A DNA stretch of 64,000 nucleotides. Source: a virus. The notes under the pieces were generated by a model. It was not told the DNA's origin. It made no database searches and saw only the letters and a program-made list of their open reading frames with translations. A program made the translations under genes and the position numbers. Shown here piece after piece: positions 1-64,000 of this stretch; position 1 is the stretch's first letter; every line of letters begins with the position of its first letter. Location of the stretch: the IMG/VR virus record IMGVR_UViG_3300008108_004834, positions 1 to 64,000 of that record; one strand, written 5' to 3'.

Positions 1-95
1 TGAGAATAAATCTCAACAACATCGTATCTTTCCGCAGGACTGCTGTTGCCGTTTGAGCAATAGCACTCTGAGCGAACTGGGGAGCAATCCCCTTT
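1..95 (+). ncRNA. ssrA: tmRNA, 3' part of coding piece (probably two-piece/permuted type; 5' part outside window)
   Basis: 12-56 reads LNNIVSFRRTAVAV*, resembling cyanobacterial ANNIV(S/R/P)F... tags; stop codon lies in the loop of hairpin 41-49/57-65; ends in GGGGA-GCAA-TCCCC hairpin; no T-arm/acceptor follows. Confidence 0.75.
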
Positions 96-98
96 CTT

Positions 99-171
99 GT
101 CCGTGTAGCCCAATGGAAGAGGCAATAGACTAAGGATCTATTTGTTGGAGGTTCGATTCCTCTCACGGACA
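99..171 (+). tRNA. tRNA-Leu(AAG), short variable loop
   Basis: GTCCGTG/CACGGAC acceptor, ATAGA-CT-AAG-GA-TCTAT, TTCGATT T-loop, A73. Confidence 0.9.
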
Positions 172-200
172 TTGACTTTCTTGAGTATCTCTGGTATTCT
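172..200 (+). promoter_or_regulatory. sigma70-like promoter
   Basis: TTGACT-17nt-TATTCT upstream of tRNA-Leu(TAG). Confidence 0.55.
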
Positions 201-211
201 AAAAGTCTTAT

Positions 212-284
212 GGGAGTGTAGCCCAACGGCAGAGGCGGTAGGCTTAGAACCTATACAGTGGAGGTTCAAATCCTCTCACTCCTA
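212..284 (+). tRNA. tRNA-Leu(TAG), short variable loop
   Basis: GGGAGTG/CACTCCT acceptor, GTAGG-CT-TAG-AA-CCTAT. Confidence 0.9.
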
Positions 285-285
285 T

Positions 286-342
286 TGCCAGTTTCTTGAC
301 TGGCACAAGGCACTTGACTCTTCGGTTCAAATGCCTTATATT
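286..342 (+). promoter_or_regulatory. 20-bp dyad plus sigma70-like promoter of HNH gene
   Basis: TGCCAGTT-TCTT-GACTGGCA then TTGACT-17nt-TATATT. Confidence 0.55.
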
Positions 343-384
343 AGATGAGTGGTTGAGTTCTATTAAACGCATTTATTATGTAAA

Positions 385-804
385 ATGGTCATTTGTAAAT
401 CCTGCGGTAAAGAAGTTCCACAACACCCCAAAAAAGGTGGAAGAGCAAAACTTTATTGTGACGAAACTTGCCGCCAAAAGTGGCGTTACAGAAATGATCC
501 ATCTATTATGAATAGAAACACTTACACTGAACAAAAAGAAAGAGCATATTCCAACAAATGGAAAACACTTCAATATAAAGGTGGTAAGTGCCAACAATGT
601 GGCGAAGATAGACCAGCAACTTTATGCTTTCATCATAGAGATCCTTCTCAAAAAGAACTAAAACTTGATGGAAGATCTTTTGCAAATAGAAAATGGGAAA
701 CTATTAAAGAAGAAGTAGATAAATGCGATCTTCTTTGCCATAACTGTCATCATATATTACATTATGGCAACAGTTGGGGAGAGTTTCTACAAACGCTGGT
801 TTAG
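385..804 (+). CDS. HNH endonuclease (putative homing endonuclease) with N-terminal Zn finger
   Basis: CKSC...YCDETC; CQQC...FHHRDP...CDLLCHNCH motifs. Confidence 0.8.
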   Translation: MVICKSCGKEVPQHPKKGGRAKLYCDETCRQKWRYRNDPSIMNRNTYTEQKERAYSNKWKTLQYKGGKCQQCGEDRPATLCFHHRDPSQKELKLDGRSFANRKWETIKEEVDKCDLLCHNCHHILHYGNSWGEFLQTLV

Positions 805-867
805 CTCTCTGGCGAAAGCACTGCCCTCATAAGGCAAGATAGGTCGGTTCGATCCCGACAACCAGCA
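795..867 (+). tRNA. tRNA-Met(CAT) (elongator Met or Ile2)
   Basis: GCTGGTT/AACCAGC acceptor, CT-CAT-AA loop, TTCGATC. Confidence 0.85.
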
Positions 868-868
868 C

Positions 869-897
869 TTGACAATCTCAGTGATATATACTATGAT
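869..897 (+). promoter_or_regulatory. sigma70-like promoter
   Basis: TTGACA-17nt-TATGAT. Confidence 0.65.
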
Positions 898-910
898 TGT
901 CTTGGTTTAA

Positions 911-983
911 GGGAGTGTAGCCCAGCGGAAGAGGCAGTGGACTTAAAATCCATACAGGGTGGGTTCGAATCCCACCACTCCTA
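911..983 (+). tRNA. tRNA-Leu(TAA), short variable loop
   Basis: GGGAGTG/CACTCCT, GTGGA-CT-TAA-AA-TCCAT. Confidence 0.9.
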
Positions 984-987
984 CTTT

Positions 988-1061
988 GCCGAAGTAATCC
1001 AATTGGTAGAGGTGTCCGACTCAAAATCGGAATGTTGTGGGTTCGAATCCCACCTTCGGTA
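988..1061 (+). tRNA. tRNA-Leu(CAA), short variable loop
   Basis: GCCGAAG/CTTCGGT, TCCGA-CT-CAA-AA-TCGGA. Confidence 0.9.
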
Positions 1062-1083
1062 TTGGAGAGTAATCTCCACAATT

Positions 1084-1171
1084 GCCAGTCAGAACAGGTG
1101 TTCAGAGGAGTCTTATAAACTCTTTCCGCCAGATTAGCGGCTTTGGGAGGGTTCGATACCCTCGGCTGGTA
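1084..1171 (+). tRNA. non-canonical tRNA-Ile(TAT) with long variable arm and minimal D-arm
   Basis: GCCAGTC/GGCTGGT, GAAC-AGGT-GTTC, AGGAGT-CT-TAT-AA-ACTCTT, V-arm CCGC/GCGG, GAGGG-TTCGATA-CCCTC. Confidence 0.8.
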
Positions 1172-1280
1172 TTCCATCGGCAGATGGAAAGGCGAATTTG
1201 AGTGATGCATCACTTAGACAAGCCTGGAACAATTATCTAAGGTTCGATTCCCTGGCTCTGGTGAGTTAGATAAAAGTTCC
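1172..1280 (+). ncRNA. unassigned structured RNA: three stems, the last capped by T-loop then D-loop-like elements
   Basis: 1172-78/1183-89; 1190-93/1222-25 and 1197-1205/1210-18; 1226-30/1276-80 and 1233-40/1266-73 enclosing GG-TTCGATT-CC and TGGCTC-TGGT-GAG. Confidence 0.55.
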
Positions 1281-1290
1281 TGAATTTCTT

Positions 1291-1363
1291 ATCAGAGTAG
1301 CTCAATTGGTAGAGCAGCGGTCTCCAAAACTGAAGGTTGCAGGTTCAAGTCCTGTCTCTGGTG
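1291..1363 (+). tRNA. tRNA-Trp(CCA)
   Basis: cloverleaf, CT-CCA-AA, G73. Confidence 0.9.
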
Positions 1364-1367
1364 CCTT

Positions 1368-1439
1368 GCCCTGGTAACTCAGTGGAAGAGTGCTTCGCTA
1401 CGAACGAAGAAGACGGGGGTTCGAATCCCTCTCAGGGTG
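1368..1439 (+). tRNA. tRNA-Arg(ACG)
   Basis: CTTCG-CT-ACG-AA-CGAAG. Confidence 0.9.
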
Positions 1440-1473
1440 CTTGACTTTGAAAAAAGTCATATATATAAAGAAT

Positions 1474-1558
1474 GGAAGGGCAATCCGATTGGCGACGGAA
1501 CCTGTCTTGAAAACAGTTGAGTGTAAAAGCCTTGGGGGTTCGACTCCCCCTCCTTCCG
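1474..1558 (+). tRNA. tRNA-Ser(TGA)
   Basis: GGAAGGG/TCCTTCC, CT-TGA-AA, long variable region, G73. Confidence 0.9.
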
Positions 1559-1577
1559 TTGCTCCTTGTGAGCATAT

Positions 1578-1651
1578 GCCTCCGTAGCTCAGCTGGATAG
1601 AGCAGGGTTTTTGTAAAGCTCAGGTCGCAAGTTCAAGTCTTGTCGGGGGCT
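1578..1651 (+). tRNA. tRNA-Thr(TGT)
   Basis: GCCTCCG/CGGGGGC, TT-TGT-AA. Confidence 0.9.
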
Positions 1652-1679
1652 TGACAATCTAAGATGAATGTCTTATGAT
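1651..1679 (+). promoter_or_regulatory. sigma70-like promoter
   Basis: TTGACA-17nt-TATGAT. Confidence 0.65.
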
Positions 1680-1687
1680 TGTTAGAT

Positions 1688-1759
1688 GCGGATTTAATTC
1701 AGTGGTAGAATGGCTGCCTTCCAAGCAGTTCGTCAGGGGTTCGAATCCCCTAATCCGCT
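1688..1759 (+). tRNA. tRNA-Gly(TCC)
   Basis: GCGGATT/AATCCGC, CT-TCC-AA, U73. Confidence 0.9.
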
Positions 1760-1781
1760 CTTGGAGTTTAACTCCAATTTA

Positions 1782-1856
1782 TGTGGGGAAGTGTAGTGGT
1801 TGCACAGGAGTCTCATAAGCTCCAGGTTGGTGGTTCGATTCCGCCCCCCGCCACCA
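1782..1856 (+). tRNA. tRNA-Met(CAT), initiator-like 1:72 mismatch, encoded CCA
   Basis: TGTGGGG/CCCCGCC-A-CCA, GGAGT-CT-CAT-AA-GCTCC. Confidence 0.8.
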
Positions 1857-1860
1857 ACAT

Positions 1861-1933
1861 TCCCTTATAGCTCAATTGGCAGAGCACGGAGCTGTTAACT
1901 CTGGGGTTCCTGGTTCGAGTCCAGGTGGGGGAG
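1861..1933 (+). tRNA. tRNA-Asn(GTT)
   Basis: TCCCTTA/TGGGGGA, CT-GTT-AA, G73. Confidence 0.9.
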
Positions 1934-1949
1934 TCGGTAGAAATACCAA

Positions 1950-2021
1950 CCTCTGGTAGTCTATTGGTAAGGACAGGCAGACAATGCACTTGGAAACTAG
2001 GTTCGATTCCTAGACAGGGGA
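1950..2021 (+). ncRNA. tRNA-like element with aberrant anticodon arm
   Basis: acceptor CCTCTG/CAGGGG, D-arm GTCT/GGAC, T-arm CTAGG-TTCGATT-CCTAG; anticodon arm only GCA-GACAA-TGC. Confidence 0.6.
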
Positions 2022-2024
2022 AAT

Positions 2025-2096
2025 GGGCGATTAACTCAGCGGTAGAGTGCCTCCTTTACACGGAGATGGTCACTGGTTCGAATCCAGTATCGCCCA
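2025..2096 (+). tRNA. tRNA-Val(TAC)
   Basis: GGGCGAT/ATCGCCC, TT-TAC-AC. Confidence 0.9.
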
Positions 2097-2100
2097 CTTA

Positions 2101-2108
2101 TATAAATA
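2101..2108 (+). promoter_or_regulatory. T4-type late promoter
   Basis: TATAAATA 20 nt upstream of dps. Confidence 0.7.
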
Positions 2109-2127
2109 CTTCAAAAAAAGAAGTATA

Positions 2128-2562
2128 ATGGAAAAACTGTATAAATTACTTAGTGATGTTCAGTCATCACTTTTTGTTTTGTTTCATAAAACTTGGGTAT
2201 TCCATTGGAATGTGGTTGGGGAAGATTTCACTCAACTACATCAACTCTTTGGTGGTCAATACGAAACAATGTTTGAAGAGATTGATCGTCTCTCTGAACA
2301 TATGAGATACTTAAATATTAAACCTCTGAGTTCCCTTTCAAGAATGCTTGAAGTAACTCAGATTCAAGAAGCAGCAAGTTCAACTACATCAGATTCTATG
2401 ATTACTGAACTTTTAGAGAATAATAATAAACTTTGTGAATTGTTGTCTGATATTTCAGAAGAAGCAGAATCTCAAAAGTCTTATGCAACTGCGAATCTTG
2501 TTCAAGACTTGATGGAATCTCACGGAAAATTTATTTGGCAATTAAGATCACATTTACAATGA
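2128..2562 (+). CDS. dps: Dps/ferritin-like DNA protection protein
   Basis: KTWVFHWNVVGEDFTQLHQLF...EEIDRLSEH Dps signature; start moved to ATG 2128 because the upstream part is tRNA-Val. Confidence 0.9.
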   Translation: MEKLYKLLSDVQSSLFVLFHKTWVFHWNVVGEDFTQLHQLFGGQYETMFEEIDRLSEHMRYLNIKPLSSLSRMLEVTQIQEAASSTTSDSMITELLENNNKLCELLSDISEEAESQKSYATANLVQDLMESHGKFIWQLRSHLQ

Positions 2563-2575
2563 AAGGATTAGTAAA

Positions 2576-2827
2576 ATGATTTCAATAAGATGCAAAGATT
2601 GCAATAAAGAATTATCAGGAAATAATACAAAGATTGCTTCCTGTGGTTGCCCGAATATGGCAACAATTAATGGAGATAAAATCTCTGCGGTTGATTTGTC
2701 TCGTATTGTAATGTTAAATTCACTTCAGACAAAAGCAAAATCTTCAGTTCTCACAAATGATGACATTATGTGGCAAGAACAACGTCGCCAACGTAAAGTA
2801 AAGAGATTAGATTTTGAAGTTCGTTGA
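2576..2827 (+). CDS. conserved cyanophage hypothetical (Zn-binding CxxC/CxC)
   Basis: ORF with RBS; CKDC...CGCPN. Confidence 0.65.
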   Translation: MISIRCKDCNKELSGNNTKIASCGCPNMATINGDKISAVDLSRIVMLNSLQTKAKSSVLTNDDIMWQEQRRQRKVKRLDFEVR

Positions 2828-2969
2828 GAACTTTTAGAATCCAATATTTGTAGGTCTTTTTTGGTAATTAATGATACCAATACTTTGTTAATGTTATAGA
2901 ATAAACATAAAATATTAACGTCTTGGTATTGGATATTATTATATAATAGTAATCTATCTAAAAAATCAA

Positions 2970-3119
2970 ATGGACCAACATACTTACGATAATTGGGTCC
3001 GTATTAAAGAGACTTTTGAAAAGTCTGGAAATACCAATAATATGTTTTATAAGAGAGCGTGTGAGATTATAAAAACTAAAAGAGACCCATTGGCAAAATT
3101 TCTTGGAGATGAAAAGTGA
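2970..3119 (+). CDS. small hypothetical protein
   Basis: MDQHTYDNWVRIKETFEKSG..., read from sequence; coupled to next ORF. Confidence 0.55.
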   Translation: MDQHTYDNWVRIKETFEKSGNTNNMFYKRACEIIKTKRDPLAKFLGDEK

Positions 3120-3319
3120 CGAAAACACAAGATGAATTGATTACTCGTTTTGAAGTTCAGGAGATGATTGATGCAGCAATACGAAGACATAACCGCAATG
3201 CTTCTATCATTAGTATGTGCGTCGGTTGGGTGGTGCTTGCTCTATTTGCTGAGGGACTATTAAGACTTATTGGTGTTATTCCACCACTATTACCCTGGCT
3301 CAAAATTACTTTAAACTAA
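3116..3319 (+). CDS. small membrane protein
   Basis: hydrophobic C-terminal segment. Confidence 0.6.
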   Translation: MTKTQDELITRFEVQEMIDAAIRRHNRNASIISMCVGWVVLALFAEGLLRLIGVIPPLLPWLKITLN

Positions 3320-3620
3320 TGGTTCACATTACAGAAGAAGACATAAAAGATCTTTTGCAAAGAGTATTCTTCAAAAAAATGGAAGAACTCTTTGAAGAAC
3401 CATCAACATACGAGGACGAAGAAGATGTTTAAAACAGTCTTGACAGTAGCAGTCATATATACTACAATTATTGGGTTATGGATCATCACATATCCGCAAT
3501 GATTTTTCGCATCGTAGAAGCATTAGCAGCAAATCCATTTTTCCTTTTTCTTTGTGGATTTGGATTGACAATTGTTCCTTTTCTTGGTATTATGTACATA
3601 CATTCAAAAGAAACAGACTC

Positions 3621-3694
3621 CGGGCATTAGCGCAGTTTGGTAGCGCGTTCCGTTTGGGGCGGAAAGGTCATAAGTTCAAATCTTATATGCCCGA
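3621..3694 (+). tRNA. tRNA-Pro(TGG)
   Basis: CGGGCAT/ATGCCCG, TT-TGG-GG. Confidence 0.9.
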
Positions 3695-3711
3695 CTCATA
3701 AAACTTACTTT

Positions 3712-3945
3712 ATGAAAATGAATCAAGAACTAGAAGAACTTCAAACATTTACAATAGAAAGATTTCAAGAAAATTTTGATACTCTAATGAATAGAGTTGA
3801 AAATGGAGAATCTTTTGTCATAACAAGTAAGCACGGAAATGCAGTTATAGTTCCTTATAATGAAGTAGTACGTGTATGTGAAGAAACGGATATTGACTTT
3901 GATGAAATAGTCAAAATCCATACAGACCACGAAGAGGCATCTTAA
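3712..3945 (+). CDS. Phd/YefM-like antitoxin-fold protein
   Basis: FTIERFQENFDTLMNRVENGESFVITSKHGNAVIVP resembles Phd N-domain; acidic tail. Confidence 0.55.
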   Translation: MKMNQELEELQTFTIERFQENFDTLMNRVENGESFVITSKHGNAVIVPYNEVVRVCEETDIDFDEIVKIHTDHEEAS

Positions 3946-3971
3946 CAAAACAGTTTATCTCTGGTCTTTTG

Positions 3972-4023
3972 GGACACTTCCTAAAGTGTCCTACTTGACT
4001 TTCGAAAGTCAACACCCTATAAT
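3972..4023 (+). promoter_or_regulatory. dyad plus sigma70-like promoter
   Basis: GGACACTT-CCTA-AAGTGTCC, TTGACT-17nt-TATAAT. Confidence 0.65.
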
Positions 4024-4045
4024 AACAAGGTCAACAATCAAAACA

Positions 4046-4261
4046 ATGACTCTCACTGCCAAATTTAAGAAAGACGTTCAAACCCTTCGTGGTGCTGCTA
4101 ATGGCGATTTCTACCTTGATGTAAAGAATCCGAAACTTTATAAAAAAGTTCGTCGTTATTATGAGAATGAAGGTGTAGTGTTCTCTGGTGATCCTCTGGA
4201 TGATTATGAAATGCTTATGGAATACGTTCTCTCCGATCTTGAAACTGTTGAGGTTGCATGA
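4046..4261 (+). CDS. conserved cyanophage hypothetical
   Basis: LDVKNPKLYKKVRRYYENEGV motif typical of cyanomyophage/cyanobacterial small proteins. Confidence 0.7.
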   Translation: MTLTAKFKKDVQTLRGAANGDFYLDVKNPKLYKKVRRYYENEGVVFSGDPLDDYEMLMEYVLSDLETVEVA

Positions 4262-4503
4262 GCACCAAAGTTATCCTAGAGCGAGAAGGATTCCGATTTG
4301 TTGAAAAGGGAATTATTGAACTTAACGGCAAACCTGATTATCGCCTTCAAATGCAGGATTATTATTCTAAAAAATGGAATGATGTTTATCTGTTTGACAA
4401 TTCCATGCAATGCTCTCTTGCAATGGAAGACATTGAATATGCCAAATGGTTAACAGATCAACCCTGCTACATTGATGAAAGTGACATTGAGGATTGGGAA
4501 TAA
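4258..4503 (+). CDS. conserved cyanophage hypothetical
   Basis: overlapping ATGA coupling; NGKPDYRLQ motif. Confidence 0.7.
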   Translation: MSTKVILEREGFRFVEKGIIELNGKPDYRLQMQDYYSKKWNDVYLFDNSMQCSLAMEDIEYAKWLTDQPCYIDESDIEDWE

Positions 4504-4533
4504 ATAGTCTGCAACGACTAAAATTGTGTAAGT

Positions 4534-4773
4534 ATGCCCAATACACATATATCCAAAACAAGTGTATTGAGATATATTGGCAATTTGTTCCTGATAATTG
4601 GATATCAAACCATGCTATGGGGAGATTTCAAATATGGTTTAATGTTAAAAGTTGTTGGAGGATTACTTACAGTACCTTTTGCAATTAAACTTAAACTTTG
4701 GGATGTATTATTCTTATGTGCATTCTTTGGAGTTAGTGAGGTTACTAAACTAATTCAACTTTTCTTGGTTTAG
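4534..4773 (+). CDS. small multi-pass membrane protein
   Basis: three hydrophobic segments. Confidence 0.55.
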   Translation: MPNTHISKTSVLRYIGNLFLIIGYQTMLWGDFKYGLMLKVVGGLLTVPFAIKLKLWDVLFLCAFFGVSEVTKLIQLFLV

Positions 4774-4802
4774 TAAAACCAAGTGGTGGAGTCAATGACC
4801 CT
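4756..4802 (+). ncRNA. wcaG/manA-like RNA motif module (tentative)
   Basis: ACT-TTT-CTTGGTTT-AGTA-AAACCAAG-TGGTGGA-GTC-AAT-GAC; located just upstream of gmd-fcl(wcaG). Confidence 0.35.
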
Positions 4803-4814
4803 TTATTACTGTTG

Positions 4815-4842
4815 AGACGGGTTGCATAAATCCGTCTTTTTT
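4815..4842 (+). terminator. intrinsic terminator
   Basis: AGACGG...CCGTCT hairpin followed by T run. Confidence 0.6.
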
Positions 4843-4870
4843 AGTATAATACGAAAAAAATATATCACAT

Positions 4871-5872
4871 ATGAAAAGAGCATTAATTACTGGCATCACG
4901 GGCCAGGATGGATCATATCTTGCTGAACTTCTTTTGATAAAAGGATATGAAGTTCATGGTATTGTTAGAAGGTCTTCTTTAATCAATACCCATAGAATTG
5001 ACCATATATACAATCAAATTAAACTTCATTATGGAGATCTTACAGATTCTACAAATCTTGTAAGAATCATTCAACAAGTTCAACCAGATGAAATTTATAA
5101 TCTTGGTGCCCAGAGTCATGTAAAGGTTTCTTTTGAAATGCCAGAATACACTGGTATGGTTGATGGTCTCGGAACACTTCGCATTCTTGAAGCAGTCCGT
5201 CTTTTGGGAATGGAAAAGAAAACAAGAATCTATCAGGCATCCACTTCTGAGATGTTTGGTAAGGTCCAAGAGATTCCACAGACAGAAACCACACCTTTTT
5301 ATCCCCGTTCACCTTATGGAGTTGCAAAAGTTTATGGATACTGGATCATCAAAAACTACAGAGAATCATATGGACTACATGCAAGTTCTGGAATTCTTTT
5401 CAATCACGAATCCCCTAGAAGAGGAGAAACTTTTGTCACAAGAAAAATCACTCAAGGATTATCACGCATTTCAACTGGGGAACAAGATATACTATATCTC
5501 GGGAATCTGAACGCAAAACGCGACTGGGGACACGCTAAGGACTTCGTAGAGGCGATGTGGTTGATGCTGCAGCAGGAAACCGCCGATGACTATGTAATTG
5601 CCACTGGGGAGCAGTATTCCGTGAAAGATTTTGTTGAAGCAGCAGCACCTTATTTTGGAATAGATATCATTTGGGTAAATGAGGGTCTTAATGAATATGG
5701 TATGGATAAGAATACTATGAAACCCATTATCAAGGTTGATCCTAAATATTTTCGACCTGCTGAAGTAGAGACCTTATTAGGTGATGCCACTAAGGCAAAA
5801 CAAAAATTGGGTTGGCAACCTAAAATTTCATTTGAAGAATTAGTTGAGGAAATGTGTAAGAATGAATCTTGA
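4871..5872 (+). CDS. gmd: GDP-mannose 4,6-dehydratase
   Basis: [37 protein letters not shown]. Confidence 0.97.
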
Positions 5873-6797
5873 TAGTAAAATTTTGGTTGCTGGTGCCAAC
5901 GGGATGGTTGGTTCTGCAATCGTGAGAAACCTTGAAGAAAAAGGATATACCAATATCATTAAAGGAACTCGCCATATTGTAGATTTTACAGATCAAGAAG
6001 CAACTGATAGATTTTTCCAGTTAGCAAAACCAGAATATGTTTTTGTTGCCGCTGCCAAAGTTGGTGGTATTATGGCAAACAATAATTATAAAGCAGATTT
6101 TCTGACTGAAAATCTCCGTATTCAAATCAATATTATTGATTCTGCATATTGTTGGAATGTAAAAAAACTTCTTTTTCTTGGTTCTTCTTGCATTTATCCT
6201 AAATTTGCGACTCAACCAATCACAGAGGATCAGTTGATGACTGGTGCTCTGGAACCTACGAATGATGCCTATGCAATCGCCAAGATTGCTGGTATTATGA
6301 TGTGCCAAGCATATCGCCAGCAGCACGGTTTCAACGCCATTTCTTTGATGCCTACGAACCTTTATGGTCCTAATGATAACTTTAATCTGGAAACCTCACA
6401 TGTCCTTCCTGCGATGATTGCAAAGTTTCATGCTGCCCTTGATCATAGTGAGCACTGGGAAGTAAAACTATGGGGTGATGGATCTGCCATGCGTGAATTT
6501 TTGCACGTTGATGATCTTGCTGAGGCATGTTATACTTGTATGCAAAAATATGATGAAGCAGAACACATTAATGTAGGGACTGGTGAGGATGTGACTATTA
6601 GACAACTGGCAGAAACTATTGCCGATGTTGTAGGTTATAATCGCAATATTAATTGGGACACTACAAAACCAAATGGAACTCCCAGAAAGGTATTGAATGT
6701 GGATAAGATTAAAGAACTTGGATGGAAACCGAAAATTGGTCTTCGCGAAGGAATTGAAACAACTTATAATTGGTATAAAAAAAATGATCGGATTTAA
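5862..6797 (+). CDS. fcl: GDP-L-fucose synthase
   Basis: [29 protein letters not shown]. Confidence 0.95.
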
Positions 6798-7575
6798 TTC
6801 TCTTGGCCAACTTGGCAGACTTGGAAATCAAATGTTTCAGTTTGCTGCCTTAAAAGGTATTGCAAGAAATCTTGGATTTGAATATTGTTTTCCTGCATCA
6901 AAAAATAAAAATGAATGGACAGATCACCAACTTTTTGTCCCATTTAAACTTGCATCTACCACTCCACTAAATGTACAGTTTATTGATATTAATAGACCTA
7001 CAGTTATGGAAGGAACCTTCTCATTTGATGAGAATCTTTTTAATAACTGTCCTGATTGGGTATCTATCCAAGGATACTTTCAGACAGAAAAATATTTCAA
7101 ACACATTCGTAATGAGTTACTAAAAGACTTTGAATTTATTGATGAGATTTTAAATCCATGCAAAGAGATGATATCTCAATTGGACACCTCTCCAATCTCA
7201 CTTCATATTCGCAGAACCGATTATCTAACAGATCCAAATCACGTTACTCTTGAATTAGATTATTATGAAAAAGCATTGGCATATTTTGGCAATGAACAAG
7301 TTCTTATATTTTCTGATGATCCTAATTGGTGCAAGAAACAAAAGTTATTTTCTGACGATAGGTTTATGATTGCAGAAGGAAACACAAATTATGTTGATTT
7401 ATGTCTAATGACACTATGCTCTGGGCATATTATTGCAAATTCTTCATTCTCTTGGTGGGGTGCTTGGTTAGCAGAAAGCAATAAAGTTATTGCTCCATCT
7501 GGGTGGTTTGTTGGTTCCAATAATGAATGCCTAGATACTAAAGATCTTATTCCCGAAACTTGGATGATAATTTAA
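6784..7575 (+). CDS. alpha-1,2-fucosyltransferase (GT11)
   Basis: GRLGNQMFQ, HIRRTDY, FSDD, IIANSSFSWWGAWL. Confidence 0.92.
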   Translation: MIGFNSLGQLGRLGNQMFQFAALKGIARNLGFEYCFPASKNKNEWTDHQLFVPFKLASTTPLNVQFIDINRPTVMEGTFSFDENLFNNCPDWVSIQGYFQTEKYFKHIRNELLKDFEFIDEILNPCKEMISQLDTSPISLHIRRTDYLTDPNHVTLELDYYEKALAYFGNEQVLIFSDDPNWCKKQKLFSDDRFMIAEGNTNYVDLCLMTLCSGHIIANSSFSWWGAWLAESNKVIAPSGWFVGSNNECLDTKDLIPETWMII

Positions 7576-8291
7576 TGAAGGTTGCGATTTGTTTTATTGG
7601 AACTTCGAAGTATTTGAATTTCCTTCCAAAGTATTATGAGAATATTCAAAAATATTTTCTTCCCGACAGCAAGAAAACCTTCCTGGTTTTTACTGATGGT
7701 GAAGGAGACTTTCCAGAAGATGTTAAAGTTTATCCACAAGAACATTTTGAATGGCCTTACATAACCCTAAAAAGATTTGAAATCATTCAAAAAGCAAAAG
7801 AAGAAATACAAAAAAATGATTGGTTTGTTTTTATTGATGCCGATGCACTGGTAGTTGACACTATTACTGAAGAAGAATTTTTTGATGACACTAAAGATTA
7901 TTTTGGAGTTCATCATCCGTGCCATTTTCTGGAAATGCCCCCGCACAATAAATTTCCTGGAGCATTTGAGACTAATCCACTGTCACTGTCTTGTATAAGT
8001 GAAAATGATGATATGTCTGTCTATTATCAGGGATGTTTGTGGGGAGGTAAAGTTCCTGAAATTTTTGAAATGATTGAAGAACTTGGAGATAGAGTAAATA
8101 AAGATCTTGATAATAATGTGATCGCAATTTGGCATGATGAAAGTCATATCAACAAGTTTCTTATTGAAAATAAGTTTAGAGTCCATACATTAGGCCCTGA
8201 ATATGCATATCCAGAAGTTTTCGAAACTTATTGCACATTTAAACCAAAAATAGTTCACCTTTCAAAAAATAATTCGAGATATCACATATGA
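7575..8291 (+). CDS. GT6 glycosyltransferase (ABO/alpha-1,3-Gal(NAc) transferase family)
   Basis: ICFIGTSKY, WPYITLKRF, FIDAD, YYQGCLWGG, WHDESHINK. Confidence 0.9.
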   Translation: MKVAICFIGTSKYLNFLPKYYENIQKYFLPDSKKTFLVFTDGEGDFPEDVKVYPQEHFEWPYITLKRFEIIQKAKEEIQKNDWFVFIDADALVVDTITEEEFFDDTKDYFGVHHPCHFLEMPPHNKFPGAFETNPLSLSCISENDDMSVYYQGCLWGGKVPEIFEMIEELGDRVNKDLDNNVIAIWHDESHINKFLIENKFRVHTLGPEYAYPEVFETYCTFKPKIVHLSKNNSRYHI

Positions 8292-8968
8292 TTCCTTTAT
8301 TATCAGTTACAACAACAAATCAATTAGAAGCATTTGATAACTTTGTAAAATCAATTAATTATCCAGTTAAAACCGTTTCCGTGCTTTGTAATTCCTATTC
8401 ATTTGAGTATTTTCTCCAAATTAAAGAATATTGTCAAAGTGATTTTGTTGATGAGTTCATGTTATCCTACTGTCCATACAATATGGGTTGTTCCAGCAGT
8501 TGGAATTATCATATGAAGATGAATCCAGAATCTCCGTATTGGATTTTTGCTGGCGATGATATTACCTTTTCCGAAGATGATTTGGAAAATATAAATGAGG
8601 CATCTAAGGTGTGTGACGTGGTATTTTCGTCAATGCCCGCAAAATATTCGTTTTTTTCCTTAAGTAAAAAATGCGTAAATACTGTGGGATTTTTTGACGA
8701 AAATATTCACCCAGTAAATTTTGAAGATGATGATTATGATAGAAGAATTGGAGTACATAACTTTAAAGTTGGAATCTTTGAATTTAGTGGTTGGCATTTT
8801 GGATCGGGCACAACACACAACTTATCCCAAAGTGATAGGGATAAGTTTAAAATTTATTATCAAATGAATGAAAGATATTTTCAAAATAAAATTTCTAAAG
8901 GAGATTATACTCAGGGAATTTTTGATTTTGAAGAAAGGAGTAAAAAATTAATCAGGATTAAATCATGA
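8288..8968 (+). CDS. GT2-like glycosyltransferase
   Basis: SSSWN, GDDI, VGFFDENIHPVNFEDDDY. Confidence 0.7.
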   Translation: MIPLLSVTTTNQLEAFDNFVKSINYPVKTVSVLCNSYSFEYFLQIKEYCQSDFVDEFMLSYCPYNMGCSSSWNYHMKMNPESPYWIFAGDDITFSEDDLENINEASKVCDVVFSSMPAKYSFFSLSKKCVNTVGFFDENIHPVNFEDDDYDRRIGVHNFKVGIFEFSGWHFGSGTTHNLSQSDRDKFKIYYQMNERYFQNKISKGDYTQGIFDFEERSKKLIRIKS

Positions 8969-9978
8969 AACAAATACTACACATTTCTCATCACATTGGA
9001 TGTTTTAGAGATCAAGAATATATTTTAAATAAACTTGGATTTGAAGTTACTAATCACAAATTTTACGACAACGTATTTCAAATCACCGAAGAAGTTGCCA
9101 ATGATTTTTGGAAAAATCATAAAGACCAGTTGAATGATTTTGATTATATTTTGACATCAGATACTGCCCCCCTATCAAGAATTTTTCTTGAGAATCAGGA
9201 AGAATTTAACGGAAAACTTGTGATTTGGGTGTGTAATAGATTTGATTATCGGATGGAATCTGAAACAAAATTTTATGAATTGTTTAGTAAAGCGGAACAG
9301 AATTCTAATATTAAAATAGTACCTTACAGTCATTTTGAAAAGGTATGGTGTACACAAAAAGGAACAAACCTAATGAGTCACCAACACATCAAACCGTGCG
9401 GAATTAATTTAAATAAAAATGAGGGTAATATACCAGAGGCCGCATACTTCAAAGAAATGTATGGCGAAGATTGTCAATTACCTGATGCCGATGTAATTGT
9501 TCCGATTTATCATAATGATAACAACTTTTTTGGAATGAGTGATTTTCTAAAACAAAAGGGAATAGGAGTTTATAATGGTGCATTTAGGACAATAGACCAA
9601 TTAAAAAAATATAAAGCATTTGTTCATCTTCCGGATGCGTTCTCAAAATTTCTTTGTTTTGAATTGATACACTCACATATCCCGGCAATTCTGCCATCAA
9701 AAAATTTTCTCTACGAATTATCAAAAAAACCAAATTATTTTTTCAATATTTGGGGATCCGGTGGTGCAAATCTTTTGGAAAAAGAATGGATATCTTGGTG
9801 TGAATGGTATGACCCCGAACTTACTAAATGTAGATTTTACTACGATTCTTTTGATGAAATTCCGTTGATTATTAATTCTATTGATAAAGAATCAATGCAT
9901 GATGAGTTTGAAAGGTGTTCTAAATATCTGGAGAACGATACTTTTTATAAATGGAAAGCTTTTTATGATAACTTTTGA
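8965..9978 (+). CDS. hypothetical, probable GT-B glycosyltransferase
   Basis: context; YKAFVHLP-like C-terminal motif. Confidence 0.5.
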   Translation: MKQILHISHHIGCFRDQEYILNKLGFEVTNHKFYDNVFQITEEVANDFWKNHKDQLNDFDYILTSDTAPLSRIFLENQEEFNGKLVIWVCNRFDYRMESETKFYELFSKAEQNSNIKIVPYSHFEKVWCTQKGTNLMSHQHIKPCGINLNKNEGNIPEAAYFKEMYGEDCQLPDADVIVPIYHNDNNFFGMSDFLKQKGIGVYNGAFRTIDQLKKYKAFVHLPDAFSKFLCFELIHSHIPAILPSKNFLYELSKKPNYFFNIWGSGGANLLEKEWISWCEWYDPELTKCRFYYDSFDEIPLIINSIDKESMHDEFERCSKYLENDTFYKWKAFYDNF

Positions 9979-10546
9979 TAAAGATTTTTTTGAACAAGAA
10001 TATACAAATGCCCTCAATACTCCATCTCACATAAATGAACATTTACCAATCCTTAGAGAATTGGCAAACAAATGCGATCATGTAACAGAAATGGGAGTTC
10101 ATGAGGGAATTAGTACTAGAGCATTTTTATGCGAAGACGTAGTTCTTAGGTGCTATGACCTCATTCATTATCCACAAATAACGAATTTGATCAATATTGC
10201 CAAAGAATCTGGAAAGGATATTGAGTATGTTAAGGATGATGTTTTAAATATTTCCATAGAAGAAACAGATTTGCTTTTTATAGATACTTGGCATGTATAT
10301 GAGCATTTAAAAGAGGAACTGAAACTTCATTCCTCCAAAGTGAAAAAATACTTAGTATTCCATGATACTCAGACGTTTGGTACAAGTGGGCACGATACAA
10401 GTATGACTTCTTACTATGGAGGAAAAGTTGGAACTTTAGGATTACTTCCTGCTATAATTGAATTTGTTATTGATCATCCAGAATGGAAATTTAAAATACA
10501 TAAAACAAATAATAACGGATTAACGGTATTAGAGAAAACAAAATGA
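9965..10546 (+). CDS. class I SAM methyltransferase (Methyltransf_24-like)
   Basis: EMGVHEGIST, DLLFIDTWH, VFHDT. Confidence 0.8.
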   Translation: MITFDKDFFEQEYTNALNTPSHINEHLPILRELANKCDHVTEMGVHEGISTRAFLCEDVVLRCYDLIHYPQITNLINIAKESGKDIEYVKDDVLNISIEETDLLFIDTWHVYEHLKEELKLHSSKVKKYLVFHDTQTFGTSGHDTSMTSYYGGKVGTLGLLPAIIEFVIDHPEWKFKIHKTNNNGLTVLEKTK

Positions 10547-11103
10547 AAAAAACTCTAGCACAAATTCTTGAAGAAAATGATTGGAATGGACCACATGGAA
10601 CAGATAAGAATACTGACCATGATTATATCAATGCATTCTATGATATTGAATTTAAAAAATACCGCGATAAAAAAATTAATATCTTAGAAATTGGAAGTTG
10701 TAGAGGAACTTCAATTCATTTGTGGCAAACTTATTTTCCCAAGGCAGAGATAATTGGTATTGATGTTTGGGATCAACTTTTAGAAAAACATTTGGGACTT
10801 GAAAGAGTTACTTATCTTGAAGGTGATGCTTATGATGTTGAAAATGCAAAAACACTTCCCGATTTTGACATCATTATAGATGATGGATCTCACCATCCTT
10901 ATCATCAAATTTCGTGTATTGAAATCTATCTTCCCAAATTAAAAGAAGGTGGAGTTCTTATAATAGAAGACGTAGCACAATTTGAAACTTTTGAAGAATT
11001 AAAAAAAGCAGTTCCTGAAGAGTATAAATTAAATGTAGAATGCTTAGATCTTCGTGAAAATAAAGGTAGATCTGATGATATGATGTTTATTATTAGGAAA
11101 TGA
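10543..11103 (+). CDS. SAM-dependent sugar O-methyltransferase-like
   Basis: TDK..H.Y, LEIG, FDIIIDDGSH, GGVLIIED. Confidence 0.85.
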   Translation: MKKTLAQILEENDWNGPHGTDKNTDHDYINAFYDIEFKKYRDKKINILEIGSCRGTSIHLWQTYFPKAEIIGIDVWDQLLEKHLGLERVTYLEGDAYDVENAKTLPDFDIIIDDGSHHPYHQISCIEIYLPKLKEGGVLIIEDVAQFETFEELKKAVPEEYKLNVECLDLRENKGRSDDMMFIIRK

Positions 11104-12098
11104 TTATGAAAATTTTTGTAACTGGATGTGCTGGATTACTAGGCGCAAATTATACTCGTCATTTGATTGATGCTGGACATGAAGTAGTAGGTATTGACGA
11201 TCTTTCTGGTGGGTACAAAGCATTTGTGCCTAAGGGAGAAAATTTTTCTTTTGTCAAATTAAATTTAGAACGAAGAAAAAAACTTGCAGATCTCTTTGAA
11301 GAGCATAAACCGGAAGTATTATTTCATTTTGCTGCGTATGCTGCGGAGGGACTTTCTCCATTCATTCGCAATTTTAATTACAGAAATAATCTTGTTTGCT
11401 CCGCAAATTTGATCAATGAATGTATTACGCATAATACTAAAATAATTTTTACCTCTAGTATGGCTGTTTATGGCGATCAGGAACCTCCATTTACTGAAAA
11501 TATAAGACCTCAACCAATTGATCCATATGGAATGGCAAAATATGCAGTAGAAGTTGATCTTGAGATGGCAAGGCAACAATTTGGACTTAGATATAGTATT
11601 ATTAGACCACACAACGTTTTGGGCATATACCAAAATATTTGGGATAGATATCGTAATGTAATTGGTATCTTTATTCGAAAAACTATCAACGGACAACCAA
11701 TACTAGTATATGGTGACGGAGAGCAAACCCGTGCTTTCTCGGACATCAAGTATTATATGCAACCGTTTGATAAACTACTTACCAATTATGATGGTGAGAT
11801 TTTTAATATTGGTGCAGACAATTACTTTACCTTAAACCAAGTTGCACAAACTGTCCAAAAAATCGGTAGGAAATATGGATATGATGTTCCAATTGAGCAT
11901 GGAGAACCCAGACATGAGGTGAAACATGCTTATTGTGATCACACAAAAGCAAAAACTATGCTAGAATTTGTAGATAAAACTAATCTTGAAGATTTAATTG
12001 AAGATATTTTTGTTTGGGCAATAAATCAACCAAATCGAAAAGTTAAGACGATGGATTATGAAGTGACCAAGGACCTGTATGATTATTGGAAAGTATGA
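11100..12098 (+). CDS. NAD-dependent epimerase/dehydratase
   Basis: TGCAGLLG, TSSMAVYG, YGMAK. Confidence 0.9.
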   Translation: MIMKIFVTGCAGLLGANYTRHLIDAGHEVVGIDDLSGGYKAFVPKGENFSFVKLNLERRKKLADLFEEHKPEVLFHFAAYAAEGLSPFIRNFNYRNNLVCSANLINECITHNTKIIFTSSMAVYGDQEPPFTENIRPQPIDPYGMAKYAVEVDLEMARQQFGLRYSIIRPHNVLGIYQNIWDRYRNVIGIFIRKTINGQPILVYGDGEQTRAFSDIKYYMQPFDKLLTNYDGEIFNIGADNYFTLNQVAQTVQKIGRKYGYDVPIEHGEPRHEVKHAYCDHTKAKTMLEFVDKTNLEDLIEDIFVWAINQPNRKVKTMDYEVTKDLYDYWKV

Positions 12099-12772
12099 CA
12101 AAAGAATTCTCAGTTTATCACCAGTGTTTTAATAATATTAAAGCAACTGAATTTGCCGTTGAAAATTTTAGGAAAAATAATCCAGATGTTTCGTATTATC
12201 TGCTTTCTGATGGTGGATTAGATTTTTCTGAAATTGCACAAAAATATAATTGCCATTTTGTAATGTCGCCAGAGAATATTGGCACCAATTATCTGGAGAA
12301 AGATAAGGCAAAGATCTATTTGAATAGGTTGCGGAATTGTTTTGAATATTCTGGAACCGAATATCTATTGACTATGGAAGACGATGTTCTTTGTAGAAAA
12401 CAACTGTTTATAGAAGGTGACTTTAATATTGCAATGTCATATGTTCCTGGAAATAAACTCCGACCACATATTTTTGAGAAATCTGTCAAAAAATATAATA
12501 TCAATCCTAATGTTGATTGGTATGGTGCTGCAGGAGGAACATTTTTAAATCGCAATATTTTTTTTGATGAAGAAAAAGTGAAATTAGTAGATCAATTTAT
12601 GGAAGAGGATTTTGAACCAACTCTTGGATCAATAGACCAATTTATTGTCATGCTTTATCTTATTTGTGGACTTGATTGTTCTGTAAGCAACGCCATTCAG
12701 CATACTCATATGTGCCCAAATTGGAGAGAAACTGACATTCCATTGATCCATAACTTCAAGGAAATATATTAA
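12095..12772 (+). CDS. putative GT-A glycosyltransferase
   Basis: LSDGG, MEDDV; context. Confidence 0.55.
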   Translation: MTKEFSVYHQCFNNIKATEFAVENFRKNNPDVSYYLLSDGGLDFSEIAQKYNCHFVMSPENIGTNYLEKDKAKIYLNRLRNCFEYSGTEYLLTMEDDVLCRKQLFIEGDFNIAMSYVPGNKLRPHIFEKSVKKYNINPNVDWYGAAGGTFLNRNIFFDEEKVKLVDQFMEEDFEPTLGSIDQFIVMLYLICGLDCSVSNAIQHTHMCPNWRETDIPLIHNFKEIY

Positions 12773-12775
12773 TTC

Positions 12776-13594
12776 ATGACAAAATTAAAAGCACTTTTTA
12801 TTGGAAATTGTCAAAATGGTGGATTGCGAAACTTCTTATCATTTAGTCAACAATTTCATAACATGTTTGATACTAAATGGTATGCGAATTGGCAATTGAT
12901 AGAAAGTCAATCTTCCATACCAATGAAAGATGTTCAAGAAGCAGATTTATTTGTATATCAACCTTTAAGACCTGAGCATGGATGCTACTCTACTGATCCA
13001 ACAGTAGAGGGTTCAATTGGATATTATGTTAAAGATGAGTGTATAAAAATAACACATCCATATGTATTTTCCTCTGCATTTTGGCCAATAGTTCAAGCTG
13101 GAAAGAATCAAAATAGGTGGTTTGGAAATGAACCGATTGATAAGTTGATTAATGGTGGGTTTAGTAAGAGTGAAGTTCTTGATTTGTTTTTTAATAATAA
13201 AATAGATTGGGAATATAAAAAAAGATTTAAACAAAGTATTGGAATTTTAAAAGGCAAGGAAAGCATAACTGATATAAAAATATCGGATTTCATTGAAGAA
13301 AATTTTAAAAATCAACTTTTATTCTTGATACCGCAACATCCAACTAGTATAATTTTTTTAAATCTAGCTAATCAAGTTCTGGAAAGATTGAATATGAAAA
13401 AATTAGACGAAAGTATAATTAAAACCATAAATGATCTTGAGATAGAAGATTCGATATATGATTCAAAATCAAAAATGTTTCCTTTACACGAATCAGTAAT
13501 AAATGATTTTGAATTGAATTTTGGAAAAGAGTATTTGCAAGATTCTAAAAATTTCTATGAACAAAGATTACTGACCTACCTGCAAAATTTTTAA
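12776..13594 (+). CDS. WcbI-family polysaccharide biosynthesis protein
   Basis: N-terminal GNCQ, DLFVYQP, LF...HPT. Confidence 0.75.
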   Translation: MTKLKALFIGNCQNGGLRNFLSFSQQFHNMFDTKWYANWQLIESQSSIPMKDVQEADLFVYQPLRPEHGCYSTDPTVEGSIGYYVKDECIKITHPYVFSSAFWPIVQAGKNQNRWFGNEPIDKLINGGFSKSEVLDLFFNNKIDWEYKKRFKQSIGILKGKESITDIKISDFIEENFKNQLLFLIPQHPTSIIFLNLANQVLERLNMKKLDESIIKTINDLEIEDSIYDSKSKMFPLHESVINDFELNFGKEYLQDSKNFYEQRLLTYLQNF

Positions 13595-13598
13595 ACAA

Positions 13599-14561
13599 AT
13601 GAAAATAATTATTTGGGGATATCCTCTTCATTCGCATACTCATTCATATATACATGCTGCCTTCTATAAAGCATTCATTCATCTTGGATATGAAACGTAT
13701 TGGTTTCACGATGGCGAATATCCAGAAAATTTTGATTGGAATGATTGTGTATTTTGGACTGAGGGATTTGCTGATAAGAATATCCCACTGAATAAGACAA
13801 GTACTTATTTTGTCCATGTTTGCCCAGATCCTGCAAGGTATATTAATGCGGGAGTGAAGAAATTCGTTGATGTTAGATATAACCATCTGTGGCATAAAGA
13901 TCATGTTTATGATTATGTCCTAGACAAGTCAAAAGTCAAAAAAGTTGGACCTTGCTGCTATTTGCAACCAAAGAAAAACCGTAGAGTTCAGGTATTGAAT
14001 GATTACAATCAATATTGGATTGAAGATTATGATAAGTTTTATGTAACCTGGGCAACTAACATTCTTCCTGAAGAATTTAATTTTGAAGATATCAATCACC
14101 CGAGAGAGAATAAAATATATTTTAGTGGAAATATTTCTGCACACGGCAGGTGCGAAAACTATAGTACATTTAAACCTTTCATTGACGAATGTGGTAAAAA
14201 TGGTGTAGAATTTATTCATAACGATCCGTTTACAAATCCGCTTAGTGAAGAGGAAGTTATTCTTCGGACAAAGAAATCCATTCTTGGGGTGGATATTCGT
14301 GGCCCAGAGCACATTCGTAATGGGTACGTTCCTTGTAGAGTATTCAAATCAATTAGTTGGGGACATCTTGGAACCACTAATTCTGAGGAAGTATATAAAG
14401 AACTTGAGGGTCATTGTAATTATGAACCAGATACTTCACGGATGTTTTATGATGCTATGGAGCATCGTTTGAATCATACTTACATAAAACAATGTATGAT
14501 GTATGTAAAAGAAAATCACACTTATGTAAATCGGATTAAGTCTATTATGAGTATTATATGA
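13599..14561 (+). CDS. putative GT-B glycosyltransferase
   Basis: GYVPCRVFKSISWG, HTYVNRI C-terminal motifs. Confidence 0.6.
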   Translation: MKIIIWGYPLHSHTHSYIHAAFYKAFIHLGYETYWFHDGEYPENFDWNDCVFWTEGFADKNIPLNKTSTYFVHVCPDPARYINAGVKKFVDVRYNHLWHKDHVYDYVLDKSKVKKVGPCCYLQPKKNRRVQVLNDYNQYWIEDYDKFYVTWATNILPEEFNFEDINHPRENKIYFSGNISAHGRCENYSTFKPFIDECGKNGVEFIHNDPFTNPLSEEEVILRTKKSILGVDIRGPEHIRNGYVPCRVFKSISWGHLGTTNSEEVYKELEGHCNYEPDTSRMFYDAMEHRLNHTYIKQCMMYVKENHTYVNRIKSIMSII

Positions 14562-15364
14562 AAGATGTAACGATTGTCTCTTCTCTCTTTAATATTAAAA
14601 GAGAAGGAATGGATGGAAGAACTTGGGAAGAATATTTAAAGTGGTTTGATATCACTCTAAAATTAAAATGTCCGATGATTCTTTTTATAACCGAGGATGT
14701 GAGGGAATTTGTTGAACAAAGGAGGTTGCATATTCCAACAGAAATAATTGTTCAATCTATTGAAGAGATACCGTATTACTATCTTAAAGATCAATTAGAC
14801 AGTATTATTGTGTCAGAAGAGTACACGAATAAAATTTTGGATCCAGAAAGAATCGAATGCAAGCATTCAATGTACTCTATTATCCAATACTCTAAATTTA
14901 AATGGTTAGAGAATGCAATTGAAGAGAATCCATTTAATAGTAAATTTTTCTTTTGGATGGATGCGGGTGCCTCTAGATTTTTTGATGGATATAATTTGTC
15001 TGAAAACTATCCGAGTACAAATGCAATAGAAGCATTAAACGAAATGGGAGATAAGTTCCTACTTCAAATGAATATGGAATATTATCAAGATCTAGTACAA
15101 GCATCCACTTTATCGGAAGAATATCTTCTTGATAATAGATCTTATGTTCTTGGGTCAATGTTTGGGGGTACATCATTCCGGTTGTTGAAAGTTGTGAAAG
15201 ATGTTGAAGATATTTTATTAAATAAAATGATTGCCAATGGATTCATTAATAATGAACAAATTGCACTTGGATACTTGGTAAAACAAAATCTTGATGATTT
15301 TGAGATATTTGAACGTTATGATGGAAAACATATGTCTTTATTTACGGAGTTGGGTAAAAGATGA
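14558..15364 (+). CDS. HtrL/YibB/WlaTC-family protein
   Basis: TIVSSLFNIKR, RTWEEYL, SKF, FFWMDAG, NNEQ. Confidence 0.75.
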   Translation: MKDVTIVSSLFNIKREGMDGRTWEEYLKWFDITLKLKCPMILFITEDVREFVEQRRLHIPTEIIVQSIEEIPYYYLKDQLDSIIVSEEYTNKILDPERIECKHSMYSIIQYSKFKWLENAIEENPFNSKFFFWMDAGASRFFDGYNLSENYPSTNAIEALNEMGDKFLLQMNMEYYQDLVQASTLSEEYLLDNRSYVLGSMFGGTSFRLLKVVKDVEDILLNKMIANGFINNEQIALGYLVKQNLDDFEIFERYDGKHMSLFTELGKR

Positions 15365-16311
15365 AAATTAGTTTAATTGGACCAGGAATCATGCCAATTC
15401 CCCCAACTGGTTGGGGAGCAGTTGAAATTCTTGTATGGGACACTAAAAATGCCATAGAAAAGTTGGGGCATGAAGTACAAATAGTAAATACCAAAGATCC
15501 TGTTCAAATCATTTCCGAAATTAATTCTTTTAGACCTGATTTTGTACACATTCATTATGATGAATTTATTGGAGTCTATCCATATATCCAATACCCAAAG
15601 GCAATTACTAGTCATTTTGGGTATCTTGAGAGACCTGAAATGTTTGGTGGATATGCAAATATCGCCAATGCTTTTGCGCAAATTAAACCAAATGTATTTT
15701 GTCTATCTGAAGGAATTAAAAATGTATATAAAGTTTTGATGAATATTCCTGAGGACAATTTATTTGTAACTCCCAATGGCGTCAATATTGATGCATTTAA
15801 TTATACTAGTACTCCGAAATTTGCTGATCGTTCAATTTACCTTGCAAAGATAGACTATAGGAAACGCCAGCATATGTTTCAGGGTATTAGCAGTCTCTGG
15901 TTTGCTGGTAATAATGCGGATAATAGATTTGACCCCTCAAAAAATTATTTGGGAGAATGGGACAAAGAAACATTACATAGAGAGTTGACCGAATATGGAA
16001 ATCTTGTTCTTTTAAGTGATGGTGAAGCACACCCATTGGTTTGTATGGAAGCATTTTCTGCGGGATTGGGTGTGGTAATTAGTCAGTGGGCAGCAGCAAA
16101 TCTTGATGCAAACAAGAATTTCATTACAGTTATACCAGAAAATAAAGTAATGGACGTAGATTTTGTTGAGGAATGCATTCAAAATAATAGAAAATATTCC
16201 GTTAACCATAGAGATGAAATATTAGACTATGCAAAACAATTTGAATGGTGTAGAATGTTAGAAAATTATTACATCCCAAATATTCATAAAATTATCAATG
16301 GACAAAAATAA
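15361..16311 (+). CDS. GT4 glycosyltransferase
   Basis: PIPPTGWGAVE, NGV, EAHPLVCMEA (E-x7-E). Confidence 0.85.
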   Translation: MKISLIGPGIMPIPPTGWGAVEILVWDTKNAIEKLGHEVQIVNTKDPVQIISEINSFRPDFVHIHYDEFIGVYPYIQYPKAITSHFGYLERPEMFGGYANIANAFAQIKPNVFCLSEGIKNVYKVLMNIPEDNLFVTPNGVNIDAFNYTSTPKFADRSIYLAKIDYRKRQHMFQGISSLWFAGNNADNRFDPSKNYLGEWDKETLHRELTEYGNLVLLSDGEAHPLVCMEAFSAGLGVVISQWAAANLDANKNFITVIPENKVMDVDFVEECIQNNRKYSVNHRDEILDYAKQFEWCRMLENYYIPNIHKIINGQK

Positions 16312-17089
16312 ATCAACATACAAACTTAAAAATTTTGGTCCAATATATTATCTGAATCTAGATGGGCAACCAGAAAGAAAGGAATATATGGAATCTCAGT
16401 TTAAATATTGGGAGATTGAAAATTATACTCGTATTTCTGCTTATGATGGCCGTGATGATGACTTGAGTGATATTATAAAGGGAAAGTATCCAGATATGAT
16501 GAGTTCTGGAGAAATAGGATGCGTCACCTCACATTTAAGGGCAATTAATCATTGGTATGAAACCTCCGATAGTCCGTATGCAATCATAATGGAAGATGAT
16601 TGTAATATTGATCTTGCTAGATATTGGAATTTTACCTGGCAAGATTTTATTGCACGGGCACCTTATGCTTGGGATGTAATTCAACTTGCAATTATTTGTA
16701 CGGGAGATATTCACGTTCCAATTCATACTAGATTTGTAAATGATTTTTCAACTGCTTGTTATGTGATTACACGGCATCATGCAGAGAAGTTGATTAGAAA
16801 TCATATTCGCGGAGATAAGTATAAGTTGGATAATGGAGTTAAACCACGCCCAGTTGCTGATGATTTAATTTATAACTCAGGAGTGACGTATGCCACTCCA
16901 TTATTGCTTTATAAGATGGAATTGGGATCTTCTATTCACCCTGAGCACATTGATATTTTCCATAAGAATAGTCACGATGCATTGCTCAATTTCTGGTCTC
17001 AGAGAGGAGCAGAGTTGACAATTGAGCAGATTACAAACTATGATCCTTATCTGGGTAGGATATCCGAACCAACTACCCAACAGACTTGA
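16298..17089 (+). CDS. GT25 glycosyltransferase
   Basis: YYLNLD..PER, GEIGC..SH, IMEDD. Confidence 0.85.
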   Translation: MDKNKSTYKLKNFGPIYYLNLDGQPERKEYMESQFKYWEIENYTRISAYDGRDDDLSDIIKGKYPDMMSSGEIGCVTSHLRAINHWYETSDSPYAIIMEDDCNIDLARYWNFTWQDFIARAPYAWDVIQLAIICTGDIHVPIHTRFVNDFSTACYVITRHHAEKLIRNHIRGDKYKLDNGVKPRPVADDLIYNSGVTYATPLLLYKMELGSSIHPEHIDIFHKNSHDALLNFWSQRGAELTIEQITNYDPYLGRISEPTTQQT

Positions 17090-17181
17090 CAGAAATCAAG
17101 TAATCAACTATACTAAATAAGTTCTTGAAGTCCTGTAGGATTTCTTAACAATTGTCGTTTAGATCTAAAACAAACAAAACT

Positions 17182-18063
17182 ATGATGATTCGTTCTTTTA
17201 TTGCTGCCTCCGCAGTTGTTGCTACTATTGCTGCTCCTGCTATGGCACAAGTTACCAGTGTTTCACAACTGCGTGATGTTCAACCTACTGAGTGGTCTTA
17301 TCAGGCTATCTCTAATCTAGTTTCACGCTATGGTTGTGTTGCTGGTTATCCTGATGGCACATTCCGTTCTGGTCAACATGCTACCCGTGCCGAACTTGCT
17401 GCCCTGACCAATGCTTGCCTTGATAGCATTACTCAATTCTACACTGAGGCAGATGCTCGCACCGCTGCTGCCCTTCGTGCAGAATTCTCCCGTGAGATTG
17501 CTGCTACTAATACTCGCGTAAGTGCTCTTGAACTTGCTGCTGCTCAGAAAGCACAAGGCGTTGGTAACTATCTGGGTGCTGGTGTTCTCCTAAATCAGCA
17601 AGGTGTTGAGGGTAATGGTTATGATGCTGAGCGTACCGTTGCTGGTGGTACTGTACAAGGTCGTTATGCTGTAAAGACTTTCAGCAATCAGAACGCTGTT
17701 TCACTTCGTCCTTATATCAACGCTGTTGGTACTCCTGCTGGTGAAATCGGTGCTGGTGGTGGTGCTCTGCTTTCTTACGATTGGAGTATTGCCCGTGCTG
17801 CTTCTGGCGTAAGCAAGGCAAACCTCTACACTGGTGTTGGTTATCAGATTCCTTTCGTAAACAACACTGATGCTAACTTCCAATCCGCTGTGGGTGATCG
17901 TGGTCAAGTTGTATTCGCACTTGGCGTTGAAGGTCGTCTGACCAACTCTCTGGTTGGTTTTGCTGATCTGAAGTTCCCTACCACTAATGCTGCTAACAGT
18001 TATGGTGCTACTGACGGAACCTATTCCCCAGTGCTCACCACTGGTCTTGGTTTTAAGTTCTGA
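17182..18063 (+). CDS. SLH-domain outer-membrane protein (Som/porin-type N-terminus, short beta-barrel)
   Basis: signal peptide; QVTSVSQLRDVQPTEWSYQA...YGCVAGYPDGTF; C-terminal GLGFKF. Confidence 0.8.
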   Translation: MMIRSFIAASAVVATIAAPAMAQVTSVSQLRDVQPTEWSYQAISNLVSRYGCVAGYPDGTFRSGQHATRAELAALTNACLDSITQFYTEADARTAAALRAEFSREIAATNTRVSALELAAAQKAQGVGNYLGAGVLLNQQGVEGNGYDAERTVAGGTVQGRYAVKTFSNQNAVSLRPYINAVGTPAGEIGAGGGALLSYDWSIARAASGVSKANLYTGVGYQIPFVNNTDANFQSAVGDRGQVVFALGVEGRLTNSLVGFADLKFPTTNAANSYGATDGTYSPVLTTGLGFKF

Positions 18064-18086
18064 TAAATCACTCCTAAGTTGAGTGG

Positions 18087-18113
18087 AAGCACCCCTTTCT
18101 GGGGTGCTTTTTT
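18087..18113 (+). terminator. intrinsic terminator
   Basis: AAGCACCCC/GGGGTGCTT plus T run. Confidence 0.8.
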
Positions 18114-18139
18114 ATAAATTTATCTTGCAATAGTCTAAA

Positions 18140-18415
18140 ATGAAACCCAAAATTGAAATTAGAGACCATAGAGGCCCAATCACAGATGACCCTCTTTTAG
18201 AAAAACTTATTCCTTGTCATCGTTGCGAAACAGTTGACAATCCTATTATTAAACCAAGATATAGGATTTCTAATAGAATGAAAAAGGATGATAATGGAAG
18301 ATATCAACCGCACGATTATGTTCTTCAGCATATGTGCTCTGACGCAAAATCAACATCAATTGATGAGTTTACTCGCGAAGAACTAGTGAATAAATGGAAT
18401 AATCTTAATGTGTGA
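18140..18415 (+). CDS. hypothetical (CxxC, Lar-like 'WN' C-terminus)
   Basis: PCHRC ... KWNN. Confidence 0.5.
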   Translation: MKPKIEIRDHRGPITDDPLLEKLIPCHRCETVDNPIIKPRYRISNRMKKDDNGRYQPHDYVLQHMCSDAKSTSIDEFTREELVNKWNNLNV

Positions 18416-18440
18416 TAATCTTAAAAACAACAAAAAATTT

Positions 18441-19406
18441 ATGAAACTCAAAAACTTTATTGCTATCGGTCTGCTTGCTGCTCCTACTGCTGCACTTGCA
18501 GGCACTACCTTGAATGGCGCTGGTGCTACCTTTCCAGCACCTCTGTATCAGCGATGGTTCCAAGACTATGCTGCCACATCTGGTAATCGCGTGAATTATC
18601 AGTCTGTTGGTTCTGGTGCTGGTGTTCGCCAATTCATTGCGGGCACAGTTGACTTCGCAGCAAGTGATGAACCAATCAAGGCATCCGAAGCATCCAAAGT
18701 AAAACGTGGTGTTGTTCAGTTCCCTGCTGTGGGTGGAACAATTGCGATTGCTTATAACAAACCTGGATGTTCTCTCAAACTCACTCAGAAGCAAACTGTG
18801 GATATTTTCCAAGGTGAGATTAAAGACTGGAAGCAACTTCCTAATTGTGGTAATGGCCCTATTCGCGTCGTACACCGTTCTGATGGTTCTGGTACTACCT
18901 TTGCCTTTACTAACTCTCTGAATGCCTTTGATTCCTCTTGGAAGCAGGTTGCGAAGGCAATTAATTGGCCCGTTGGTGTTGGTGCCAAAGGTAATGAAGG
19001 TGTTGCTGGAAATATTCGCAATACTCCCGGTTCTATTGGTTATGTGAACACTGGATTTGTAAAGGCAAACAAACTCCAGGCTGCTGCTATTCAAAACAAG
19101 GCAGGAAAGTTTGTTCTTCCTTCTGCTAAGTCAGGTGCTTCTGCTCTGAATAGTATTGCTCTTGATTCAAATCTTGCTGGAGAAAATCCCAATCCTTCTG
19201 GTGCTGGTTCTTATCCAATTTCTACTTTGACTTGGATTCTTGCATATAAGAATGGTAATGGCGCCAAAACTAACCAACTTCAAAGTGCCTTTAACTATGT
19301 TCTAAGTGGAAAGGCACAAATGATTGCTGATGATCTTGGATATGTTCCTCTTTCTGGAAGCATCCTCAACAAATCCCGAATTGCCGTAAAACGGGTTGGT
19401 CAGTAA
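18441..19406 (+). CDS. pstS: phosphate-binding protein PstS
   Basis: GAGATFPAPLY, GSGAG, HRSDGSGTT, KGNEGV. Confidence 0.97.
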   Translation: MKLKNFIAIGLLAAPTAALAGTTLNGAGATFPAPLYQRWFQDYAATSGNRVNYQSVGSGAGVRQFIAGTVDFAASDEPIKASEASKVKRGVVQFPAVGGTIAIAYNKPGCSLKLTQKQTVDIFQGEIKDWKQLPNCGNGPIRVVHRSDGSGTTFAFTNSLNAFDSSWKQVAKAINWPVGVGAKGNEGVAGNIRNTPGSIGYVNTGFVKANKLQAAAIQNKAGKFVLPSAKSGASALNSIALDSNLAGENPNPSGAGSYPISTLTWILAYKNGNGAKTNQLQSAFNYVLSGKAQMIADDLGYVPLSGSILNKSRIAVKRVGQ

Positions 19407-19481
19407 ATCATAACAGGGAGGGGGCTTGACACCCCCTTCTTTTTCCTATATACTGTTGTAACACTTCTTAATAAAACTAAA

Positions 19482-19676
19482 ATGACTGTAACAACGAATG
19501 ATCGTGGGCAACAAAATATGTTTGCTAAAGAACCCGTGATGTACTACGAAAACTATGGTATGCTTACCCCTAATCAAATTAGGGAGCGTACTAATGGTCG
19601 TTGGGCAATGATGGGTTTTGTTGCTGGCATCATTTCTTATGCTATTACTGGCAATTTCTTCTTTGGCGTATTTTGA
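19482..19676 (+). CDS. hli: high-light-inducible protein
   Basis: ERTNGRWAMMGF. Confidence 0.9.
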   Translation: MTVTTNDRGQQNMFAKEPVMYYENYGMLTPNQIRERTNGRWAMMGFVAGIISYAITGNFFFGVF

Positions 19677-19762
19677 TGACTGAAGTAATTTTCACCATTA
19701 CCTCAATTGCATTTTTTGTACTTCTGGGGTATTCTGTAGAACAACTTTCCGAAACTTATTAA
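19676..19762 (+). CDS. 28-aa membrane peptide
   Basis: MTEVIFTITSIAFFVLLGYSVEQLSETY; TGATG coupling to hli. Confidence 0.5.
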   Translation: MTEVIFTITSIAFFVLLGYSVEQLSETY

Positions 19763-19765
19763 AAA

Positions 19766-20056
19766 ATGACTTTTAACGTTACACTTCAAACTCCTGACGG
19801 CACCGAAACCACTATTCAGTGTGCCGATGACCAATATATTCTTGAGGCAGCAGAAGAAGCAGGTATTGATCTTCCTTATTCATGTAAGGCAGGCGCTTGT
19901 TCTTCCTGTGCTGGTAAGGTGATTTCCGGCGAAATTGACAATGAGGAACAATCATTCCTTGATGATGATCAAATGGCAGAAGGTTGGGCACTTCTTTGTG
20001 TTGCCTATCCTAAGTCCGATTGTGTAATTCTCACTGAGCAGGAGGAGAATCTATGA
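19766..20056 (+). CDS. petF: 2Fe-2S ferredoxin
   Basis: [13 protein letters not shown]...LLCVAYP. Confidence 0.96.
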
Positions 20057-20376
20057 AAGCACTTCTAGCATTTCTTGCTGTATTCTTTCTTGCTCTTCCA
20101 GCATGGGCAGTAGATGTTACAATGGGATCCAATGGCAATCTTGTCTTTGAACCCGCCGAAATCTCAATCTCTGCTGGTGATACTGTTCATTTTGTGAATG
20201 GTATGCTTCCTCCTCATAATGTAATTGTTGAGGATCATCCAGAACTTTCTCACGATGCACTTCTTTTTATGCCCGGTGAGAGTTTTGATGTCACTTTTAC
20301 CGAAGCAGGAGATTATACTTATTGGTGTGCTCCCCATAAAAGTGCTGGTATGATTGGACATGCTCATGTGGAGTGA
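20053..20376 (+). CDS. petE: plastocyanin
   Basis: signal peptide; [14 protein letters not shown] copper ligands. Confidence 0.95.
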
Positions 20377-20377
20377 T

Positions 20378-20533
20378 ATGATCTTTCTTTGTGCTGCTCA
20401 TCATCAACCACAAACCGTCATCAATCACGATATTATTCATATGTTTGTATGTTGTCTTGCTATCGCTGGAGGAGTTGCGGCAATCGTATATGCCGTAAAT
20501 CAATCTAGAAAAAATAAGGATCACAATTCATGA
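20378..20533 (+). CDS. small membrane protein
   Basis: MIFLCAAHHQ...; coupled to next ORF. Confidence 0.4.
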   Translation: MIFLCAAHHQPQTVINHDIIHMFVCCLAIAGGVAAIVYAVNQSRKNKDHNS

Positions 20534-20805
20534 GTGCTGATATGTTAGGGCAATTTGCAATTGCTCTTGAAAAACTTGGATGGGATGCCAATGATGAACT
20601 AGAAGTAAACATTGGTGGAGTGGCAGTCACAGGAACTGCTACTAATCCCGACGCTAATCCAAAATGGGCAAAACCATTTGGAACTGTGACTTATCAAAAT
20701 GATGCGTTTATCGTCATCAAAAATAAAAACAGAAATCCAGTAGTTTCGTCTAACCCAAATCCTGATCTTAAACAACAACACCCCTATCAAGGAGAAAACA
20801 AATGA
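20530..20805 (+). CDS. conserved picocyanobacterial/cyanophage hypothetical
   Basis: KWA.P.G...Y..DAFIVIKN motif. Confidence 0.7.
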   Translation: MSADMLGQFAIALEKLGWDANDELEVNIGGVAVTGTATNPDANPKWAKPFGTVTYQNDAFIVIKNKNRNPVVSSNPNPDLKQQHPYQGENK

Positions 20806-20921
20806 ACAAAATTTTTACTGAAAATGCTGAACTCTGGAACGGTCGCTTTGCAATGATTGGATTCATTGCTGCTGCTGGTTCCTATCTGATTACTGGTCAA
20901 GTAATTCCTGGCGTATTTTGA
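20802..20921 (+). CDS. hli: second high-light-inducible protein (39 aa, absent from ORF track)
   Basis: AELWNGRFAMIGF...TGQVIPGVF. Confidence 0.92.
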   Translation: MNKIFTENAELWNGRFAMIGFIAAAGSYLITGQVIPGVF

Positions 20922-20932
20922 TGGAGGTTACT

Positions 20933-21460
20933 ATGCGTAAAGAGGGATACGAAGTTCCACAGGTAGAATTTATTTTTCGTGAGTCTGGTGAGTTTGTAAC
21001 TCGCAAATCTTCAGAACTATTTGATAACAAACGTGTAGTGATTTTCTCACTTCCTGGTGCATTCACTCCTACTTGTAGTGCTTATCAACTACCCGGATTT
21101 GAGGAAAACTATGGAGCATTTAGGGACTTGGGCATTGATGCTATTTACTGCATTTCTGTTAATGACGCTTTTACGATGAATGCTTGGTCACAAGATCAGG
21201 ACATTCGAAATGTAAAACTGATTCCTGATGGCAACGCTTACTTCACTCGCTCTATGGGTCAACTCGTTGCCAAGACCAATCTTGGTTTTGGTCAGCGTTC
21301 TTGGCGATATGCTGCTGTGGTAACTGATGGAATTATTGAAAGACTTTTTGAGGAACCAGGAAAATGCGATAATGCAGATTCTGATCCTTATGAAGTTACA
21401 ACTCCAGAAAATGTCTTGAATTATATTCGGACTTCTGTGTTAGAACTAGAAATTGTTTGA
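20933..21460 (+). CDS. type II (Prx5-like) peroxiredoxin
   Basis: SLPGAFTPTCS, SVND, RSWRYA; GGAGG RBS. Confidence 0.92.
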   Translation: MRKEGYEVPQVEFIFRESGEFVTRKSSELFDNKRVVIFSLPGAFTPTCSAYQLPGFEENYGAFRDLGIDAIYCISVNDAFTMNAWSQDQDIRNVKLIPDGNAYFTRSMGQLVAKTNLGFGQRSWRYAAVVTDGIIERLFEEPGKCDNADSDPYEVTTPENVLNYIRTSVLELEIV

Positions 21461-21490
21461 ATGTGAGGAGGGTTAATACCCTCCTTTTTT

Positions 21491-21498
21491 AATAAATA
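21491..21498 (+). promoter_or_regulatory. late promoter of lysin gene
   Basis: AATAAATA right after a terminator. Confidence 0.6.
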
Positions 21499-21521
21499 GA
21501 TTTACTGAATGAATAGGGACA

Positions 21522-22217
21522 ATGAAAGTAGATCTGCATAATTTCTTTAAGCATTATGATGAAAACAACCCAAATCATATTGCTTCAGTAGAAAAACTGG
21601 AAGAAGCACTTGCAAATAAGCAACCTGAATTACTTGAAGACATTGCAGACTGGGTTATCACCTATAGAAAGAAACCTTCTGTTCCTGGAATTCTAAACGT
21701 TCCTTTCTACCCACAAACAGATAATTATAGGGATGCTCAACGAACCTGTAATTCATCTGCTTGTGCTATGTGTCTAGAGTATTTTAAACCAGGCACTTTA
21801 AAAGGGGTAAAAGGAGATGATACCTACATTCAAAAGGTATTCTCAGTTGGTGATACAACAGATCATTCGGTTCAAACCAGTGTTCTCAATTCTTATGGGA
21901 TTAAGTCTGGGTTTAAGTATAATCTTGGGTTTTCTGATCTTGATCGTGAGCTTGCTGCTGGGAGACCCGTTGTTATCGGTATCTTGCATCGCGGTACTTT
22001 ATCTGCTCCTACTGGTGGTCATATGCTCGTAGTGATTGGAAAGAAAGGTGATGATTATGTTGTTAATGACCCTTATGGATCTTTGAATGATGATTACACT
22101 GGCCCAGTGACAAATGGCAAAGGTGCTGTGTATAAGAGATCTGATCTTGAGTATCGTTGGTTGGAACGCGCAAAAGATAAGACCGGTTGGGGCAGAATCT
22201 TTGATGCAAAAAAGTAG
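21522..22217 (+). CDS. C39-like cysteine peptidase (lysin N-part; zero-frame product)
   Basis: LNVPFYPQTDN, RTCNSSACAM, GGHMLVVIG, VNDPYG. Confidence 0.85.
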   Translation: MKVDLHNFFKHYDENNPNHIASVEKLEEALANKQPELLEDIADWVITYRKKPSVPGILNVPFYPQTDNYRDAQRTCNSSACAMCLEYFKPGTLKGVKGDDTYIQKVFSVGDTTDHSVQTSVLNSYGIKSGFKYNLGFSDLDRELAAGRPVVIGILHRGTLSAPTGGHMLVVIGKKGDDYVVNDPYGSLNDDYTGPVTNGKGAVYKRSDLEYRWLERAKDKTGWGRIFDAKK

Positions 22218-22687
22218 AAAGTTCTATTCCGCAAGTAGGAATAGAACTCATCAAAAAATATGAACAATGTAAACTTGCAGTATATCCAGATCCCAAAACT
22301 AAGGGAAAACCATACACTGTTGGTTGGGGAAGTACTCGTAAGAAAGATGGAAGTCCCTTTAAATTGGGAGAAAGGATTACACGACAAGAAGCAGATGAGT
22401 TATTTGATTGGCAGATTCAAAATGAATTCCTTCCGTCACTTTCAAAAATTCCATATTGGGAGGAAATGAATGACAATCAAAGAGGGGCTTTACTTTGCTT
22501 TGCTTACAATCTTGGTGCAGATTTCTATGGTAGTCCTTACTTTACGACACTTACAAGGGTCTTGAAAAATAAAGAGTGGAATAAGGTTCCTGATACACTT
22601 TGTCTTTATAGAGATCCCGGAACAGATGTAGAAGAGGGATTGCTAAGAAGAAGAAAGGAAGAAGGTGCTTTATGGGCCAAAAAATAA
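22205..22687 (+). CDS. GH24 lysozyme domain in the -1 frame (no ATG/GTG/TTG ahead of the catalytic motif)
   Basis: open from 22205: KKVESSIPQVGIELIKKYEQCKLAVYPDPKTKGKPYTVGWGST...FAYNLG...GLLRRRKEE; E-x8-D and T motif lie upstream of the TTG at 22364. Confidence 0.85.
   Translation, partial: CKKVESSIPQVGIELIKKYEQCKLAVYPDPKTKGKPYTVGWGSTRKKDGSPFKLGERITRQEADELFDWQIQNEFLPSLSKIPYWEEMNDNQRGALLCFAYNLGADFYGSPYFTTLTRVLKNKEWNKVPDTLCLYRDPGTDVEEGLLRRRKEEGALWAKK
22208..22248 (+). promoter_or_regulatory. candidate programmed -1 frameshift signal
   Basis: A AAA AAG heptamer 22208-14, 5-nt spacer, perfect 11-bp stem 22220-30/22238-48. Confidence 0.75.
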
Positions 22688-22917
22688 CTTTCTTCCCTTT
22701 TTGCAGGGTCTTCTAATAAAACGAATAACCTCTGGTGGTTGCCTTTTTGGTTGAGGTCTTCTTTTGTCTAGCATAAGACCATCATTCGTCGTCAGTCTTA
22801 GTGTGATTATGATTAGAAGAATTACTTTCTTCATTTGCTAGGATTATGATTTTGTATAGAACAATTGCTACTCCTATGAGTCCAATTCCTAAAAGTATAT
22901 TTACTGACCAAACTACT

Positions 22918-23112
22918 TCATTCATTATTTTCTTTCCTATGAATCCATTCTTTTAGTTCTTTTACATAGTTTCTTAGATATTGTGCTTTTTCTAAGTGCC
23001 AACTATTTTTGGTTTTGAAATATTCTTGATTGTGATTATCAATTGCCTTCAGTATTCTATGTATTATAGAATTCCAATTTTCCCTTTGCGGAGTGTTAAA
23101 TTCTCTTGGCAT
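22918..23112 (-). CDS. conserved cyanophage hypothetical
   Basis: MPREFNTP..., minus-strand late-type promoter upstream. Confidence 0.6.
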   Translation of the reverse strand: MPREFNTPQRENWNSIIHRILKAIDNHNQEYFKTKNSWHLEKAQYLRNYVKELKEWIHRKENNE

Positions 23113-23166
23113 TTTGTTAGTTATTTTCTAAATACTTATAGTCCGATGCTTTATATATTAAGAAAA

Positions 23167-23346
23167 ATGGAGAAACGGAAGGATCATGATAGGAGACAAT
23201 GCGAAAGAAGAACATATGATAGAAGATGTGAACATAAAACTCCAGAATATAGAGAATTGGAATATGAACTACGATGCAAAAATGAAGAAATTCAGAAACT
23301 TAAAGATGAAATTCACAGTATGAATGATGATCTTTTTGGGCAGTAA
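23167..23346 (+). CDS. small protein with (D/E)RR repeats plus coiled coil
   Basis: EKRKDHDRRQCERRTYDRR. Confidence 0.5.
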   Translation: MEKRKDHDRRQCERRTYDRRCEHKTPEYRELEYELRCKNEEIQKLKDEIHSMNDDLFGQ

Positions 23347-23353
23347 TTTCCAA

Positions 23354-23689
23354 TCACATATACTTAACAGCAAATCCTTCCTGTAACATTCTTTCATTTA
23401 TAGAAAAACAATCGTCTTTGGTATATAATTCTCCAAGCATTCTTCCATACTTATCTTCTTTAGTTGTCTTAATTGTAATTTCTTTATCTTTAAGTTCTCT
23501 TTCCAACCATTCCTTTGCCTTTAGACCTTTATCTTTTTCTTGAAGATCTAAGGTTCTTGTTTCTGGAGCATCAATTCCCTTAAGACGGATTCTTTGTTGA
23601 ACGTAAATATAAAATCCGGCATCAATTACCACATCAATCGTATCTCCATCCACGATTCTCACGATTTCTTTTACTTTGTAAGTATACAT
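23354..23689 (-). CDS. thermonuclease (SNase) family nuclease
   Basis: VDGDT, RIRLKGIDAPE, DKYGRMLG. Confidence 0.92.
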   Translation of the reverse strand: MYTYKVKEIVRIVDGDTIDVVIDAGFYIYVQQRIRLKGIDAPETRTLDLQEKDKGLKAKEWLERELKDKEITIKTTKEDKYGRMLGELYTKDDCFSINERMLQEGFAVKYM

Positions 23690-23746
23690 TGGAGTTTTTG
23701 ATTATTTAGGTTAAACTAAATATTATATGCAATCACTATTTTAGTT

Positions 23747-24076
23747 ATGTCAAACGATAGAAATAGAGAAAGAAAAATCATTGATATCGGGTCTCATCCA
23801 TTGAAAGTAGAGTTTGTTGTGGATAACGAAATATATTTTACGGGAAAGATATCGGATATTAGTTCAATGGGATTGGGAGTTATAGTAGCATCTAATGATC
23901 GCATTGAAGTTGAATCTGGCCAGAAAGGAGTTTTACATATATGGAAAGTTACTAATAAATTTGTGGATATTCCCGTAACATGTAAGTGGATGAACAAAAA
24001 TTATGGGGTAAAGTTTTATGGATTTGAAACTGAGGTAAATCTATACGACACAGAACTCAGGCAGTATTTGGAATAA
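23747..24076 (+). CDS. PilZ-domain protein
   Basis: RNRER (RxxxR) and DISSMG (DxSxxG); ~110 aa. Confidence 0.7.
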   Translation: MSNDRNRERKIIDIGSHPLKVEFVVDNEIYFTGKISDISSMGLGVIVASNDRIEVESGQKGVLHIWKVTNKFVDIPVTCKWMNKNYGVKFYGFETEVNLYDTELRQYLE

Positions 24077-24106
24077 ATACTCTTAAGAAATATTGGTAGA
24101 TTATAC

Positions 24107-24943
24107 GTGGCATTAGATAGACCTTCAGACATAGAAGATACCTTAGATCTTTCTGATTTTTTTTCTTTAGTAAATACTGAGAAAAAAAGACAAAAGGAGG
24201 AGTTCTCTTCTATTGTCGGTGATTTGGGTTTAGATTCTATTTTTGAAGAAGTAAAGACATTAAAAAAGAAAAATAAAATAAAGAAAAAAAAGGACAAAAA
24301 AACTTTAGAAACTTTTGAGAATTGGTTGTATTCAGATAATACAAAAAAGCAACCAATACAAGAGGTGCAAGAAATTGTGGAGGAAGTTATTGAAGAAGTT
24401 CAAGAAATTGTAGATAATATAGTAGAAGAATCTTCGGAAAAACCTAAAGAAAATTCAACTCTTATAGAAAAATCTTTAGGTCTTCTTGCAGAACCATCGG
24501 ACGCTAAAATTCAACAAGACTCACTAACTCCACTGAATCAAAAGTTTGCGACACTTGAGGATCTTCAGAAACATTATAATCTTTTCCTTTCGAGAATTCA
24601 GCAACAACTTTCTACGTTAGGTGGAGGTGGTGAGACAAATCTGGCATATATGGATATGCCTCTTACATATGTCACTACTTCATCTTATACAGTAACTCCA
24701 CAAGATTATTATATTGGTGTTAATTATGCAGGAGCAGTTACAATCACTCTTCCAACACCAAGGAAGGATGGAAAGACCTACATAGTAAAAGATGAACTTG
24801 GAGAAGCGTCCAAGGGAGTAAATAGGTATATCACGATCCTCCCATCTGGTTCTGATACTATTGATGGTAGAGACAGGGCATTTATTGCTTATGATTATGG
24901 GTCACTTACTTTTGTTTATAGAAACGGTTGGAGAGTAGTCTAA
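24107..24943 (+). CDS. virion-associated protein (charged N-part, tail-fibre-like C-domain)
   Basis: late promoter 24072; DYYIGVN..GAVTITLP...YIVKDE.G. Confidence 0.6.
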   Translation: MALDRPSDIEDTLDLSDFFSLVNTEKKRQKEEFSSIVGDLGLDSIFEEVKTLKKKNKIKKKKDKKTLETFENWLYSDNTKKQPIQEVQEIVEEVIEEVQEIVDNIVEESSEKPKENSTLIEKSLGLLAEPSDAKIQQDSLTPLNQKFATLEDLQKHYNLFLSRIQQQLSTLGGGGETNLAYMDMPLTYVTTSSYTVTPQDYYIGVNYAGAVTITLPTPRKDGKTYIVKDELGEASKGVNRYITILPSGSDTIDGRDRAFIAYDYGSLTFVYRNGWRVV

Positions 24944-26193
24944 TGTCACACTTATATAATCCATGGAAACCAGAAGATGATGCTTTTGGTAGATTAAGAA
25001 CATCAAATCCATATACTCTTGGAGATTATAAGCATCTTTATTCCATTGACCCGGATTTTGTAGATGTGAAAGTTGGTACGGGAGCAACTATAACTTTTGA
25101 TGTAAATCAAGCTGCAGCAATTTTAAGTTCTGGTATCAGTACTAATGGATATACTATTCACCAGACAAAAAGATATCATCATTACATGCCCGGTAAATCT
25201 CAATTGATTTTCTCTACATTTAATTTTGGTGCAGCACAACAAAATGTATATAAGAGAACTGGATACTTTGATGATAGAGATGGTATTTTCTTTGAACAAG
25301 CACCAGATGGAACTTTGAGTTTTGTAATTAGATCTTATGTAACCGGTATTGCTTCAGATAGAAGAGTTACTCAATCCGAATGGAATAGAGATAGGTTGAA
25401 TGGACAAGACCCTTCTGGATTTACATTAGATATTACTAAAACTCAATTGTTCTTTACTGACTTTGAATGGTTGGGTGTTGGTAGAGTTCGTTGTGGATTT
25501 GCACTTGATGGTAAGAATGTTGTCTGTCACGAATTTTATAATGCAAATCATATTCCAACAGTTTATATGTCCAATCCAAATCTTCCAGTAAGATGTGAGG
25601 TTAGAAATACTGGAACGCAAGTAGGTGCTGGTGGTTCCTTTATTCAAATTTGTTCTACTGTAATGAGTGAAGGTGGATATGTAGAGGCAGGTAGAGAATT
25701 TTCGCATACAACAAATCTTAGAACTGTTGGTGTGGGTACTACAGTTCCTATTATTGCAATTAGACTCAAGAATTCATATAAAGGATATCCAAATAGAGCA
25801 ACAGTAAAACTTGAAGATGTTTCTGTGTTTAGTAATGGATCAAATGTAAAATATGAAGTTGTAAAATTTAGAAGTTCTGTTGGAATTAATACAACAGGAA
25901 CTTGGGAATCTGAGAATACAGAATCAGTTGTTGAATTTAATCAATCTGCAACTGGAATTAGTACTGCGTATTTTGAAGACTTTATGGGTGGTTATGCTGC
26001 AGGAGAAAGTCAAAACTCACAAAAACCAACGGCAACAACTGCAGATGCTCAATCTGGACCAACATCTAAGAAAAATTATATAACACAAAATTTTGATTCA
26101 ACGGACTCAGAACTCTTTTCAGTCCGAGTAAGTAATATAGGTGATGCTAGTACCAATGTAGGTGTCTCTATAAGGTGGAGAGAAATTTATTGA
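24943..26193 (+). CDS. probable virion structural protein
   Basis: DAFGRLRTS, YMPGKSQ, EWLGVGRVRCG; beta-rich. Confidence 0.6.
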   Translation: MSHLYNPWKPEDDAFGRLRTSNPYTLGDYKHLYSIDPDFVDVKVGTGATITFDVNQAAAILSSGISTNGYTIHQTKRYHHYMPGKSQLIFSTFNFGAAQQNVYKRTGYFDDRDGIFFEQAPDGTLSFVIRSYVTGIASDRRVTQSEWNRDRLNGQDPSGFTLDITKTQLFFTDFEWLGVGRVRCGFALDGKNVVCHEFYNANHIPTVYMSNPNLPVRCEVRNTGTQVGAGGSFIQICSTVMSEGGYVEAGREFSHTTNLRTVGVGTTVPIIAIRLKNSYKGYPNRATVKLEDVSVFSNGSNVKYEVVKFRSSVGINTTGTWESENTESVVEFNQSATGISTAYFEDFMGGYAAGESQNSQKPTATTADAQSGPTSKKNYITQNFDSTDSELFSVRVSNIGDASTNVGVSIRWREIY

Positions 26194-26237
26194 GGGGATG
26201 GGGGGACACCTTTGAAACTGGACCCTCACCAGGCCCC

Positions 26238-26271
26238 TTGACGGACGGGTGAAGTTCTGTTACAATAAATA
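26238..26271 (+). promoter_or_regulatory. composite early (sigma70) and late promoter of psbA
   Basis: TTGACG-17nt-TACAAT overlapping AATAAATA. Confidence 0.7.
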
Positions 26272-26309
26272 CATACACGGGTTAAGGAATGTAACGATTT
26301 CTAATCCGT

Positions 26310-26427
26310 GTCTTCTCCAACCGGGATCAAGAGAAGTAAAGCATCCCTCATATCCACATCGGAGGGTGATGTGGAGATATTTCGTACCATTCAGTACCCC
26401 CTGAATTACTACTTACCCTTTTAACAA
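26310..26427 (+). ncRNA. PhotoRC-II-like psbA 5' UTR motif
   Basis: CCCTC..TCCACATC-GGAGGGT-GATGTGGA pseudoknot potential; position upstream of cyanophage psbA. Confidence 0.6.
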
Positions 26428-27510
26428 ATGACTGCTACAATTGCTTCACGCCGTTCTGGCGAAAACCTCTGGGAATCTTTCTGCCAGTGGATTACTTCAA
26501 CCGATAACCGTCTTTATGTTGGTTGGTTCGGTGTTCTAATGATTCCGACGTTGCTTGCTGCGACTACTTGCTTCATTATCGCATTCATCGGTGCTCCTCC
26601 TGTGGACATTGATGGCATTCGTGAACCAGTCGCTGGTTCTCTGATGTACGGAAACAACATCATCTCTGGTGCCGTTGTTCCTTCCTCTAATGCTATCGGA
26701 CTTCACTTCTATCCTATCTGGGAAGCAGCGAGTCTTGATGAATGGCTTTACAACGGTGGGCCTTTCCAACTTGTTGTATTTCACTTCCTGATTGGCATTT
26801 ATGCTTACATGGGACGTGAATGGGAACTCTCTTACCGTCTAGGTATGCGTCCTTGGATCTGCGTTGCTTACAGTGCTCCTGTTGCTGCTGCTTCTGCTGT
26901 ATTCCTGGTCTATCCTTTCGGTCAAGGTTCTTTCTCTGATGCAATGCCTCTTGGTATTAGTGGAACTTTCAACTACATGCTTGTTTTCCAAGCAGAACAC
27001 AATATTCTGATGCACCCCTTCCACATGCTTGGAGTTGCTGGTGTGTTCGGTGGTTCTCTGTTCTCTGCGATGCACGGTTCGCTTGTAACCTCTTCGCTGG
27101 TTCGTGAAACTACTGAGAACGAGTCACAGAACTATGGTTATAAGTTCGGTCAAGAAGAAGAGACCTACAACATTGTTGCTGCTCATGGTTACTTTGGTCG
27201 TCTTATCTTCCAATATGCTTCGTTCAACAACTCACGTTCACTTCACTTCTTCCTTGCTGCCTGGCCCGTTGTAGGCATCTGGTTCACTGCTCTTGGTGTT
27301 TCCACGATGGCATTCAATTTGAATGGCTTCAACTTTAACCAGAGCATCACTGATAGTCAGAACCGTGTAGTAAATACTTGGGCTGATGTTCTAAACCGTG
27401 CTGGACTCGGATTAGAGGTGATGCATGAGAGAAACGCACACAACTTTCCTTTGGACCTTGCTGCTGTTGAGAACACACCTGTTGCCTTGACTGCTCCAAC
27501 CATCGGTTGA
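26428..27510 (+). CDS. psbA: photosystem II D1
   Basis: full-length, intronless, unmistakable sequence. Confidence 0.99.
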
Positions 27511-27536
27511 GTTTCTTAAAACAGAATACTTCACGA

Positions 27537-27561
27537 AAGAGACCTTCGGGTCTCTTTTTTT
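27537..27561 (+). terminator. intrinsic terminator
   Basis: AGAGACC-TTCG-GGTCTCT plus T run. Confidence 0.85.
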
Positions 27562-27606
27562 ATGCTATAATGCATAAATAGTTCCATACCAAACTTCCAT
27601 ACCATA

Positions 27607-27972
27607 ATGAAAACTTGTAGCAGATGCGGGCAAACAAAAGAACTTGATGGGTTCTCTAAAAGAAGCAGCAGACCTTCTGGTGTTCAATCAAAGTGTAAGG
27701 ACTGTGAACGGGAAGTTCGTAGGCAGTACTATAAGACCCACGAATATGCCAGACGTAGATTTAAACTTACTGAAGACCAATATAATGACCTGATGAAAAA
27801 TGAGAAATGTCAAATATGTAATGTAGAACTAACAAAGAAATGTATAGACCACTGCCACTCTACAAATAAGGTTCGTGGTGTTCTCTGCAATAACTGCAAC
27901 ACGGCTCTTGGTCTTGTAGGAGATAATATAGATACCTTACAAAAAATGATTCAATATCTAAATGTCTCATAA
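27607..27972 (+). CDS. endonuclease VII-family free-standing homing endonuclease (F-CphI-like)
   Basis: CQIC...IDHCHSTNKVRGVLCNNCNTALG; own late promoter 27573. Confidence 0.85.
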   Translation: MKTCSRCGQTKELDGFSKRSSRPSGVQSKCKDCEREVRRQYYKTHEYARRRFKLTEDQYNDLMKNEKCQICNVELTKKCIDHCHSTNKVRGVLCNNCNTALGLVGDNIDTLQKMIQYLNVS

Positions 27973-28078
27973 TACTCAACACGAACCTATGCCAAACTGG
28001 GTAATCTGGGCAGGCATAGGTATGCTAGTTTTCATAGTTCTCGTATTTGTCCTGTTCACCCTTGGGCAGATTTATTGA
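27962..28078 (+). CDS. small membrane peptide
   Basis: MSHNTQHEPMPNWVIWAGIGMLVF... Confidence 0.45.
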   Translation: MSHNTQHEPMPNWVIWAGIGMLVFIVLVFVLFTLGQIY

Positions 28079-28156
28079 GAATAAGCAATAATACTCATTG
28101 ACTCTTTTGTTAAGAAGTGTTAACATAAATACAACAAATCTTAATGGAGGGATTTT

Positions 28157-28390
28157 GTGATTGGCAATCTTGAACCTGAAGAAAATGTTCTTCAATGGTT
28201 TGAACAAACTTCGGATGAGCCTTATACTCGTCACGATTATAAAATAGTTTATACCAATAAAAAACCTGTAGTTTTTGATAACTATGAGGACTTTAGGAAA
28301 TCCTGGTGGGAAACTCCTAATCAGTTTTTAAGTCACAGTGAAGTTTTAGATCACAAAGAAAAGAAAAATAAATCTGGAGGATTTAAATAA
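28157..28390 (+). CDS. conserved cyanophage hypothetical
   Basis: GGAGG RBS, GTG start, ends GGFK. Confidence 0.65.
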
Positions 28391-28392
28391 CA

Positions 28393-29454
28393 ATGGTTTC
28401 ATCAACGCTCACACAACCTATTTCACGGAGAGGATGGTTTGATGTCTTGGATGACTGGCTTAAACGAGATCGCTTTGTCTTTGTGGGTTGGTCTGGATTA
28501 CTTCTTTTTCCCACTGCTTATCTGGCCCTTGGTGGCTGGCTTACTGGCACAACGTTTGTTACTAGTTGGTACACCCACGGGTTGGCGTCTTCTTACCTTG
28601 AGGGCGCTAATTTCCTCACAGCAGCTGTGTCAACGCCTGCTGATGCTATGGGTCATTCTCTTCTTCTACTTTGGGGCCCTGAGTCTCAAGGGGATTTCGT
28701 CAGGTGGTGCCAACTTGGCGGACTCTGGCCTTTTGTGGCACTCCACGGGTCTTTCGCTCTAATTGGATTCATGCTTCGTCAGTTTGAGATTGCTCGTCTG
28801 GTAGGCATCCGTCCTTACAATGCAATCGCATTCTCTGGTCCTATTGCCGTATTCGTTTCTGTATTCCTGATGTATCCACTGGGTCAATCCAGTTGGTTCT
28901 TTGCTCCCTCCTTTGGAGTCGCAGCAATCTTCAGGTTCCTTCTGTTTCTTCAGGGTTTCCACAACTGGACCCTCAACCCCTTCCATATGATGGGAGTTGC
29001 TGGTATACTGGGTGGAGCACTGCTCTGTGCCATTCACGGAGCAACTGTAGAAAACACTCTATTTGAAGATGGTGAACAAGCAAACACATTCAAGGCATTT
29101 GAACCTACCCAGGAAGAAGAAACCTATTCAATGGTTACTGCAAATCGTTTCTGGTCACAGATCTTTGGTATCGCTTTTAGTAATAAGCGTTGGCTGCATT
29201 TCTTTATGCTTTTCGTCCCTGTTATGGGGCTTTGGACCTCTTCAATTGGTATTATTGGGCTTGCTCTTAATCTTCGTGCTTACGATTTCGTAAGTCAGGA
29301 GATTCGTGCCGCAGAAGATCCTGAGTTTGAAACGTTCTATACAAAGAACATTCTTCTGAATGAAGGACTTCGTGCTTGGATGGCACCAGTAGACCAACCA
29401 CATGAACAATTTGTATTCCCTGAGGAAGTTCTTCCAAGAGGCAATGCACTGTGA
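28393..29454 (+). CDS. psbD: photosystem II D2
   Basis: full-length, unmistakable sequence. Confidence 0.99.
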
Positions 29455-29585
29455 ACCCTCAGTATATTCTGTACTTGGTTCTCTTTGTATTTGCTCTAAT
29501 CATTATTCTCAATGAGGATCATGATAATGATGATGATCAAGATGGGGGAATTTTACAACCCGTTTATTCGCAAGGACAAACTTAA
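29451..29585 (+). CDS. small membrane protein with acidic DDDQDGG motif
   Basis: GTGA coupling to psbD. Confidence 0.5.
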
Positions 29586-29766
29586 AATAAATAAGGGAGT
29601 CCTCTGGACTCCTTTTTTATGCTACTAATACTCACATTCTTCATATTCTTCGGAATCTTCATGTTCGTAGTGTCTCTATTTCCTTGATTCAATATCTTCA
29701 TCCCATAACAATCTGATGACAGTAAAAAAGAACTAGGTATAATTACTAAGGAGTTCTTTTTCTTTT

Positions 29767-30426
29767 ATGAAGATCTTTTTAGATACAGCAGATGTTTCAA
29801 TGATTACTCCAGCATATGACGCTGGACTACTAGATGGAGTTACTACAAATCCCACTTTGATTCTTAAAAGTGGCAGACAACTCCAAGAAGTTATTAGTGA
29901 AATTGCAACAATATTTCCAGAGTTAGAAAGCATTTCGGCAGAAGTCGTTGCTGATACTTCTGAAGAAATGCTTTCGCAGGCACAAAAGTATTACACAATT
30001 TCGCCAGCAGTTACGATTAAAGTTCCTTGTACTGTAGAAGGATTGAAGGCTTGTAAGCATCTTTCTTCACTTGGAATCAAAACAAATGTAACTCTTGTGT
30101 TCTCTGTAGCACAAGCAATTCTGGCATCAAAGGCAGGGGCAACTTATATCTCACCATTTGTTGGAAGATGGATGGATAATTCTGTAGACGGTATTGAACT
30201 CATCAAGAATATTCGTGAGGTGTTTGACCGTTCATATACTCCTACAGAAATTCTTGCTGCATCTATTCGTGACGTAAGGCAAGTAGAATTGTGTGCAAAG
30301 TATGGTGCAGATGTAGTCACAATTCCTCCAATTGTCTTCTGGTCAATGTATAAGAACATTATGACTGAGAAAGGTTTGGAGCAATTTGATAAGGATTGGA
30401 AAGAAGTTCTTAAAGAAAAGGAATGA
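29767..30426 (+). CDS. talC: transaldolase (TalC/FSA type)
   Basis: FLDTAD, GVTTNPTL, IKVP, NVTLVFS, SPFVGR. Confidence 0.96.
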   Translation: MKIFLDTADVSMITPAYDAGLLDGVTTNPTLILKSGRQLQEVISEIATIFPELESISAEVVADTSEEMLSQAQKYYTISPAVTIKVPCTVEGLKACKHLSSLGIKTNVTLVFSVAQAILASKAGATYISPFVGRWMDNSVDGIELIKNIREVFDRSYTPTEILAASIRDVRQVELCAKYGADVVTIPPIVFWSMYKNIMTEKGLEQFDKDWKEVLKEKE

Positions 30427-30629
30427 AAAGAGAAGAACAGTGTTGGCACTTCGTAATGTCTTCATTTGCTAGAACATATGGAGTTGAAGTATCTACACGC
30501 GAACAAAAATTTCACGAAATTGCACTTCAATGGTGTGACGATCATAATTATACTTGCGATGTTCATCTGGACGATTTAGATAAAGTTGATTTGTATTTTA
30601 GAAACATTTACGAAAACTGGGAGAATTAA
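30423..30629 (+). CDS. hypothetical
   Basis: coupled ORF. Confidence 0.55.
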   Translation: MKREEQCWHFVMSSFARTYGVEVSTREQKFHEIALQWCDDHNYTCDVHLDDLDKVDLYFRNIYENWEN

Positions 30630-31673
30630 ATGAAAGTAGGGATGATTGGTTTAGGACGAATGGGGGAAGGAATGTCTCGTCGTATGATGAAGGCAGGAAT
30701 TGAAGTCTGGGGTTATAGGAGAAACCTAGATAAGGCAAATGAATCTTTTGAAAAGGGATATGTAAACGGAATTGCAACTTCCATACAAACTCTTGCTCAA
30801 GTAGTAAAACATACCCAGAGTGGAGTATCGGACAAATATGGTCCAGGAATTTTTATGATGGTTGTGCCAGCAGAAAATGTAGAGGAGACAATTAATGAGT
30901 TACTACGATATTGTGACGAAGGAGATATTATTATTGATCATGGCAATAGCAATTTTAAAGACAGTCGGAAGAGAGCAGAACGTCTGGCAAAACTTGGTAT
31001 CCAATATATTGATTGTGGCACTAGCGGTGGTGTTTACGGCCTGGATCGTGGATACTGTCTTATGGTTGGCGGTGGAGATACTGCAGTCGCCACTTGTAAG
31101 AGCATTTTTAATGCCCTTGCCCCAGGAGTCGGTGCTGCCCCAAGGACTGAGTTTGACTCACCTGTAACTTCTGCAGAGCACGGTTGGTTGCATTGTGGTG
31201 GACCAGGCGCAGGACATTTCGTGAAGATGGTGCATAATGGCATTGAGTATGGTATGATGCAGGCATATGCAGAAGGATTCAACATTATCAAGAATGCTAA
31301 CAATGGAGCACAATATGTTAGAGAAGGAGACGCAGAGGTTGCTCCAATGGCAGACCCAGAAAGTTATTGCTATGACATTGACGTTGCTGAAGTTGCTGAG
31401 TTATGGCGTCGTGGTAGTGTCGTTGGTAGTTGGTTACTTGATCTTACTGCTTCTGTGCTGCGAGGCAACCCAAATCTTACACAATTCTCTGGAGGCGTAT
31501 CCGATAGTGGTGAGGGTCGTTGGACTGTCAATGCCGCTGTTGATCTGGGGATTCCTGCTCCTGTCATCACTACTGCCCTTTATGAAAGATTTAACTCAAG
31601 ACTTTTGGGGTCATTCGGAGCAAAAATCTTGAACGGAATGCGTTATATGTTTGGTGGACATTTGACAAGATAA
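30630..31673 (+). CDS. gnd: 6-phosphogluconate dehydrogenase
   Basis: GLGRMG, DCGTSGG, GHFVKMVHNGIEYG, DSGEGRW. Confidence 0.96.
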   Translation: MKVGMIGLGRMGEGMSRRMMKAGIEVWGYRRNLDKANESFEKGYVNGIATSIQTLAQVVKHTQSGVSDKYGPGIFMMVVPAENVEETINELLRYCDEGDIIIDHGNSNFKDSRKRAERLAKLGIQYIDCGTSGGVYGLDRGYCLMVGGGDTAVATCKSIFNALAPGVGAAPRTEFDSPVTSAEHGWLHCGGPGAGHFVKMVHNGIEYGMMQAYAEGFNIIKNANNGAQYVREGDAEVAPMADPESYCYDIDVAEVAELWRRGSVVGSWLLDLTASVLRGNPNLTQFSGGVSDSGEGRWTVNAAVDLGIPAPVITTALYERFNSRLLGSFGAKILNGMRYMFGGHLTR

Positions 31674-31786
31674 AATGTCTGTTGAAATTTGAAAATCAAA
31701 ATTCTTGACCATTTTTCATAAATACTTTATGTTGAGTCAAGAGTATTATAATGATATGCCCCATTATAAAGAGGATTAAAAAAATT

Positions 31787-32197
31787 ATGGCCGACTTTAC
31801 TTCCCGCGTTAAAAGACTATTTGAACTTCTTACTGTAGGTAGAGAAGAACTTCTTGCAGAAAATGCAGACCTTAAAGGAAGACTTGCTGCTGCTTTGGCA
31901 AATGATGCTGCCGATGCAGAAACCGTTGCTGCTGCTGAAGCTGCTGCTGCAGAGGCAGTTGCTGCTGCTACTGCTGCTGTTGCCGAGACCGAAAGACTCA
32001 GAGGACTTGTAGAGGCAGACACCGCTGAGGATGCTGCTCTAGAGGAACTCCTGGGCGCCCTGGAAGCGTCTGTAGCACCCGCCGCAGAGGCACCAGCAGC
32101 ACCCGTAGAGGTTGCTCCTGAGGCACCCGTAGAGGTTCCTGCAGAGGCACCTGTAGAGGTTGTGGAAGCACCAGCAGAAGAACCTGCTGCTGAGTGA
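31787..32197 (+). CDS. Ala/Glu/Pro-rich acidic protein
   Basis: late promoter 31717, GAGGA RBS, terminator 32226-32251. Confidence 0.7.
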   Translation: MADFTSRVKRLFELLTVGREELLAENADLKGRLAAALANDAADAETVAAAEAAAAEAVAAATAAVAETERLRGLVEADTAEDAALEELLGALEASVAPAAEAPAAPVEVAPEAPVEVPAEAPVEVVEAPAEEPAAE

Positions 32198-32368
32198 TTG
32201 ACTTTATAAAACTTACCTAATATACTGGGGGTCTTCGGATCCCCCTTTTTTGTATGATAGATTCAACAACACCATACAAGGTTTCCGAAATCATTAGAGA
32301 TACCTGGCCTAATCTTTATCATCCTCCAAAGGATTATAAACCTCCTTCAAATTATAGGATACTTAAAA

Positions 32369-32632
32369 ATGAATCAAATTCAAAAACTTCAACAGATTGA
32401 ATATACGGACCATTATTCTGTTTTTAATAGAAATGGAAATAAGATTTGTGATTCTGCCACACTTCAGGATGCTCTTTTGATGTGTTCTTTTGATTCCACA
32501 AGAACCTATAAGCAAGTTAAAATTCTTATGGATCAAGTAGTAAATGTTCCATCAACAAGAATGGAAGATGATAAGCAATTGAATGCTCAGAATATACTTC
32601 CAGATAGAGTTGCTGAACCATTTGTTGTTTAA
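32369..32632 (+). CDS. hypothetical
   Basis: ORF. Confidence 0.55.
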   Translation: MNQIQKLQQIEYTDHYSVFNRNGNKICDSATLQDALLMCSFDSTRTYKQVKILMDQVVNVPSTRMEDDKQLNAQNILPDRVAEPFVV

Positions 32633-32667
32633 TCAATAATCTAAATAATTTAAATCGCATTTTTTAC

Positions 32668-33027
32668 ATGCCATTATATTCAACTCCAGAAGAATGTATG
32701 TTTAATCTTGAAACATTTTCTTCAAGTGAGGCGAAACGGAAATGGAAAAATTCAATTAAAGAACATTGGGGAGAATGTGCATATTGTGGATCTGAAAATG
32801 ATTTAACTTTAGATCACATAACTCCCAGATCAAAAGGTGGAAGAGACCGACTTACAAACATGCTATGTGCATGTAGAGACTGCAATATATCAAAAGGACA
32901 TCAATTATGGTCTGATTGGTATTTGAACCAAAGTTTCTTTACAACCGAAAGGTTGAGTGCTATTATTGAGTGGCAGAATCAAATCACCGACAAACACTTA
33001 GAAGTTTACATTCCTAGAAAAATATGA
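32668..33027 (+). CDS. HNH endonuclease
   Basis: CAYCG...TLDHITPRSKGG...N..CAC..CN..K. Confidence 0.88.
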   Translation: MPLYSTPEECMFNLETFSSSEAKRKWKNSIKEHWGECAYCGSENDLTLDHITPRSKGGRDRLTNMLCACRDCNISKGHQLWSDWYLNQSFFTTERLSAIIEWQNQITDKHLEVYIPRKI

Positions 33028-33263
33028 AATTTACAGTTTATTCAAAAGACGGTTGCCCCTATTGCAGCAAGATCAAACAAGTGCTAGAGTTGGCAAACCT
33101 TGAACATGTTGTCTATACTCTTGGGGAGAACTTTGAGAGAGACCAGTTTTATGCTGAGTTTGGACAAGGTTCTACATTTCCCCAAGTAATTTTAAATGAC
33201 CAAGAACATCTTGGTGGGTGTACGGATACTGTTCAATATCTAAAGGAGCAAAATTTGGTCTAA
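33024..33263 (+). CDS. nrdC: glutaredoxin
   Basis: CPYC, TFPQV, GGCTD. Confidence 0.92.
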   Translation: MKFTVYSKDGCPYCSKIKQVLELANLEHVVYTLGENFERDQFYAEFGQGSTFPQVILNDQEHLGGCTDTVQYLKEQNLV

Positions 33264-33622
33264 TGGAAAGTACCTTTCATGAAGTTTATTATGATGTAGA
33301 GAGGGCAATTGATCTTGCCTTTGATGGTCACTTTGTTCTTAAGTTTTATGATTATTTGAAAGTTAAGAGCGTTTTAAAAAGAGAAGTTGTGGAATTTATT
33401 GAGAGTCCTACCGCAAATAACATCAGCAACATCGTAATGGATCTTGATGAATATCTTGAAGGTGGTGCTGACAATATGCATAAGCAACTTCGTGAAGCAT
33501 ATGGACATATTCCAAAACCATACGCAAGAAAAATAAGAAATTACCTTTATGGTATTCTTGAGGATGCCTGGAGATATAATAATGACAAAAGACCAGGGCG
33601 GCGAAAAAAGAAAACTAAATAA
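33263..33622 (+). CDS. conserved cyanomyophage hypothetical
   Basis: QLREAYGHIPKP.ARKI. Confidence 0.7.
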   Translation: MESTFHEVYYDVERAIDLAFDGHFVLKFYDYLKVKSVLKREVVEFIESPTANNISNIVMDLDEYLEGGADNMHKQLREAYGHIPKPYARKIRNYLYGILEDAWRYNNDKRPGRRKKKTK

Positions 33623-33788
33623 ACCTGAACCCCAAATTAATCGGGGAGTTGAACTATTACTACGCAATAGGAGGAAGAAAGCATCCGAACCAAAGACTTT
33701 TCAAGTGAAGTTTGGTAAAATGATTTCTTTCTTCCGCAGAGAGTTTCATTTTTTTATTGAATTTCACTTTGACGTTAAAAAGAAATAA
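33582..33788 (+). CDS. conserved cyanomyophage hypothetical
   Basis: INRGVELLLR. Confidence 0.6.
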   Translation: MTKDQGGEKRKLNKPEPQINRGVELLLRNRRKKASEPKTFQVKFGKMISFFRREFHFFIEFHFDVKKK

Positions 33789-33805
33789 ATTCTCTGGAGA
33801 AAAAA

Positions 33806-34039
33806 ATGGAAACAGCATATGTAATAACATTCACAATAATGTTCACTTTGCTTTTTTTTATGGTAGGAAGTATAATTGGATGGTTGACGTATAGGCATTT
33901 ACTAGAAACAAGACCTCCATATTTACATCCAGAGTTTTTTGATGAAAATGGTCAACTCATACCTGATGAAATAGTATCCGTAAGATTTGAAAACGAAAGC
34001 GATTATGACTACACCGACGAAGACGAAGAAGAAGATTGA
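33806..34039 (+). CDS. membrane protein, conserved cyanomyophage
   Basis: TM helix, HPEFFDENG. Confidence 0.65.
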   Translation: METAYVITFTIMFTLLFFMVGSIIGWLTYRHLLETRPPYLHPEFFDENGQLIPDEIVSVRFENESDYDYTDEDEEED

Positions 34040-34580
34040 AACTCCAGTTGAAAATCTTCCAACAAATCCGTTTGCTTTTGAAGTCTTGGCACTTGTGTCA
34101 AAGCAAAGGACAAATGCGAAAAAAGTAGAACTACTTAAGAAATACGAAGATCCTTCATTAAAAACAATTCTGATTTGGAATTTTGATGAGACTGTAATTT
34201 CGCTTCTTCCACCAGGAGATGTTCCGTATGCAAGTACAGGAGAACAAACATCCTACAGTGGCACTTTGAGTGGAAAAATTGATGATGCCGTCACAAAGAT
34301 GCAAGAGTTGAATTCAAATTCCCTTGGTTCTATGGATCAAGGTAGGTCTTCAATTCGTAAAGAATATCATATGTTCTATAACTTTGTGAAAGGAGGAAAT
34401 GATGGTCTGAGTTCTCTCCGTAGAGAAACTATGTTCATTAATATTCTTCAAGGATTGCATCCTCTTGAAGCAGAAATTGTCTGTTTAGTGAAGGATAAAA
34501 AACTAAGCGACAAATATAAAATCACTAAAGAAATCGTAAGCGAGGCATATCCAGATATTCAATGGGGAGGCCGTTCGTGA
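34005..34580 (+). CDS. conserved T4-like hypothetical
   Basis: RRETMFINILQGLHPLEAE. Confidence 0.75.
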   Translation: MTTPTKTKKKIETPVENLPTNPFAFEVLALVSKQRTNAKKVELLKKYEDPSLKTILIWNFDETVISLLPPGDVPYASTGEQTSYSGTLSGKIDDAVTKMQELNSNSLGSMDQGRSSIRKEYHMFYNFVKGGNDGLSSLRRETMFINILQGLHPLEAEIVCLVKDKKLSDKYKITKEIVSEAYPDIQWGGRS

Positions 34581-34930
34581 GTAAACTTCATGATGTTGTA
34601 AAAAAAGCACAGGAGGAAGTTATGGCAGAGGATGTAAAAAAGGAAAAACAAATTCTGCCAAAAGAATATGGGTGCGAAATTCTTTTAGAAAGAACTACTG
34701 TTGAGAGAGCAAATGATGCTTCTTTTCCTAATGATGCATATTTGATTTGGTATATTGTAGATGGCGTAACATATGTGGATCTGACACGGTGCCATAAGAA
34801 AGTAAATCTATTTGATATGTACTATGATAAGTATGGCCCCGGTTCGGTTCAAAAAATTGATTTTGGATATGGCAGGAAAAACCCAAAACTTTGGGGAGAA
34901 AAACCAGTGGAGAAAAAGAAGAAAAAATGA
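34577..34930 (+). CDS. conserved cyanomyophage hypothetical
   Basis: FD.YYD, GYGRKNPKLWG. Confidence 0.7.
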   Translation: MSKLHDVVKKAQEEVMAEDVKKEKQILPKEYGCEILLERTTVERANDASFPNDAYLIWYIVDGVTYVDLTRCHKKVNLFDMYYDKYGPGSVQKIDFGYGRKNPKLWGEKPVEKKKKK

Positions 34931-35139
34931 CTGCAGGATTTGGCGGACAAGGAAAAGAAAATAGGATTGGTAAGGATGCCAATATTACTATAGATTTAGA
35001 CAATATAGATATTGTTTTGAAGCAGTACAAAAAAATTAAAAAATACCAAAAATCATCTCTGTATGCTATCAAAACGATGGACGGCACAGAAGATATTGTG
35101 AGTTCATTGATTAGAGAAGCAGAGGAGAATCCACTATAA
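34927..35139 (+). CDS. hypothetical
   Basis: coupled ORF. Confidence 0.55.
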   Translation: MTAGFGGQGKENRIGKDANITIDLDNIDIVLKQYKKIKKYQKSSLYAIKTMDGTEDIVSSLIREAEENPL

Positions 35140-35465
35140 TGGGAAAGCATTATCTTTTAAACCTTTACGAATGTTCTTTTTTATTACTAAATGACGAGAA
35201 CTTTCTTATTGATTTGTTGGAAAATGCTGCGATAGCAAGTGGTGCCACAGTATGTCAAACAATCCACAAAAAGTTTGAGCCTCAGGGAGTTACTGTACTT
35301 TGCCTACTTTCTGAAAGTCATATCAGTATCCATACTTGGCCAGAAGAAGGAAAGGCTGCGTGTGATGTTTATTGTTGCGGTGATGCCAATCCCAAGATAG
35401 GTTGTGACATCATTATTCAACAATTACAATCTCAAAATCATACTTTGAGTTACATAGAAAGATAA
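35139..35465 (+). CDS. speD: S-adenosylmethionine decarboxylase proenzyme
   Basis: FEPQGVT, LSESHISIHTWPE. Confidence 0.95.
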   Translation: MGKHYLLNLYECSFLLLNDENFLIDLLENAAIASGATVCQTIHKKFEPQGVTVLCLLSESHISIHTWPEEGKAACDVYCCGDANPKIGCDIIIQQLQSQNHTLSYIER

Positions 35466-35714
35466 AAATTGGACTTAAATAAAAAGAGGGATTGACACCC
35501 TCTCTTTTTTTGACTACAATGAAATTGACAATTGACAAGCAAAATGAATCAAGAAAAATTAAAATTAATAGTAAAAAATCTGGAACTATTAGTTCAATCT
35601 TTAAAGGAAGAACTTGATTTGAATGATAGACCAGAATATAACTACGAACAAATTTCGCCATATGTTCAAGATTATGACGAAGTATTTTATGACGACGAGG
35701 AATGAGGAAGGAAA

Positions 35715-36467
35715 ATGAAACCAATCAAATCAAAAGATCTTCTTGAACTGGATAAAAATCTTGAAGTAGTTAAACTTCAATCTTATCCTATCCCAGAGCA
35801 AGTAATTTGGCAGGCAGGAAAAGGTGATTATTCTGAAGTTCCCATTCATGAAGTAGAAGTTCCTAACAACACTAAATGTGGAGAATGGGTTGTAGAGCAA
35901 CTTCTTGCAAACGAGAGGGGACACTGGGGACCATTGGAGCATCCTCAGATTACATTCTCTTGTGCTGGTTTTGTTCACAATGTAATCGTTCAGGCAAGAA
36001 CCCATCGTATCGGAACAACTTGGGATGTTCAATCACAGCGATATACTGGAAAGCGTGTAGTCAAGGTTGCCAAGGGTGAACTTGATGTTGAGAAAGTCTT
36101 CTATGTGCGTCCTGTGGGGTTCTATACCAACCGTAAGGGTAAGAAGTATGAATGGACCGAAGAGAACCGTCAACGCAAATTGGGGCGCATTCTGAGCGAG
36201 TGTGAGGAGTATGCTGAGTACTATGAGCAGGGAATGTGTGAGGAACATATTCGGGATTACCTTCCACAGGCAATTCGTCAGAACTTTGTAGTATCTTTCA
36301 ATCTTCGTTCGGTACTTCACTTTATGGATCTTCGGTCCAAACTTGATGCTCAACTTGAAATTCAAGCATTATGTGATGCGTTTGCTCCAGAACTTCAGAA
36401 GTGGACGCCGAATGTTTGGAAGTATTATGAGGAAAAGAGACTCCATAAAGCAAGACTTTCTCCTTGA
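35715..36467 (+). CDS. thyX: flavin-dependent thymidylate synthase
   Basis: GHWGPLEH, RTHR...QSQRY, NLRSVLHFMDLR...AQLEI. Confidence 0.92.
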   Translation: MKPIKSKDLLELDKNLEVVKLQSYPIPEQVIWQAGKGDYSEVPIHEVEVPNNTKCGEWVVEQLLANERGHWGPLEHPQITFSCAGFVHNVIVQARTHRIGTTWDVQSQRYTGKRVVKVAKGELDVEKVFYVRPVGFYTNRKGKKYEWTEENRQRKLGRILSECEEYAEYYEQGMCEEHIRDYLPQAIRQNFVVSFNLRSVLHFMDLRSKLDAQLEIQALCDAFAPELQKWTPNVWKYYEEKRLHKARLSP

Positions 36468-36664
36468 GGTATTATGAAAAGTTGGTGCTTAGTAGATCAC
36501 GCCACGGGTCGGGTATTTAAAGTCATTGTGACTGAGGAACAACTAAAAGAATATTTTGTTCAAAATCCAAATATATCCGAATGTGTTGATTGTATTGAAT
36601 GTGACGATGCAGACAGTATTACTTTAGAGTGATAAATATCCTTACACACTATGGAGGAATAAAA

Positions 36665-36907
36665 TTGGCTGTATATCCAATTATTAACAAAGAAACTGGA
36701 GAACAAAAGGTCATTGAGATGAGTGTCAACGACATTATGCAATGGTATAATGATAATCCAGAATGGACACGCGATTGGTCCCAAGGTTGTGCATCTCCTG
36801 GAGAAGTAGGGGAGTGGCAAAATAAATTAGTTTCCAAGCATCCTGGATGGAATGATGTACTTTCTCGTGCATCAAAAATGCCAGGTTCAAAAGTTAAAAA
36901 AATCTAA
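36665..36907 (+). CDS. conserved T4-like hypothetical upstream of phoH
   Basis: GGAGG RBS, TTG start, YP.INKETGE. Confidence 0.65.
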   Translation: MAVYPIINKETGEQKVIEMSVNDIMQWYNDNPEWTRDWSQGCASPGEVGEWQNKLVSKHPGWNDVLSRASKMPGSKVKKI

Positions 36908-36923
36908 TCCAAAATAATATCAT

Positions 36924-37676
36924 ATGGCAAGAAGAAAAAGAGAAGAGCAACCAATTGGCATAGGTTTAACTGCTAGACAAATGAAGCGGAGAAAACCGAT
37001 CAGTTCTGATTTAATGAGAGAGATTGGTCCTCTTACAGAAAATCAGAAAAAACTGTATGAATATTATGGGCAAGGTAAGAATATTTTTGCTCACGGTGTT
37101 CCTGGTTCTGGAAAAACATTTATTCTACTTTATAATGCATTAAAGGATGTTCTTGATGAAAGAACCCCTTATGAAAAAATTTATATTGTAAGGTCTCTTG
37201 TTCAGACTAGAGAAATTGGATTTTTGCCTGGATCTGAAGACGACAAAAAATCTCTCTTTGAAATACCATACAAAAATATGGTAAAGTATATGTTTGAGAT
37301 GCCAGATGATGCCTCTTTTGAAATGCTTTACGCAAATCTAAAGGCACAAGGAACTATTAGTTTTTGGTGTACCTCTTTTATTCGTGGAGTAACTCTTGAC
37401 AACGCTATCATTATTGTAGACGAAGCACAAAATTGCTCAGCACACGAAAGTTTCTCAGTAATTTCCAGATGTGGATTTAATACAAAAATTATGTTTGCTG
37501 GCGATATAGAGCAGAGTGATTTAACTAGAATGAGTGAGAGAAATGGTATTATTGATTTCATCCGTGTTATTGAGGTAATGCCTTCATTTGAAAAAATTGA
37601 ATTTCAAGTTGATGATATTGTCAGATCTTCTTTGGTAAAAGAATTCGTAATAGCTAAAAAATCTCTTGGTCTTTAA
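36924..37676 (+). CDS. phoH: PhoH-family ATPase
   Basis: GVPGSGKT, IGFLPG, RGVTL, VDEAQN, GDIEQSD. Confidence 0.96.
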   Translation: MARRKREEQPIGIGLTARQMKRRKPISSDLMREIGPLTENQKKLYEYYGQGKNIFAHGVPGSGKTFILLYNALKDVLDERTPYEKIYIVRSLVQTREIGFLPGSEDDKKSLFEIPYKNMVKYMFEMPDDASFEMLYANLKAQGTISFWCTSFIRGVTLDNAIIIVDEAQNCSAHESFSVISRCGFNTKIMFAGDIEQSDLTRMSERNGIIDFIRVIEVMPSFEKIEFQVDDIVRSSLVKEFVIAKKSLGL

Positions 37677-37678
37677 TA

Positions 37679-38347
37679 ATGTTTAATCATATAGAATTGA
37701 ATTTGCCCGTTCTTGAAAGGGAACTGATTGGTGGTGTGAGGTATTACAAATTACCTTTGGGAAATAAGAAGTTAGTATCAGTTACTTCTGTTATTAGTCA
37801 TTATAAAAAAGATTTCTTTGATAAGTGGAGAAAGAGAGTTGGTGTAGAGGAGGCCAATAAGATTACAAAAAGGGCAACCAGTCGTGGAACTGATACACAT
37901 ACTCTTATTGAAAACTATCTTCTAAATCGCGATTTACCTTCCGTTCAACCAATCTCCGAACATTTATTTAAGATTTCTAAACCAACTCTTCAACGCATAA
38001 ATAATATTCATTGTCTTGAAGGATCACTTTATAGTGAGATTTTAGGAATTGCAGGAACTGTAGATACAATAGCAGAATTTGATGGCGAACTTGCTGTTAT
38101 TGACTATAAGACTTCCGCAAAACCAAAACCAAGAGAATGGATAGAAGGTTATTTCGTTCAGTGTGCTGCCTATGCAGCAATGCTCTATGAACTTACTGGA
38201 ATATCTGTAAAGAAGTTTGTGATTATTATGACCTGTGAAGACGGGGAGTGTGTCGTCTATGAAGAAAGAGATAAGAAAAAGTATCTAAAACTTCTCATTG
38301 AATATATTGAAAAATTTGTCAATGACAAACTGGAAGAATTGACTTGA
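37679..38347 (+). CDS. PD-(D/E)xK exonuclease
   Basis: SVTSVI, RGT..H, AGTVD, IDYKTS, Q..AY. Confidence 0.88.
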   Translation: MFNHIELNLPVLERELIGGVRYYKLPLGNKKLVSVTSVISHYKKDFFDKWRKRVGVEEANKITKRATSRGTDTHTLIENYLLNRDLPSVQPISEHLFKISKPTLQRINNIHCLEGSLYSEILGIAGTVDTIAEFDGELAVIDYKTSAKPKPREWIEGYFVQCAAYAAMLYELTGISVKKFVIIMTCEDGECVVYEERDKKKYLKLLIEYIEKFVNDKLEELT

Positions 38348-38416
38348 TCAATTTTTATTGCTATACTTCAGTTAAGTTCGTTTTTTAAAGTCTTGTATAT
38401 TACAGTATTGGGTCAA

Positions 38417-38674
38417 ATGGAGAATGAGTTAGAAAAGGTATTAGAGAGTAAATTCTTTTGTCCATCGCGATTTGCACAAGAGATTGAGAATATCGTACAG
38501 GTTAATCCTGATATGAATTACATTGATGCAATCGTTCATTTTTGCGAAAAGAATAGTATAGATTTAGAATCAGTTCCAAAACTCATTTCAAAACCACTTA
38601 AAGAAAAGATTAAATATGAAGCAATGGAACTGAATTTTCTTAAAAAGACTTCCCGTGCAAAATTAGTTTTTTGA
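38417..38674 (+). CDS. g33: late transcription coactivator gp33
   Basis: YIDAI..FCE, LKEKI..EA..LNFL. Confidence 0.88.
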   Translation: MENELEKVLESKFFCPSRFAQEIENIVQVNPDMNYIDAIVHFCEKNSIDLESVPKLISKPLKEKIKYEAMELNFLKKTSRAKLVF

Positions 38675-38681
38675 ATTTTAA

Positions 38682-39278
38682 ATGGCACCTTTTGATGTAT
38701 ATGTCAAGTATCTTTGTTTGAAGAATCACTTTAACAAAGATACTTATGATTATTTTAAGTATAATAAGAAAACCAGAGCAAGTCTTCAATCCTTCTATAA
38801 GAGACGCGATAGATTTTGGTTTGAAAAAATTTCAAGACAAAGAAACGAAAAAGAAGTAGAAGATTTTTTTGTTGCAAACTTTGTTTCTTGTAATGATCCA
38901 GAAACTCTTTGGATTGGTGAAATGATTAAAGAAGGAGAAGGAAGATATAATAATTGGCAGAAAAAGATTCAGTCATTATCATATCTGTTTAAAGAAGAAT
39001 CACAATCACTGTTTGAAGAAAACAAATTTGATGAAGTATTTAATTGCTCAAAAGGACATCCTCCTCTTCTTAAAAAATTCCTGAGCGGGAATATTAGTCT
39101 GGAAACATTGGTCATTTATGATAAAATATTCCTGTTCGGGAATAAGTTTGATAAGAAACTCAATGACCCCATATGGCAAACTGTAGGACGTAGAATTAAA
39201 AAGTATTCTCCTTTTTTGAATATAGATACATTACGTTATAGAAAAATTTTAAAAGAAATTATTACTGGAGAAAAATGA
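38682..39278 (+). CDS. g59: helicase loader gp59
   Basis: LKNHF...YDYFKY, SF.KRRDR..FEK. Confidence 0.9.
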   Translation: MAPFDVYVKYLCLKNHFNKDTYDYFKYNKKTRASLQSFYKRRDRFWFEKISRQRNEKEVEDFFVANFVSCNDPETLWIGEMIKEGEGRYNNWQKKIQSLSYLFKEESQSLFEENKFDEVFNCSKGHPPLLKKFLSGNISLETLVIYDKIFLFGNKFDKKLNDPIWQTVGRRIKKYSPFLNIDTLRYRKILKEIITGEK

Positions 39279-39619
39279 GTTTTTTTGATTCTGAGGTTGT
39301 TCGCGCAGAAATGGCAGAAATATCTGAACTTCAAGAGGAAATATATGGAAGTGTCTTTACATTTCCAACAATGACCAAAGAAGAAAAAATCCGCCACGTA
39401 GATCTTCTTGACAGGTTATTGAATAAACAGAGAATTCTTTATACTAGATTGAGTCTTTCTGATGATCCTGAAGCAAAGGAAATGAAAGAAAGAGTTATTA
39501 CTGCCGCTTTAATGATGGGTCTTCCTTCAAATGTTGATATGAATGTCCTTTTTGGTAATATGACGAAAATGCTTGAGGCGATGAAGGAAGAGATTGACAA
39601 AACTGGTTCCGACCTGTAG
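39275..39619 (+). CDS. DUF1825-like cyanophage protein
   Basis: MSFFDSEVV, Q...Y.RL.LSDDPEA. Confidence 0.75.
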   Translation: MSFFDSEVVRAEMAEISELQEEIYGSVFTFPTMTKEEKIRHVDLLDRLLNKQRILYTRLSLSDDPEAKEMKERVITAALMMGLPSNVDMNVLFGNMTKMLEAMKEEIDKTGSDL

Positions 39620-39689
39620 AATGATTTGGGCTGGACGATCCCTTAAGCAAAGTCATAAAAGCCAAATACAATTATCTAAAGGTAATCCA

Positions 39690-40640
39690 ATGTCATTTCA
39701 AAATCTTAAGAAACAATCCTCTCTTGGTTCTCTGACTGAAAAGTTGGTTAAGCAAGTAGAAAAAATGAGCACTACTTCTGGTGGTGCTGATGAGCGTCTG
39801 TGGAAACCGGAGATGGATAAAACCGGTGTCGGTTCTGCAATTATTCGTTTTCTTCCCGCACCTGACGGAGAAGAACTTCCTTGGGTGAAGATGTATTCTC
39901 ACGCTTTCCAAGGTCCTGGTGGATGGTATATTGAAAATAGTCTGACCACAATCGGACAAAAAGATCCTCTGGGAGAGCATAATCGTGCTCTCTGGAATAC
40001 TGGTAGTGAGAAGGATAAGGAAACTGTGCGTAAGCAAAAGCGTAAGCTTTCTTACTACAGCAACATTTACGTTGTAAAGGATCCTGCAAATCCTGATAAT
40101 GAAGGTAAAGTATTTCTCTTCAAGTATGGTAAGAAAATCTTTGACAAGATTCTGAATGCTATGCAACCAGAGTTTGAGGACGAAGAACCAATCAATCCTT
40201 TTGATTTCTGGGTGGGAGCTAACTTCAAACTCAAAATCGTAAAAAAGGATGGTTATTGGAACTACGACAAATCTGAGTTTGATCGCATTTCTGTTCTTAA
40301 TGGAGATGATGATGTTCTGGAAGCAATCTGGAAAAAGGAGTATTCCCTAACCGCGATTACTGCTCCGGACCAATTCAAGTCTTATGAAGAACTTGAGAAG
40401 CGTATGAATATGGTTCTTGGAATTTCCCAGACCACTTCACCTACAAAATCTCGTGCAGTAGTGGAACAGGAAGATGAGTACGAATCGTACAGTCAACCTG
40501 TAAGTCGTGAAGACAAAGTGATGGAAGAACTTGAGCAATCTTATAGTCGTTCAAAGACTCCTTCTCTTCCTCAAATCTCACAAGACGATGAAGAGGAAGA
40601 TGATACACTTTCATACTTCCAGAAATTGGTCAACGACTGA
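39690..40640 (+). CDS. g32: ssDNA-binding protein gp32
   Basis: DERLWKP, IRFLP, HAFQGPGGWYIENSLTT, acidic tail. Confidence 0.97.
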   Translation: MSFQNLKKQSSLGSLTEKLVKQVEKMSTTSGGADERLWKPEMDKTGVGSAIIRFLPAPDGEELPWVKMYSHAFQGPGGWYIENSLTTIGQKDPLGEHNRALWNTGSEKDKETVRKQKRKLSYYSNIYVVKDPANPDNEGKVFLFKYGKKIFDKILNAMQPEFEDEEPINPFDFWVGANFKLKIVKKDGYWNYDKSEFDRISVLNGDDDVLEAIWKKEYSLTAITAPDQFKSYEELEKRMNMVLGISQTTSPTKSRAVVEQEDEYESYSQPVSREDKVMEELEQSYSRSKTPSLPQISQDDEEEDDTLSYFQKLVND

Positions 40641-41660
40641 TTAAGTATACAGTCTAATATTATCGCCTCTCTTAAGGGTCTCGGACACATATTGACGAGA
40701 CCCTTTTTTGTATGGCATAATATCATCCATATCATTAAAGACTACATTCAAGTATCTTGGTTTTAGGACGTAGATATTTCTTTTTGATTCCTGCAATTCG
40801 TTTTCGTACTCATAATTTGTTACTGTTCTGACAAAGGAAGTGGAAGAAATTTGAGTAGAATACCCAAGTCCAGGATCCCAATACTCATAATAATATGAGT
40901 TGGCAGTAATTTCTGATGTTCCTTGAATTGTGAAAAGCACTTCTTCTTTTCTTGGTTCTGTTAAAGTGGGCAAAGCAATATCAGGAATAAATGAAAGTTC
41001 ATACCTAAATGCAGTTACATTACCATCAAATTGTCCTAATATTTCTGTTATTATATGTCTCCCATTATACTGTGGTTCTGAAACATTATTAATTGCTATT
41101 TGAGACCCTACCTCTAGATTTGGAATTGAATCTATCATATAAACTGTAACAACATTTGATGGGATTACAGAATCTCCAGAAGAAATATTTGCAATTTTTG
41201 AATTGATTATTTCTAAGAAGTTGCCATTAGTTTTCCAGGTAGGATTAATTTTAATTCCAGATTTTAATACAGTAACTCCCAATGAATTCTTAATTTCTTC
41301 CGTTTCATAATGATGTATTCCACTATACAGTTCATCATAAGAACCATATTTTTTCAACATAACCTTGTCAAAGGTATACTGAGTCATTGGCCATTCTGAT
41401 TGAATATTTAAAATATTATTAGATAGGAGAACGACCCAATCAAGAGTTTCGTCATTGTAGAATTTATATGCAACACTATCAGGTCTTTCATCTCCAATAA
41501 TTGAATACTTTTCAAAGAACTGTAGGTTTCCAAAAATATCTTCTCTTAACTTTCCGCGTTTAAAGAGATTCTTTACTGGAACATAATCGGAAATATGATG
41601 ATCTCCTTTGTTTCTGGAGACATATTCAAAGTTTGGGACTTGTCTAAAATAAGATGCCAT
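40641..41660 (-). CDS. g53: baseplate wedge gp53 (with internal insertion)
   Basis: ERPD.VA..FY..LDWVVLL.N, HHYET, VTNYEYE. Confidence 0.88.
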   Translation of the reverse strand: MASYFRQVPNFEYVSRNKGDHHISDYVPVKNLFKRGKLREDIFGNLQFFEKYSIIGDERPDSVAYKFYNDETLDWVVLLSNNILNIQSEWPMTQYTFDKVMLKKYGSYDELYSGIHHYETEEIKNSLGVTVLKSGIKINPTWKTNGNFLEIINSKIANISSGDSVIPSNVVTVYMIDSIPNLEVGSQIAINNVSEPQYNGRHIITEILGQFDGNVTAFRYELSFIPDIALPTLTEPRKEEVLFTIQGTSEITANSYYYEYWDPGLGYSTQISSTSFVRTVTNYEYENELQESKRNIYVLKPRYLNVVFNDMDDIMPYKKGSRQYVSETLKRGDNIRLYT

Positions 41661-41661
41661 T

Positions 41662-42903
41662 TTAGTAACCTATGAGACCATCATCACTTTGTCCATAATC
41701 ATCATCAAATAGAGGTTCAATTTCACCAAAGGTTAATGTCATATCATATTGAGTCATTGCACCGTCATCATATGTCGCATAGTTTCCTGCGGGAGTATAG
41801 TTAACGACGCAGTTTTGTAAAGCGCAAGTTTTTATTTTATTGATGTATGTATGCTCAGAACCTTTATAATAGTACTGAATATCAAAAATATTTGGCGTTT
41901 GTAAAAATAGTGCAGATTCTGACCTTTTTACTGACATACCTTGTTTGAAAAATCTTATAATTTTTCTAATTTCTTCTGCTTCTTTGCTAAACCGAGCTGA
42001 CATTGAAAAATTGAAAGTAAATGAACGAAGTGATGGACCTTGGAATAATAGTTCCATATTGCTGTTCAAAACAGCACCCGTTGCTCTTGTTAAAAATCCT
42101 TGATTTGCCCCAGTTGCCTGGCCAGCAAAAGATGCTGCTATTGCTTTTTGTATATCTCCTTTGTAATCTTTTACTGCCTTTGCGGCAGTATTTCCCGATT
42201 CTCCAAGATTTTCTGCCCCCCCTTTAATCGCTGATAATGCTAGAGCTGCTCCGGCAGCAGAAATCGCATCCATAGAATTCTCTCCCCAAGAAACTAGATT
42301 AGAATCGGAAATACCAGGTTGTATAGGGAGCATGACAGTTCCCATAGAATTTCCTTTATTGGATCCAGAAAATGTTCCAAGATCACTAGTCAATTCAACT
42401 TTCTTTGGTTTAGCCCTATACATCGTAAATTTAATACAATCTTGTTCAGACATAAATTTTGCATCTTTGGGATACTTTAGATTACCATAACTCTGTCTTA
42501 TGCCACCTTTTTTATCTCCTATCTTTAAATCCGATAGAGTTTTATTAAAGTCTGTTGCAGATCCTGTAGACCCTGCAGTTGCAGAATTTGGTGATAGTAA
42601 TTGTTGTGCATTTGTTGCTCCTGCTTTAGTTGCAGTCTCAATTGACTTATCTTTAATAATTTTTATATTTTTAGTGTCAGATAATGCTTTTTTTTCGGAA
42701 TCCGTTAAATTTGCATTAGCATCTGGAGTAAATTGCCCTGTTGATGGATTGTAAGTTCCTATACTTTGTTGCGTAGTTGCTGCCCCACCACGGTAAACCT
42801 GGGTTATTCCATTAGTTGCATTTACTTCGTTGGATAATATTCCCCCAATACCAGGAATTAAATATGTATTTGTTCCCGCTGCTCCATAAGTTCCTGCCAT
42901 CAA
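41662..42903 (-). CDS. g48: baseplate tail-tube cap gp48
   Basis: N.ELLFQGPSLRSFTF, L.F.EIEP. Confidence 0.85.
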   Translation of the reverse strand: MMAGTYGAAGTNTYLIPGIGGILSNEVNATNGITQVYRGGAATTQQSIGTYNPSTGQFTPDANANLTDSEKKALSDTKNIKIIKDKSIETATKAGATNAQQLLSPNSATAGSTGSATDFNKTLSDLKIGDKKGGIRQSYGNLKYPKDAKFMSEQDCIKFTMYRAKPKKVELTSDLGTFSGSNKGNSMGTVMLPIQPGISDSNLVSWGENSMDAISAAGAALALSAIKGGAENLGESGNTAAKAVKDYKGDIQKAIAASFAGQATGANQGFLTRATGAVLNSNMELLFQGPSLRSFTFNFSMSARFSKEAEEIRKIIRFFKQGMSVKRSESALFLQTPNIFDIQYYYKGSEHTYINKIKTCALQNCVVNYTPAGNYATYDDGAMTQYDMTLTFGEIEPLFDDDYGQSDDGLIGY

Positions 42904-42978
42904 ACCTCCTCCTTACTTGCGGAAGAATTAATAATCTCAATTATTTGTAGAGTATGAGACATTGATATGAAGAGGTTT

Positions 42979-43374
42979 TTATTTATTTAGACGGAATTTT
43001 GCATAAGGTATAGAAAGTAACTCATCCAACTCATTATACTTAACAACGTGAAGTTTTCCGGAAACTTCTCCCCACGTATATTGTCTTGATTGTCTCCAAT
43101 GAAAATTGATTGCTTTAAATCCCCATCCATAAAGTTCTGTGCAGGCAATTAATGGGTGCTGGTCATATTCAATTTCTGGTGTCTTTGGAGTATAAACGAA
43201 TGTATAAAACTTTCCTGGTTCTGGATATAATACTTCTTCCTTTAAGGCATCCATTATCATCAACATTAGGTCTTCTGGATCACTGGTTCCATTCTCAACA
43301 ATTCTTCTCTTAAGTTCTTCTATTCTTGCTGTTGTTGAGGATTTCTCTACATATTGCCCAAAACCTTTTGCCAT
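42979..43374 (-). CDS. g2: DNA end protector gp2-like
   Basis: PGKFYTFVY.PKT...YDQHPL, NFH. Confidence 0.75.
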   Translation of the reverse strand: MAKGFGQYVEKSSTTARIEELKRRIVENGTSDPEDLMLMIMDALKEEVLYPEPGKFYTFVYTPKTPEIEYDQHPLIACTELYGWGFKAINFHWRQSRQYTWGEVSGKLHVVKYNELDELLSIPYAKFRLNK

Positions 43375-43827
43375 TTACTTGATACCAAGTTCGTTTTCTG
43401 TGACGATAAGAAATTTTATTAAGTGGTCATCGCACCATTCTTGAATTGTTTTCCACTTTGATTGATTAACAGCATAAGTATTCACTTCATTAATATAAGT
43501 TTTTGTTTTCTTATTTCCCTTAATTGGCGGAACTGTTTGCCTTTTTGGTTTTATTTCAATCACATACTTTTGAGTCTTTCCATTATTTTCTAGTACTTCA
43601 ATAATAAAATCTGGAAAGTATCTACACACTTTTTCCTTTACTGGATTATAATAAGGAATACAAAATTCTTCAGACCCATACCTAAGAATACTTGGAGACC
43701 TATCACACCATTGCATAAACTTGAGTTCCCAACTACTTCTATATACTATATTTTTGGGGTCTCCAATATATTTTTGGGGATTTTGTGGATGAAAAAGTCC
43801 TTGACAATATTTTGAATCGCGAGACAT
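43375..43827 (-). CDS. g4: head completion nuclease gp4
   Basis: KY.GDP.NIVYRSSWE, RYFPDF, IEIKP. Confidence 0.93.
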   Translation of the reverse strand: MSRDSKYCQGLFHPQNPQKYIGDPKNIVYRSSWELKFMQWCDRSPSILRYGSEEFCIPYYNPVKEKVCRYFPDFIIEVLENNGKTQKYVIEIKPKRQTVPPIKGNKKTKTYINEVNTYAVNQSKWKTIQEWCDDHLIKFLIVTENELGIK

Positions 43828-43872
43828 TCTTTCTTTTTATATACATAATATATCAACTAAAAGTATTTATAG

Positions 43873-44853
43873 ATGGCCATCAACGGTTTTGCAAGTGGTT
43901 TAGATCTTGGGGTCAATACTCCAACAATTAATCTTCAAAATGCAAATCTTGCAGCAAATATAAACAATAATACTTCAGTGGCATTTGATCAAAATACAAA
44001 TCTCGTTCCCGGAGTTCCCAATCCTTCCCAAGCAGAAGAACAAACTCAAACAACAAATTCTGGTGGCAATGCCCCACAACCAAAAAAAGTTTCTACTGAT
44101 ATTATAAAGGCAAGAATACTCCAACCTTCCTTAACCTCACATTTCGAGTGTTACTTTGCGCCGCCGCCTCCTCCTTGTGCTGCTTTTATTAAGCAAGGAG
44201 TTCCTGATGTTGATGTTGAAGGTCTTTTGATGTTGACTTGTTCCGAAGCATCTCTTCCTGGATCAAGTTTAACAACTCACGAATTAAATAATGATATAAC
44301 AGGAGTAACTCAAAGACACGCATATCGTCGTTTATATGATGATCGTGCTGATTTTACATTTTATGTAAATAACTCATACACACAGATTAGATACTTTGAG
44401 TCTTGGATAAGATTTATTGCAGGCGAACAAGTAGCAAAGGAAGTTTCATCCGACTTATATCGCCCATATAGAGTTAAATATCCCCAAGATTATAAAACTA
44501 GTGTTTATATCACCAAATTCGAAAGAGATACTCAAGCGATAGGTGCCAAAAACCCCCAAAGAATTGTTTACACATTTCACAATGCGTTCCCACTTCAAGT
44601 ACAATCAATGCCAGTCTCTTATGATTCCTCCCAGTTATTGAAGTGTACAGTGTCATTTACTTATGATAGGTACACTGCATCAAATACTTCAGTTTCTTCT
44701 ACTTATACTCGGACGGAAGAACCCACCCAATCAACAGCAACTGGGGTTCCAAATCTTGCTGTAGATAATCTTTTTACGAATACGCAATTACAATTTGGTG
44801 TTGGTGGTGTTCCTGAACTTCCCGGATTAGTTGGCACTGGTGCATTGGCATAA
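43873..44853 (+). CDS. g54: baseplate tail-tube initiator gp54-like
   Basis: C..ASLPGSS, AFP....MP.SY. Confidence 0.75.
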   Translation: MAINGFASGLDLGVNTPTINLQNANLAANINNNTSVAFDQNTNLVPGVPNPSQAEEQTQTTNSGGNAPQPKKVSTDIIKARILQPSLTSHFECYFAPPPPPCAAFIKQGVPDVDVEGLLMLTCSEASLPGSSLTTHELNNDITGVTQRHAYRRLYDDRADFTFYVNNSYTQIRYFESWIRFIAGEQVAKEVSSDLYRPYRVKYPQDYKTSVYITKFERDTQAIGAKNPQRIVYTFHNAFPLQVQSMPVSYDSSQLLKCTVSFTYDRYTASNTSVSSTYTRTEEPTQSTATGVPNLAVDNLFTNTQLQFGVGGVPELPGLVGTGALA

Positions 44854-45021
44854 AAAAAGAGGGCCTCAAGACCCTCTTTTAATTTGGAAATGTTGAACCA
44901 TTGTCTAGATTTTTTGTTGCTTCTTGAAGTAGATATACACCAAGAACTATAAAACTTGTAGTTCCTATCCAGGCAAGACTTAAAATTAAACTAAGTTTTA
45001 TTAAATTTCTAAAAAATTTAA

Positions 45022-45261
45022 TCATTTTTTATTGGAGTTATTCATACAAAGTCCGATAGCAGCTACAACGGTGATCAAATTGCCCAATAAAAACCAATTT
45101 CCTTCTGCTGCAACGTTCATTCGATGACGTATTTCTGCATGATGGGATTCTGTCTTAACTGCATTTTCTAGAAGAGACATATCTCTTACTGTTTCATATG
45201 CCACATATCCAGAACCAAGAATTCCGTAAATGAATACAAGACTAAAAAAGAGTTTTTGCAT
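45022..45261 (-). CDS. small membrane protein
   Basis: two hydrophobic helices; own extended -10 promoter. Confidence 0.55.
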   Translation of the reverse strand: MQKLFFSLVFIYGILGSGYVAYETVRDMSLLENAVKTESHHAEIRHRMNVAAEGNWFLLGNLITVVAAIGLCMNNSNKK

Positions 45262-45378
45262 TTGATTGTTTGTTTACTGTTTTATTATAGCACCCAAAAT
45301 GACCAAAAATGTTTTAAGTGGCCACTTCATCTTCTGTCCACCTACCATAAATAAATTAACTGAATTGTATAGGAGATT

Positions 45379-46098
45379 ATGCCTTTACCAAAAATTGCCA
45401 CACCAACATATGAGTTGGAATTACCTTCAACTGGTCAAACTATAAAATTTAGACCATTTTTAGTCAAAGAAGAAAAATTGCTAGTCATCGCTTTAGAATC
45501 TGAAGATACTAAGCAAATTACTAATGCAATTAAAACAGTAATTAAAAACTGTATTGAAACTAAGAATGTCAAAGTGGAAAATTTACCTACATTTGATATA
45601 GAGTATCTTTTCCTTAACATTCGGGGTAAGTCTGTTGGTGAAGAGATAGAAGTAAATGTATTCTGCCCAGATGACGGAGAAACTTCTGTTCCTGTTAAAA
45701 TTAACGTAGACGATATCAAAGTTCAACGTAATAATAAACACTCCAATAAAATTAAACTTGACGATTCTCTAATGATGGAAATGAAGTATCCATCTCTAGA
45801 TCAGTTCATTAAAAACAATTTTGACTTGTCTAGTAATAATGCAATGGAGCAATCATTTGAACTTGTTGCTTCTTGTGTGGATAAAATTTACACAGAAGAT
45901 GAAGTTTGGGCATCTGCTGATGTATCTAAGAAAGAACTTTTAGAATTTCTGGACCAAATGAATTCTTCTCAATTTAAACAAATTGAAAGGTTCTTTGAAA
46001 CAATGCCCAAACTTTCTCATAAAATCAAGGTTAAAAATCCAAGGACTGAGGTTGAAAGTGAAGTTGTTCTTGAGGGACTATCAAGTTTTTTCGCATAG
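45379..46098 (+). CDS. g26: baseplate hub gp26
   Basis: MPLPKI, FRPFLVKEEK, IRGKSVGE, LEGLSSFF. Confidence 0.92.
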   Translation: MPLPKIATPTYELELPSTGQTIKFRPFLVKEEKLLVIALESEDTKQITNAIKTVIKNCIETKNVKVENLPTFDIEYLFLNIRGKSVGEEIEVNVFCPDDGETSVPVKINVDDIKVQRNNKHSNKIKLDDSLMMEMKYPSLDQFIKNNFDLSSNNAMEQSFELVASCVDKIYTEDEVWASADVSKKELLEFLDQMNSSQFKQIERFFETMPKLSHKIKVKNPRTEVESEVVLEGLSSFFA

Positions 46099-46100
46099 GA

Positions 46101-46283
46101 ATGTCCCATATGGATCTCAAGGCTTATTTTAGTCTCAACTTTTCGTTAATGCAGTATCATAAATATTCATTGACTGAAATTGAAAATATGATTCCTTGGG
46201 AGAGGGATATTTATGTTGAATTCCTAAGACAGCATTTAGAAGAAGAAGAGTTAAAACAGAAACAACAAACTAATGGCTGGTAA
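46101..46283 (+). CDS. g51: baseplate hub assembly protein gp51-like
   Basis: NFSLMQYHKYSLTEIENMIPWERDIY. Confidence 0.8.
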   Translation: MSHMDLKAYFSLNFSLMQYHKYSLTEIENMIPWERDIYVEFLRQHLEEEELKQKQQTNGW

Positions 46284-49095
46284 TTTTACTCTACCTACAG
46301 AAAATATTGATGAGGTAATTTTAAGATTACTGGCCTTAGAACCTAATGAAATAGATGAACTTGATTACGAGACTTATAAAAACAATTTAAGAGAAATTTT
46401 AGTCGGAGTAACCACATTAAAAAGAAAAATTGGTGATACTGAATTTAATCTTATAAAAGATGAATTTAAAAGAGTAAGAGGAAAGAAAGGTAGATTTAAA
46501 ATTAAATTCAAGAAATCAAAGGTAACTGCCAATGGGTTAGGTCTTGGTGGAGTTAGAAAGCAGGTTGCAGGGACTCAAAGGAGACTGATGATTGCTCCTG
46601 TTGGGGGAGTTCCTAGAGGGGCTAAAGAAAAAATAGAAACGGTTTCTAAAGGAAGAGACAGTCAGTTTAATATTTTAGAAAGAATTAGTAATTCATTAGA
46701 TTCTATTGTTAAAACATTAACAGATATTAATAAAGATAATAAAAAAAGAATTGATACTGAAAGAAAAGATACGGAAAGTAAAAAAAGATTTGGTAAGGAG
46801 AGGGAATTAGAATCTAAAGTATTTGATGGAATAAAAAATGTAGTATCTGCTATTACCAAACCTTTTCAATCTATTTGGGATAAAATTATTAATTTTATTA
46901 AAAATATTATTCTTGGTAGAATTTTAATAAAGTTAGTAGATTGGATTGCTGATCCAAAAAATCAAGGAAAAATAAAAAGTATTATTAGATTCTTTAAAGA
47001 TTGGTGGCCAGCACTACTTGGTGGTTATGTTTTATTTGGCACAACTTTTGGAAAACTTGTTCGTTCCACTGTGGGGATGGTGGGAAGATTTATCTTTCAA
47101 ATCGGAAAGGTTGCAATTCCACAACTTTTAAAGTTCATTAAAACACCTTTGGGAAAAGGAGTTGCTCTATTCACTGCAGGAGCAACTATACCGGCAATGT
47201 TCCCCGGAACTGTTAATGAACAAGAGAGAAAGACTTCACAATCTCCGGGAAGTGCAGCGGATAAAATAAGACAACTTCAACAACAAAAAGCAAGTCTTAA
47301 TATATTTGAACGATTGCAAGGAAAAGGATCTGAGATTGATGAACAGATACGTTATTTACAAACTGGAAAAACTAAATCATATGGATTTAATGGTGGTGGA
47401 TTTGCCGGTCTAATAAGAGGTCCAAAAGGAAGAGATAAAGTACCAGCGATGCTCACCGATGGTGAGTTTGTGATGTCTGCTGGTGCAGTTCAAAAGTATG
47501 GTATTAATACTCTGGAAGCAATGAATGCTTCTGGAGGTGGAACAAATCAACCCCAAGTCGTTGCAGGAACAACATATGCTTATGGTGGAGGACGTATTGG
47601 GGGCCCTGAGAAAGACTCTGGGGGATATTCTGGTAATTTATCTAACGATCCAGTATCTTCCATTAAAAAGTTTATAAAGCACAAACTTGGATATGATGTA
47701 GATAAACCAAATACTTGGGGGTCATCTTTTCGTACAGGAATTTCTGGTATATCAGGATCAGGATCAGTATCAGGTTCCAGATATAAATTTCCAGAAAAGT
47801 TACCCAATTTAAGAGATATTACTAATCGTGGATTAGAGTTAGCAAATCAGTCTTATAATACTATTAAAAATCCAAATATACAAAGAGATATTACTAATCG
47901 TGGGCTAGAGTTAGCAAATCAGTCTTATAATACTATTAAAAATCCAAATACACTAAGATATGGAAAAGATAGGTTAAATGATATTGGAACAACAATAAAA
48001 GATAAACTTGTTCAATATTATGATTATCCATTAGCATCTCTTGAAAAATATGGAACAAATAGGGAAGATGCATTAATTAAATCTGGCGAACTGAAACCTG
48101 GAGCAGCTCTAACAAAAACGACACAAGCAAATCTTGATAAAAGTGACGCTTGGATTAATAGTCTTTATGATTCCAAGAGAGATAAAGGTCCAATCGGATC
48201 GGTCAAGAAAAGATTTCAAGATATTCAAAATAAAGGACTTTTTGCGGATCCTACTGCATTATTGGGACTAAAAAGTGAAGGGTTTGAAAAATTCGTGGAA
48301 AAGGCATCGGGGGGAAGAATTAAAAATTTTGGTGCCAAATTAACTGGTCTGCAATATGCAGCAAAAGGATTAATGGGTCCACTTGGAAAGGCATCTAGAA
48401 TTGATGATGGTGGATCTCTAGGTAGATATGTTAGACCTGCGATGTTGGAGGCACAGAGAAGAGGTCAAGGGGGTGTTGGGGCAATTGGACTGGGACAGAA
48501 TGATTACAATAGATTGATGGGAGATAAACTTGCTAATCTTGCTTTGGGGCAATTCAACTTTAGGGTTGATAAGAGTGGAAGAGCAACAACTGATGATACT
48601 TATGAAGCAAATAAATCTGCAGGTGAATATTTTAAGACTGCAAGACAATCATTGAAATCTGGTGACGTTGGTGGAGCTTTATTTAAGGCTGTTTCTGGGG
48701 TATTGAGAATAAATCAAAATACTGGTTGGGGAAATTTGAGACCGGGTGGATTGGGTATTGACCTGGGGGGTGGTTTTACGCCAACGGATAATAAGGGAAA
48801 ACCATTACCGCCAACAAAATCAAAATCTCCAGTTACTATGTACGGTCCTAATGATCCACGAAGAAAGCAATCTGGGTCATATAAATCTAGATTTGCTCGC
48901 CCAAGAAACGCTGGAGTTGCACCAGTAAAACCACCGGTTAGACCAAAACGAAGAACAAAATCAGACTTAGTTGGTAGTGGGGGAAGAAGCAGTGGAATAA
49001 AATCTTCCAATACCCAAAAACCAAAAACAGTAAGTCCAACACATCCAAAGGGAACAAGAACTTCTCAATCTACACTGGGAATTAATAAAAGATAA
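46273..49095 (+). CDS. large baseplate hub/tape-measure-like protein
   Basis: position after g51; D.VPAMLTDGEFV motif; basic helical regions. Confidence 0.65.
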   Translation: MAGNFTLPTENIDEVILRLLALEPNEIDELDYETYKNNLREILVGVTTLKRKIGDTEFNLIKDEFKRVRGKKGRFKIKFKKSKVTANGLGLGGVRKQVAGTQRRLMIAPVGGVPRGAKEKIETVSKGRDSQFNILERISNSLDSIVKTLTDINKDNKKRIDTERKDTESKKRFGKERELESKVFDGIKNVVSAITKPFQSIWDKIINFIKNIILGRILIKLVDWIADPKNQGKIKSIIRFFKDWWPALLGGYVLFGTTFGKLVRSTVGMVGRFIFQIGKVAIPQLLKFIKTPLGKGVALFTAGATIPAMFPGTVNEQERKTSQSPGSAADKIRQLQQQKASLNIFERLQGKGSEIDEQIRYLQTGKTKSYGFNGGGFAGLIRGPKGRDKVPAMLTDGEFVMSAGAVQKYGINTLEAMNASGGGTNQPQVVAGTTYAYGGGRIGGPEKDSGGYSGNLSNDPVSSIKKFIKHKLGYDVDKPNTWGSSFRTGISGISGSGSVSGSRYKFPEKLPNLRDITNRGLELANQSYNTIKNPNIQRDITNRGLELANQSYNTIKNPNTLRYGKDRLNDIGTTIKDKLVQYYDYPLASLEKYGTNREDALIKSGELKPGAALTKTTQANLDKSDAWINSLYDSKRDKGPIGSVKKRFQDIQNKGLFADPTALLGLKSEGFEKFVEKASGGRIKNFGAKLTGLQYAAKGLMGPLGKASRIDDGGSLGRYVRPAMLEAQRRGQGGVGAIGLGQNDYNRLMGDKLANLALGQFNFRVDKSGRATTDDTYEANKSAGEYFKTARQSLKSGDVGGALFKAVSGVLRINQNTGWGNLRPGGLGIDLGGGFTPTDNKGKPLPPTKSKSPVTMYGPNDPRRKQSGSYKSRFARPRNAGVAPVKPPVRPKRRTKSDLVGSGGRSSGIKSSNTQKPKTVSPTHPKGTRTSQSTLGINKR
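47811..47950 (+). repeat. 72-bp in-frame tandem duplication
   Basis: RDITNRGLELANQSYNTIKNPN twice; two nucleotide differences. Confidence 0.9.
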
Positions 49096-52000
49096 TGACA
49101 AAATTACTCCCTTCTTCAACTTCTGCTATTATTAAATCACAAAAAAGTGCGGTTATAAATTCCAAAAAACTTTTTAATATAAAATCAAAAACTACTCTTC
49201 TTGATGGATTCGCTGATCAAAAAGTGGGATCTTTTAACGGGTCTCTATCTCATATTGAGAAAAAAATTATTATAGTTGATAAACTTTTAAAGGAATCTTT
49301 ATTTCTATCAAGAAAAGAAGACCAATCAAAAAGAAAAGGCAAAGAACAAGAAAAGTTTTCTTCTAAGGAAAAGGAGTTAGAAACAAAGAAACCACCCACA
49401 GTAAAAGGTATAAAACTTCCAAGTCTACCGAAAATGGGATTTTTTGGGTGGATTAAAAATTTTATTACACAAACTATTCTTGGATTTTTTGCGGTAAGAT
49501 TAATAGAATTTCTTCCTCAACTTTTGAAAATACTTCCAGTAATTATTAAAGTAAGTGATTTTATTGTTAATGTTGGGGGTAAATTACTTGATGGACTTAT
49601 AACTTTTGTTGATTGGGGATATAAAGCATATGATACTACTCGCGGATTTGTTAAAAATACTTTTGGCGAAAATGGGGCAAAACAATTTGATCATCTTTCC
49701 AGTTTATTAAATAAGTTTTTAAATCTTGCAATCATTGCTGGAATGGTTGCTTCTGGGTCTGGAAGATTTAGTAGTGGTAAAGGACCTACGCCAAGTACAA
49801 GACCAAGGCCTGGAACTGGAGGAAGACCAAGAGTAACAACGTCAGGTGGAGGCCGGGCTGGTGGATTTGACTTAAGAAATCCTTTTAGACAAAGACCAAC
49901 GATTACTACAAGTGCCGGTAAAAAAGGATTACTCTCTTCTATTAGACCTCTTCTTAAGAGAATACCACTACCTGTTATTGGCGCATTAATTGATTTTGGG
50001 TTGTCTGTAGCACTTGGAGAAAATCCAGGAAGAGCAGCATTTAGAGCAATTGGAGCGGGCCTTCTTGGCGCTGTTGGAGTAGCAGCAGGATCAGTTATTC
50101 CAGTTGCTGGTAATTTTATTGGCGGATTACTTGGTGGTGCGGCTGGAGATGCAATTGGTGGTGCTCTGTATGATGCATTTTTCGGATCTGGAGTTAAACC
50201 AAATAAAGGAAAAACAGTCAAAGCTGCAGGTGGAGGGAGACCTAGTACTAAATCCGGAAGAACTATTAAGAAAAAAAGAAAATCAAGAACACTATCATTT
50301 ACGCCAAGAAGAATAAGACCCGGTGCTAATGCTGGGGGAGAAGATAAAGTTCAATCAATTTTTCCAAATCCATCTAAACCTGGAGGAATGTTTGGATTTT
50401 TGGGTGGATTGTTTGGCGAGAATAAACAAGAAGAACCACAAAAACCAAAAGAAAAAACAGCAAACCCTCAAGAGTTTTTGGTTAAAAGTAATGATGTTCT
50501 TGGAAAATCTGATTTCTTCGGTCCATTCTTTACACTTGCAATTAAAACAGTTCTTGGGCAAAAACCAGATATTTTAGATTATAGAAATGCTGGAAGAGGA
50601 TTAAATGCCTGGATGCAGACTACCTTTAAATCAAGTTCTATTGGGTTTGCTGGAGGTGGTGAAGTAGACATTAAACAACTTTTCTCCGGAGAAGACCTCT
50701 CAGATGCGATTGCAAAATCTGTTGAAGATTCTGTATCAAAGGAAGTTGATATGACTATTCGTGATTTGGCGAAAGAAATATCTTTGAGACCAGTTGGTAG
50801 AGAAGAGATGATTCGAGAGAATATTAAGAAGGGTACTGAAGCAGGAGCAACTGGAGGTGGTGGAGGTGGTGAAGTGGGAGGAACTACTGGTGTAGGAACA
50901 GTAGAGCAGAGAGCAATGCTTGATGCAATATCTTTTGCCGAAGGAACTAAAGCAAGTTATGGCACTGTTTTTGGTGGGAAAGTTATTCCGGAATTGGCTA
51001 GAGGTGAAATGACTGTCTCCCAAGTTCTTGAAATGCAAAGAACTGGAAGGTTTAACGGAATACAATACATACCACCCAATTCTTATGATTCTGATGCAAC
51101 TGGTAGATATCAGTTTATGTCTTATACTTTGAAAGAAGAAATTGGAAAACAAGGTGTAAAAATGGATGACAAATTTACACCATCTCTTCAAGATAAATTG
51201 ATATTGGGAAGAATAACTAGAATGAGGGGAGTTACTGCAGAACTTCTTAAAAAAGAAGGAATGAGTGCGGCAGTAATGGATAGGTTGGCCCCAGAGTTTG
51301 CTTCTTTTCCATATTCACCAAAAGGAAATAGAAGTTATTATGGACAACCAGTGAAAAGTCCGGAATCTATTAGAAACGCATATAACAAAGCACTTGGAAT
51401 TCAAAGAGAACTTGCTTCTACACAATCTGAAAAAGGAGGAGGAACACTTGGATCTAAAAAAGGAAATTTAGATGAAGCTCAAAGAATTGCCCAAAGTATG
51501 GGTCTTACAATGACTAGTGGAACAAGAGGACCTCGTTATCCAGGCGATAGAAGTCTTCATATACAGGGAAGAGCAAGAGATTTTTCTAATGATTCTGTTG
51601 GTAGAGGAACTCCACAACAATTAGCATATGCCAAAAAGATGGTAAATGAGTTTGGGTCATCTCTTACTCAATTAATATATACGCCTTTGGGATATGGAAT
51701 TGCCAACGGAAAAAAGGTTCCGTTAAGTTACTGGGGAGAGAGTACTAATAGAGGACACTATAATCACGTTCACGTTGCATATGAAAAAGGTGGAGAAACA
51801 TTGGATGGCCCACATACAGCATTAATTGGAGAAAAGGGGAAAGAATATGTTATTGATGCAGATTCATATGAAGAGACAGAAAGAGTTGCACCTGGATTAT
51901 TGGACATCCTTAACTATAATGTCCACGATAAAACTTCATTGCAAAAAAATATGCCAGCAATCATTGGTTCTCTAAGTCAATATGCCGATTATGAAATGAC

Positions 52001-52154
52001 GTATTCTGAACCAGAAGTTGCATTTATACCGATACCTTTGCAAGATTCTGTTGGTGACTATGGAACTACATCTAGACCCTCAGTTTCTTATGATAGTATA
52101 TCATCTATAGATAGTATATCATCACAAATCAGCGACTCTTTAATGTACGGATAA
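49095..52154 (+). CDS. hub/tape-measure-like protein with lambda-type muramidase and M15-like peptidase domains
   Basis: AMLDAISFAEGT...ATGRYQF...QD; SLH..GRARD...HYNHVHV. Confidence 0.7.
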   Translation: MTKLLPSSTSAIIKSQKSAVINSKKLFNIKSKTTLLDGFADQKVGSFNGSLSHIEKKIIIVDKLLKESLFLSRKEDQSKRKGKEQEKFSSKEKELETKKPPTVKGIKLPSLPKMGFFGWIKNFITQTILGFFAVRLIEFLPQLLKILPVIIKVSDFIVNVGGKLLDGLITFVDWGYKAYDTTRGFVKNTFGENGAKQFDHLSSLLNKFLNLAIIAGMVASGSGRFSSGKGPTPSTRPRPGTGGRPRVTTSGGGRAGGFDLRNPFRQRPTITTSAGKKGLLSSIRPLLKRIPLPVIGALIDFGLSVALGENPGRAAFRAIGAGLLGAVGVAAGSVIPVAGNFIGGLLGGAAGDAIGGALYDAFFGSGVKPNKGKTVKAAGGGRPSTKSGRTIKKKRKSRTLSFTPRRIRPGANAGGEDKVQSIFPNPSKPGGMFGFLGGLFGENKQEEPQKPKEKTANPQEFLVKSNDVLGKSDFFGPFFTLAIKTVLGQKPDILDYRNAGRGLNAWMQTTFKSSSIGFAGGGEVDIKQLFSGEDLSDAIAKSVEDSVSKEVDMTIRDLAKEISLRPVGREEMIRENIKKGTEAGATGGGGGGEVGGTTGVGTVEQRAMLDAISFAEGTKASYGTVFGGKVIPELARGEMTVSQVLEMQRTGRFNGIQYIPPNSYDSDATGRYQFMSYTLKEEIGKQGVKMDDKFTPSLQDKLILGRITRMRGVTAELLKKEGMSAAVMDRLAPEFASFPYSPKGNRSYYGQPVKSPESIRNAYNKALGIQRELASTQSEKGGGTLGSKKGNLDEAQRIAQSMGLTMTSGTRGPRYPGDRSLHIQGRARDFSNDSVGRGTPQQLAYAKKMVNEFGSSLTQLIYTPLGYGIANGKKVPLSYWGESTNRGHYNHVHVAYEKGGETLDGPHTALIGEKGKEYVIDADSYEETERVAPGLLDILNYNVHDKTSLQKNMPAIIGSLSQYADYEMTYSEPEVAFIPIPLQDSVGDYGTTSRPSVSYDSISSIDSISSQISDSLMYG

Positions 52155-52157
52155 GAA

Positions 52158-53501
52158 ATGATAGATGTAACAGAATCACTCAAGAAGAGTAATAATAACA
52201 TTCCTATTTTTGAACTTTTTCCAAATGCAGGAGGGGACCCAATTGCATTAAATAAGGGAGTTGCAGAATTACATTATTACGAAAATATCTTATCAGAGAG
52301 TATTCGTATTTCTGCAGTAGTTGTTGATACTGGAAATGCTTCGCCTGCAAATGATGGTACTGGAGCATCAATAGGATTTGCAGAAGCTCTTAAAATAGGT
52401 AATGGGGAAAAGATCTATTTACAGATAGAAGATGGATTTAATCCTCCAAATAAACTTTCCTTTATTACCGAGGAAAAATCATTTCATCTGAATCAAACGG
52501 AAAAAATATCAGAGCATACTCAAAAGAGCGTTTTTTCGCTTGATATAGTATCAAAGGAATTTCTTAAAAATGAATTATCAGACACAAGAGTAGTTAAAAG
52601 ATATGATGGAAAAATATCAGATCATATTGAAAAAATCTTAAAGGAAAACTTAAAAACAGAAAAGGAACTTGATATTGAAGTAACCGAAAATAGATTCAAT
52701 TTTATTGGAACAACTAAAAAACCATTTTGGACAATCTATTGGTTAGCAAAAAAATCAATTCCAAATATACCAGATGCTTTTGGTAAAACTGCTGGATTCC
52801 TATTTTTTGAAACTGCCGATGGATATAAATTTAAATCAGTAGATAAACTTTTTGATCGTATTGCAATCAAAAAATACATCTTTAATAACACAACTTCAAC
52901 TATAGTTCCTGTTGGATATGATGGAAAAATCTTGAATTATGAATCAACGGATTCTAGTGATTTTCAATCAAAACTACAAATAGGAACATATAATTCTGAA
53001 AATAAAGGAGTTGATGCTTTTGAAAGTTTTTACAATCAAAAACCAATTGATCTGGATTTACAAGAACCTGTAGTTATCACAGGAGGAACTGACTTTAAGT
53101 TTGTAAATAAAGAATTTACAAATTTTCCAAGTCGTTTTAGTTGGAGTTTAGATTCTGTTGGATTCTTACCTGATGGAAATAGTTTAACAGAACAACTTAA
53201 GAAATCAAAGGAACTTGATATTGACAAACAACAAATACAAAGTCGGGCTGCATCAAGATATAATCAATTATTTACAGTAACACTAAAAATAACTCTTGCT
53301 GGCGACTTTAGTTTGCGGGCGGGTGACTTAATACATTGCGATTTTCCAGAACTTTCTACTAAACCAAATCCAAGTTATAATCCAAGAATGAGTGGAGTTT
53401 ATATGATTTCTGCATTATGCCATTCTATTTCTAATAATGAAACATATACTAACTTAGAATTAATTCGCGATTCTTATGGAAGAAAACCTGCACAGATGTA
53501 A
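52158..53501 (+). CDS. baseplate hub gp27-like
   Basis: YYENILS, FLFFET..GYKFKS, SG.Y.ISALCH, RDS. Confidence 0.7.
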   Translation: MIDVTESLKKSNNNIPIFELFPNAGGDPIALNKGVAELHYYENILSESIRISAVVVDTGNASPANDGTGASIGFAEALKIGNGEKIYLQIEDGFNPPNKLSFITEEKSFHLNQTEKISEHTQKSVFSLDIVSKEFLKNELSDTRVVKRYDGKISDHIEKILKENLKTEKELDIEVTENRFNFIGTTKKPFWTIYWLAKKSIPNIPDAFGKTAGFLFFETADGYKFKSVDKLFDRIAIKKYIFNNTTSTIVPVGYDGKILNYESTDSSDFQSKLQIGTYNSENKGVDAFESFYNQKPIDLDLQEPVVITGGTDFKFVNKEFTNFPSRFSWSLDSVGFLPDGNSLTEQLKKSKELDIDKQQIQSRAASRYNQLFTVTLKITLAGDFSLRAGDLIHCDFPELSTKPNPSYNPRMSGVYMISALCHSISNNETYTNLELIRDSYGRKPAQM

Positions 53502-53533
53502 TAAATAATAATTAAATGTACATAGTATCCCAT

Positions 53534-53749
53534 ATGGGAAGAACACTACAGCAGCACATTAATGATGATAGAAATGAATTAGACAATCCAAATACAAATG
53601 GGCAACGTAGGCGTCATTTGGAAGATGAGTTAACTTCTCTTGAGAAGTATCAAACCAATCATCCAGAAGATGAGCACGATCCTTCATCGTTAGAATTGTA
53701 TTGCGATTCTAATCCAGATGCTTTTGAATGTAGAATTTATGAAGATTGA
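53534..53749 (+). CDS. cp12: CP12 Calvin-cycle inhibitor
   Basis: RRH...EL..LE.Y...HDPSSLELYCDSNPDAFECRIYED. Confidence 0.88.
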   Translation: MGRTLQQHINDDRNELDNPNTNGQRRRHLEDELTSLEKYQTNHPEDEHDPSSLELYCDSNPDAFECRIYED

Positions 53750-53751
53750 TT

Positions 53752-55527
53752 ATGTCTGACGTAACAACTGGAAAAGGTTTTGATTCTGAGTTTTTAACAC
53801 ATCCGCCAAGGTGGTTTGGTCGTATTGAATCCAGTGAAACTTGGAGAGATAATATTGCCGCACAAAAATTTGATCAATTACCTGATATAAAAGGTTGGGG
53901 ATATCGTTATAAAGTAAGAATCTTTAGTTGGCATACTGGAGATATGAATGTAGTACCTCCAGATCAAATGGTAATGGCAAATGTAATTTTGCCAGTGACT
54001 TCTGGATCTGGTTTAGGTGGATTTGGAGAAACTCCATGTCTTTCTGCCGGATGCATTGTTACCGGATTTTTTATGGATGGAATGGGTGGTCAAGAACCCT
54101 ATATTGATGGAGTTCTTGGAAACTCAAACAATAACGTACCTAAAGAGAGGGGCGGACCGCCGCCAAATAATAATCCAACTCCCTCGGGTTCTTCTGCGCA
54201 GAATTTAGATAATTTAACTACTGCTCAATTAAAAAATCTTTTAAATCCAGCAAAAACGCCAACAAAAGAAGAATTTGCTGCGGCTTCGGCGGCGCGACAA
54301 GCAGCGACATCTGCGGGTCTTCCCAAAGACGAAATTGAAAGGCAAGTTCTTTTGGCAACAGTAAAGGCATCTCAACCTGAGCAATCTACTCCTAGACAAT
54401 TAAAAGAAGTTCAGAGTACCCTTGGTTATCAGTTATATGATTCAACTTTTAATAATCCAAATATAGCAAAACTTCCAGATTTTAGAACGGTTAGTAAGTT
54501 AAATCTTGGTGGCGTTCCTGGACCATCTAACTTTCCACTATATACTTTTGATTCTTTACATCTCGATCCAGTTAAATCTTACTTGATGCAGGATGAAGAT
54601 AAAAAGATTTTAAGACCATTGATTAGTCCTTGTAAGAAAAAAAATTCGGAATTAAAGGGCATTCAAAGAGTTATTAAAAATTTATTAAATACAGTAGAGC
54701 AACTTAAAAAGTATGCGGGAGAGGCAACCGCATTTGCAAATTCAATACTAACAAAAGTTCAAAATGCCGTAAGTGAAGCCTCATCATATATTTCTTCATT
54801 TATGACATCTATACTTGGTAATGTAATGTCTTATATCCAGAATAAGATTTCTGATGGAGTGAAAGAAATTAAAGGATTTTTATTTCCGGGAGAATTTCCG
54901 GGATTTACTTCAATAGTGGAAACTGGACTGGAAGGTATTAATTGTGTTTTTCAGAAAATAGGTAGAGCATTAAAATCTATTTTTGAGGATCTTCTTCTCA
55001 AACTTCTGGATAACGCAATTAATGGACCTTTATGTGCAACTGAAACTTTGATTTCTGATTTTCTTGCTGGTGGGGTATTGGATAAAATTAGCAATATAAT
55101 AAATTCTGTTATTAGTCAAATTACACAATTTATTGGTGGCGGAATAACTTCTGTTGTTAGTAATATTTTTAATGCTCTTGATTTTGTAACTGGAATTTTA
55201 GAATTTTTTAAGTGTGATGAGGAAAAATCTTGTCCAGATTATAATGAAATAAATCTTGCTGGACCTGCAGTACCTGGAGGAGATACTCCTTTACCAGTAC
55301 CTGGAGGTAATAAAACACCTTCTGATGGCGATAAGAATGTTGTTGCAGATTCTCAGAATACATCTGAAGGATTAAGTGAAGGTAAGGCAGAAGCACAACC
55401 ACAATCTAATGTTGCTGTCGGAACCGAAAAACCAACAAATCAACTTCAAGTTGGAGAATCTAATCAACAAACTAGAGATGCTGCTAAGCAAGAGAGAGAC
55501 TTAATTAAAAAGACACTAGAATTTTAG
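53752..55527 (+). CDS. g5: gp5-like baseplate spike, N-terminal OB-fold protein
   Basis: RYKVRI..WH, V.GFFMDG..GQEP.I.G. Confidence 0.75.
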   Translation: MSDVTTGKGFDSEFLTHPPRWFGRIESSETWRDNIAAQKFDQLPDIKGWGYRYKVRIFSWHTGDMNVVPPDQMVMANVILPVTSGSGLGGFGETPCLSAGCIVTGFFMDGMGGQEPYIDGVLGNSNNNVPKERGGPPPNNNPTPSGSSAQNLDNLTTAQLKNLLNPAKTPTKEEFAAASAARQAATSAGLPKDEIERQVLLATVKASQPEQSTPRQLKEVQSTLGYQLYDSTFNNPNIAKLPDFRTVSKLNLGGVPGPSNFPLYTFDSLHLDPVKSYLMQDEDKKILRPLISPCKKKNSELKGIQRVIKNLLNTVEQLKKYAGEATAFANSILTKVQNAVSEASSYISSFMTSILGNVMSYIQNKISDGVKEIKGFLFPGEFPGFTSIVETGLEGINCVFQKIGRALKSIFEDLLLKLLDNAINGPLCATETLISDFLAGGVLDKISNIINSVISQITQFIGGGITSVVSNIFNALDFVTGILEFFKCDEEKSCPDYNEINLAGPAVPGGDTPLPVPGGNKTPSDGDKNVVADSQNTSEGLSEGKAEAQPQSNVAVGTEKPTNQLQVGESNQQTRDAAKQERDLIKKTLEF

Positions 55528-55529
55528 TA

Positions 55530-56735
55530 ATGGCATTTACAAATAAAGTTCCAGATAGATCAATACGGGTTTCATTTTATGATAACGATGGGGTTCGTGT
55601 AGATAATGTAACTAAAGATCAAGCAAAAACGATAGAGGCTGCAAGTCCCGGAAAATTATTTTATTTTCAAGACAAGAACGGTCTTCAAAGAGAACTGACA
55701 ATTGAGGAAGTTTTAAAACTTACACCAGAAAAAGATTTAATCAGTAATACTGCATCAACTCGTTCTGGGTGTCCAACAGCACCTCAACCCTGTGGGCCGC
55801 CAAAAGTTCAATTTTTTGGTGGAGAAGGTGTTGGTGCTATGGCTAATGCTGTAATTAGCCCAATTTCTTCTGGGGTAATGGCATTTGATATAGTCAATCC
55901 CGGAAAAGATTATAAAAATGCTCCTTTTGCGGTTTTAGATGATGAGTGTGGTAAAGGAAGTGGCAGTTCTTTAAAAGTTATTACAGAACCTTCCGGAAAA
56001 ATAGACAATATCAGTGGCAAAGATATTCTGCAAGTCAAAAATGTGATTATTAATACCCAAGGGCACGGATATTTAAGCAATTTTGATGGGAGTTTGGGGG
56101 GAAACGGAAGAACTTGGAAAGAAGCGGATGAAGGATATGTACAGACAAAAGAAGGAAAGTATTATACTGTTCCTGATGGTAAGCAACCATCAACATTAAC
56201 TCCAGGAGACACTTGGAATCCTCCATTCGATCCGCCAGTGGATGTTCCGGAAGATTTTGAACCAGGAGATCCTCTTCCTCCTACACCTCCAGTTCCTCCC
56301 ACACCTCCAGTTCCTCCCACACCTCCAGTTCCTCCTACACCTCCAGTTCCTCCTACACCTCCTTCGCTGACTTACAAAGTTCTTGTTTGTCTTGATGGAG
56401 TTGTTATTGATGATCCTGGGTTTAATTATAAACCTGGCGATAAAATTAAAATGATTCCTGACAATGGATCTACTTTGGAACCAATAATTAATAATAGAGG
56501 TGAAGTTATTGAAGTTAAAATCACATCAAAAGGATGTGGATTCCAAGATTTACCTCAGATTATATTAGAGTCTTCAACCGGATTTAATGCAATCATTAAG
56601 CCGATTTTAAATGTAACAAGAATCATTAATGAAGAAGAACTCCTAAATGTACCTGCCGGAGTTCCACTTGTTTCTGTTATTGATTGTGTTGGAAAAATAG
56701 CACCAAAAACTACATTTGACATAGTACCGAGATGA
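55530..56735 (+). CDS. baseplate/virion protein with Pro-rich linker
   Basis: I.NPG..Y repeats, CGPP, VIDCVG. Confidence 0.65.
   Translation: MAFTNKVPDRSIRVSFYDNDGVRVDNVTKDQAKTIEAASPGKLFYFQDKNGLQRELTIEEVLKLTPEKDLISNTASTRSGCPTAPQPCGPPKVQFFGGEGVGAMANAVISPISSGVMAFDIVNPGKDYKNAPFAVLDDECGKGSGSSLKVITEPSGKIDNISGKDILQVKNVIINTQGHGYLSNFDGSLGGNGRTWKEADEGYVQTKEGKYYTVPDGKQPSTLTPGDTWNPPFDPPVDVPEDFEPGDPLPPTPPVPPTPPVPPTPPVPPTPPVPPTPPSLTYKVLVCLDGVVIDDPGFNYKPGDKIKMIPDNGSTLEPIINNRGEVIEVKITSKGCGFQDLPQIILESSTGFNAIIKPILNVTRIINEEELLNVPAGVPLVSVIDCVGKIAPKTTFDIVPR
56277..56363 (+). repeat. 18-bp tandem repeat (~4.8 copies, PPTPPV)
   Basis: CCTCCYACACCTCCAGTT units. Confidence 0.95.
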
Positions 56736-57310
56736 CAAAAGCAACTAACTACGAAACTAAAGATATTCACTCAAAAGACGGAAATTTGAGATTTGGTCAT
56801 ATACATAAAGATCAGGTCATTTCATCCGCAATGATTCAGGGTCAAGGTGGTCTTGAATATATTACGATTGACCAAACTGACCCAAGAAAAGGTTGGATTA
56901 CTTCAAGATGTAGAGGAAGATATCAGATTAAATGTGGTGATGATATACCAAAAGAGCAACCTGCATTTTGGTTAGATGCTGCAAGTGGGGATATTGTTAT
57001 TTCTACCCGTGGTCGTATCCGTATGGAAGCAGAAAATATTGATATTATTGCATACGGGGAAAATACCTCTAATGGATATGTAAATATATTAGGTAAGGAG
57101 GGGGTGAATATTGAAGCAAAAACTGTAAATGTAAATGGCAACGAAAAAATGTCCATCTTTACTGATGGTTCAATGCAAATGACCGCAATGAATATATTGA
57201 AAATGTACACGGGCGATATGCAAAGTTTAACCGCATCTTCTAACCTCAAACCACCAGAACTACCTATGCTTGGTAGCATACTAAATAAAGTATTCCCATT
57301 AAACCTGTAA
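56732..57310 (+). CDS. gp5 C-terminal beta-helix-like protein
   Basis: GDI.I....GRIR.EAENIDI; context. Confidence 0.55.
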   Translation: MTKATNYETKDIHSKDGNLRFGHIHKDQVISSAMIQGQGGLEYITIDQTDPRKGWITSRCRGRYQIKCGDDIPKEQPAFWLDAASGDIVISTRGRIRMEAENIDIIAYGENTSNGYVNILGKEGVNIEAKTVNVNGNEKMSIFTDGSMQMTAMNILKMYTGDMQSLTASSNLKPPELPMLGSILNKVFPLNL

Positions 57311-57316
57311 TATAAT

Positions 57317-58354
57317 ATGGCAAGTTTTGATGATATTTTATGTCACAAACAACTTCATTCAACTAAAGAAGCATCTACTCCTGAAGCATTGGGAAAGGGA
57401 GATAATTGTATCAAGGGGTCCGCATACCTTCAAGGTCCAGTTCAGTTTGGAAATGATAAGACATTCCACCCAGAAATAGAACCAAAATTTCCTCCCCCAA
57501 TACCAAAACCAGAAGCGACCGTGATGATCGGTCCCTTAAAAAACACCGACTCTCCTTTACCGACTGTTTGTGATAATTACAAATTTATTAAGAAATGGGA
57601 AATATCTCCATGTGGTGTTACTGGAATTGGTGCAGAAAAGTATGAAGAGAAACTTGCTAATCCATATTCTTTAGTTGTCAGATCTGGTCCTCACATTAGT
57701 AAAAATCAACAATGTGGTTCTGAAGGAATAAAAGAATTTTATGGGCCTGCTGCTGCAATGTTTATTGGTGACGTTGATATCTATGGATATACCCGGATAA
57801 AGGATAAATTATCTGTATGCGAAAAAGCAGATTTTAATAATGATATTGTGATAAGACAAGATGTAATTGTAGGATCTGATGTTGTAGCAAAAGGAAATAT
57901 AACAGCTAAAGGAGAAGTTAAATCTCAGTGCGGTTCTCACGTATTATCTGCAAAGAAAAATTTTGATATTCCTCACCCATCAAAAGAAGGTTGGAGACTT
58001 ACTCACACTTGCGTAGAAGGTCCAGAAGCAGCGGTTTATATTAGAGGTAGAGTAAAAAATAGTACAGAGATTCATTTACCTTCTTATTGGAAAGATTTTG
58101 TTGATATTCAATCAATTACAGTAAACCTGACTCCCATAGGTTCTCATCAAGACGTAATTGTTAAAAGGTGGGATGATAAGAAAGTTTATCTCCAGTCAAA
58201 AGGTGGAATGCCTATAGATTGTTTTTACTATATTATGGCAGAAAGAATTGATACTGAAAAATTAATTCCAGAGTATCAAGGAACTATTGATGATTATCCG
58301 GGAGATAATTCTCAAAGGTCTATTGCTGGATATCACTACGATGTAAAGGAGTAA
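57317..58354 (+). CDS. virion protein with chaperone-like C-domain
   Basis: KNFDIPHP...L.H.C.EGPE..VY.RG. Confidence 0.6.
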   Translation: MASFDDILCHKQLHSTKEASTPEALGKGDNCIKGSAYLQGPVQFGNDKTFHPEIEPKFPPPIPKPEATVMIGPLKNTDSPLPTVCDNYKFIKKWEISPCGVTGIGAEKYEEKLANPYSLVVRSGPHISKNQQCGSEGIKEFYGPAAAMFIGDVDIYGYTRIKDKLSVCEKADFNNDIVIRQDVIVGSDVVAKGNITAKGEVKSQCGSHVLSAKKNFDIPHPSKEGWRLTHTCVEGPEAAVYIRGRVKNSTEIHLPSYWKDFVDIQSITVNLTPIGSHQDVIVKRWDDKKVYLQSKGGMPIDCFYYIMAERIDTEKLIPEYQGTIDDYPGDNSQRSIAGYHYDVKE

Positions 58355-58358
58355 TAAA

Positions 58359-59570
58359 ATGACATATTTTCCACCAGATACTCAAAATGGAACTATAGAT
58401 CCATGGCCACCAACTATCATAATAAGAAATGATAGTTCATATGAATATGCCAGAAGATATGGAACTCTAGAAGATCCCCCAGATCTGGGAAGTATAGCAA
58501 CTGGCAAATTTGCAATATTGGGAATTGCTACAAGTCCAACATTCTTCAAATCAATTGATATCCTCCCCTCAATTGGAAGTAGTGTTACTCAGTATGTTTC
58601 TGTTCATTCTGAACCTACTTTATATGATGCTTCTCTATTAAAAGTTTGGCATTTTAGGGCGGATTCTTTAATATCAGATGCTGAGTATGAGTTTGGTCAC
58701 TCTTTCACTAGAGGATCTACAGATAACTCATATGGATTTTATTATGGAAGTAATGTTGGAGTTGCTACAACAGGATATTGGGGAGTTTTTATTGATGATG
58801 AAGTTTCTAATTATTTTGATGACCTGGTATTAGTTGGAAGAACTGTGCCAATAAAGATTAATAATACCATTACTCCTATTGTTCAAATATTCAATAATAA
58901 TGATAAGAGTGGATTATATGTTCAAGGAAACGTGGATATTGGGGGAAACTTAAAGGTTGGTGGGTCAGGAGATATTGATTCAACTCTTAATGTTGGTGCC
59001 AGATTAACTGTAGAATCTGGTGGATATGGTGTCACAGGAAATTCAAATATTACAGGAACTTTGAATGTTACTTCAACAGTAACAGCACCAACTTTTGTTG
59101 GAAATGTTACTGGAACTGCAAGTGGTAATAAATTACTTGCTGCTTTTGATATTCCTCATGTAAAGAAAAAAGGAAAAAGAATTCGCCATATTATTACAGA
59201 AGGTCCTGAAGCGGGAATTTATATTAGAGGAAAACTTAAAGATTCTAATGTGATAGAACTTCCCGAATATTGGGATGGTTTAATTGACCCAGAAACAATC
59301 ACGGTATCTTTAACTCAAATTGGATATTCGCAAGATTTGATTGTCGATAGAATTGAGTGGGGTAAGAAAATTATTATTCGTTCTGGTGTTGGTGCGAATA
59401 TTGATTGTTATTATGAAGTTTGGGCAGCAAGGTGGATTAATCCTATGGATCACAGTGAAGAATTGCATGTTGTTTATGAAGGAGAAACGCCAGATGATTA
59501 TCCAGGAAATAACGATAGTTTCCTAGTTGGAGGATGGGACTATGATAAGAGGAATCCTCAATGGTCTTGA
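58359..59570 (+). CDS. virion protein, paralogous C-domain
   Basis: FDIPH...RH...EGPEAGIYIRG, LP.YW. Confidence 0.6.
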   Translation: MTYFPPDTQNGTIDPWPPTIIIRNDSSYEYARRYGTLEDPPDLGSIATGKFAILGIATSPTFFKSIDILPSIGSSVTQYVSVHSEPTLYDASLLKVWHFRADSLISDAEYEFGHSFTRGSTDNSYGFYYGSNVGVATTGYWGVFIDDEVSNYFDDLVLVGRTVPIKINNTITPIVQIFNNNDKSGLYVQGNVDIGGNLKVGGSGDIDSTLNVGARLTVESGGYGVTGNSNITGTLNVTSTVTAPTFVGNVTGTASGNKLLAAFDIPHVKKKGKRIRHIITEGPEAGIYIRGKLKDSNVIELPEYWDGLIDPETITVSLTQIGYSQDLIVDRIEWGKKIIIRSGVGANIDCYYEVWAARWINPMDHSEELHVVYEGETPDDYPGNNDSFLVGGWDYDKRNPQWS

Positions 59571-59621
59571 CACCAGGACCTGACCATGCTATGATACTGT
59601 GGTAATCACGAAACTGCCTGA

Positions 59622-59804
59622 ATGCAAGATGAATACCTGACACGATGCGTGATTGATCCTATTAAACGAACAGTCTATCTGTATTCCAGCGAAGGAACAG
59701 AAAAGCAAGTAGAGTGTGATACTGTTGATGAGTTTATGAATGTACTAATGTTTGTTCGTGCAACCGTGAGTGAAGATATACTCTCATATGCAAATCCGCT
59801 TTAA
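59622..59804 (+). CDS. hypothetical
   Basis: TTGACA/TATGAT promoter upstream. Confidence 0.6.
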   Translation: MQDEYLTRCVIDPIKRTVYLYSSEGTEKQVECDTVDEFMNVLMFVRATVSEDILSYANPL

Positions 59805-59867
59805 TTTCCATTTTAGGTCGAAAAAATTCCCGGCAAAAAATTGCTCCTATTAGATTTTTCAAAAAGT

Positions 59868-60074
59868 ATGAATCCTTACAGAATTAACTACAAATCTCTA
59901 AAAGAAGAACCAGTAAAGACAACTCCAGAAAATGTTAAGGAATCAAATGAAGGATTATTTTACTCTAAAATGAATCTTCCACAAGCAGCAAAGCATTGTG
60001 GAATGAGTCAAAAGGAAATGAAATTGACTTTTTTTGAGTTTTTAAAGTATAATCCAGTCACATATAAAGCATAA
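59868..60074 (+). CDS. conserved hypothetical (HTH-like)
   Basis: KTTPENV.E.N, LP.AA.HCGM. Confidence 0.6.
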   Translation: MNPYRINYKSLKEEPVKTTPENVKESNEGLFYSKMNLPQAAKHCGMSQKEMKLTFFEFLKYNPVTYKA

Positions 60075-60098
60075 ATACCCAAAAAAGGAAGGTCTTCT

Positions 60099-60368
60099 AT
60101 GAAGTACCGTATAGATACAAAGTATTGCTGGTACAATAAAGGAACTCAAATCGTTCTTATGTACTTCATAAACAACATTCCTTTTACTTTTGACGAACTT
60201 CCCGACGAATCAATATACGACTTGAGTTTAATAGAAGTAGCAGATAAAGAAAGGCAATATGATCCAGAACATCTTTTTCTTTCCTCATTTTATCTCATAG
60301 ACGAAGAATGTCATCCTTTGTTATTTGAATTAGATTTAGAAAATCCCGAAATGTTACCTAAAGATTAA
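60099..60368 (+). CDS. conserved hypothetical
   Basis: ORF with late promoter. Confidence 0.6.
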   Translation: MKYRIDTKYCWYNKGTQIVLMYFINNIPFTFDELPDESIYDLSLIEVADKERQYDPEHLFLSSFYLIDEECHPLLFELDLENPEMLPKD

Positions 60369-60514
60369 AATGTCATTGTTATCAAAAAAAGACCGAAATC
60401 TTGCACTTGAGGCATTAGATTTCTATCTCTTCAATAAGAAATTTGATTTTACTGAAGAGAAAAGAATGGAAGTCAATGCTCTTATTAATTGGATTAAATT
60501 GGAACAATATAAAA

Positions 60515-60700
60515 ATGAAAATTAATTTGTGGTGGTGTGAATCTATGAAGAAATGGAGATGGACACTAATTGATGATTATAGACCTATTGTTAAACAAGA
60601 ATCTGGACAACAACCAGATCTTCGTCTTGCTATGAACGATATTGCAAATACAGTAGAATATATTATCAGCAAGCAAAATGACCCCTTAAACGAAGAGTGA
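60515..60700 (+). CDS. hypothetical
   Basis: WRWTL...QESG...LR.AM.D. Confidence 0.55.
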   Translation: MKINLWWCESMKKWRWTLIDDYRPIVKQESGQQPDLRLAMNDIANTVEYIISKQNDPLNEE

Positions 60701-60782
60701 TGTTGACTTATAAGACCTCCGAGCAATCGGGGGTTTTCTTGTGAATAAATAACTCATAACGGAAACTATAAGTACTAATAAG

Positions 60783-63700
60783 ATGGGTCTCTCACGTCTC
60801 GATAATTTTTTGAAGTCCGCAAGAGGAACTATTCTTTATGTTGATCCAAACAGTCTTGATTCAACTGACAGCATTGAAAACTCAGGAAATAGTTTAACGA
60901 GACCTTTTAAAACTATTCAAAGAGCCTTAATTGAAGCAGCAAGATTTTCATATCAACGTGGTCCAGATAACGATAGATTTAATAAAACAACAATTCTTCT
61001 ATACCCTGGCGATCATATTGTAGATAATCGTCCAGGATATATTCCTACTGGTTCCGGTACTTTTTCTTCTAGAGATGGTTCTACTGGTCTTTCGGATTTA
61101 GTTCAATGGGATTTGGATACTAGATTTGATTTGACAGTATCTGATAATACACTATACAAATTGAATTCCATTTATGGTGGGGTTATTATTCCTCGTGGAA
61201 CCTCAATTGTTGGTATGGATCTTCGTAAGACTAGAATTCGTCCTACGTTTATTCCAAATCCAGAAAATGACAATATTGACAGATCTTGTGTTTTCCGCGT
61301 AACTGGCTCTTGCTATCTGTGGCAATTTACCCTTTTGGATGCAGATCCCAATGGAATCTGCTATAAAGACTATACGACAAATACATTTGTTCCTAATTTT
61401 TCTCACCATAAACTCGCTGGTTTTGAATATGCAGATGGAGTAAATGGAGTTGAAATTAATGACGATTTCCTTAATGGAGGAAATGCAATTTCTACAACCA
61501 GAACTGATCTGGATATGTATTATGAAAAGGTTGCGCGTGTTTATGGTCCTTCTTCTGGTAGAGAGATTGTTCCTGATTATGGTGACGGAGTAATTGATAT
61601 TCAACCTGTTATAGACGAATATCGTATTGTTGGAACCAAAGGAAGATCAGTAGGAATCAGTAGCATCAGGTCAGGAAATGGTTCTACCGCAACAACTACA
61701 ATTACAGTTGATCTTGCCGAGGCAATTGAAGACTTAAGTGTAGATAGTCCTATTCAAATTTCTGGCGTTAGTGCTGCGGGATATGATGGACAGTATGTAA
61801 TTTATAGCGTTCCAAGTACTACTCAAATAACATATCAAGTCCAATCTCCACCTAAAAATGCACTTCCGGGCATTTCTGGTGCAACTTTAAATCTTACGAT
61901 AGATACTGTTACTTCATCTTCTCCATATATCTTTAACATATCCTTACGTTCTGTTTATGGAATGTGCGGATTGCTTGCGGATGGTGATAAATCAACTGGA
62001 TTTAAATCAATGGTTGTTGCTCAATATACTGGTATTGGGCTTCAAAAGGACGACAATGCGTTTGTGAAGTATGATTCTTTTGCTGGAGATTATGAAGATT
62101 CTACTACTGTAAGCAATCTTCATACAGATTCAAACTCAAGATTTAAACCGGAATATGAAAATTTCCACATTAAAGCAACTAACGATGCTTTCTTACAATT
62201 AGTTTCTGTTTTTGCAATTGGTTATGCTCAACATTTTGTGGCAGAAAGTGGTGGTGATATTGCAATTAATAACTCAAATTCAAATTTCGGAGCAAAATCA
62301 CTAGTATCTTATGGATTCAAGAGAAATGCATTTGGTCAGGATGATTATGGATATATCACACATATTCTTCCACCAAAAGAAATTGAATCTGATGCTGTTA
62401 GTATTGAATTTAATTCTTTAGATGTTGGATTAACTACTTCCAAATCTGTAGGTGCAGCAACAACTAGCAGTCTTTATATCTACAATGAGACTGACCAGAA
62501 TATTCCACCAAGAGTAATTATTGATGGATATCATATTGGTGCAAAAGAAAATGAACTCTTGACAGTTGAAGTTTTCCAAAATGGATTTACTACATCATAT
62601 TCTTCAAGAGTAGTGATGCCTACTGGAACTTATAACTCAACTCAATCCTCATCAGAAAAAGTATTTACCGTAGGAAGAAGTTCCGCTGGAATTAACACTA
62701 TTGTTTCAAATACCCTTACTCTTACTCAACCCCATTCCTTTATAAATGGAGAATCAATTCGTATTCTTGCTGATAATGGACATTTACCTGACGGATTAAA
62801 TTCAAATCAAACCTACTATGTAATCACCAAAGATTCTGCAACAGGAATTGGATCTGATCAAATTCGTATCGCTCAAACATTGAGTGATGCTCTCAATGGT
62901 TCTTCTTCCGGAAGTGCAATTCAGATTAACAATAAAGGAGGAACCTTAAGTATTATAAGTAGAGTCTCTGATAAAAATGCAGGGGATATTGGGCATCCAG
63001 TACAGTGGGATACTAGTGGAAATTGGTATATTAATGTTGCAACAGCAACAAATGGAATTTATGATGCCATGAATTCTTTGGGTGTTGCTGGATTAGGAAA
63101 TGCAACCACAAGAACTTATGTAACTCGTAAACCTGATTCTAGAGGATTAATTGATACCCTTTATAGAGTTCGTTATGTTTTACCAAAAGATTCCCCAATT
63201 ACATCAAGACCTCCTATTGATGGATATATTCTTCAAGAGTCTAATAATATTATTGGAACTGGATCGGATGAAATTTCGCAACTTTACAATACTTCCGGAT
63301 CTATTTCAAATTCCACAATATTAAGAAATCCAAAATTTATTGCGGATGCCTCTTGGTCTTCCAATGTAGTGACAATTACTTCTGAATTGCCACACGAATT
63401 AAGTGTTGGTGATCAAGTAGAAATTGATAATATATTGCCAGCACTGTATAATGGAACTTACAGTGTCACTTCTATAATTGACAGGAAAAAATTTACTTAC
63501 ACTTTAACTTCCAGTCCAGGAACATTTGCAAGTAACACTTCAGCAAGAGATGAAGATCTTCCGTATTTTAGAAGAAAAAGATATACAAAAACTTATCAAG
63601 TTTATAGAACTCAAGAAATTCAATCATATATTCCAAATTCACAAGACGGAATATATTACTTAACTCTAATCAACCACTCAAATTATCCAACAGTAACTCC

Positions 63701-64000
63701 TTTTAGGGAACTAGGATTTGCGCAACCAGTTGAAAATCTTTATCCACAATCAAACAACGACAATCCAAAATCCGATCCAGATTCATCAGTTTCTCACGCA
63801 TTACCTGATCCTATCGGAAAGGTTGTAATTGATGACCCACAAAATAGTATTACCAAAGAAACGTTAGAATCTTTTATTGTTGGATTTGGAATTACTAATA
63901 TACAATCCACAAGTGGAACTTCCCACACAATCTTTACTACAATTGATCATGGATTCTCTGGAATCACTTCAGTCAGTATTGTAAGTGGTGGAACTGCATA
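60783..64000 (+). CDS. very large virion structural/tail protein (3' truncated by the window)
   Basis: MGLSRLDNFLKS.RG.ILYVDP...RPFKTIQRALIEAARFSY; late promoter AATAAATA 60744; appears open to the window end. Confidence 0.85.
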   Translation, partial: MGLSRLDNFLKSARGTILYVDPNSLDSTDSIENSGNSLTRPFKTIQRALIEAARFSYQRGPDNDRFNKTTILLYPGDHIVDNRPGYIPTGSGTFSSRDGSTGLSDLVQWDLDTRFDLTVSDNTLYKLNSIYGGVIIPRGTSIVGMDLRKTRIRPTFIPNPENDNIDRSCVFRVTGSCYLWQFTLLDADPNGICYKDYTTNTFVPNFSHHKLAGFEYADGVNGVEINDDFLNGGNAISTTRTDLDMYYEKVARVYGPSSGREIVPDYGDGVIDIQPVIDEYRIVGTKGRSVGISSIRSGNGSTATTTITVDLAEAIEDLSVDSPIQISGVSAAGYDGQYVIYSVPSTTQITYQVQSPPKNALPGISGATLNLTIDTVTSSSPYIFNISLRSVYGMCGLLADGDKSTGFKSMVVAQYTGIGLQKDDNAFVKYDSFAGDYEDSTTVSNLHTDSNSRFKPEYENFHIKATNDAFLQLVSVFAIGYAQHFVAESGGDIAINNSNSNFGAKSLVSYGFKRNAFGQDDYGYITHILPPKEIESDAVSIEFNSLDVGLTTSKSVGAATTSSLYIYNETDQNIPPRVIIDGYHIGAKENELLTVEVFQNGFTTSYSSRVVMPTGTYNSTQSSSEKVFTVGRSSAGINTIVSNTLTLTQPHSFINGESIRILADNGHLPDGLNSNQTYYVITKDSATGIGSDQIRIAQTLSDALNGSSSGSAIQINNKGGTLSIISRVSDKNAGDIGHPVQWDTSGNWYINVATATNGIYDAMNSLGVAGLGNATTRTYVTRKPDSRGLIDTLYRVRYVLPKDSPITSRPPIDGYILQESNNIIGTGSDEISQLYNTSGSISNSTILRNPKFIADASWSSNVVTITSELPHELSVGDQVEIDNILPALYNGTYSVTSIIDRKKFTYTLTSSPGTFASNTSARDEDLPYFRRKRYTKTYQVYRTQEIQSYIPNSQDGIYYLTLINHSNYPTVTPFRELGFAQPVENLYPQSNNDNPKSDPDSSVSHALPDPIGKVVIDDPQNSITKETLESFIVGFGITNIQSTSGTSHTIFTTIDHGFSGITSVSIVSGGTA

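Follow-up and report, generated by a model that had tools for sequence, protein, structure and literature searches.

Probable 3′ end of a miniature, circularly permuted tmRNA gene in the tRNA array of a cyanomyophage

The window analyzed here is the whole 64,000-nucleotide stretch formed by positions 1 to 64,000 of IMG/VR virus record IMGVR_UViG_3300008108_004834, and its position 1 is the first base of a 79.8-kb viral contig that is estimated to be 38% complete. At this end of the contig, the motif AATAAAT (positions 5 to 11) directly precedes a CTC codon (12 to 14), the first of 14 sense codons (12 to 53) that read LNNIVSFRRTAVAV and are followed by a TGA stop codon (54 to 56). RNAfold places the stop codon in the 7-nt loop (50 to 56) of a 9-bp helix (41 to 49 paired with 57 to 65), prolongs this core by two further segments (37 to 39 with 67 to 69 and 33 to 35 with 72 to 74), and predicts a 5-bp hairpin with a GCAA loop at 79 to 92; the minimum free energy of the fold is −32.8 kcal/mol (z = −3.5 relative to shuffles). 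The resume motif, the tag frame, the helix with the stop codon in its loop, the GCAA hairpin, and the tRNA-Leu gene that comes after them are present as an earlier note on this DNA had described them.

The terminal hairpin and its tail are terminator-like, close the coding piece on its 3′ side, and directly abut the next tRNA gene, within 3.7 kb of which ARAGORN finds 13 more tRNAs. Because psbA and the genes for a T4-type baseplate hub and tail proteins lie in the window, the phage can be assigned to the cyanomyophages. In the reading that we regard as probable, positions 1 to 97 form the 3′-terminal part of a tmRNA gene that is circularly permuted (two-piece), resembles the picocyanobacterial type, and is encoded by a cyanomyophage; it has a miniature form of ca. 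195 nt and is part of the phage tRNA array. tmRNA is the RNA that frees stalled ribosomes. The features are collected in Table 1.

Table 1. Features at the start of the window
Feature	Positions	Strand	Basis or remarks
3′ part of the single-stranded pre-resume linker, UGAGAAUAAAU	1..11	+	Sequence; A at −4, U at −5
Tag reading frame with CTC (Leu) resume codon, LNNIVSFRRTAVAV, stop TGA 54-56	12..56	+	Sequence; alleles of relatives
Helix 5-like stem, stop codon in the loop of the 9-bp core	33..74	+	RNAfold; compensatory changes
Terminal hairpin GGGGA-GCAA-UCCCC and U-rich tail	79..97	+	Matches the last RF01851 hairpin
Neighboring tRNA-Leu(AAG)	98..172	+	ARAGORN

As the contig starts at base 1, the window includes neither the remainder of the coding piece nor any of the acceptor piece, and the tRNA-like domain has no representation in it. 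Related loci (given here as L numbers) supply these parts. A 20-mer taken from the tag, starting just after the CTC, matched 22 viral contigs, and the whole gene of ca. 195 nt was found directly after a tRNA gene in at least about 30 related viral and metagenome contigs. The earlier note had proposed that an acceptor piece should be sought in the upstream DNA, and in the relatives it lies there; it is present in the near-identical L106 and L415 (ca. 94 to 96% identical to window 1 to 100) and in about 30 other contigs. The note had also remarked that no acceptor half follows downstream, which is to be expected, as a permuted gene carries this half upstream. In all contigs that extend upstream, the element occupies a gap of ca. 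195 nt that starts at the last base of the upstream tRNA (Gln in most contigs, Ala or Met in three divergent ones) and is limited on its 3′ side by the next tRNA or by a U-run. A metagenome scan yielded at least 4 true copies, the matches listed being mostly chance, and the matches listed in viral scans with a generic T-arm pattern or an AT-rich resume motif were mostly unrelated DNA and were sifted by script.

The first parts of the full-length gene are, in order, a 6- to 7-bp hairpin, the 3′ strand of helix 2, and a T-arm (GGGG-UUCGACU-CCCC), after which come the acceptor 3′ strand, CAUCUCC, and the discriminator A (A73); CCA is not encoded. A spacer of 5 to 6 nt separates the acceptor 3′ strand from the coding piece, which opens with GGGGAUG, the acceptor 5′ strand, and thereby forms the pairs G1-C72, G2-C71, and G3·U70. 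This is followed by the tmRNA D-loop analogue AACUGGUAUUCGAC (a D-loop-like motif, ...GGUAUUCGAC, is present in all copies), by GGGCAGA as the 5′ strand of helix 2, by 17 unpaired bases ending in AAUAAAU, and then by the tag. The linker motif (UGAGAAUAAAU) is invariant across all full-length relatives, and 18 of the 18 aligned full-length relatives have the 7-bp acceptor stem with G3·U70, A73, and the T-arm with its T-loop. An acceptor piece upstream, a short spacer, and a coding piece that starts with GGGG together make up the arrangement of a circularly permuted gene, and the tRNA-like domain and permuted order of the relatives support the earlier proposal that the phage carries a two-piece tmRNA of its own. 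At one locus (L021:8312-8511), an aberrant T-loop, GGCAGUA, occurs together with an altered D-loop analogue, AAAUAGAAUCGAC; the two changes may reflect co-variation of the T-loop/D-loop contact.

It might be argued that the gene is truly truncated in this phage (i.e., that the window carries a deletion allele) and is not merely cut by the contig end, particularly as a second contig, L012, ends at exactly the same base. However, the contig is a fragment, estimated to be 38% complete, that physically stops at position 1, with no DNA upstream of it that could reveal a junction, and other contigs (L025 and L465) also break inside the tRNA-like region. We therefore regard a true truncation as very improbable. 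If the gene is whole in this phage, the upstream sequence would be expected to read ...GGGCAGAGGGTT, and then to continue into the tRNA-like domain.

Two checks that the earlier note had suggested, the Rfam cyano_tmRNA model and ARAGORN, gave a mixed picture. The full gene of the relatives aligns end to end with RF01851 (cyano_tmRNA), over model positions 1 to 288, with 48.3 bits (E = 2.7e-12), which supports its assignment as a tmRNA, but the gathering cut-off of 70 is not reached. Its score against RF04321 (tmRNA_permuted) is 39 bits (E = 1.5e-6), below the cut-off of 47, and an Rfam search of window 1 to 5000 gave no match at 1 to 95. ARAGORN failed to call the mini form as a tmRNA in the window and in 20 related loci, and the calls that it made on L148 and L387 are in the wrong frame. 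The Rfam scores fall below the cut-offs because 19 model positions of pseudoknot 1 are reduced to 1 nt, and a block of 38 positions after helix 5 is reduced to 9 nt. Pseudoknot 1, which would lie between helix 2 and the resume codon, is thus absent from the Rfam alignment. When the linker AGAGGGUU was compared by eye with the tail and the hairpin loops, no replacement pseudoknot was seen, there being no pairing common to L004, L019, and L148; nor, again by eye, is a GAGA/UCUC hairpin over the resume codon conserved across these three loci.

A covariance model (R1) was made from 16 distinct aligned copies with a nested structure of 47 pairs, and all collected loci were searched with it. Its positions 100 to 200 match window 1 to 101 with 121.2 bits (E = 5e-29), a match that is flagged as cut at the 5′ end and is far beyond chance. 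After realignment of 18 full-length sequences, including S-CRM01 and one chromosomal copy, standard pairs were found in 97.7% of cells, as opposed to 45 to 50% when the partners were slid by 1 to 3 columns. In this alignment, 32 of the 47 pairs show changes on both sides, and none of 500 shuffles reached the observed values; fitting the alignment to the model favors the structure, but the margin is large. Compensatory changes are present in all seven helices, and G1-C72, G2-C71, G3·U70, and G4-C69 are invariant in 18 of 18 sequences. In the helix 5-like stem, the window allele has AGG/UCU where most relatives have AGA/UUU (a compensatory G-C for A-U), a second compensatory pair of this stem occurs in L019, and the terminal hairpin has compensatory changes in L004, L019, L107, and L148.

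These results bear on two other explanations. The first is that the mini gene is a decaying remnant of a full-size phage tmRNA like that of S-CRM01 and has no present function, as might be suggested by its being shorter than its relatives and by the variable presence of the cassette among related phages. Compensatory changes in every helix and an invariant G3·U70 are difficult to reconcile with decay, as is the recurrence of the same architecture after different tRNAs (Gln, Ala, and Met) and in many studies, and we consider this explanation highly unlikely. In the second, a scenario that the earlier note had itself raised, the region would be where an ordinary small protein gene terminates. 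By eye, the L005-type copies, which carry the commonest allele, do have an in-frame ATG 14 codons upstream (inside GGGGATG) that would open a frame of 28 codons. However, L019, L021, L107, and L148 either lack this ATG or have a broken frame; divergent copies read GGGGATA, GGGGGTA, or GGGGTAT, with stops or a 1-nt deletion; and the region covaries as RNA helices. A conventional small open reading frame is refuted by the divergent copies, and the probability that we would still assign to it is negligible.

With regard to the tag, nine distinct alleles were collected among the relatives. In close relatives, codons 2 to 9, most of which lie outside helix 5, show only synonymous changes, of six types (AAC to AAT, ATC to ATT, GTA to GTT, TCT to TCA, TTC to TTT, and AGA to AGG), and the peptide is unchanged. 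In the divergent L148, the middle of the peptide is altered, but the L-N-N-I start and the A-V-A-V end are kept (with GTC for the last Val), and the stop codon is at the same position, although it is TAG instead of TGA. CTC precedes all 22 of the 22 matches, even though it lay outside the 20-mer query, and CUC is the resume codon in every mini copy. The tag ends in AVAV in most mini copies and in SAAA in L452; the Val end is therefore not universal, whereas the Leu start is universal among the mini copies. Apart from the SAAA end of L452, the usual Ala resume codon and two-Ala tag end are absent from the mini form.

Known tmRNAs of extreme reduction provide another way to look at this gene. 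The tRNA-like-domain-only tmRNA of mycobacteriophage DS6A and the reduced tmRNAs of organelles (PMC4131195, PMC11915505) are such cases, but they are without a tag frame, whereas the mini form keeps a constrained frame of 14 codons. It could be envisaged that the mini RNA is a decoy that binds host SmpB, AlaRS, or EF-Tu without completing trans-translation and so dampens host ribosome rescue. The loss of pseudoknot 1, the odd resume codon, and the match below the family cut-offs would suit such a role, and DS6A-like molecules that consist of the tRNA-like domain only inhibit tmRNA (PMC4131195, PMC11915505). On the other hand, a decoy would need neither a frame nor a resume context, yet the tag frame is constrained at the amino acid level, the stop keeps its position even where TGA has become TAG, and the resume context, including A at −4, persists. 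We thus think a decoy unlikely and favor a tmRNA that encodes and uses its tag.

The mini form shares much with the two-piece tmRNA of picocyanobacteria (RF01851; the Prochlorococcus, Synechococcus, and Cyanobium lineage). Both place the acceptor piece ahead of the coding piece and have in common an unencoded CCA, a short spacer, G3·U70, A73, helix 2, the U-A-A-N-U context, an NNIV.F.R tag core, a stop codon in the helix 5 loop, and a terminal hairpin. They differ in length (ca. 195 nt versus ca. 290 nt in hosts), the mini form being without two blocks, one of 19 nt (pseudoknot 1) and one of 38 nt that follows helix 5. They also differ in that the mini form has CUC rather than GCN as its resume codon and AVAV rather than VAA as its tag end, and in that it is borne by a phage, inside a tRNA array. 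Our host sample comprised 151 genomes of the class, 13 of which were above the RF01851 cut-off. The statement that cyanobacterial tags start with Ala and end with AA, made in the earlier note, agrees with 13 of 13 host tmRNAs called by ARAGORN, whose tags start with Ala (one start being a probable miscall) and end with VAA. The change of the first codon that it had reported is likewise real: Leu CUC occupies the very position of the host GCN codon and follows the same U-A-A-N-U context, which reads UAAAU in the mini form and UAACU or CAAAU before GCN in hosts. In Escherichia coli, A at −4 (A86) is the main determinant of the frame (PMC2481249). Leu does not appear among the resume residues that have been listed for known tmRNAs, namely, Ala, Gly, Asp, Arg, Ser, and Glu (PMC1168896).

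Phage two-piece tmRNAs are themselves known. Buchholz et al. (2022) counted 53 of them by ARAGORN, including those of S-CAM3, S-CBWM1, and S-SSM6a (PMC9004378). We found that S-CRM01 (NC_015569) also carries a permuted, full-size tmRNA (ca. 88.3 to 88.6 kb) that is unannotated in the record; it scores 74 bits with RF01851 and 82 bits with RF04321, and ARAGORN gives its tag end as VAAL. It has the tag ...FRRTAV and the post-stop motif CUUUGAGCG in common with the mini form. Like the mini form, the full-size tmRNAs of S-CRM01, S-CAM3, and other cyanophages are phage encoded, of the cyanobacterial type, and adjacent to tRNAs. Unlike it, they pass the Rfam cut-offs (74 to 127 bits), are called by ARAGORN, and keep the pseudoknot 1 region and an Ala resume codon. 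In other viral contigs, cyano-type tags end in PVAV, ATV, or VAA, and from the first two of these it follows that a Val end is recurrent in cyanophage tmRNAs. When the full element was compared by blastn with 50,697 phage records, only the tRNA-like domains of S-CRM01 and S-CAM3 matched and no mini form was found, and window 1 to 100 had no match among the same records. A phage tmRNA that is pseudoknot free and restarts on leucine seems to be undescribed.

In addition to a normal two-piece ssrA, one picocyanobacterial genome (G120; 2.27 Mb) carries a further permuted tmRNA, reduced to 219 nt (G120:C1:926930-927148; L387:1501-1719; L388, about 9830-10049). It scores 65.9 bits with RF01851, 61.6 bits with RF04321 (above the cut-off), and 85 bits, over the full length, with the mini model. 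Like the mini form, it is permuted and lacks the same two blocks, but its resume codon is one for Ala (GCC), its tag ends in ...AIAA, and it is chromosomal. Genes for a tyrosine integrase and a T7-like RNA polymerase lie ca. 1 kb away, and host metabolic genes start a few kilobases beyond. Possibly, the locus is an integrated element, either podovirus-like or an island, with a mini tmRNA of its own.

If the mini form functions in trans-translation, as we infer from its sequence, the following course of events can be envisaged. The tRNA array would be transcribed as a precursor and cut at the tRNA-like ends by host RNase P and 3′-end enzymes, and RNase P processing at the 5′ end of tRNA-Leu(AAG) would determine where the tmRNA coding piece ends; CCA would be added by the host CCA-adding enzyme. 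The products, an acceptor piece of ca. 60 nt and a coding piece of ca. 135 nt, would remain joined through base pairing in the acceptor stem (7 bp) and in helix 2 (8 bp). Host AlaRS would charge the molecule through G3·U70 and A73, and host SmpB and EF-Tu would deliver it to stalled ribosomes. SmpB (PF01668) was not found in the 80-kb fragment, an incomplete record, and a host SmpB is therefore presumed. Translation would restart on CUC and stop in the helix 5 loop, so that the stalled chain would gain Ala-LNNIVSFRRTAVAV. What the analysis shows for the mini form is its homology and architecture, the covariation of its helices, the constraint on the coding of its tag, and its distribution; its processing and charging, the tagging itself, and the fate of tagged proteins are inferred.

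Loss of the pseudoknots is possibly tolerated because the coding piece of a two-piece tmRNA has a free 3′ end, so that no closed ring passes around the 30S subunit; the two-piece form may in this way explain why pseudoknots are dispensable. The likely benefit to the phage would be that ribosome recycling is kept up during infection. The earlier note had speculated that the changed first codon and C terminus could alter ribosome rescue or Clp degradation during infection; a Val-ended tag would probably be a weaker or differently routed degron than the host ...PVAA. E. coli-type ssrA tags ending in AAV or ASV destabilize a reporter in Synechocystis, although less than LVA does (PMC2860132), and by analogy it is plausible that the phage tag still acts as a degron, albeit a weaker one. 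A more ambitious, and in our view doubtful, proposal is that of a self-sufficient phage module that re-tags stalled chains, works without a pseudoknot and with a resume codon whose first base is not G, has its CUC read by the phage's own tRNA-Leu(GAG/AAG), and slows or reroutes degradation through the Val end. In many copies, a tRNA-Leu(GAG/AAG) gene is immediately downstream of the mini tmRNA. The gene in the place of window 98 to 172 is tRNA-Leu(GAG) in the relatives L106, L415, and L004, whereas it is AAG here; GAG would read CUC.

If active, the mini form would be among the smallest natural tag-encoding tmRNAs (ca. 195 nt, in two pieces and pseudoknot free) and would set a natural lower bound on the requirements of trans-translation. 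It would also lend itself readily to testing, in cyanobacteria, the importance of the first tag residue and of the C-terminal Ala-Ala. Freshwater cyanomyophages commonly carry this putative ribosome rescue RNA, which standard annotation overlooks; because ARAGORN and the Rfam cut-offs miss the mini form, the counts in surveys of phage tmRNAs are underestimates.

The stretch is present in 20 public sequencing runs from 17 studies, mostly of lake or other freshwater samples. In 185,579 species genomes, an exact 18-base degenerate pattern of the resume site gave 108 matches, about the number estimated for chance, none of them with tmRNA features. Contigs from two RNA libraries cover the element (305 nt, from tRNA-Gln to tRNA-Arg, and 158 nt); DNA carry-over is possible in these contigs, from which RNA ends, strand, and level are unreadable, and they are weak evidence of transcription. 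In two other RNA libraries (junction L005:10619), tRNA-Gln is joined to a tRNA-Leu like that at window 98 to 172 with only CTC between them. Some related phages are thus without a tmRNA between tRNA-Gln and tRNA-Leu, and it follows that presence of the cassette varies and that the gene is dispensable.

The remainder of the tRNA array has some peculiarities of its own. Four tRNA-Leu genes (AAG, TAG, TAA, and CAA; window 98 to 172, 211 to 285, and 911 to 1062) are only 74 to 76 nt long and have no long variable arm. A tRNA-like match at window 1083 to 1171 scores 34 bits with the Rfam tRNA-Sec model, below its cut-off, and is not called by ARAGORN; in relatives, an 88- to 90-nt “tRNA-Ile(TAT)” is called elsewhere in the array and might be the same gene. 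Finally, window 383 to 1145, inside the array, is 87% identical to an HNH endonuclease gene of Synechococcus phage S-SRM01; it has the appearance of a mobile nuclease that was inserted between the tRNA genes.

What the first reader, a model, noticed from the sequence alone, without database searches (positions are those of the whole stretch)
1172..1280. Unassigned structured RNA with a circularly permuted T-loop/D-loop module inside the tRNA array
Seen: ~110 nt between tRNA-Ile and tRNA-Trp folds into three consecutive stems. The third (GGAAC/GTTCC plus TTATCTAA/TTAGATAA) encloses GG-TTCGATT-CC, a canonical T-loop, followed by TGGCTC-TGGT-GAG, which is D-arm-like with the GG. The order is T then D, the reverse of tRNA, with no acceptor or anticodon. 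Established: YrlA Y RNAs have a permuted tRNA-like domain. Inference: this is a tRNA-elbow mimic or decoy released by tRNA processing, possibly against host anticodon nucleases or tRNA sensors.
Basis: partly seen in the sequence, partly recalled or inferred. Interest (0 to 1): 0.72.

Follow-up and report, generated by a model that had tools for sequence, protein, structure and literature searches.

The report
Acceptor-less tRNA-elbow RNA in phage tRNA operon
The stretch is a real, conserved gene for a small non-coding RNA found only in the tRNA gene rows of phages; it displays just the folded "corner" of a tRNA on the end of a long stem, so it cannot read codons and most likely imitates tRNA towards a still unknown partner.

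Summary
Observation confirmed. Window 1172-1290 (+) folds into three helices. The third carries GGTTCGATTCC (T hairpin), a 3-nt linker, then G-CTC-TGGT-GAG (a D hairpin whose 4-nt loop matches the Rfam tRNA-Sec consensus D loop).

It is not a chance fold. The same 22-nt core occurs in 19 IMG/VR contigs and 50 metagenome contigs. In 185,579 prokaryote species genomes it occurs only 4 times, and those copies lack the stem. All 35 distinct copies with neighbouring tRNA genes lie on the tRNA strand, one copy per phage genome where checked. Their flanks form a stem whose sequence changes while pairing is kept.

Six window-type relatives, including the cultured cyanophage S-CRM01, support P1, P2 and P3 with compensatory changes.

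No Rfam family matches. It fails the YrlA/Y RNA tests: no model hit, no Ro60 gene, no conserved Ro60 motif, no acceptor-like stem between T and D.

A second scaffold carries the same module on the long arm of a tRNA-like shell that lacks a T arm.

Best reading: a non-decoding tRNA-elbow mimic cut out by tRNA processing, partner unknown. Extra finding: the P2 loop is self-complementary in every lineage, which hints at dimerisation.

This scan has noted similar permuted tRNA-elbow RNAs on other phage DNA. I found no paper describing this family.

The parts
1172..1189 (+). P1: 7-bp hairpin (TTCCATC / GATGGAA) with GGCA loop. It starts at the base after the discriminator of the upstream tRNA. Topological counterpart of the 7-bp acceptor-like stem of the type B scaffold, but capped.
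   Evidence: Fold. Identical in 5 relatives and re-made with other letters in S-CRM01. 97.6% of cells paired.
1190..1225 (+). P2: 4-bp stem (AGGC/GCCT) enclosing a 7-bp hairpin (1199-1205 with 1210-1216). Its 4-nt loop TGCA (1206-1209) is invariant and self-complementary.
   Evidence: The fourth outer pair is C-G, U-A or G-U in relatives. 5 of 7 inner pairs change on both sides. P2 loops are palindromic in all scaffold lineages, against 8.3% of background hairpins.
1226..1280 (+). P3 arm: a 5-bp and an 8-bp helix separated by an AA/AA internal loop, carrying the T/D module at its tip.
   Evidence: Covariance model R1 hits 1229-1278 at 52.9 bits, E 1.6e-10. Family-wide, all 12 P3 pairs change on both sides.
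1241..1251 (+). T hairpin GG-TTCGATT-CC: a canonical T loop on a 2-bp stem. The stem is 3-5 bp in some relatives.
   Evidence: Invariant in all family members. No variant with up to 2 changes exists in 1.59 Mb of held loci.
1252..1254 (+). Linker CTG between the T and D hairpins (3 nt in the window-type relatives and type B members checked; the search pattern allowed 1-7). It replaces the acceptor-like stem-loop of YrlA.
1255..1265 (+). D-like hairpin G-CTC-TGGT-GAG: 3-bp stem and 4-nt loop UGGU holding the GG.
   Evidence: Invariant except the first G (A in L194 and L196) and loop position 4 (T or C). UGGU is the consensus D loop of Rfam tRNA-Sec.
1281..1290 (+). Single-stranded tail TGAATTTCTT up to the 5' end of tRNA-Trp. 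The T-rich pattern is kept in relatives. Possible counterpart of the TTTGT junction strand of type B.
1083..1171 (+). Flanking gene: non-canonical tRNA-Ile(UAU) with long variable arm and 4-nt D loop. Its 3' processing would create the 5' end of the RNA.
1291..1365 (+). Flanking gene: tRNA-Trp(CCA). RNase P cleavage at its 5' end would create the 3' end of the RNA.
869..897 (+). Promoter-like site (TTGACA-17-TATGAT, 11 of 12) that would drive the unit tRNA-Leu, tRNA-Leu, tRNA-Ile, this RNA, tRNA-Trp, tRNA-Arg. No terminator-like site before 1761.
   Evidence: This is a consensus match only.

Best explanation
Window 1172-1290 is a single-copy gene for a non-coding RNA of about 110-119 nt. It belongs to a phage-specific family.

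Shown:
- It has three helices (P1, P2, P3), and they are kept by compensatory changes in relatives.
- At the tip of P3 sits an invariant module: a T hairpin (GGUUCGAUUCC), a short linker, then a D-like hairpin (CUC-UGGU-GAG).
- This is a tRNA elbow written in permuted order (T before D), with no acceptor arm and no anticodon.
- The gene lies on the tRNA strand inside a tRNA operon, abutting the discriminator of the upstream tRNA and 10 nt before the next tRNA.

Inferred:
- The RNA is co-transcribed with the tRNAs.
- It is set free by the 3' cut of the upstream tRNA (RNase Z type) and the RNase P cut of the downstream tRNA.
- The GG of the UGGU loop docks on the T loop as G18/G19 do on U55/C56 in tRNA, giving a free-standing elbow on a rod.
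- The RNA cannot be charged or decode. It works as a tRNA-elbow mimic that occupies or recruits a factor that reads the elbow. Candidates are tRNA-processing or tRNA-modifying enzymes, the ribosome, or a tRNA-directed defence or repair protein.
- The self-complementary P2 loop may pair two copies.

The partner is unknown. It is not a phage-encoded Ro60.
For: Fold and helices.

No coding potential: only short ORFs of 20-39 aa lie within or across the element, and the one longer ORF (111 aa, minus strand, 878-1213) mostly overlaps the tRNA genes.

S-CRM01 homologue: identical core, all three stems re-made with other letters.

Six window-type sequences (alignment A3): 94% of cells paired, against 38-50% when the partners are slid. 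12 pairs change on both sides, against 4.8 in shuffles.

Family distribution:
- Core present in 19 viral contigs and 50 metagenome contigs.
- Only 4 hits in 185,579 species genomes, and those lack the stem.
- All 35 distinct copies with tRNAs within 1.5 kb lie on the tRNA strand; none is opposite.
- Flank complementarity: median z = -3.07, against about 0 for copies outside tRNA arrays.

Model R1 alignment of 39 distinct sequences: 12 of 12 P3 pairs change on both sides, in 124 cells against 37.9 in shuffles.

One copy per genome in G000, G001, G003, G004 and S-CRM01.

The core tolerates almost no change.

The UGGU loop equals the consensus D loop of Rfam tRNA-Sec.

Topology T, then D, inside a closing stem is the same as the Rfam YrlA consensus.

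A 674-nt contig from a freshwater metatranscriptome library joins tRNA-Leu, an L196-like copy of the element, a tRNA where the window has tRNA-Trp, and tRNA-Arg.

Promoter-like site upstream, with no terminator in between.
Against: The pairs of the T and D hairpins never vary. Covariation therefore neither supports nor refutes them or their tertiary contact.

The T stem is only 2 bp here and the D stem 3 bp. No 3-D model or probing was possible.

Transcription rests on one assembled contig from an RNA library. DNA carry-over cannot be excluded, and no ends can be read from contigs.

No partner was identified. Two phages with the module encode RtcB and one encodes a Ro60-like protein, but most encode neither, and none of these genes adjoins the module.

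A low-depth contig of a relative has 17 other letters in place of the element, and S-SRM01 lacks it. It is therefore dispensable for some phages.

The covariation alignments are small (6 sequences) or fitted to the model (A8).
Confidence: 0.6

Rival explanations
1. It is a Y RNA of the YrlA kind. The T/D module would be the effector domain and another part would bind a Ro60 (Rsr) ring protein of the host or phage, tethering it to a nuclease.
For: The topology matches the Rfam YrlA consensus: a closing stem enclosing a T arm and then a D arm. YrlA is a proven tRNA mimic with conserved T and D stems that are proposed to bind an unknown factor (PMC4201824; 10.1101/312249). The window has GGCGAA at 1191-1196, which resembles the GNCGAA motif. 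One contig with the module (G006) encodes a TROVE/Ro60-like protein about 5.7 kb away on the same strand.
Against: No YrlA hit even at E<=10. The motif is not kept: relatives have GGTAGA, GGGAAA and GGTGAA. The window-type RNA has no stem formed by its 5' and 3' ends. There is no acceptor-like stem-loop between T and D. There is no TROVE gene in complete S-CRM01, in G001 (96% complete), G003 (100%) or G009 (95%), nor in the window's record. The module is found in only 1 of 18 loci around phage Ro60 homologues, and that one is the contig already known. The control genome Synechococcus elongatus has no TROVE match.
Confidence: 0.08
2. It is a cis-acting part of the tRNA operon transcript rather than a trans-acting RNA. 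As a structured spacer it would guide or order RNase P / RNase Z / RNase E cuts, or block exonucleases, for the neighbouring tRNAs. A tRNA-like elbow would attract the processing enzymes.
For: It is always inside tRNA arrays on the tRNA strand, and usually ends 10-60 nt before the next tRNA. It directly abuts the upstream tRNA. RNase P is known to read the T/D elbow (general knowledge, not tested here).
Against: The downstream tRNA differs between phages (Trp, Tyr, Glu, Lys, Pro, Phe, Leu, Met, Asn), so it serves no particular tRNA. There is one copy per array of up to about 30 tRNAs. Most tRNAs in the same arrays do without it. The near-invariance of 22 nt and the elaborate P1/P2 scaffolds exceed what a spacer needs.
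Confidence: 0.12
3. It is a decayed tRNA gene or the 3' half of one (a pseudogene or recombination scar) with no function of its own.
For: CTCTGGTG (1256-1263) equals the 3' acceptor strand plus discriminator of the neighbouring tRNA-Trp. Matches to the core pattern outside tRNA arrays look like ordinary T arms followed by an acceptor strand, and have no P3 stem. The window holds another degenerate tRNA-like stretch at about 1950-2020.
Against: A scar would not keep three helices by compensatory change across phages as different as 38% and 68% GC. It would not keep 22 nt invariant. It would not stay single-copy and in a syntenic position, after tRNA-Leu(CAA) and before tRNA-Trp, in several cyanophage contigs.
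Confidence: 0.04

Closest known systems
YrlA (Y RNA-like A, Rfam RF02553; Chen et al. 2014, PMC4201824; Wang et al. 2018, 10.1101/312249)
   Same: A non-decoding tRNA mimic with circularly permuted order: a closing ('anticodon-like') stem encloses a T arm followed by a D arm. The T and D sequences are highly conserved. It has no free CCA end. It also occurs in phages that carry many tRNA genes. In YrlA the anticodon-like stem is kinked; here P3 has a purine-rich 2x2 internal loop.
   Different: YrlA has a 6-bp T stem, an acceptor-like stem-loop and a conserved UA between T and D, a standard D arm (4 bp, about 9-nt loop), a GNCGAA Ro60 motif, and a stem formed by the 5' and 3' ends. It lies within about 4 kb of a Ro60 gene. 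Here the T stem is 2 bp, a 3-nt linker replaces the acceptor-like stem, and the D hairpin has 3 bp and a 4-nt loop. No motif, no terminal stem and no Ro60 gene are present. The Rfam model does not match.
Phage T4 stable RNAs rnaC (species 1) and rnaD (species 2)
   Same: Small stable RNAs of unknown function encoded inside the tRNA gene cluster of a T4-type phage, on the tRNA strand, next to a homing-endonuclease gene. rnaC carries a canonical T arm.
   Different: No sequence relation: model R1 finds nothing in the T4 locus. In rnaC the T arm is followed by an acceptor-like 3' strand that pairs with the 5' end. There is no D hairpin after the T arm and no long arm capped by an elbow.
tRNA-Sec (Rfam RF01852): D arm with a 4-nt loop
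   Same: The D-loop sequence UGGU is identical to the family consensus. By my own knowledge of published tRNA-Sec crystal structures, not checked here, a 4-nt D loop can still make the GG contacts with the T loop.
   Different: tRNA-Sec has a 6-bp D stem, acceptor and anticodon arms, and normal gene order. The RNA here has none of these.
Type B scaffold of the same family (for example L007, L146, L156, L006, L165)
   Same: Identical T/D module on a long arm. A 7-bp stem, a P2 hairpin with a self-complementary loop and the long arm meet at one junction.
   Different: In type B the 7-bp stem is open, like an acceptor stem, and is followed by C or C-CCA. The chain closes through a TTTGT strand. 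In the window type the 7-bp stem is capped by GGCA and the chain is open at that junction strand. This is a circular permutation of the scaffold, which is my inference.

Membership tests
YrlA / bacterial Y RNA (RF02553) | Scores at or above the Rfam gathering threshold (69 bits) | tested here: not met
   No YrlA match on 1165-1290 at E<=10, nor in the 1.1-kb scan. The YrlA hits fall on pairs of adjacent tRNAs, a known false positive. Relatives L005-L011 and L018 also give none over the element.
YrlA / bacterial Y RNA (RF02553) | Encoded near (about 4 kb), and on the strand of, a Ro60/TROVE gene | tested here: not met
   No TROVE in the window's 79.8-kb record (38% complete). None in complete S-CRM01 or in G001, G003, G009. 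Only G006 has one. The module is found near 1 of 18 phage Ro60 homologues.
YrlA / bacterial Y RNA (RF02553) | Conserved GNCGAAN0-1G motif near the 5' end, and a helix formed by the 5' and 3' ends (Ro60 site) | tested here: not met
   The window has GGCGAATTTG, without the G that the motif needs 0-1 nt after GAA. Relatives have GGTAGA, GGGAAA and GGTGAA. The ends of the window-type RNA do not pair.
YrlA / bacterial Y RNA (RF02553) | T stem-loop then D stem-loop enclosed by an anticodon-like stem | tested here: met
   compared with the consensus shown.
YrlA / bacterial Y RNA (RF02553) | Acceptor-like stem-loop and UA dinucleotide between T and D; standard D loop with a Levitt-pair partner | tested here: not met
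   Only a 3-nt linker and a 4-nt D loop. The features are defined in PMC4201824 and 10.1101/312249.
Canonical tRNA (RF00005) | Acceptor stem made by free 5' and 3' ends, an anticodon arm, and order D - anticodon - T | tested here: not met
   ARAGORN and Rfam call nothing in 1172-1290. The order is T then D, with no anticodon loop.
Permuted tRNA gene / two-piece tmRNA | T arm followed by a 3' acceptor strand (CCA end), then a 5' acceptor strand before the D region | tested here: not met
   3 nt lie between T and D, so no acceptor strands are present. No hit over the element to tmRNA, permuted tmRNA or cyano/alpha/beta tmRNA models.
New family defined here (T/D module on a stem, phage tRNA arrays) | Core GGTTCGATTCC - N(1-7) - [G/A]CTCTGG[T/C]GAG flanked by a covarying stem, on the tRNA strand of a phage tRNA array | tested here: met
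   The window scores 52.9 bits with R1. Stem z = -4.76 against shuffled flanks. 13 tRNAs on the same strand and 0 opposite within 1.5 kb.
tRNA-elbow fold (functional likeness, not a family) | Tertiary pairing of the GG loop with the T loop | not testable with these tools
   The nucleotides involved are invariant, so there is no covariation signal. No RNA 3-D prediction or probing data were available.

The most novel reading that the evidence does not exclude
The RNA is a self-pairing, two-headed tRNA-elbow decoy. Two copies would join through the self-complementary P2 loop (UGCA here; GGCC, GUGCAC or AGCU in other lineages). The dimer would present two rigidly spaced tRNA elbows, without acceptor or anticodon, to a dimeric or multi-site elbow reader such as RNase Z, RNase P, a tRNA-modifying enzyme, the ribosome or a tRNA-directed defence nuclease. 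The phage would thereby retune host tRNA handling or blunt a tRNA-targeting defence during infection. The invariant 22-nt module would then be a portable 'elbow cassette' that phages graft onto different scaffolds.
Probability: 0.15. Interest if true: 0.85.

Novelty: new variant of a known kind. Interest (0 to 1): 0.64.

Why it matters
Phage tRNA arrays are normally annotated as lists of tRNAs. This result shows that they also hide a conserved gene that cannot decode, present as a single copy in the five genomes checked.

The RNA keeps only the tRNA corner, which many enzymes, the ribosome and some defence systems use to recognise tRNA.

If the module folds as proposed, it is the smallest natural free-standing tRNA elbow known to me: 25 nt on a stem. 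That would be useful for structural work, and as a probe for proteins that read the elbow.

Its restriction to phages, and its near-absence from 185,579 cellular genomes, points to a role in infection.

One cultured phage-host pair, S-CRM01 with Synechococcus LC16, carries it. The question 'what do non-decoding tRNA look-alikes in phage tRNA rows do?' therefore becomes directly testable.

Tried and rejected
- Rfam, all 4227 families, at gathering and at E<=10: no match over the element.
- YrlA/Ro60: rejected for the reasons in the membership table.
- Partner search through phage genes: RtcB is present in 2 of 5 records but is neither adjacent nor on the same strand. A CCA-adding enzyme is present in 0 of 5. 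The window's record has no RtcB. No consistent partner emerged.
- Homology to T4 rnaC/rnaD: none.
- Protein-coding reading: only short ORFs (20-39 aa) lie within or across the element, and one 111-aa minus-strand ORF mostly overlaps the tRNA genes.
- A looser core pattern (GYTC N3-6 GAR) gave mostly chance hits without a stem.
- Core matches outside tRNA arrays (L140-L143, L150, L166, L173 and others) are a different thing: an ordinary T arm plus an acceptor strand, with no P3.
- BLAST of the type B and type E elements against 50,697 isolated phage genomes: nothing. S-CRM01 is the only isolate found with the module.
- RNA-library runs hold only small shares of the stretch. Most covered parts are conserved tRNA pieces of other organisms. 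Uncovered parts prove nothing.
- The S-CRM01 genome paper (Dreher et al. 2011) is not held in the library, so I could not check whether it mentions this gap.
- Literature searches for tRNA-elbow mimics or tRNA-like RNAs in phage tRNA arrays found no description of this family.
- The RNAcofold dimer energy favours an extended P2 duplex (-16.7 kcal/mol, against -8.4 for a loop mutant). Any hairpin shows part of this effect, so it is not evidence by itself.

Full report
**Setting.** The window is part of a 79.8-kb IMG/VR virus record. It is a T4-like cyanophage by its content: a PhotoRC-II element at 26298 and closest isolates S-SRM01 and S-CRM01. Bases 98-2097 are a one-strand array of tRNA genes. 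The finding lies between a non-canonical tRNA-Ile(UAU) at 1083-1171 and tRNA-Trp at 1291.

**The observation.** The MFE fold of 1165-1290 reproduces three helices at -40.6 kcal/mol, z = -2.95.
- P1: 1172-1178 with 1183-1189.
- P2: 1190-1193 with 1222-1225, enclosing a hairpin, 1199-1205 with 1210-1216.
- P3: 1226-1230 with 1276-1280, and 1233-1240 with 1266-1273.
- Tip of P3: GGTTCGATTCC (1241-1251), CTG, then G-CTC-TGGT-GAG (1255-1265).

Only short ORFs of 20-39 aa lie within or across the element; the one longer ORF (111 aa, minus strand, 878-1213) mostly overlaps the tRNA genes. No Rfam family matches, even at E<=10 on the element alone.

**Relatives.** A weak BLAST hit led to S-CRM01. There, just upstream of tRNA-Tyr, the same 22 core letters are flanked by three stems built from different letters.

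Exact-pattern scans found the core in:
- 19 IMG/VR contigs;
- 50 metagenome contigs;
- only 4 contigs among one genome each of 185,579 prokaryote species.

Of 54 distinct instances, 35 have tRNA genes within 1.5 kb. In every one of these, all the tRNAs are on the element's strand. For those 35 the two flanks of the core are complementary far beyond shuffled flanks: median z = -3.07, and 24 of 35 are below -2. Instances without a tRNA context behave like random sequence. They look like ordinary T arms followed by an acceptor strand.

A fuzzy search of 1.59 Mb of held loci found no core variants beyond two positions: G/A at the first D position and T/C in the loop.

The family is single-copy in each of five genomes checked. 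It is absent from S-SRM01.

**Covariation.**
- Six distinct window-type sequences (window, L013, L196, L194, L081, S-CRM01; A3): 94% of cells paired against 38-50% for slid partners. 12 pairs change on both sides, against 4.8 in shuffles. This includes 5 of 7 pairs of the P2 hairpin and 5 pairs of P3.
- Covariance model of the P3-plus-core module (R1) aligned to 39 distinct sequences: all 12 P3 pairs change on both sides, in 124 cells against 37.9 in shuffles. 88% are paired, against 44-53% slid. Caveat: this alignment is fitted to the model.
- The five pairs inside the T and D hairpins never vary. Their existence rests on likeness to tRNA, not on covariation.

**Anatomy and likeness to tRNA.**
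- The T hairpin carries the canonical T-loop sequence.
- The D-like hairpin has the 4-nt loop UGGU, which is exactly the consensus D loop of Rfam's tRNA-Sec model.
- The 5' strand of P3 runs straight into the T hairpin. The D hairpin runs straight into the 3' strand of P3.
- The topology is therefore that of a tRNA opened in the anticodon loop and closed at the acceptor end, with the acceptor arm reduced to 3 nt.
- This is the topology of the YrlA tRNA-like domain (consensus; PMC4201824; 10.1101/312249), minus its acceptor-like stem-loop.

**More than one scaffold.** The module is grafted onto several different scaffolds.

*Type B* (13 sequences, A6). The module caps a helix of about 19 bp that emerges, at the anticodon-arm position, from a tRNA-like shell. 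The shell is a 7-bp acceptor-like stem, 2 nt, a 4-bp hairpin at the D-arm position, 1 nt, the long arm, TTTGT, then the 3' acceptor strand and C or C-CCA. It has no T arm. The fold is supported by 93.8% pairing, and 5 of 7 acceptor-like pairs change on both sides.

*Window type.* It has the same three helices in the same order, but its 7-bp stem is capped (GGCA loop) and the chain is open at the junction. I read it as a circular permutation of type B. This is an inference.

*Other scaffolds*. These include long closing stems (L005, L009, L011, L145), a group sharing GGATAGAC and GGAAC-N-GTGAAATCC motifs (L015, L018, L157, L193), and tandem T/D units (L016, L020).

**P2 loop.** In each lineage that has a P2 hairpin, its loop is self-complementary:
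- UGCA: window type including S-CRM01 (there by hand reading, with one stem mismatch), and the L006 group;
- GGCC: the L007 group and L165;
- GUGCAC: L156, as a palindrome inside a 7-nt loop;
- AGCU: L171, on a weak stem.

The 4-nt-loop scan itself flagged the window-type contigs and the L007, L006 and L165 groups. S-CRM01, L156 and L171 rest on my hand reading.

In the background, 8.3% of 4-nt-loop hairpins in all held loci have a palindromic loop. Loop positions 1 and 4 covary while the central GC stays. This is what a loop-loop homodimer would need. The cofold energies agree but are not decisive.

**Expression and processing.**
- A strong promoter-like site lies at 869-897, and no terminator-like site follows before 1761.
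- P1 begins at the base after the discriminator of the upstream tRNA in the window, L013 and L081.
- The tail ends at the first base of tRNA-Trp.
- The usual 3' and 5' tRNA-processing cuts would therefore release an RNA of 119 nt. This is an inference.
- One freshwater metatranscriptome library yielded a 674-nt contig (depth about 20) that joins tRNA-Leu, an L196-like copy of the element, a tRNA where the window has tRNA-Trp, and tRNA-Arg. This fits co-transcription but does not exclude DNA carry-over.
- Another low-depth contig has 17 other letters in place of the element.

**Is it a Y RNA?** The evidence says no.
- No YrlA model hit.
- The GNCGAA motif is not conserved.
- No terminal stem.
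- No TROVE gene in the window's record, in complete S-CRM01, or in three near-complete phage genomes with the module.
- One contig (G006) does encode a Ro60-like protein. However, among 18 phage loci around homologues of that protein, the module occurs only in that same contig.
- The control genome Synechococcus elongatus has no TROVE match.
- The host of the window phage could not be searched.

**Mechanism.**

Shown: a conserved, covarying, phage-specific RNA gene in tRNA operons, with an invariant T/D module, that cannot decode.

Inferred: the module folds as a free-standing tRNA elbow, and the RNA acts by being recognised as one.

The near-invariance of the core across phages from 38% to 68% GC suggests one of two things: a partner common to many bacteria, or a very tight self-fold. 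I could not identify the partner. RtcB (2 of 5 records) and Ro60 (1 of 11 records) are sporadic and unlinked.

**Earlier notes of this scan.** Other windows yielded permuted or anticodon-less tRNA look-alikes in phage tRNA rows, including an acceptor-less one in a crAss-like phage. I treated these as leads only. They agree that such RNAs are widespread and undescribed.

**Verdict.** This is a new variant of the tRNA-mimic kind whose nearest described relative is YrlA. It is not a member of that family.

Noticed in passing
window 1083-1171 (+): Non-canonical tRNA-Ile(UAU). It has an 8-bp acceptor stem, a 4-bp D stem with the 4-nt loop AGGU, a 6-7-bp anticodon stem and a long variable arm. ARAGORN misses it and it falls below the tRNA thresholds. 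It scores 34.3 bits on the tRNA-Sec model. Its S-SRM01 homologue is called tRNA-Ile(tat). Relatives L013, L081 and L196 lack it at this position.
   Followed up: partly
window 1950-2020 (+): tRNA-like cloverleaf that neither ARAGORN nor Rfam calls. It has a 6-bp acceptor stem, a normal D arm and a normal T arm (CTAGG-TTCGATT-CCTAG), but only a stub where the anticodon arm should be. It may be another non-decoding tRNA look-alike, or a pseudogene.
   Followed up: partly
window 1206-1209; L007, L006, L165, L156, L171: The loop of the P2 hairpin is self-complementary in each scaffold lineage checked (UGCA, GGCC, GUGCAC, AGCU), against 8.3% of background hairpins. The outer loop positions covary. 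This may be a dimerisation loop.
   Followed up: partly
window 377-803 (+): An ORF inside the tRNA array is 86.7% identical at the DNA level to a gene annotated as HNH endonuclease in S-SRM01. T4 likewise has a homing endonuclease inside its tRNA cluster.
   Followed up: no
L018 / L199 (IMGVR_UViG_3300007169_000088): A 93-kb phage contig holds, on one strand, a large tRNA array, a tmRNA, a near-threshold GOLLD RNA (138 bits), a 516-aa TROVE/Ro60-like gene and a type E copy of the T/D module. No bona fide YrlA was found. L007 also has a partial GOLLD hit.
   Followed up: partly
L015, L018, L157, L160, L167, L193: A further scaffold ('type E') around the same module shares GGATAGAC on the 5' side and GGAAC-N(4-5)-GTGA(A/G)ATC on the 3' side, inside a covarying closing stem.
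   Followed up: no
L016, L020, L161, L168: Two T-arm plus GGTCTGG/GCTCTGG units lie in tandem, with full 5-bp T stems, directly after a tRNA and without a P3 stem. This is a different arrangement of the same two motifs.
   Followed up: no
L002:1252-1419 (S-CRM01 129237-129404): 168 unannotated bases between tRNA-Pro and the element contain another T-arm-like hairpin (TTCAGG-TTCGACT-CCTGAA). This may be a further unrecognised tRNA-like gene.
   Followed up: no
window 1063-1078 and 1761-1777 (+): Short similar hairpins (TGGAGAG..CTCCA and TTGGAGTTTAACTCCAA) follow tRNA genes. The second is terminator-like.
   Followed up: no
window 1175-1290, run X18: A low-depth RNA-library contig of a relative joins the end of the tRNA-Ile-like gene to tRNA-Trp through 17 unrelated letters. 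Some relatives therefore lack the element.
   Followed up: no

Follow-up and report, generated by a model that had tools for sequence, protein, structure and literature searches.

Programmed -1 ribosomal frameshifting of the dnaX/IS3 type is textbook material. In E. coli dnaX, the heptamer A_AAA_AAG with a stem-loop a few nucleotides downstream gives rise to tau and gamma, nested products that have their N-terminal part in common. In the reversed dnaX variants of some bacteria the shift site is followed at once by the 0-frame stop, and it is the long product that comes from frameshifting (PMC5009743). The IS3 family (IS911, IS150, IS3) has A_AAA_AAG near the end of the upstream ORF, OrfA, followed by a 3' structure, and makes the catalytic downstream domain mainly as the fusion OrfAB. 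Phages make use of the same device: in dsDNA phages a conserved -1 frameshift yields the tail-assembly chaperones G and GT, the shorter and longer forms, in a set ratio. Frameshifts of the G/GT type are often missed by annotation.

There is also precedent for a lysin locus that makes two related polypeptides. Ms6 LysA comes as the isoforms Lysin384 and Lysin241, made from one gene by way of an internal in-frame start (PMC3111421), and heteromeric lysins are exemplified by the multi-subunit PlyC. Full-text searches of the literature turned up no report of a programmed frameshift for a phage lysin. The "lysins known to contain a frameshift" mentioned for PRFect (PMC10885494) trace to phi-vML3, and that locus makes a lysin and a holin-like protein from overlapping genes, with no frameshift fusion (PMC3111421). 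The only report found of a slippery sequence joining an endolysin-annotated ORF to a downstream ORF concerns genes 39/40 of Alteromonas virus vB_AspP-H4/4, where a -1 frameshift is predicted to carry translation out of the endolysin and into the frame of an internal virion protein (PMC5658483).

I propose that the lysin gene of a lake-water T4-like cyanophage is very probably a programmed -1 ribosomal frameshift cassette, and that a complete lysozyme, lacking a start codon, is most probably produced only through a one-base backward slip at the end of a peptidase gene. The gene lies in a stretch of 64,000 nucleotides, here called the window, taken from a viral record of 79.8 kb. The same reading extends to about 75 related sequences, including the lab phages S-PM2 and S-CAM7. 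A first-pass annotation had read the junction as a frameshift signal of the dnaX/IS3 type, and an in-phase heptamer, a covarying 3' hairpin and a conserved -1 domain lacking a start all support that reading.

A peptidase gene and the lysozyme behind it

Table 1. Elements of the lysin locus, in window coordinates
Feature	Position	Strand	Basis or remark
AATAAATA, T4-type late-promoter-like motif	21491..21498	+	30 nt upstream of peptidase ATG
0-frame ORF, 231 aa (proposed short product)	21522..22217	+	ORF list
Slippery heptamer A_AAA_AAG, in phase with peptidase frame	22208..22214	+	sequence and conservation
-1 frame after slip: linker VESSIPQ and complete GH24 lysozyme	22214..22687	+	stop TAA 22685-87
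0-frame stop TAG directly 3' of heptamer	22215..22217	+	sequence and conservation
Hairpin, putative stimulator: 11-bp stem, 7-nt loop, 5-nt spacer	22220..22248	+	folding and covariation
TTG, sole ATG/GTG/TTG in lysozyme frame (codon 54)	22364..22366	+	frame reading

The 0-frame ORF consists of a small helical N-terminal domain (about residues 1-55) and a papain-like C39_2 cysteine peptidase (58-185). The peptidase matches PF13529 in a Pfam profile search with 45.6 bits, against a cut-off of 24, and Cys76, His167 and Asp183 do not vary among 16 relatives. By sequence it has no match in the PDB at E <= 0.1. A fold search used in its place, starting from an AF2 model with a pLDDT of 77.8, finds its best matches among C39-like peptidases such as 3erv and 6mpz (Foldseek probability 1.0, TM about 0.5-0.7). 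The substrate is presumably the stem peptide of peptidoglycan. Upstream of the gene, ATAAATA is found within 80 nt in 28 of 68 distinct upstream regions, and at -29/-30 in 21 of them, where chance would give 0.03 per 80 nt. The motif may well act as a promoter, and its presence 30 nt before the ATG is the one indication that the lysin locus would be a late gene.

The lysozyme occupies the -1 frame, which is closed by TGA at 22202-04 and then open from 22205 to 22687 (160 codons). PF00959 matches its residues 17-153 with 66.9 bits (cut-off 22.3) over profile positions 1-125 of 125, so the earlier description of a complete GH24 domain holds. Solved lysozymes (P22-type, for example 2anv) align from about their residue 5 to residue 9 of the query. 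Given this alignment and the full coverage of the profile, the domain must begin right at the junction, within about 8 codons. The catalytic Glu is codon 20, within the E-x8-D...T arrangement of KKYEQCKLAVYPD...YTVGWG, upstream of the only start codon in the frame, as had been noted. That TTG is unlikely to give an active enzyme, because it lies 34 codons past the catalytic Glu. Joining residues 1-231 to the -1 frame gives a conceptual fusion of 388 aa, the length foreseen at about that value, and VESSIPQVGIELIK is a peptide from the start-less -1 stretch of this contig.

The lysozyme is the sole PF00959 match in the 79.8-kb record, and its counterparts, likewise without a start, are the only such matches in the complete genomes of S-PM2 and S-CAM7. 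The ORF is intact across lineages at 55-78% identity, and in most of them the first canonical start in its frame falls after the catalytic Glu. In GenBank the two lysins are given as truncated: S-PM2 p157 and the S-CAM7 'lysin' are fragments of 72 and 90 aa that do not contain the catalytic Glu.

One might still suppose that a homopolymer indel, arising in assembly or sequencing, has split what is really a fusion ORF, or that the lysozyme is a dead remnant. In-frame fusions are indeed found among the relatives, and the junction of one of them, ACG-2014f, differs from that of the L010 type by apparently one base. It is too much to expect, however, that random errors would give a conserved stop together with a conserved hairpin, and the same frame break occurs in 76 loci from many metagenomes, with the lysozyme ORF intact and conserved in all. 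The A6 run itself is reproduced, with 0 differences and 0 gaps, in independently assembled contigs of four runs from four studies, two of which may be the source sample. The contigs cover 21938-22500, except one that covers 22115-22442. At this level (Logan contigs, which rare variants could escape) there is no sign of the A7 that would have merged the two frames. The junction of S-PM2 is likewise identical in the original and the re-sequenced records. An artefact or a decaying gene is so improbable as to be scarcely worth entertaining.

The shift site and its hairpin

The first-pass annotation had proposed an alignment of homologous loci as a check, and the alignment bears it out at the heptamer, at the stop and at the hairpin with its compensatory changes. 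The peptidase ORF ends, as had been seen, in GCA AAA AAG TAG, with GCA at 22206-08. In 50 of 50 distinct CDSs the heptamer is spelled with AAA-AAG, synonymous positions included, whereas the other conserved Lys columns show no such preference (AAA:AAG = 272:254, about 1:1). The preceding codon may be GCA, GTA, ACA or ATA, that is, A, V, T or I, and its third base is A in all 50 against a background of 33%. Synonymous variation is thus reduced at the shift site, as judged from 50 distinct CDSs that are phylogenetically related. In frameshift-type loci the stop follows the heptamer after 0 nt (most loci) or 3 nt. A TGGGG stands about 15 nt upstream of the heptamer, but it encodes an invariant GWG, and selection on RNA and selection on protein are inseparable there.

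Of the -1 motifs used by bacteria, A_AAA_AAG and H_HHU_UUY rank with the most efficient (PMC4066793). No tRNA-Lys is encoded in the phage tRNA cluster of the window. The tRNA-Lys set of the host matters for the shiftiness of AAG, which is high where a single tRNA-Lys(UUU) decodes it.

A homopolymer may also act at the level of transcription: if RNA polymerase added or dropped a base in A6 (or in the T8 of S-CAM7), some of the mRNAs would encode the fusion in-frame. Polymerases are known to slip on stretches of A or T (PMC5009743, PMC4066793). The efficient bacterial cases, however, are described at runs of about 9 (PMC5009743), and A6 is short and never longer in 50 distinct CDSs. A polymerase needs neither phase nor hairpin, yet the run is always in X_XXY_YYZ phase and the hairpin is kept at the spacing of a ribosomal frameshift. 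I regard transcriptional slippage as very improbable.

The hairpin is formed by the arms AGTTCTATTCC (22220-30) and GGAATAGAACT (22238-48) around the loop GCAAGTA (22231-37). All 11 pairs are perfect, as first described, and the fold has a dG of -15.2 kcal/mol and a z of -5.9 versus shuffles. Of 40 distinct junctions, 39 fold into such a hairpin, with a mean z of -3.4 and a median dG of -14.9. The main helix is 8-14 bp long, and in 31 of the 39 it begins 4-8 nt downstream of the heptamer. What is conserved is the place rather than the sequence, since different lineages have unrelated stems at the same position. Within families the pairing is maintained by covariation. In the alignment of family A2 (15 sequences), 99.4% of cells pair, compensatory changes occur at 3 of 11 pairs, and there are 10 double-change cells, with 0 of 500 shuffles as high. 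Family A3 is 96.6% paired, and compensatory pairs occur in A4 as well as in A2 and A3. A consensus structure spanning the 36 distinct junctions was not obtained with RNAalifold, since the sequence and register of the stems vary between lineages; the analysis was then done per family.

Folding also differs between classes of junction. By z-score, junctions of the frameshift type (n=45, median -2.9) stand apart from in-frame ones (n=8, median 0.0), while ATGA-coupled control junctions have some excess local folding too (z about -2.3). Raw dG gives no such separation, because the in-frame marine clade is richer in GC.

In the window, GCAAGT of the loop is matched by a complementary ACTTGC some 40 nt further downstream. 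A pseudoknot was considered and set aside: in the closest relatives (L023 type) the loop, GAAAGAA, lacks such a partner, and the complementarity is taken as chance, a judgement made from these relatives.

Could the hairpin have nothing to do with recoding? Read on the other strand, hairpin and A-run complement might be an intrinsic terminator for the antisense genes downstream. A scan flags 22249-22219 (-), followed by TCTACTTTTT, and in this phage, S-PM2 and S-SRM01 the lysin has small minus-strand ORFs downstream of it. The same scan, however, gave 2 sites against a chance expectation of 1.2; the T-run is interrupted and 5-6 nt away from the stem; and the site falls some 440 nt within the lysozyme gene, a long way from where the minus-strand genes end. 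A terminator would leave unexplained the phase of the heptamer and the adjacent stop, and in the T_TTT_TTT variant described below the complement is an A-run. I give this idea hardly any credence.

Other arrangements among relatives

Among 110 loci with the peptidase gene, 76 (50 distinct CDSs, S-PM2 included) are of the A_AAA_AAG type: the heptamer is in phase, a stop follows after 0-3 nt, and the -1 frame holds the lysozyme. Because the loci are related by descent, such counts are not of independent events. The earlier worry that relatives might all be in-frame fusions or have starts of their own is thereby removed. In S-CAM7 and two relatives from metagenomes the sequence is instead GTT TTT TTT CCA CAG TAG, hence T_TTT_TTT, again with a start-less lysozyme in the -1 frame and, at that same junction, a bulged hairpin of their own (11 bp). 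This type nests among in-frame fusions on the tree, and its cassette is probably a second, independent solution.

Relatives without a frameshift signal have either an in-frame fusion or a lysozyme with its own ATG. ACG-2014f and 8 contigs have single-ORF fusions collinear with the conceptual product, and the natural fusion of ACG-2014f is 57% identical to the conceptual -1 fusion (E 5e-165). ACG-2014f also shows a mirrored dnaX-like layout.

Where the lysozyme has its own start, it carries in 13 of 14 loci (11 ATGA-coupled, DSL-LC02, DSL-LC03 and S-SRM01) its own copy of the N-terminal domain of about 50 aa. The two N-terminal domains are related with 96.9% probability by hhalign (E 1.7e-10), a profile comparison helped by DSL-LC02 and DSL-LC03; pairwise BLAST is weak (E 0.07), and only the profile comparison is convincing. 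The exception is S-SRM01, whose lysozyme has an ATG and no N-terminal domain. It has nevertheless kept the heptamer, and it is the one of the 40 distinct junctions without a hairpin. In a few lineages a GTG or TTG overlaps the TGA stop (GTGA in L014/L015, TTGA in L010/L017), so coupled initiation is possible in these.

These arrangements bring up the alternative that the lysozyme is translated alone, by re-initiation after the peptidase stop or by a de novo start, giving two proteins and no fusion. The candidates would be non-canonical starts, ATT, ATA or ATC, near 22226-22252, and the ATT (Ile) codon of an I-P motif is common to the window, S-PM2 and S-SRM01. ATGA, GTGA and TTGA overlaps in some relatives point the same way, and the MS2 lysis gene, expressed through termination-reinitiation according to titles cited in PMC5009743, offers a precedent. 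Against this, no start codon, canonical or otherwise, is conserved across lineages between the stop and the catalytic Glu, and lysozymes that do start on their own carry their own N-terminal domain, S-SRM01 excepted. Separate translation accounts neither for the nucleotide-level fixation of A_AAA_AAG, nor for the T_TTT_TTT variant, nor for the covarying hairpin, which would in fact occlude such a start. I consider it improbable.

A proposed two-product lysin compared with known systems

The frameshift model may be put as follows. A ribosome would translate the N-terminal domain and the C39_2 peptidase until it reaches A_AAA_AAG, at which point the 0-frame stop would be the next codon in the A site and the hairpin, 5 nt downstream, would have arrived at the mRNA entrance. 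One fraction of ribosomes would terminate and release the 231-aa peptidase. The rest would slip back by one base, tRNA-Lys re-pairing from AAA/AAG to AAA/AAA, and would then read GTA GAA... through the GH24 lysozyme to give the 388-aa peptidase-lysozyme. The lysozyme would be made only as a fusion because it has neither a start codon nor an N-terminal domain of its own. What sequence and comparison show is the layout of heptamer, stop, hairpin and frames, with its conservation and covariation, and the identities of the domains; that the slip occurs on the ribosome, and with what efficiency, I infer.

Presumably both products act on peptidoglycan at lysis, and the ratio of short to long probably matters, a fixed ratio perhaps serving the control of lysis. 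What the ratio would be for is a more speculative matter. The frameshift might fix the subunit proportions of a heteromeric lysin whose short and long forms would associate through their shared N-terminal domain, or it might make the strength or timing of lysis depend on the state of translation in the infected cyanobacterium, with tRNA-Lys modification or supply as one possible link. I offer these ideas tentatively and think them rather unlikely as they stand. There is at least a hint that making both forms is itself selected, because the S-CAM7 lineage appears to have re-invented the cassette with a different heptamer, because ACG-2014f shows a mirrored dnaX-like layout, and because lysozymes translated separately almost always carry their own N-terminal domain.

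If the frameshift reading is right, it corrects the gene models of model cyanophages (S-PM2 p157, S-CAM7 'lysin') and brings cell-wall hydrolases into the small group of phage functions whose expression depends on programmed frameshifting. T4-like cyanophages have no recognisable spanins, and how they lyse their hosts is poorly known (PMC6139136); a lysin with two isoforms and two activities would be a testable entry point. The relatives would form a natural series, running from frameshifts at two heptamers through in-frame fusion and permuted fusion to coupled genes with a duplicated N-terminal domain, a comparative system for asking why a fixed ratio of short to long is selected.

The position of the stop and a long product that needs the shift are those of the reversed dnaX variants, but dnaX encodes a clamp-loader subunit and the gene described here a phage cell-wall hydrolase in a cyanobacterial host. 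dnaX also has an upstream Shine-Dalgarno stimulator, whereas the TGGGG of the lysin cannot be told apart from its conserved GWG codons. IS3-family elements have a three-way junction or pseudoknot where the lysin has a simple hairpin and an immediately adjacent stop, and they make a regulator and a transposase, whereas both lysin products are enzymes, with two different predicted activities. In vB_AspP-H4/4, an unrelated phage whose frameshift is given in one sentence of a genome announcement, with no conservation analysis, the downstream partner is a virion protein and not a lytic domain. Ms6 LysA and PlyC obtain their two polypeptides by internal initiation or from two genes and share the C-terminal part, while the cyanophage lysin would obtain them by recoding and share the N-terminal part. 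Finally, G and GT serve tail assembly, whereas in the cyanophages the extension is a complete catalytic domain and the protein that bears it a lysis enzyme.

The lysin locus and its predicted products

The window comes from a 79.8-kb IMG/VR-type viral contig of a T4-like cyanophage (its relatives are Kyanoviridae); metagenomes from lakes and fresh water, sampled in several studies, contain this phage. The first-pass annotation read one stretch of it as a gene making either a peptidase or, after a -1 frameshift, a peptidase-lysozyme fusion. The anatomy it described stands in every part: the in-phase heptamer and stop ending the peptidase ORF, the stem behind them, the complete lysozyme in the -1 frame, and the sole standard start past the catalytic segment.

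Features of the lysin locus and of the tRNA cluster in the window
Feature	Position	Detail
tRNA gene cluster	98-3695	14 genes: Leu x4, Met x2, Trp, Arg, Ser, Thr, Gly, Asn, Val, Pro
ATAAATA late-promoter-like motif	30 nt upstream of peptidase ATG	
Peptidase ORF	21522-22217	231 aa; 3' end GCA AAA AAG TAG
Helical N-terminal domain	21522-21686	~50 aa; DLHNFFK.YD...H...A...L...W...YR
TGA closing 5' side of -1 frame	22202-22204	
Open -1 frame	22205-22687	PF00959 over profile positions 1-125 of 125
Slippery heptamer A_AAA_AAG	22208-22214	in phase with peptidase ORF
0-frame stop	22215-22217	
Hairpin stem	22220-22230 with 22238-22248	perfect 11-bp; 7-nt loop; begins 5 nt past heptamer
TTG	22364	sole canonical start in -1 frame; 34 codons downstream of catalytic Glu

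Of 68 distinct upstream regions, 28 have ATAAATA no more than 80 nt upstream (0.03 expected), and in 21 of the 28 it stands at -29/-30. A terminator scan finds a terminator-like hairpin at the end of the preceding peroxiredoxin gene. The tRNA cluster contains no tRNA-Lys.

By Pfam profile search the -1 frame encodes a full Phage_lysozyme, which aligns with solved P22-type lysozymes from about their residue 5. The peptidase ORF carries Peptidase_C39_2 (45.6 bits), and Cys76, His167 and Asp183 are invariant across 16 relatives. Its AlphaFold model (pLDDT 77.8) matches papain-like cysteine peptidases, C39-like ones included (3erv, 6mpz), and at lower rank a pseudomurein endoisopeptidase. I infer that it is a peptidoglycan peptidase; annotations in many cyanophages, spanning all three morphotypes, call the C39_2 domain an endolysin or a lysozyme. 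The small helical domain at about residues 1-55 has no Pfam match and could serve in cell-wall binding or in association; copies lie at L004:2276-2440, L005:2234-2400 and L064:2190-2330 in related loci.

The A6 run, flagged for checking in raw reads, was checked in contigs instead: those from four runs in four studies span the junction with zero differences and zero gaps, at a level blind to rare variants, so the run is not an assembly slip of the window's contig. Independent assemblies and conservation together rule out an artefact or pseudogene, to which I give almost no credence. Across 22170-22230, other contigs of three metagenome runs (X1, X3, X7) match up to the heptamer and stop (~22218); past that point their linkers and stems are of other types, GCCAACTAAT among them. 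The junction resembles a mosaic or recombination boundary separating phages that co-occur.

Conservation of the proposed shift site and its hairpin

The comparison took in 110 loci at which the peptidase gene is complete, drawn from the window, from GenBank phages and from IMG/VR contigs (the best 80 of 344 relatives). Frameshift-type junctions have A_AAA_AAG at 76 loci and T_TTT_TTT at three. Twelve are ATGA-coupled two-gene junctions, nine are in-frame fusions, two have separate genes, one is a permuted fusion and seven are of undetermined type. S-PM2 is laid out exactly as the window is (...GAT GCA AAA AAG TAA, then a -1 lysozyme without a start), unchanged in its re-sequenced genome; GenBank annotates no more than a 'putative lysin' of 72 aa, begun at an internal ATG. 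In the complete genomes of S-PM2 and S-CAM7 the frameshift-linked ORF is the sole PF00959 match. Two loci from metagenome 3300010354 (L034, L070) have the peptidase gene and no lysozyme match within 400-1400 nt downstream. The permuted S-CREM1 ORF (L003:1436-2617) runs lysozyme then peptidase, and in S-N03 (L089:1183-2451) the peptidase is joined to another kind of C-terminal domain, one with no match to the GH24 query.

AAA, AAG is the final pair of Lys codons in all 50 distinct frameshift-type coding sequences (counts not phylogenetically independent), while over 11 other conserved Lys columns AAA and AAG number 272 and 254. The preceding codon is Ala, Val, Thr or Ile, its third base always A (background 33%), and the 0-frame stop comes directly after the heptamer or one codon later. 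Nucleotide-level fixation despite a variable amino acid is nonetheless the pattern that a slippery heptamer should show.

Of 40 distinct junctions, 39 are predicted to form a hairpin; median dG is -14.9 kcal/mol and mean z is -3.4. The main helix has 8-14 bp and, in 31 of the 39, starts 4-8 nt past the heptamer. Its 5' arm is linker and its 3' arm the first lysozyme-domain codons. The exception, S-SRM01, is the sole heptamer-bearing junction without a hairpin, and the lysozyme there starts from an ATG of its own, within an ATGA overlap. At in-frame fusions folding is not above expectation (median z 0.0, against -2.9 at frameshift-type junctions). No single consensus structure was obtained over all lineages because they use unrelated stems (AGTTCTATTCC/GGAATAGAACT, GACATCACA/TGTGGTGTC, GCCAACTAAC/GTTGGTTGGC, CCCACTAC/GTAGTGGG). 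Alignment of homologous loci, the other check proposed, found heptamer and stop conserved and hairpin pairs covarying within families. In family A2, 11 pairs are 99.4% paired with 10 double-change cells (0 of 500 shuffles as high; slid controls 28-50% paired), and in family A3 nine pairs are 96.6% paired. Loop GCAAGT (22231-22236) could pair with ACTTGC (~22277-22282); this pseudoknot is absent from the closest relatives and so is probably chance. That the hairpin is instead a minus-strand terminator is hard to credit, given its position, the interrupted T-run and the T8 variant.

Fusions, independent starts and a proposed second cassette

The conceptual -1 product is 388 aa, as the first-pass annotation estimated, and aligns end to end, junction included, with a single-ORF protein of phage ACG-2014f (57% identity, E 5e-165). 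That in-frame fusion (NC_026927, gp211 junction, L006:1995-2040) retains an in-phase A_AAA_AAG, a GC-rich stem (GGAGGG/CCCTCC) 5 nt after it, and a -1 frame ending after one codon (AAA AAA GTC TGA). The layout resembles dnaX tau/gamma in mirror sense, the 0 frame giving the long form and -1 a short peptidase. It may be a relic, since an in-phase heptamer is missing from eight other in-frame fusions.

Might the lysozyme be made by re-initiation at a non-canonical codon? Independently translated lysozymes almost everywhere (11 ATGA-coupled loci, DSL-LC02, DSL-LC03) have acquired their own copy of the ~50-aa domain heading the peptidase protein (hhalign 96.9%, E 1.7e-10), S-SRM01 excepted, which argues that a bare lysozyme domain would not normally be a functional unit and against independent initiation at frameshift-type loci. 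Re-initiation has no conserved codon, leaves heptamer, hairpin and domain pattern unexplained, and is unlikely.

S-CAM7 (NC_031927, L087:1880-1960) and two metagenome relatives (L092 and L093, 98% and 88% identical) have GTT TTT TTT CCA CAG TAG, a T8 run with in-phase T_TTT_TTT, a stop 6 nt after it and a -1 lysozyme without a start. A different, bulged 11-bp hairpin right behind the stop is retained through G-U changes; GenBank annotates a 90-aa 'lysin' fragment. In E. coli, U_UUU_UUU is one of the efficient H_HHU_UUY motifs (PMC4066793). In the peptidase tree the type forms one strongly supported group within the in-frame-fusion clade, which points to an independent origin of this cassette. 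Transcriptional slippage is harder to exclude here, with T8; elsewhere the A6 run is short and always in phase and the hairpin sits at ribosomal-frameshift spacing, and I consider slippage very unlikely.

I propose that the junction very probably directs programmed -1 ribosomal frameshifting, as first suggested and as heptamer fixation, covarying hairpins, natural fusions and the T_TTT_TTT variant support. The long product would arise by the shift, the stop directly following the shift site.

Relation to known frameshift systems

A full-text literature search found no report of -1 frameshifting for a phage lysin, and the sections searched of a comprehensive review on recoding say nothing of endolysins (PMC5009743). 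The nearest precedent is a one-line frameshift prediction in an Alteromonas podophage (PMC5658483); two-isoform endolysins via internal starts are known (PMC3111421). The cassette would work like dnaX and IS3-type -1 frameshifting. Some dnaX genes make the long product by the shift, with a stop directly after the site (PMC5009743), and the layout at this junction is the same.
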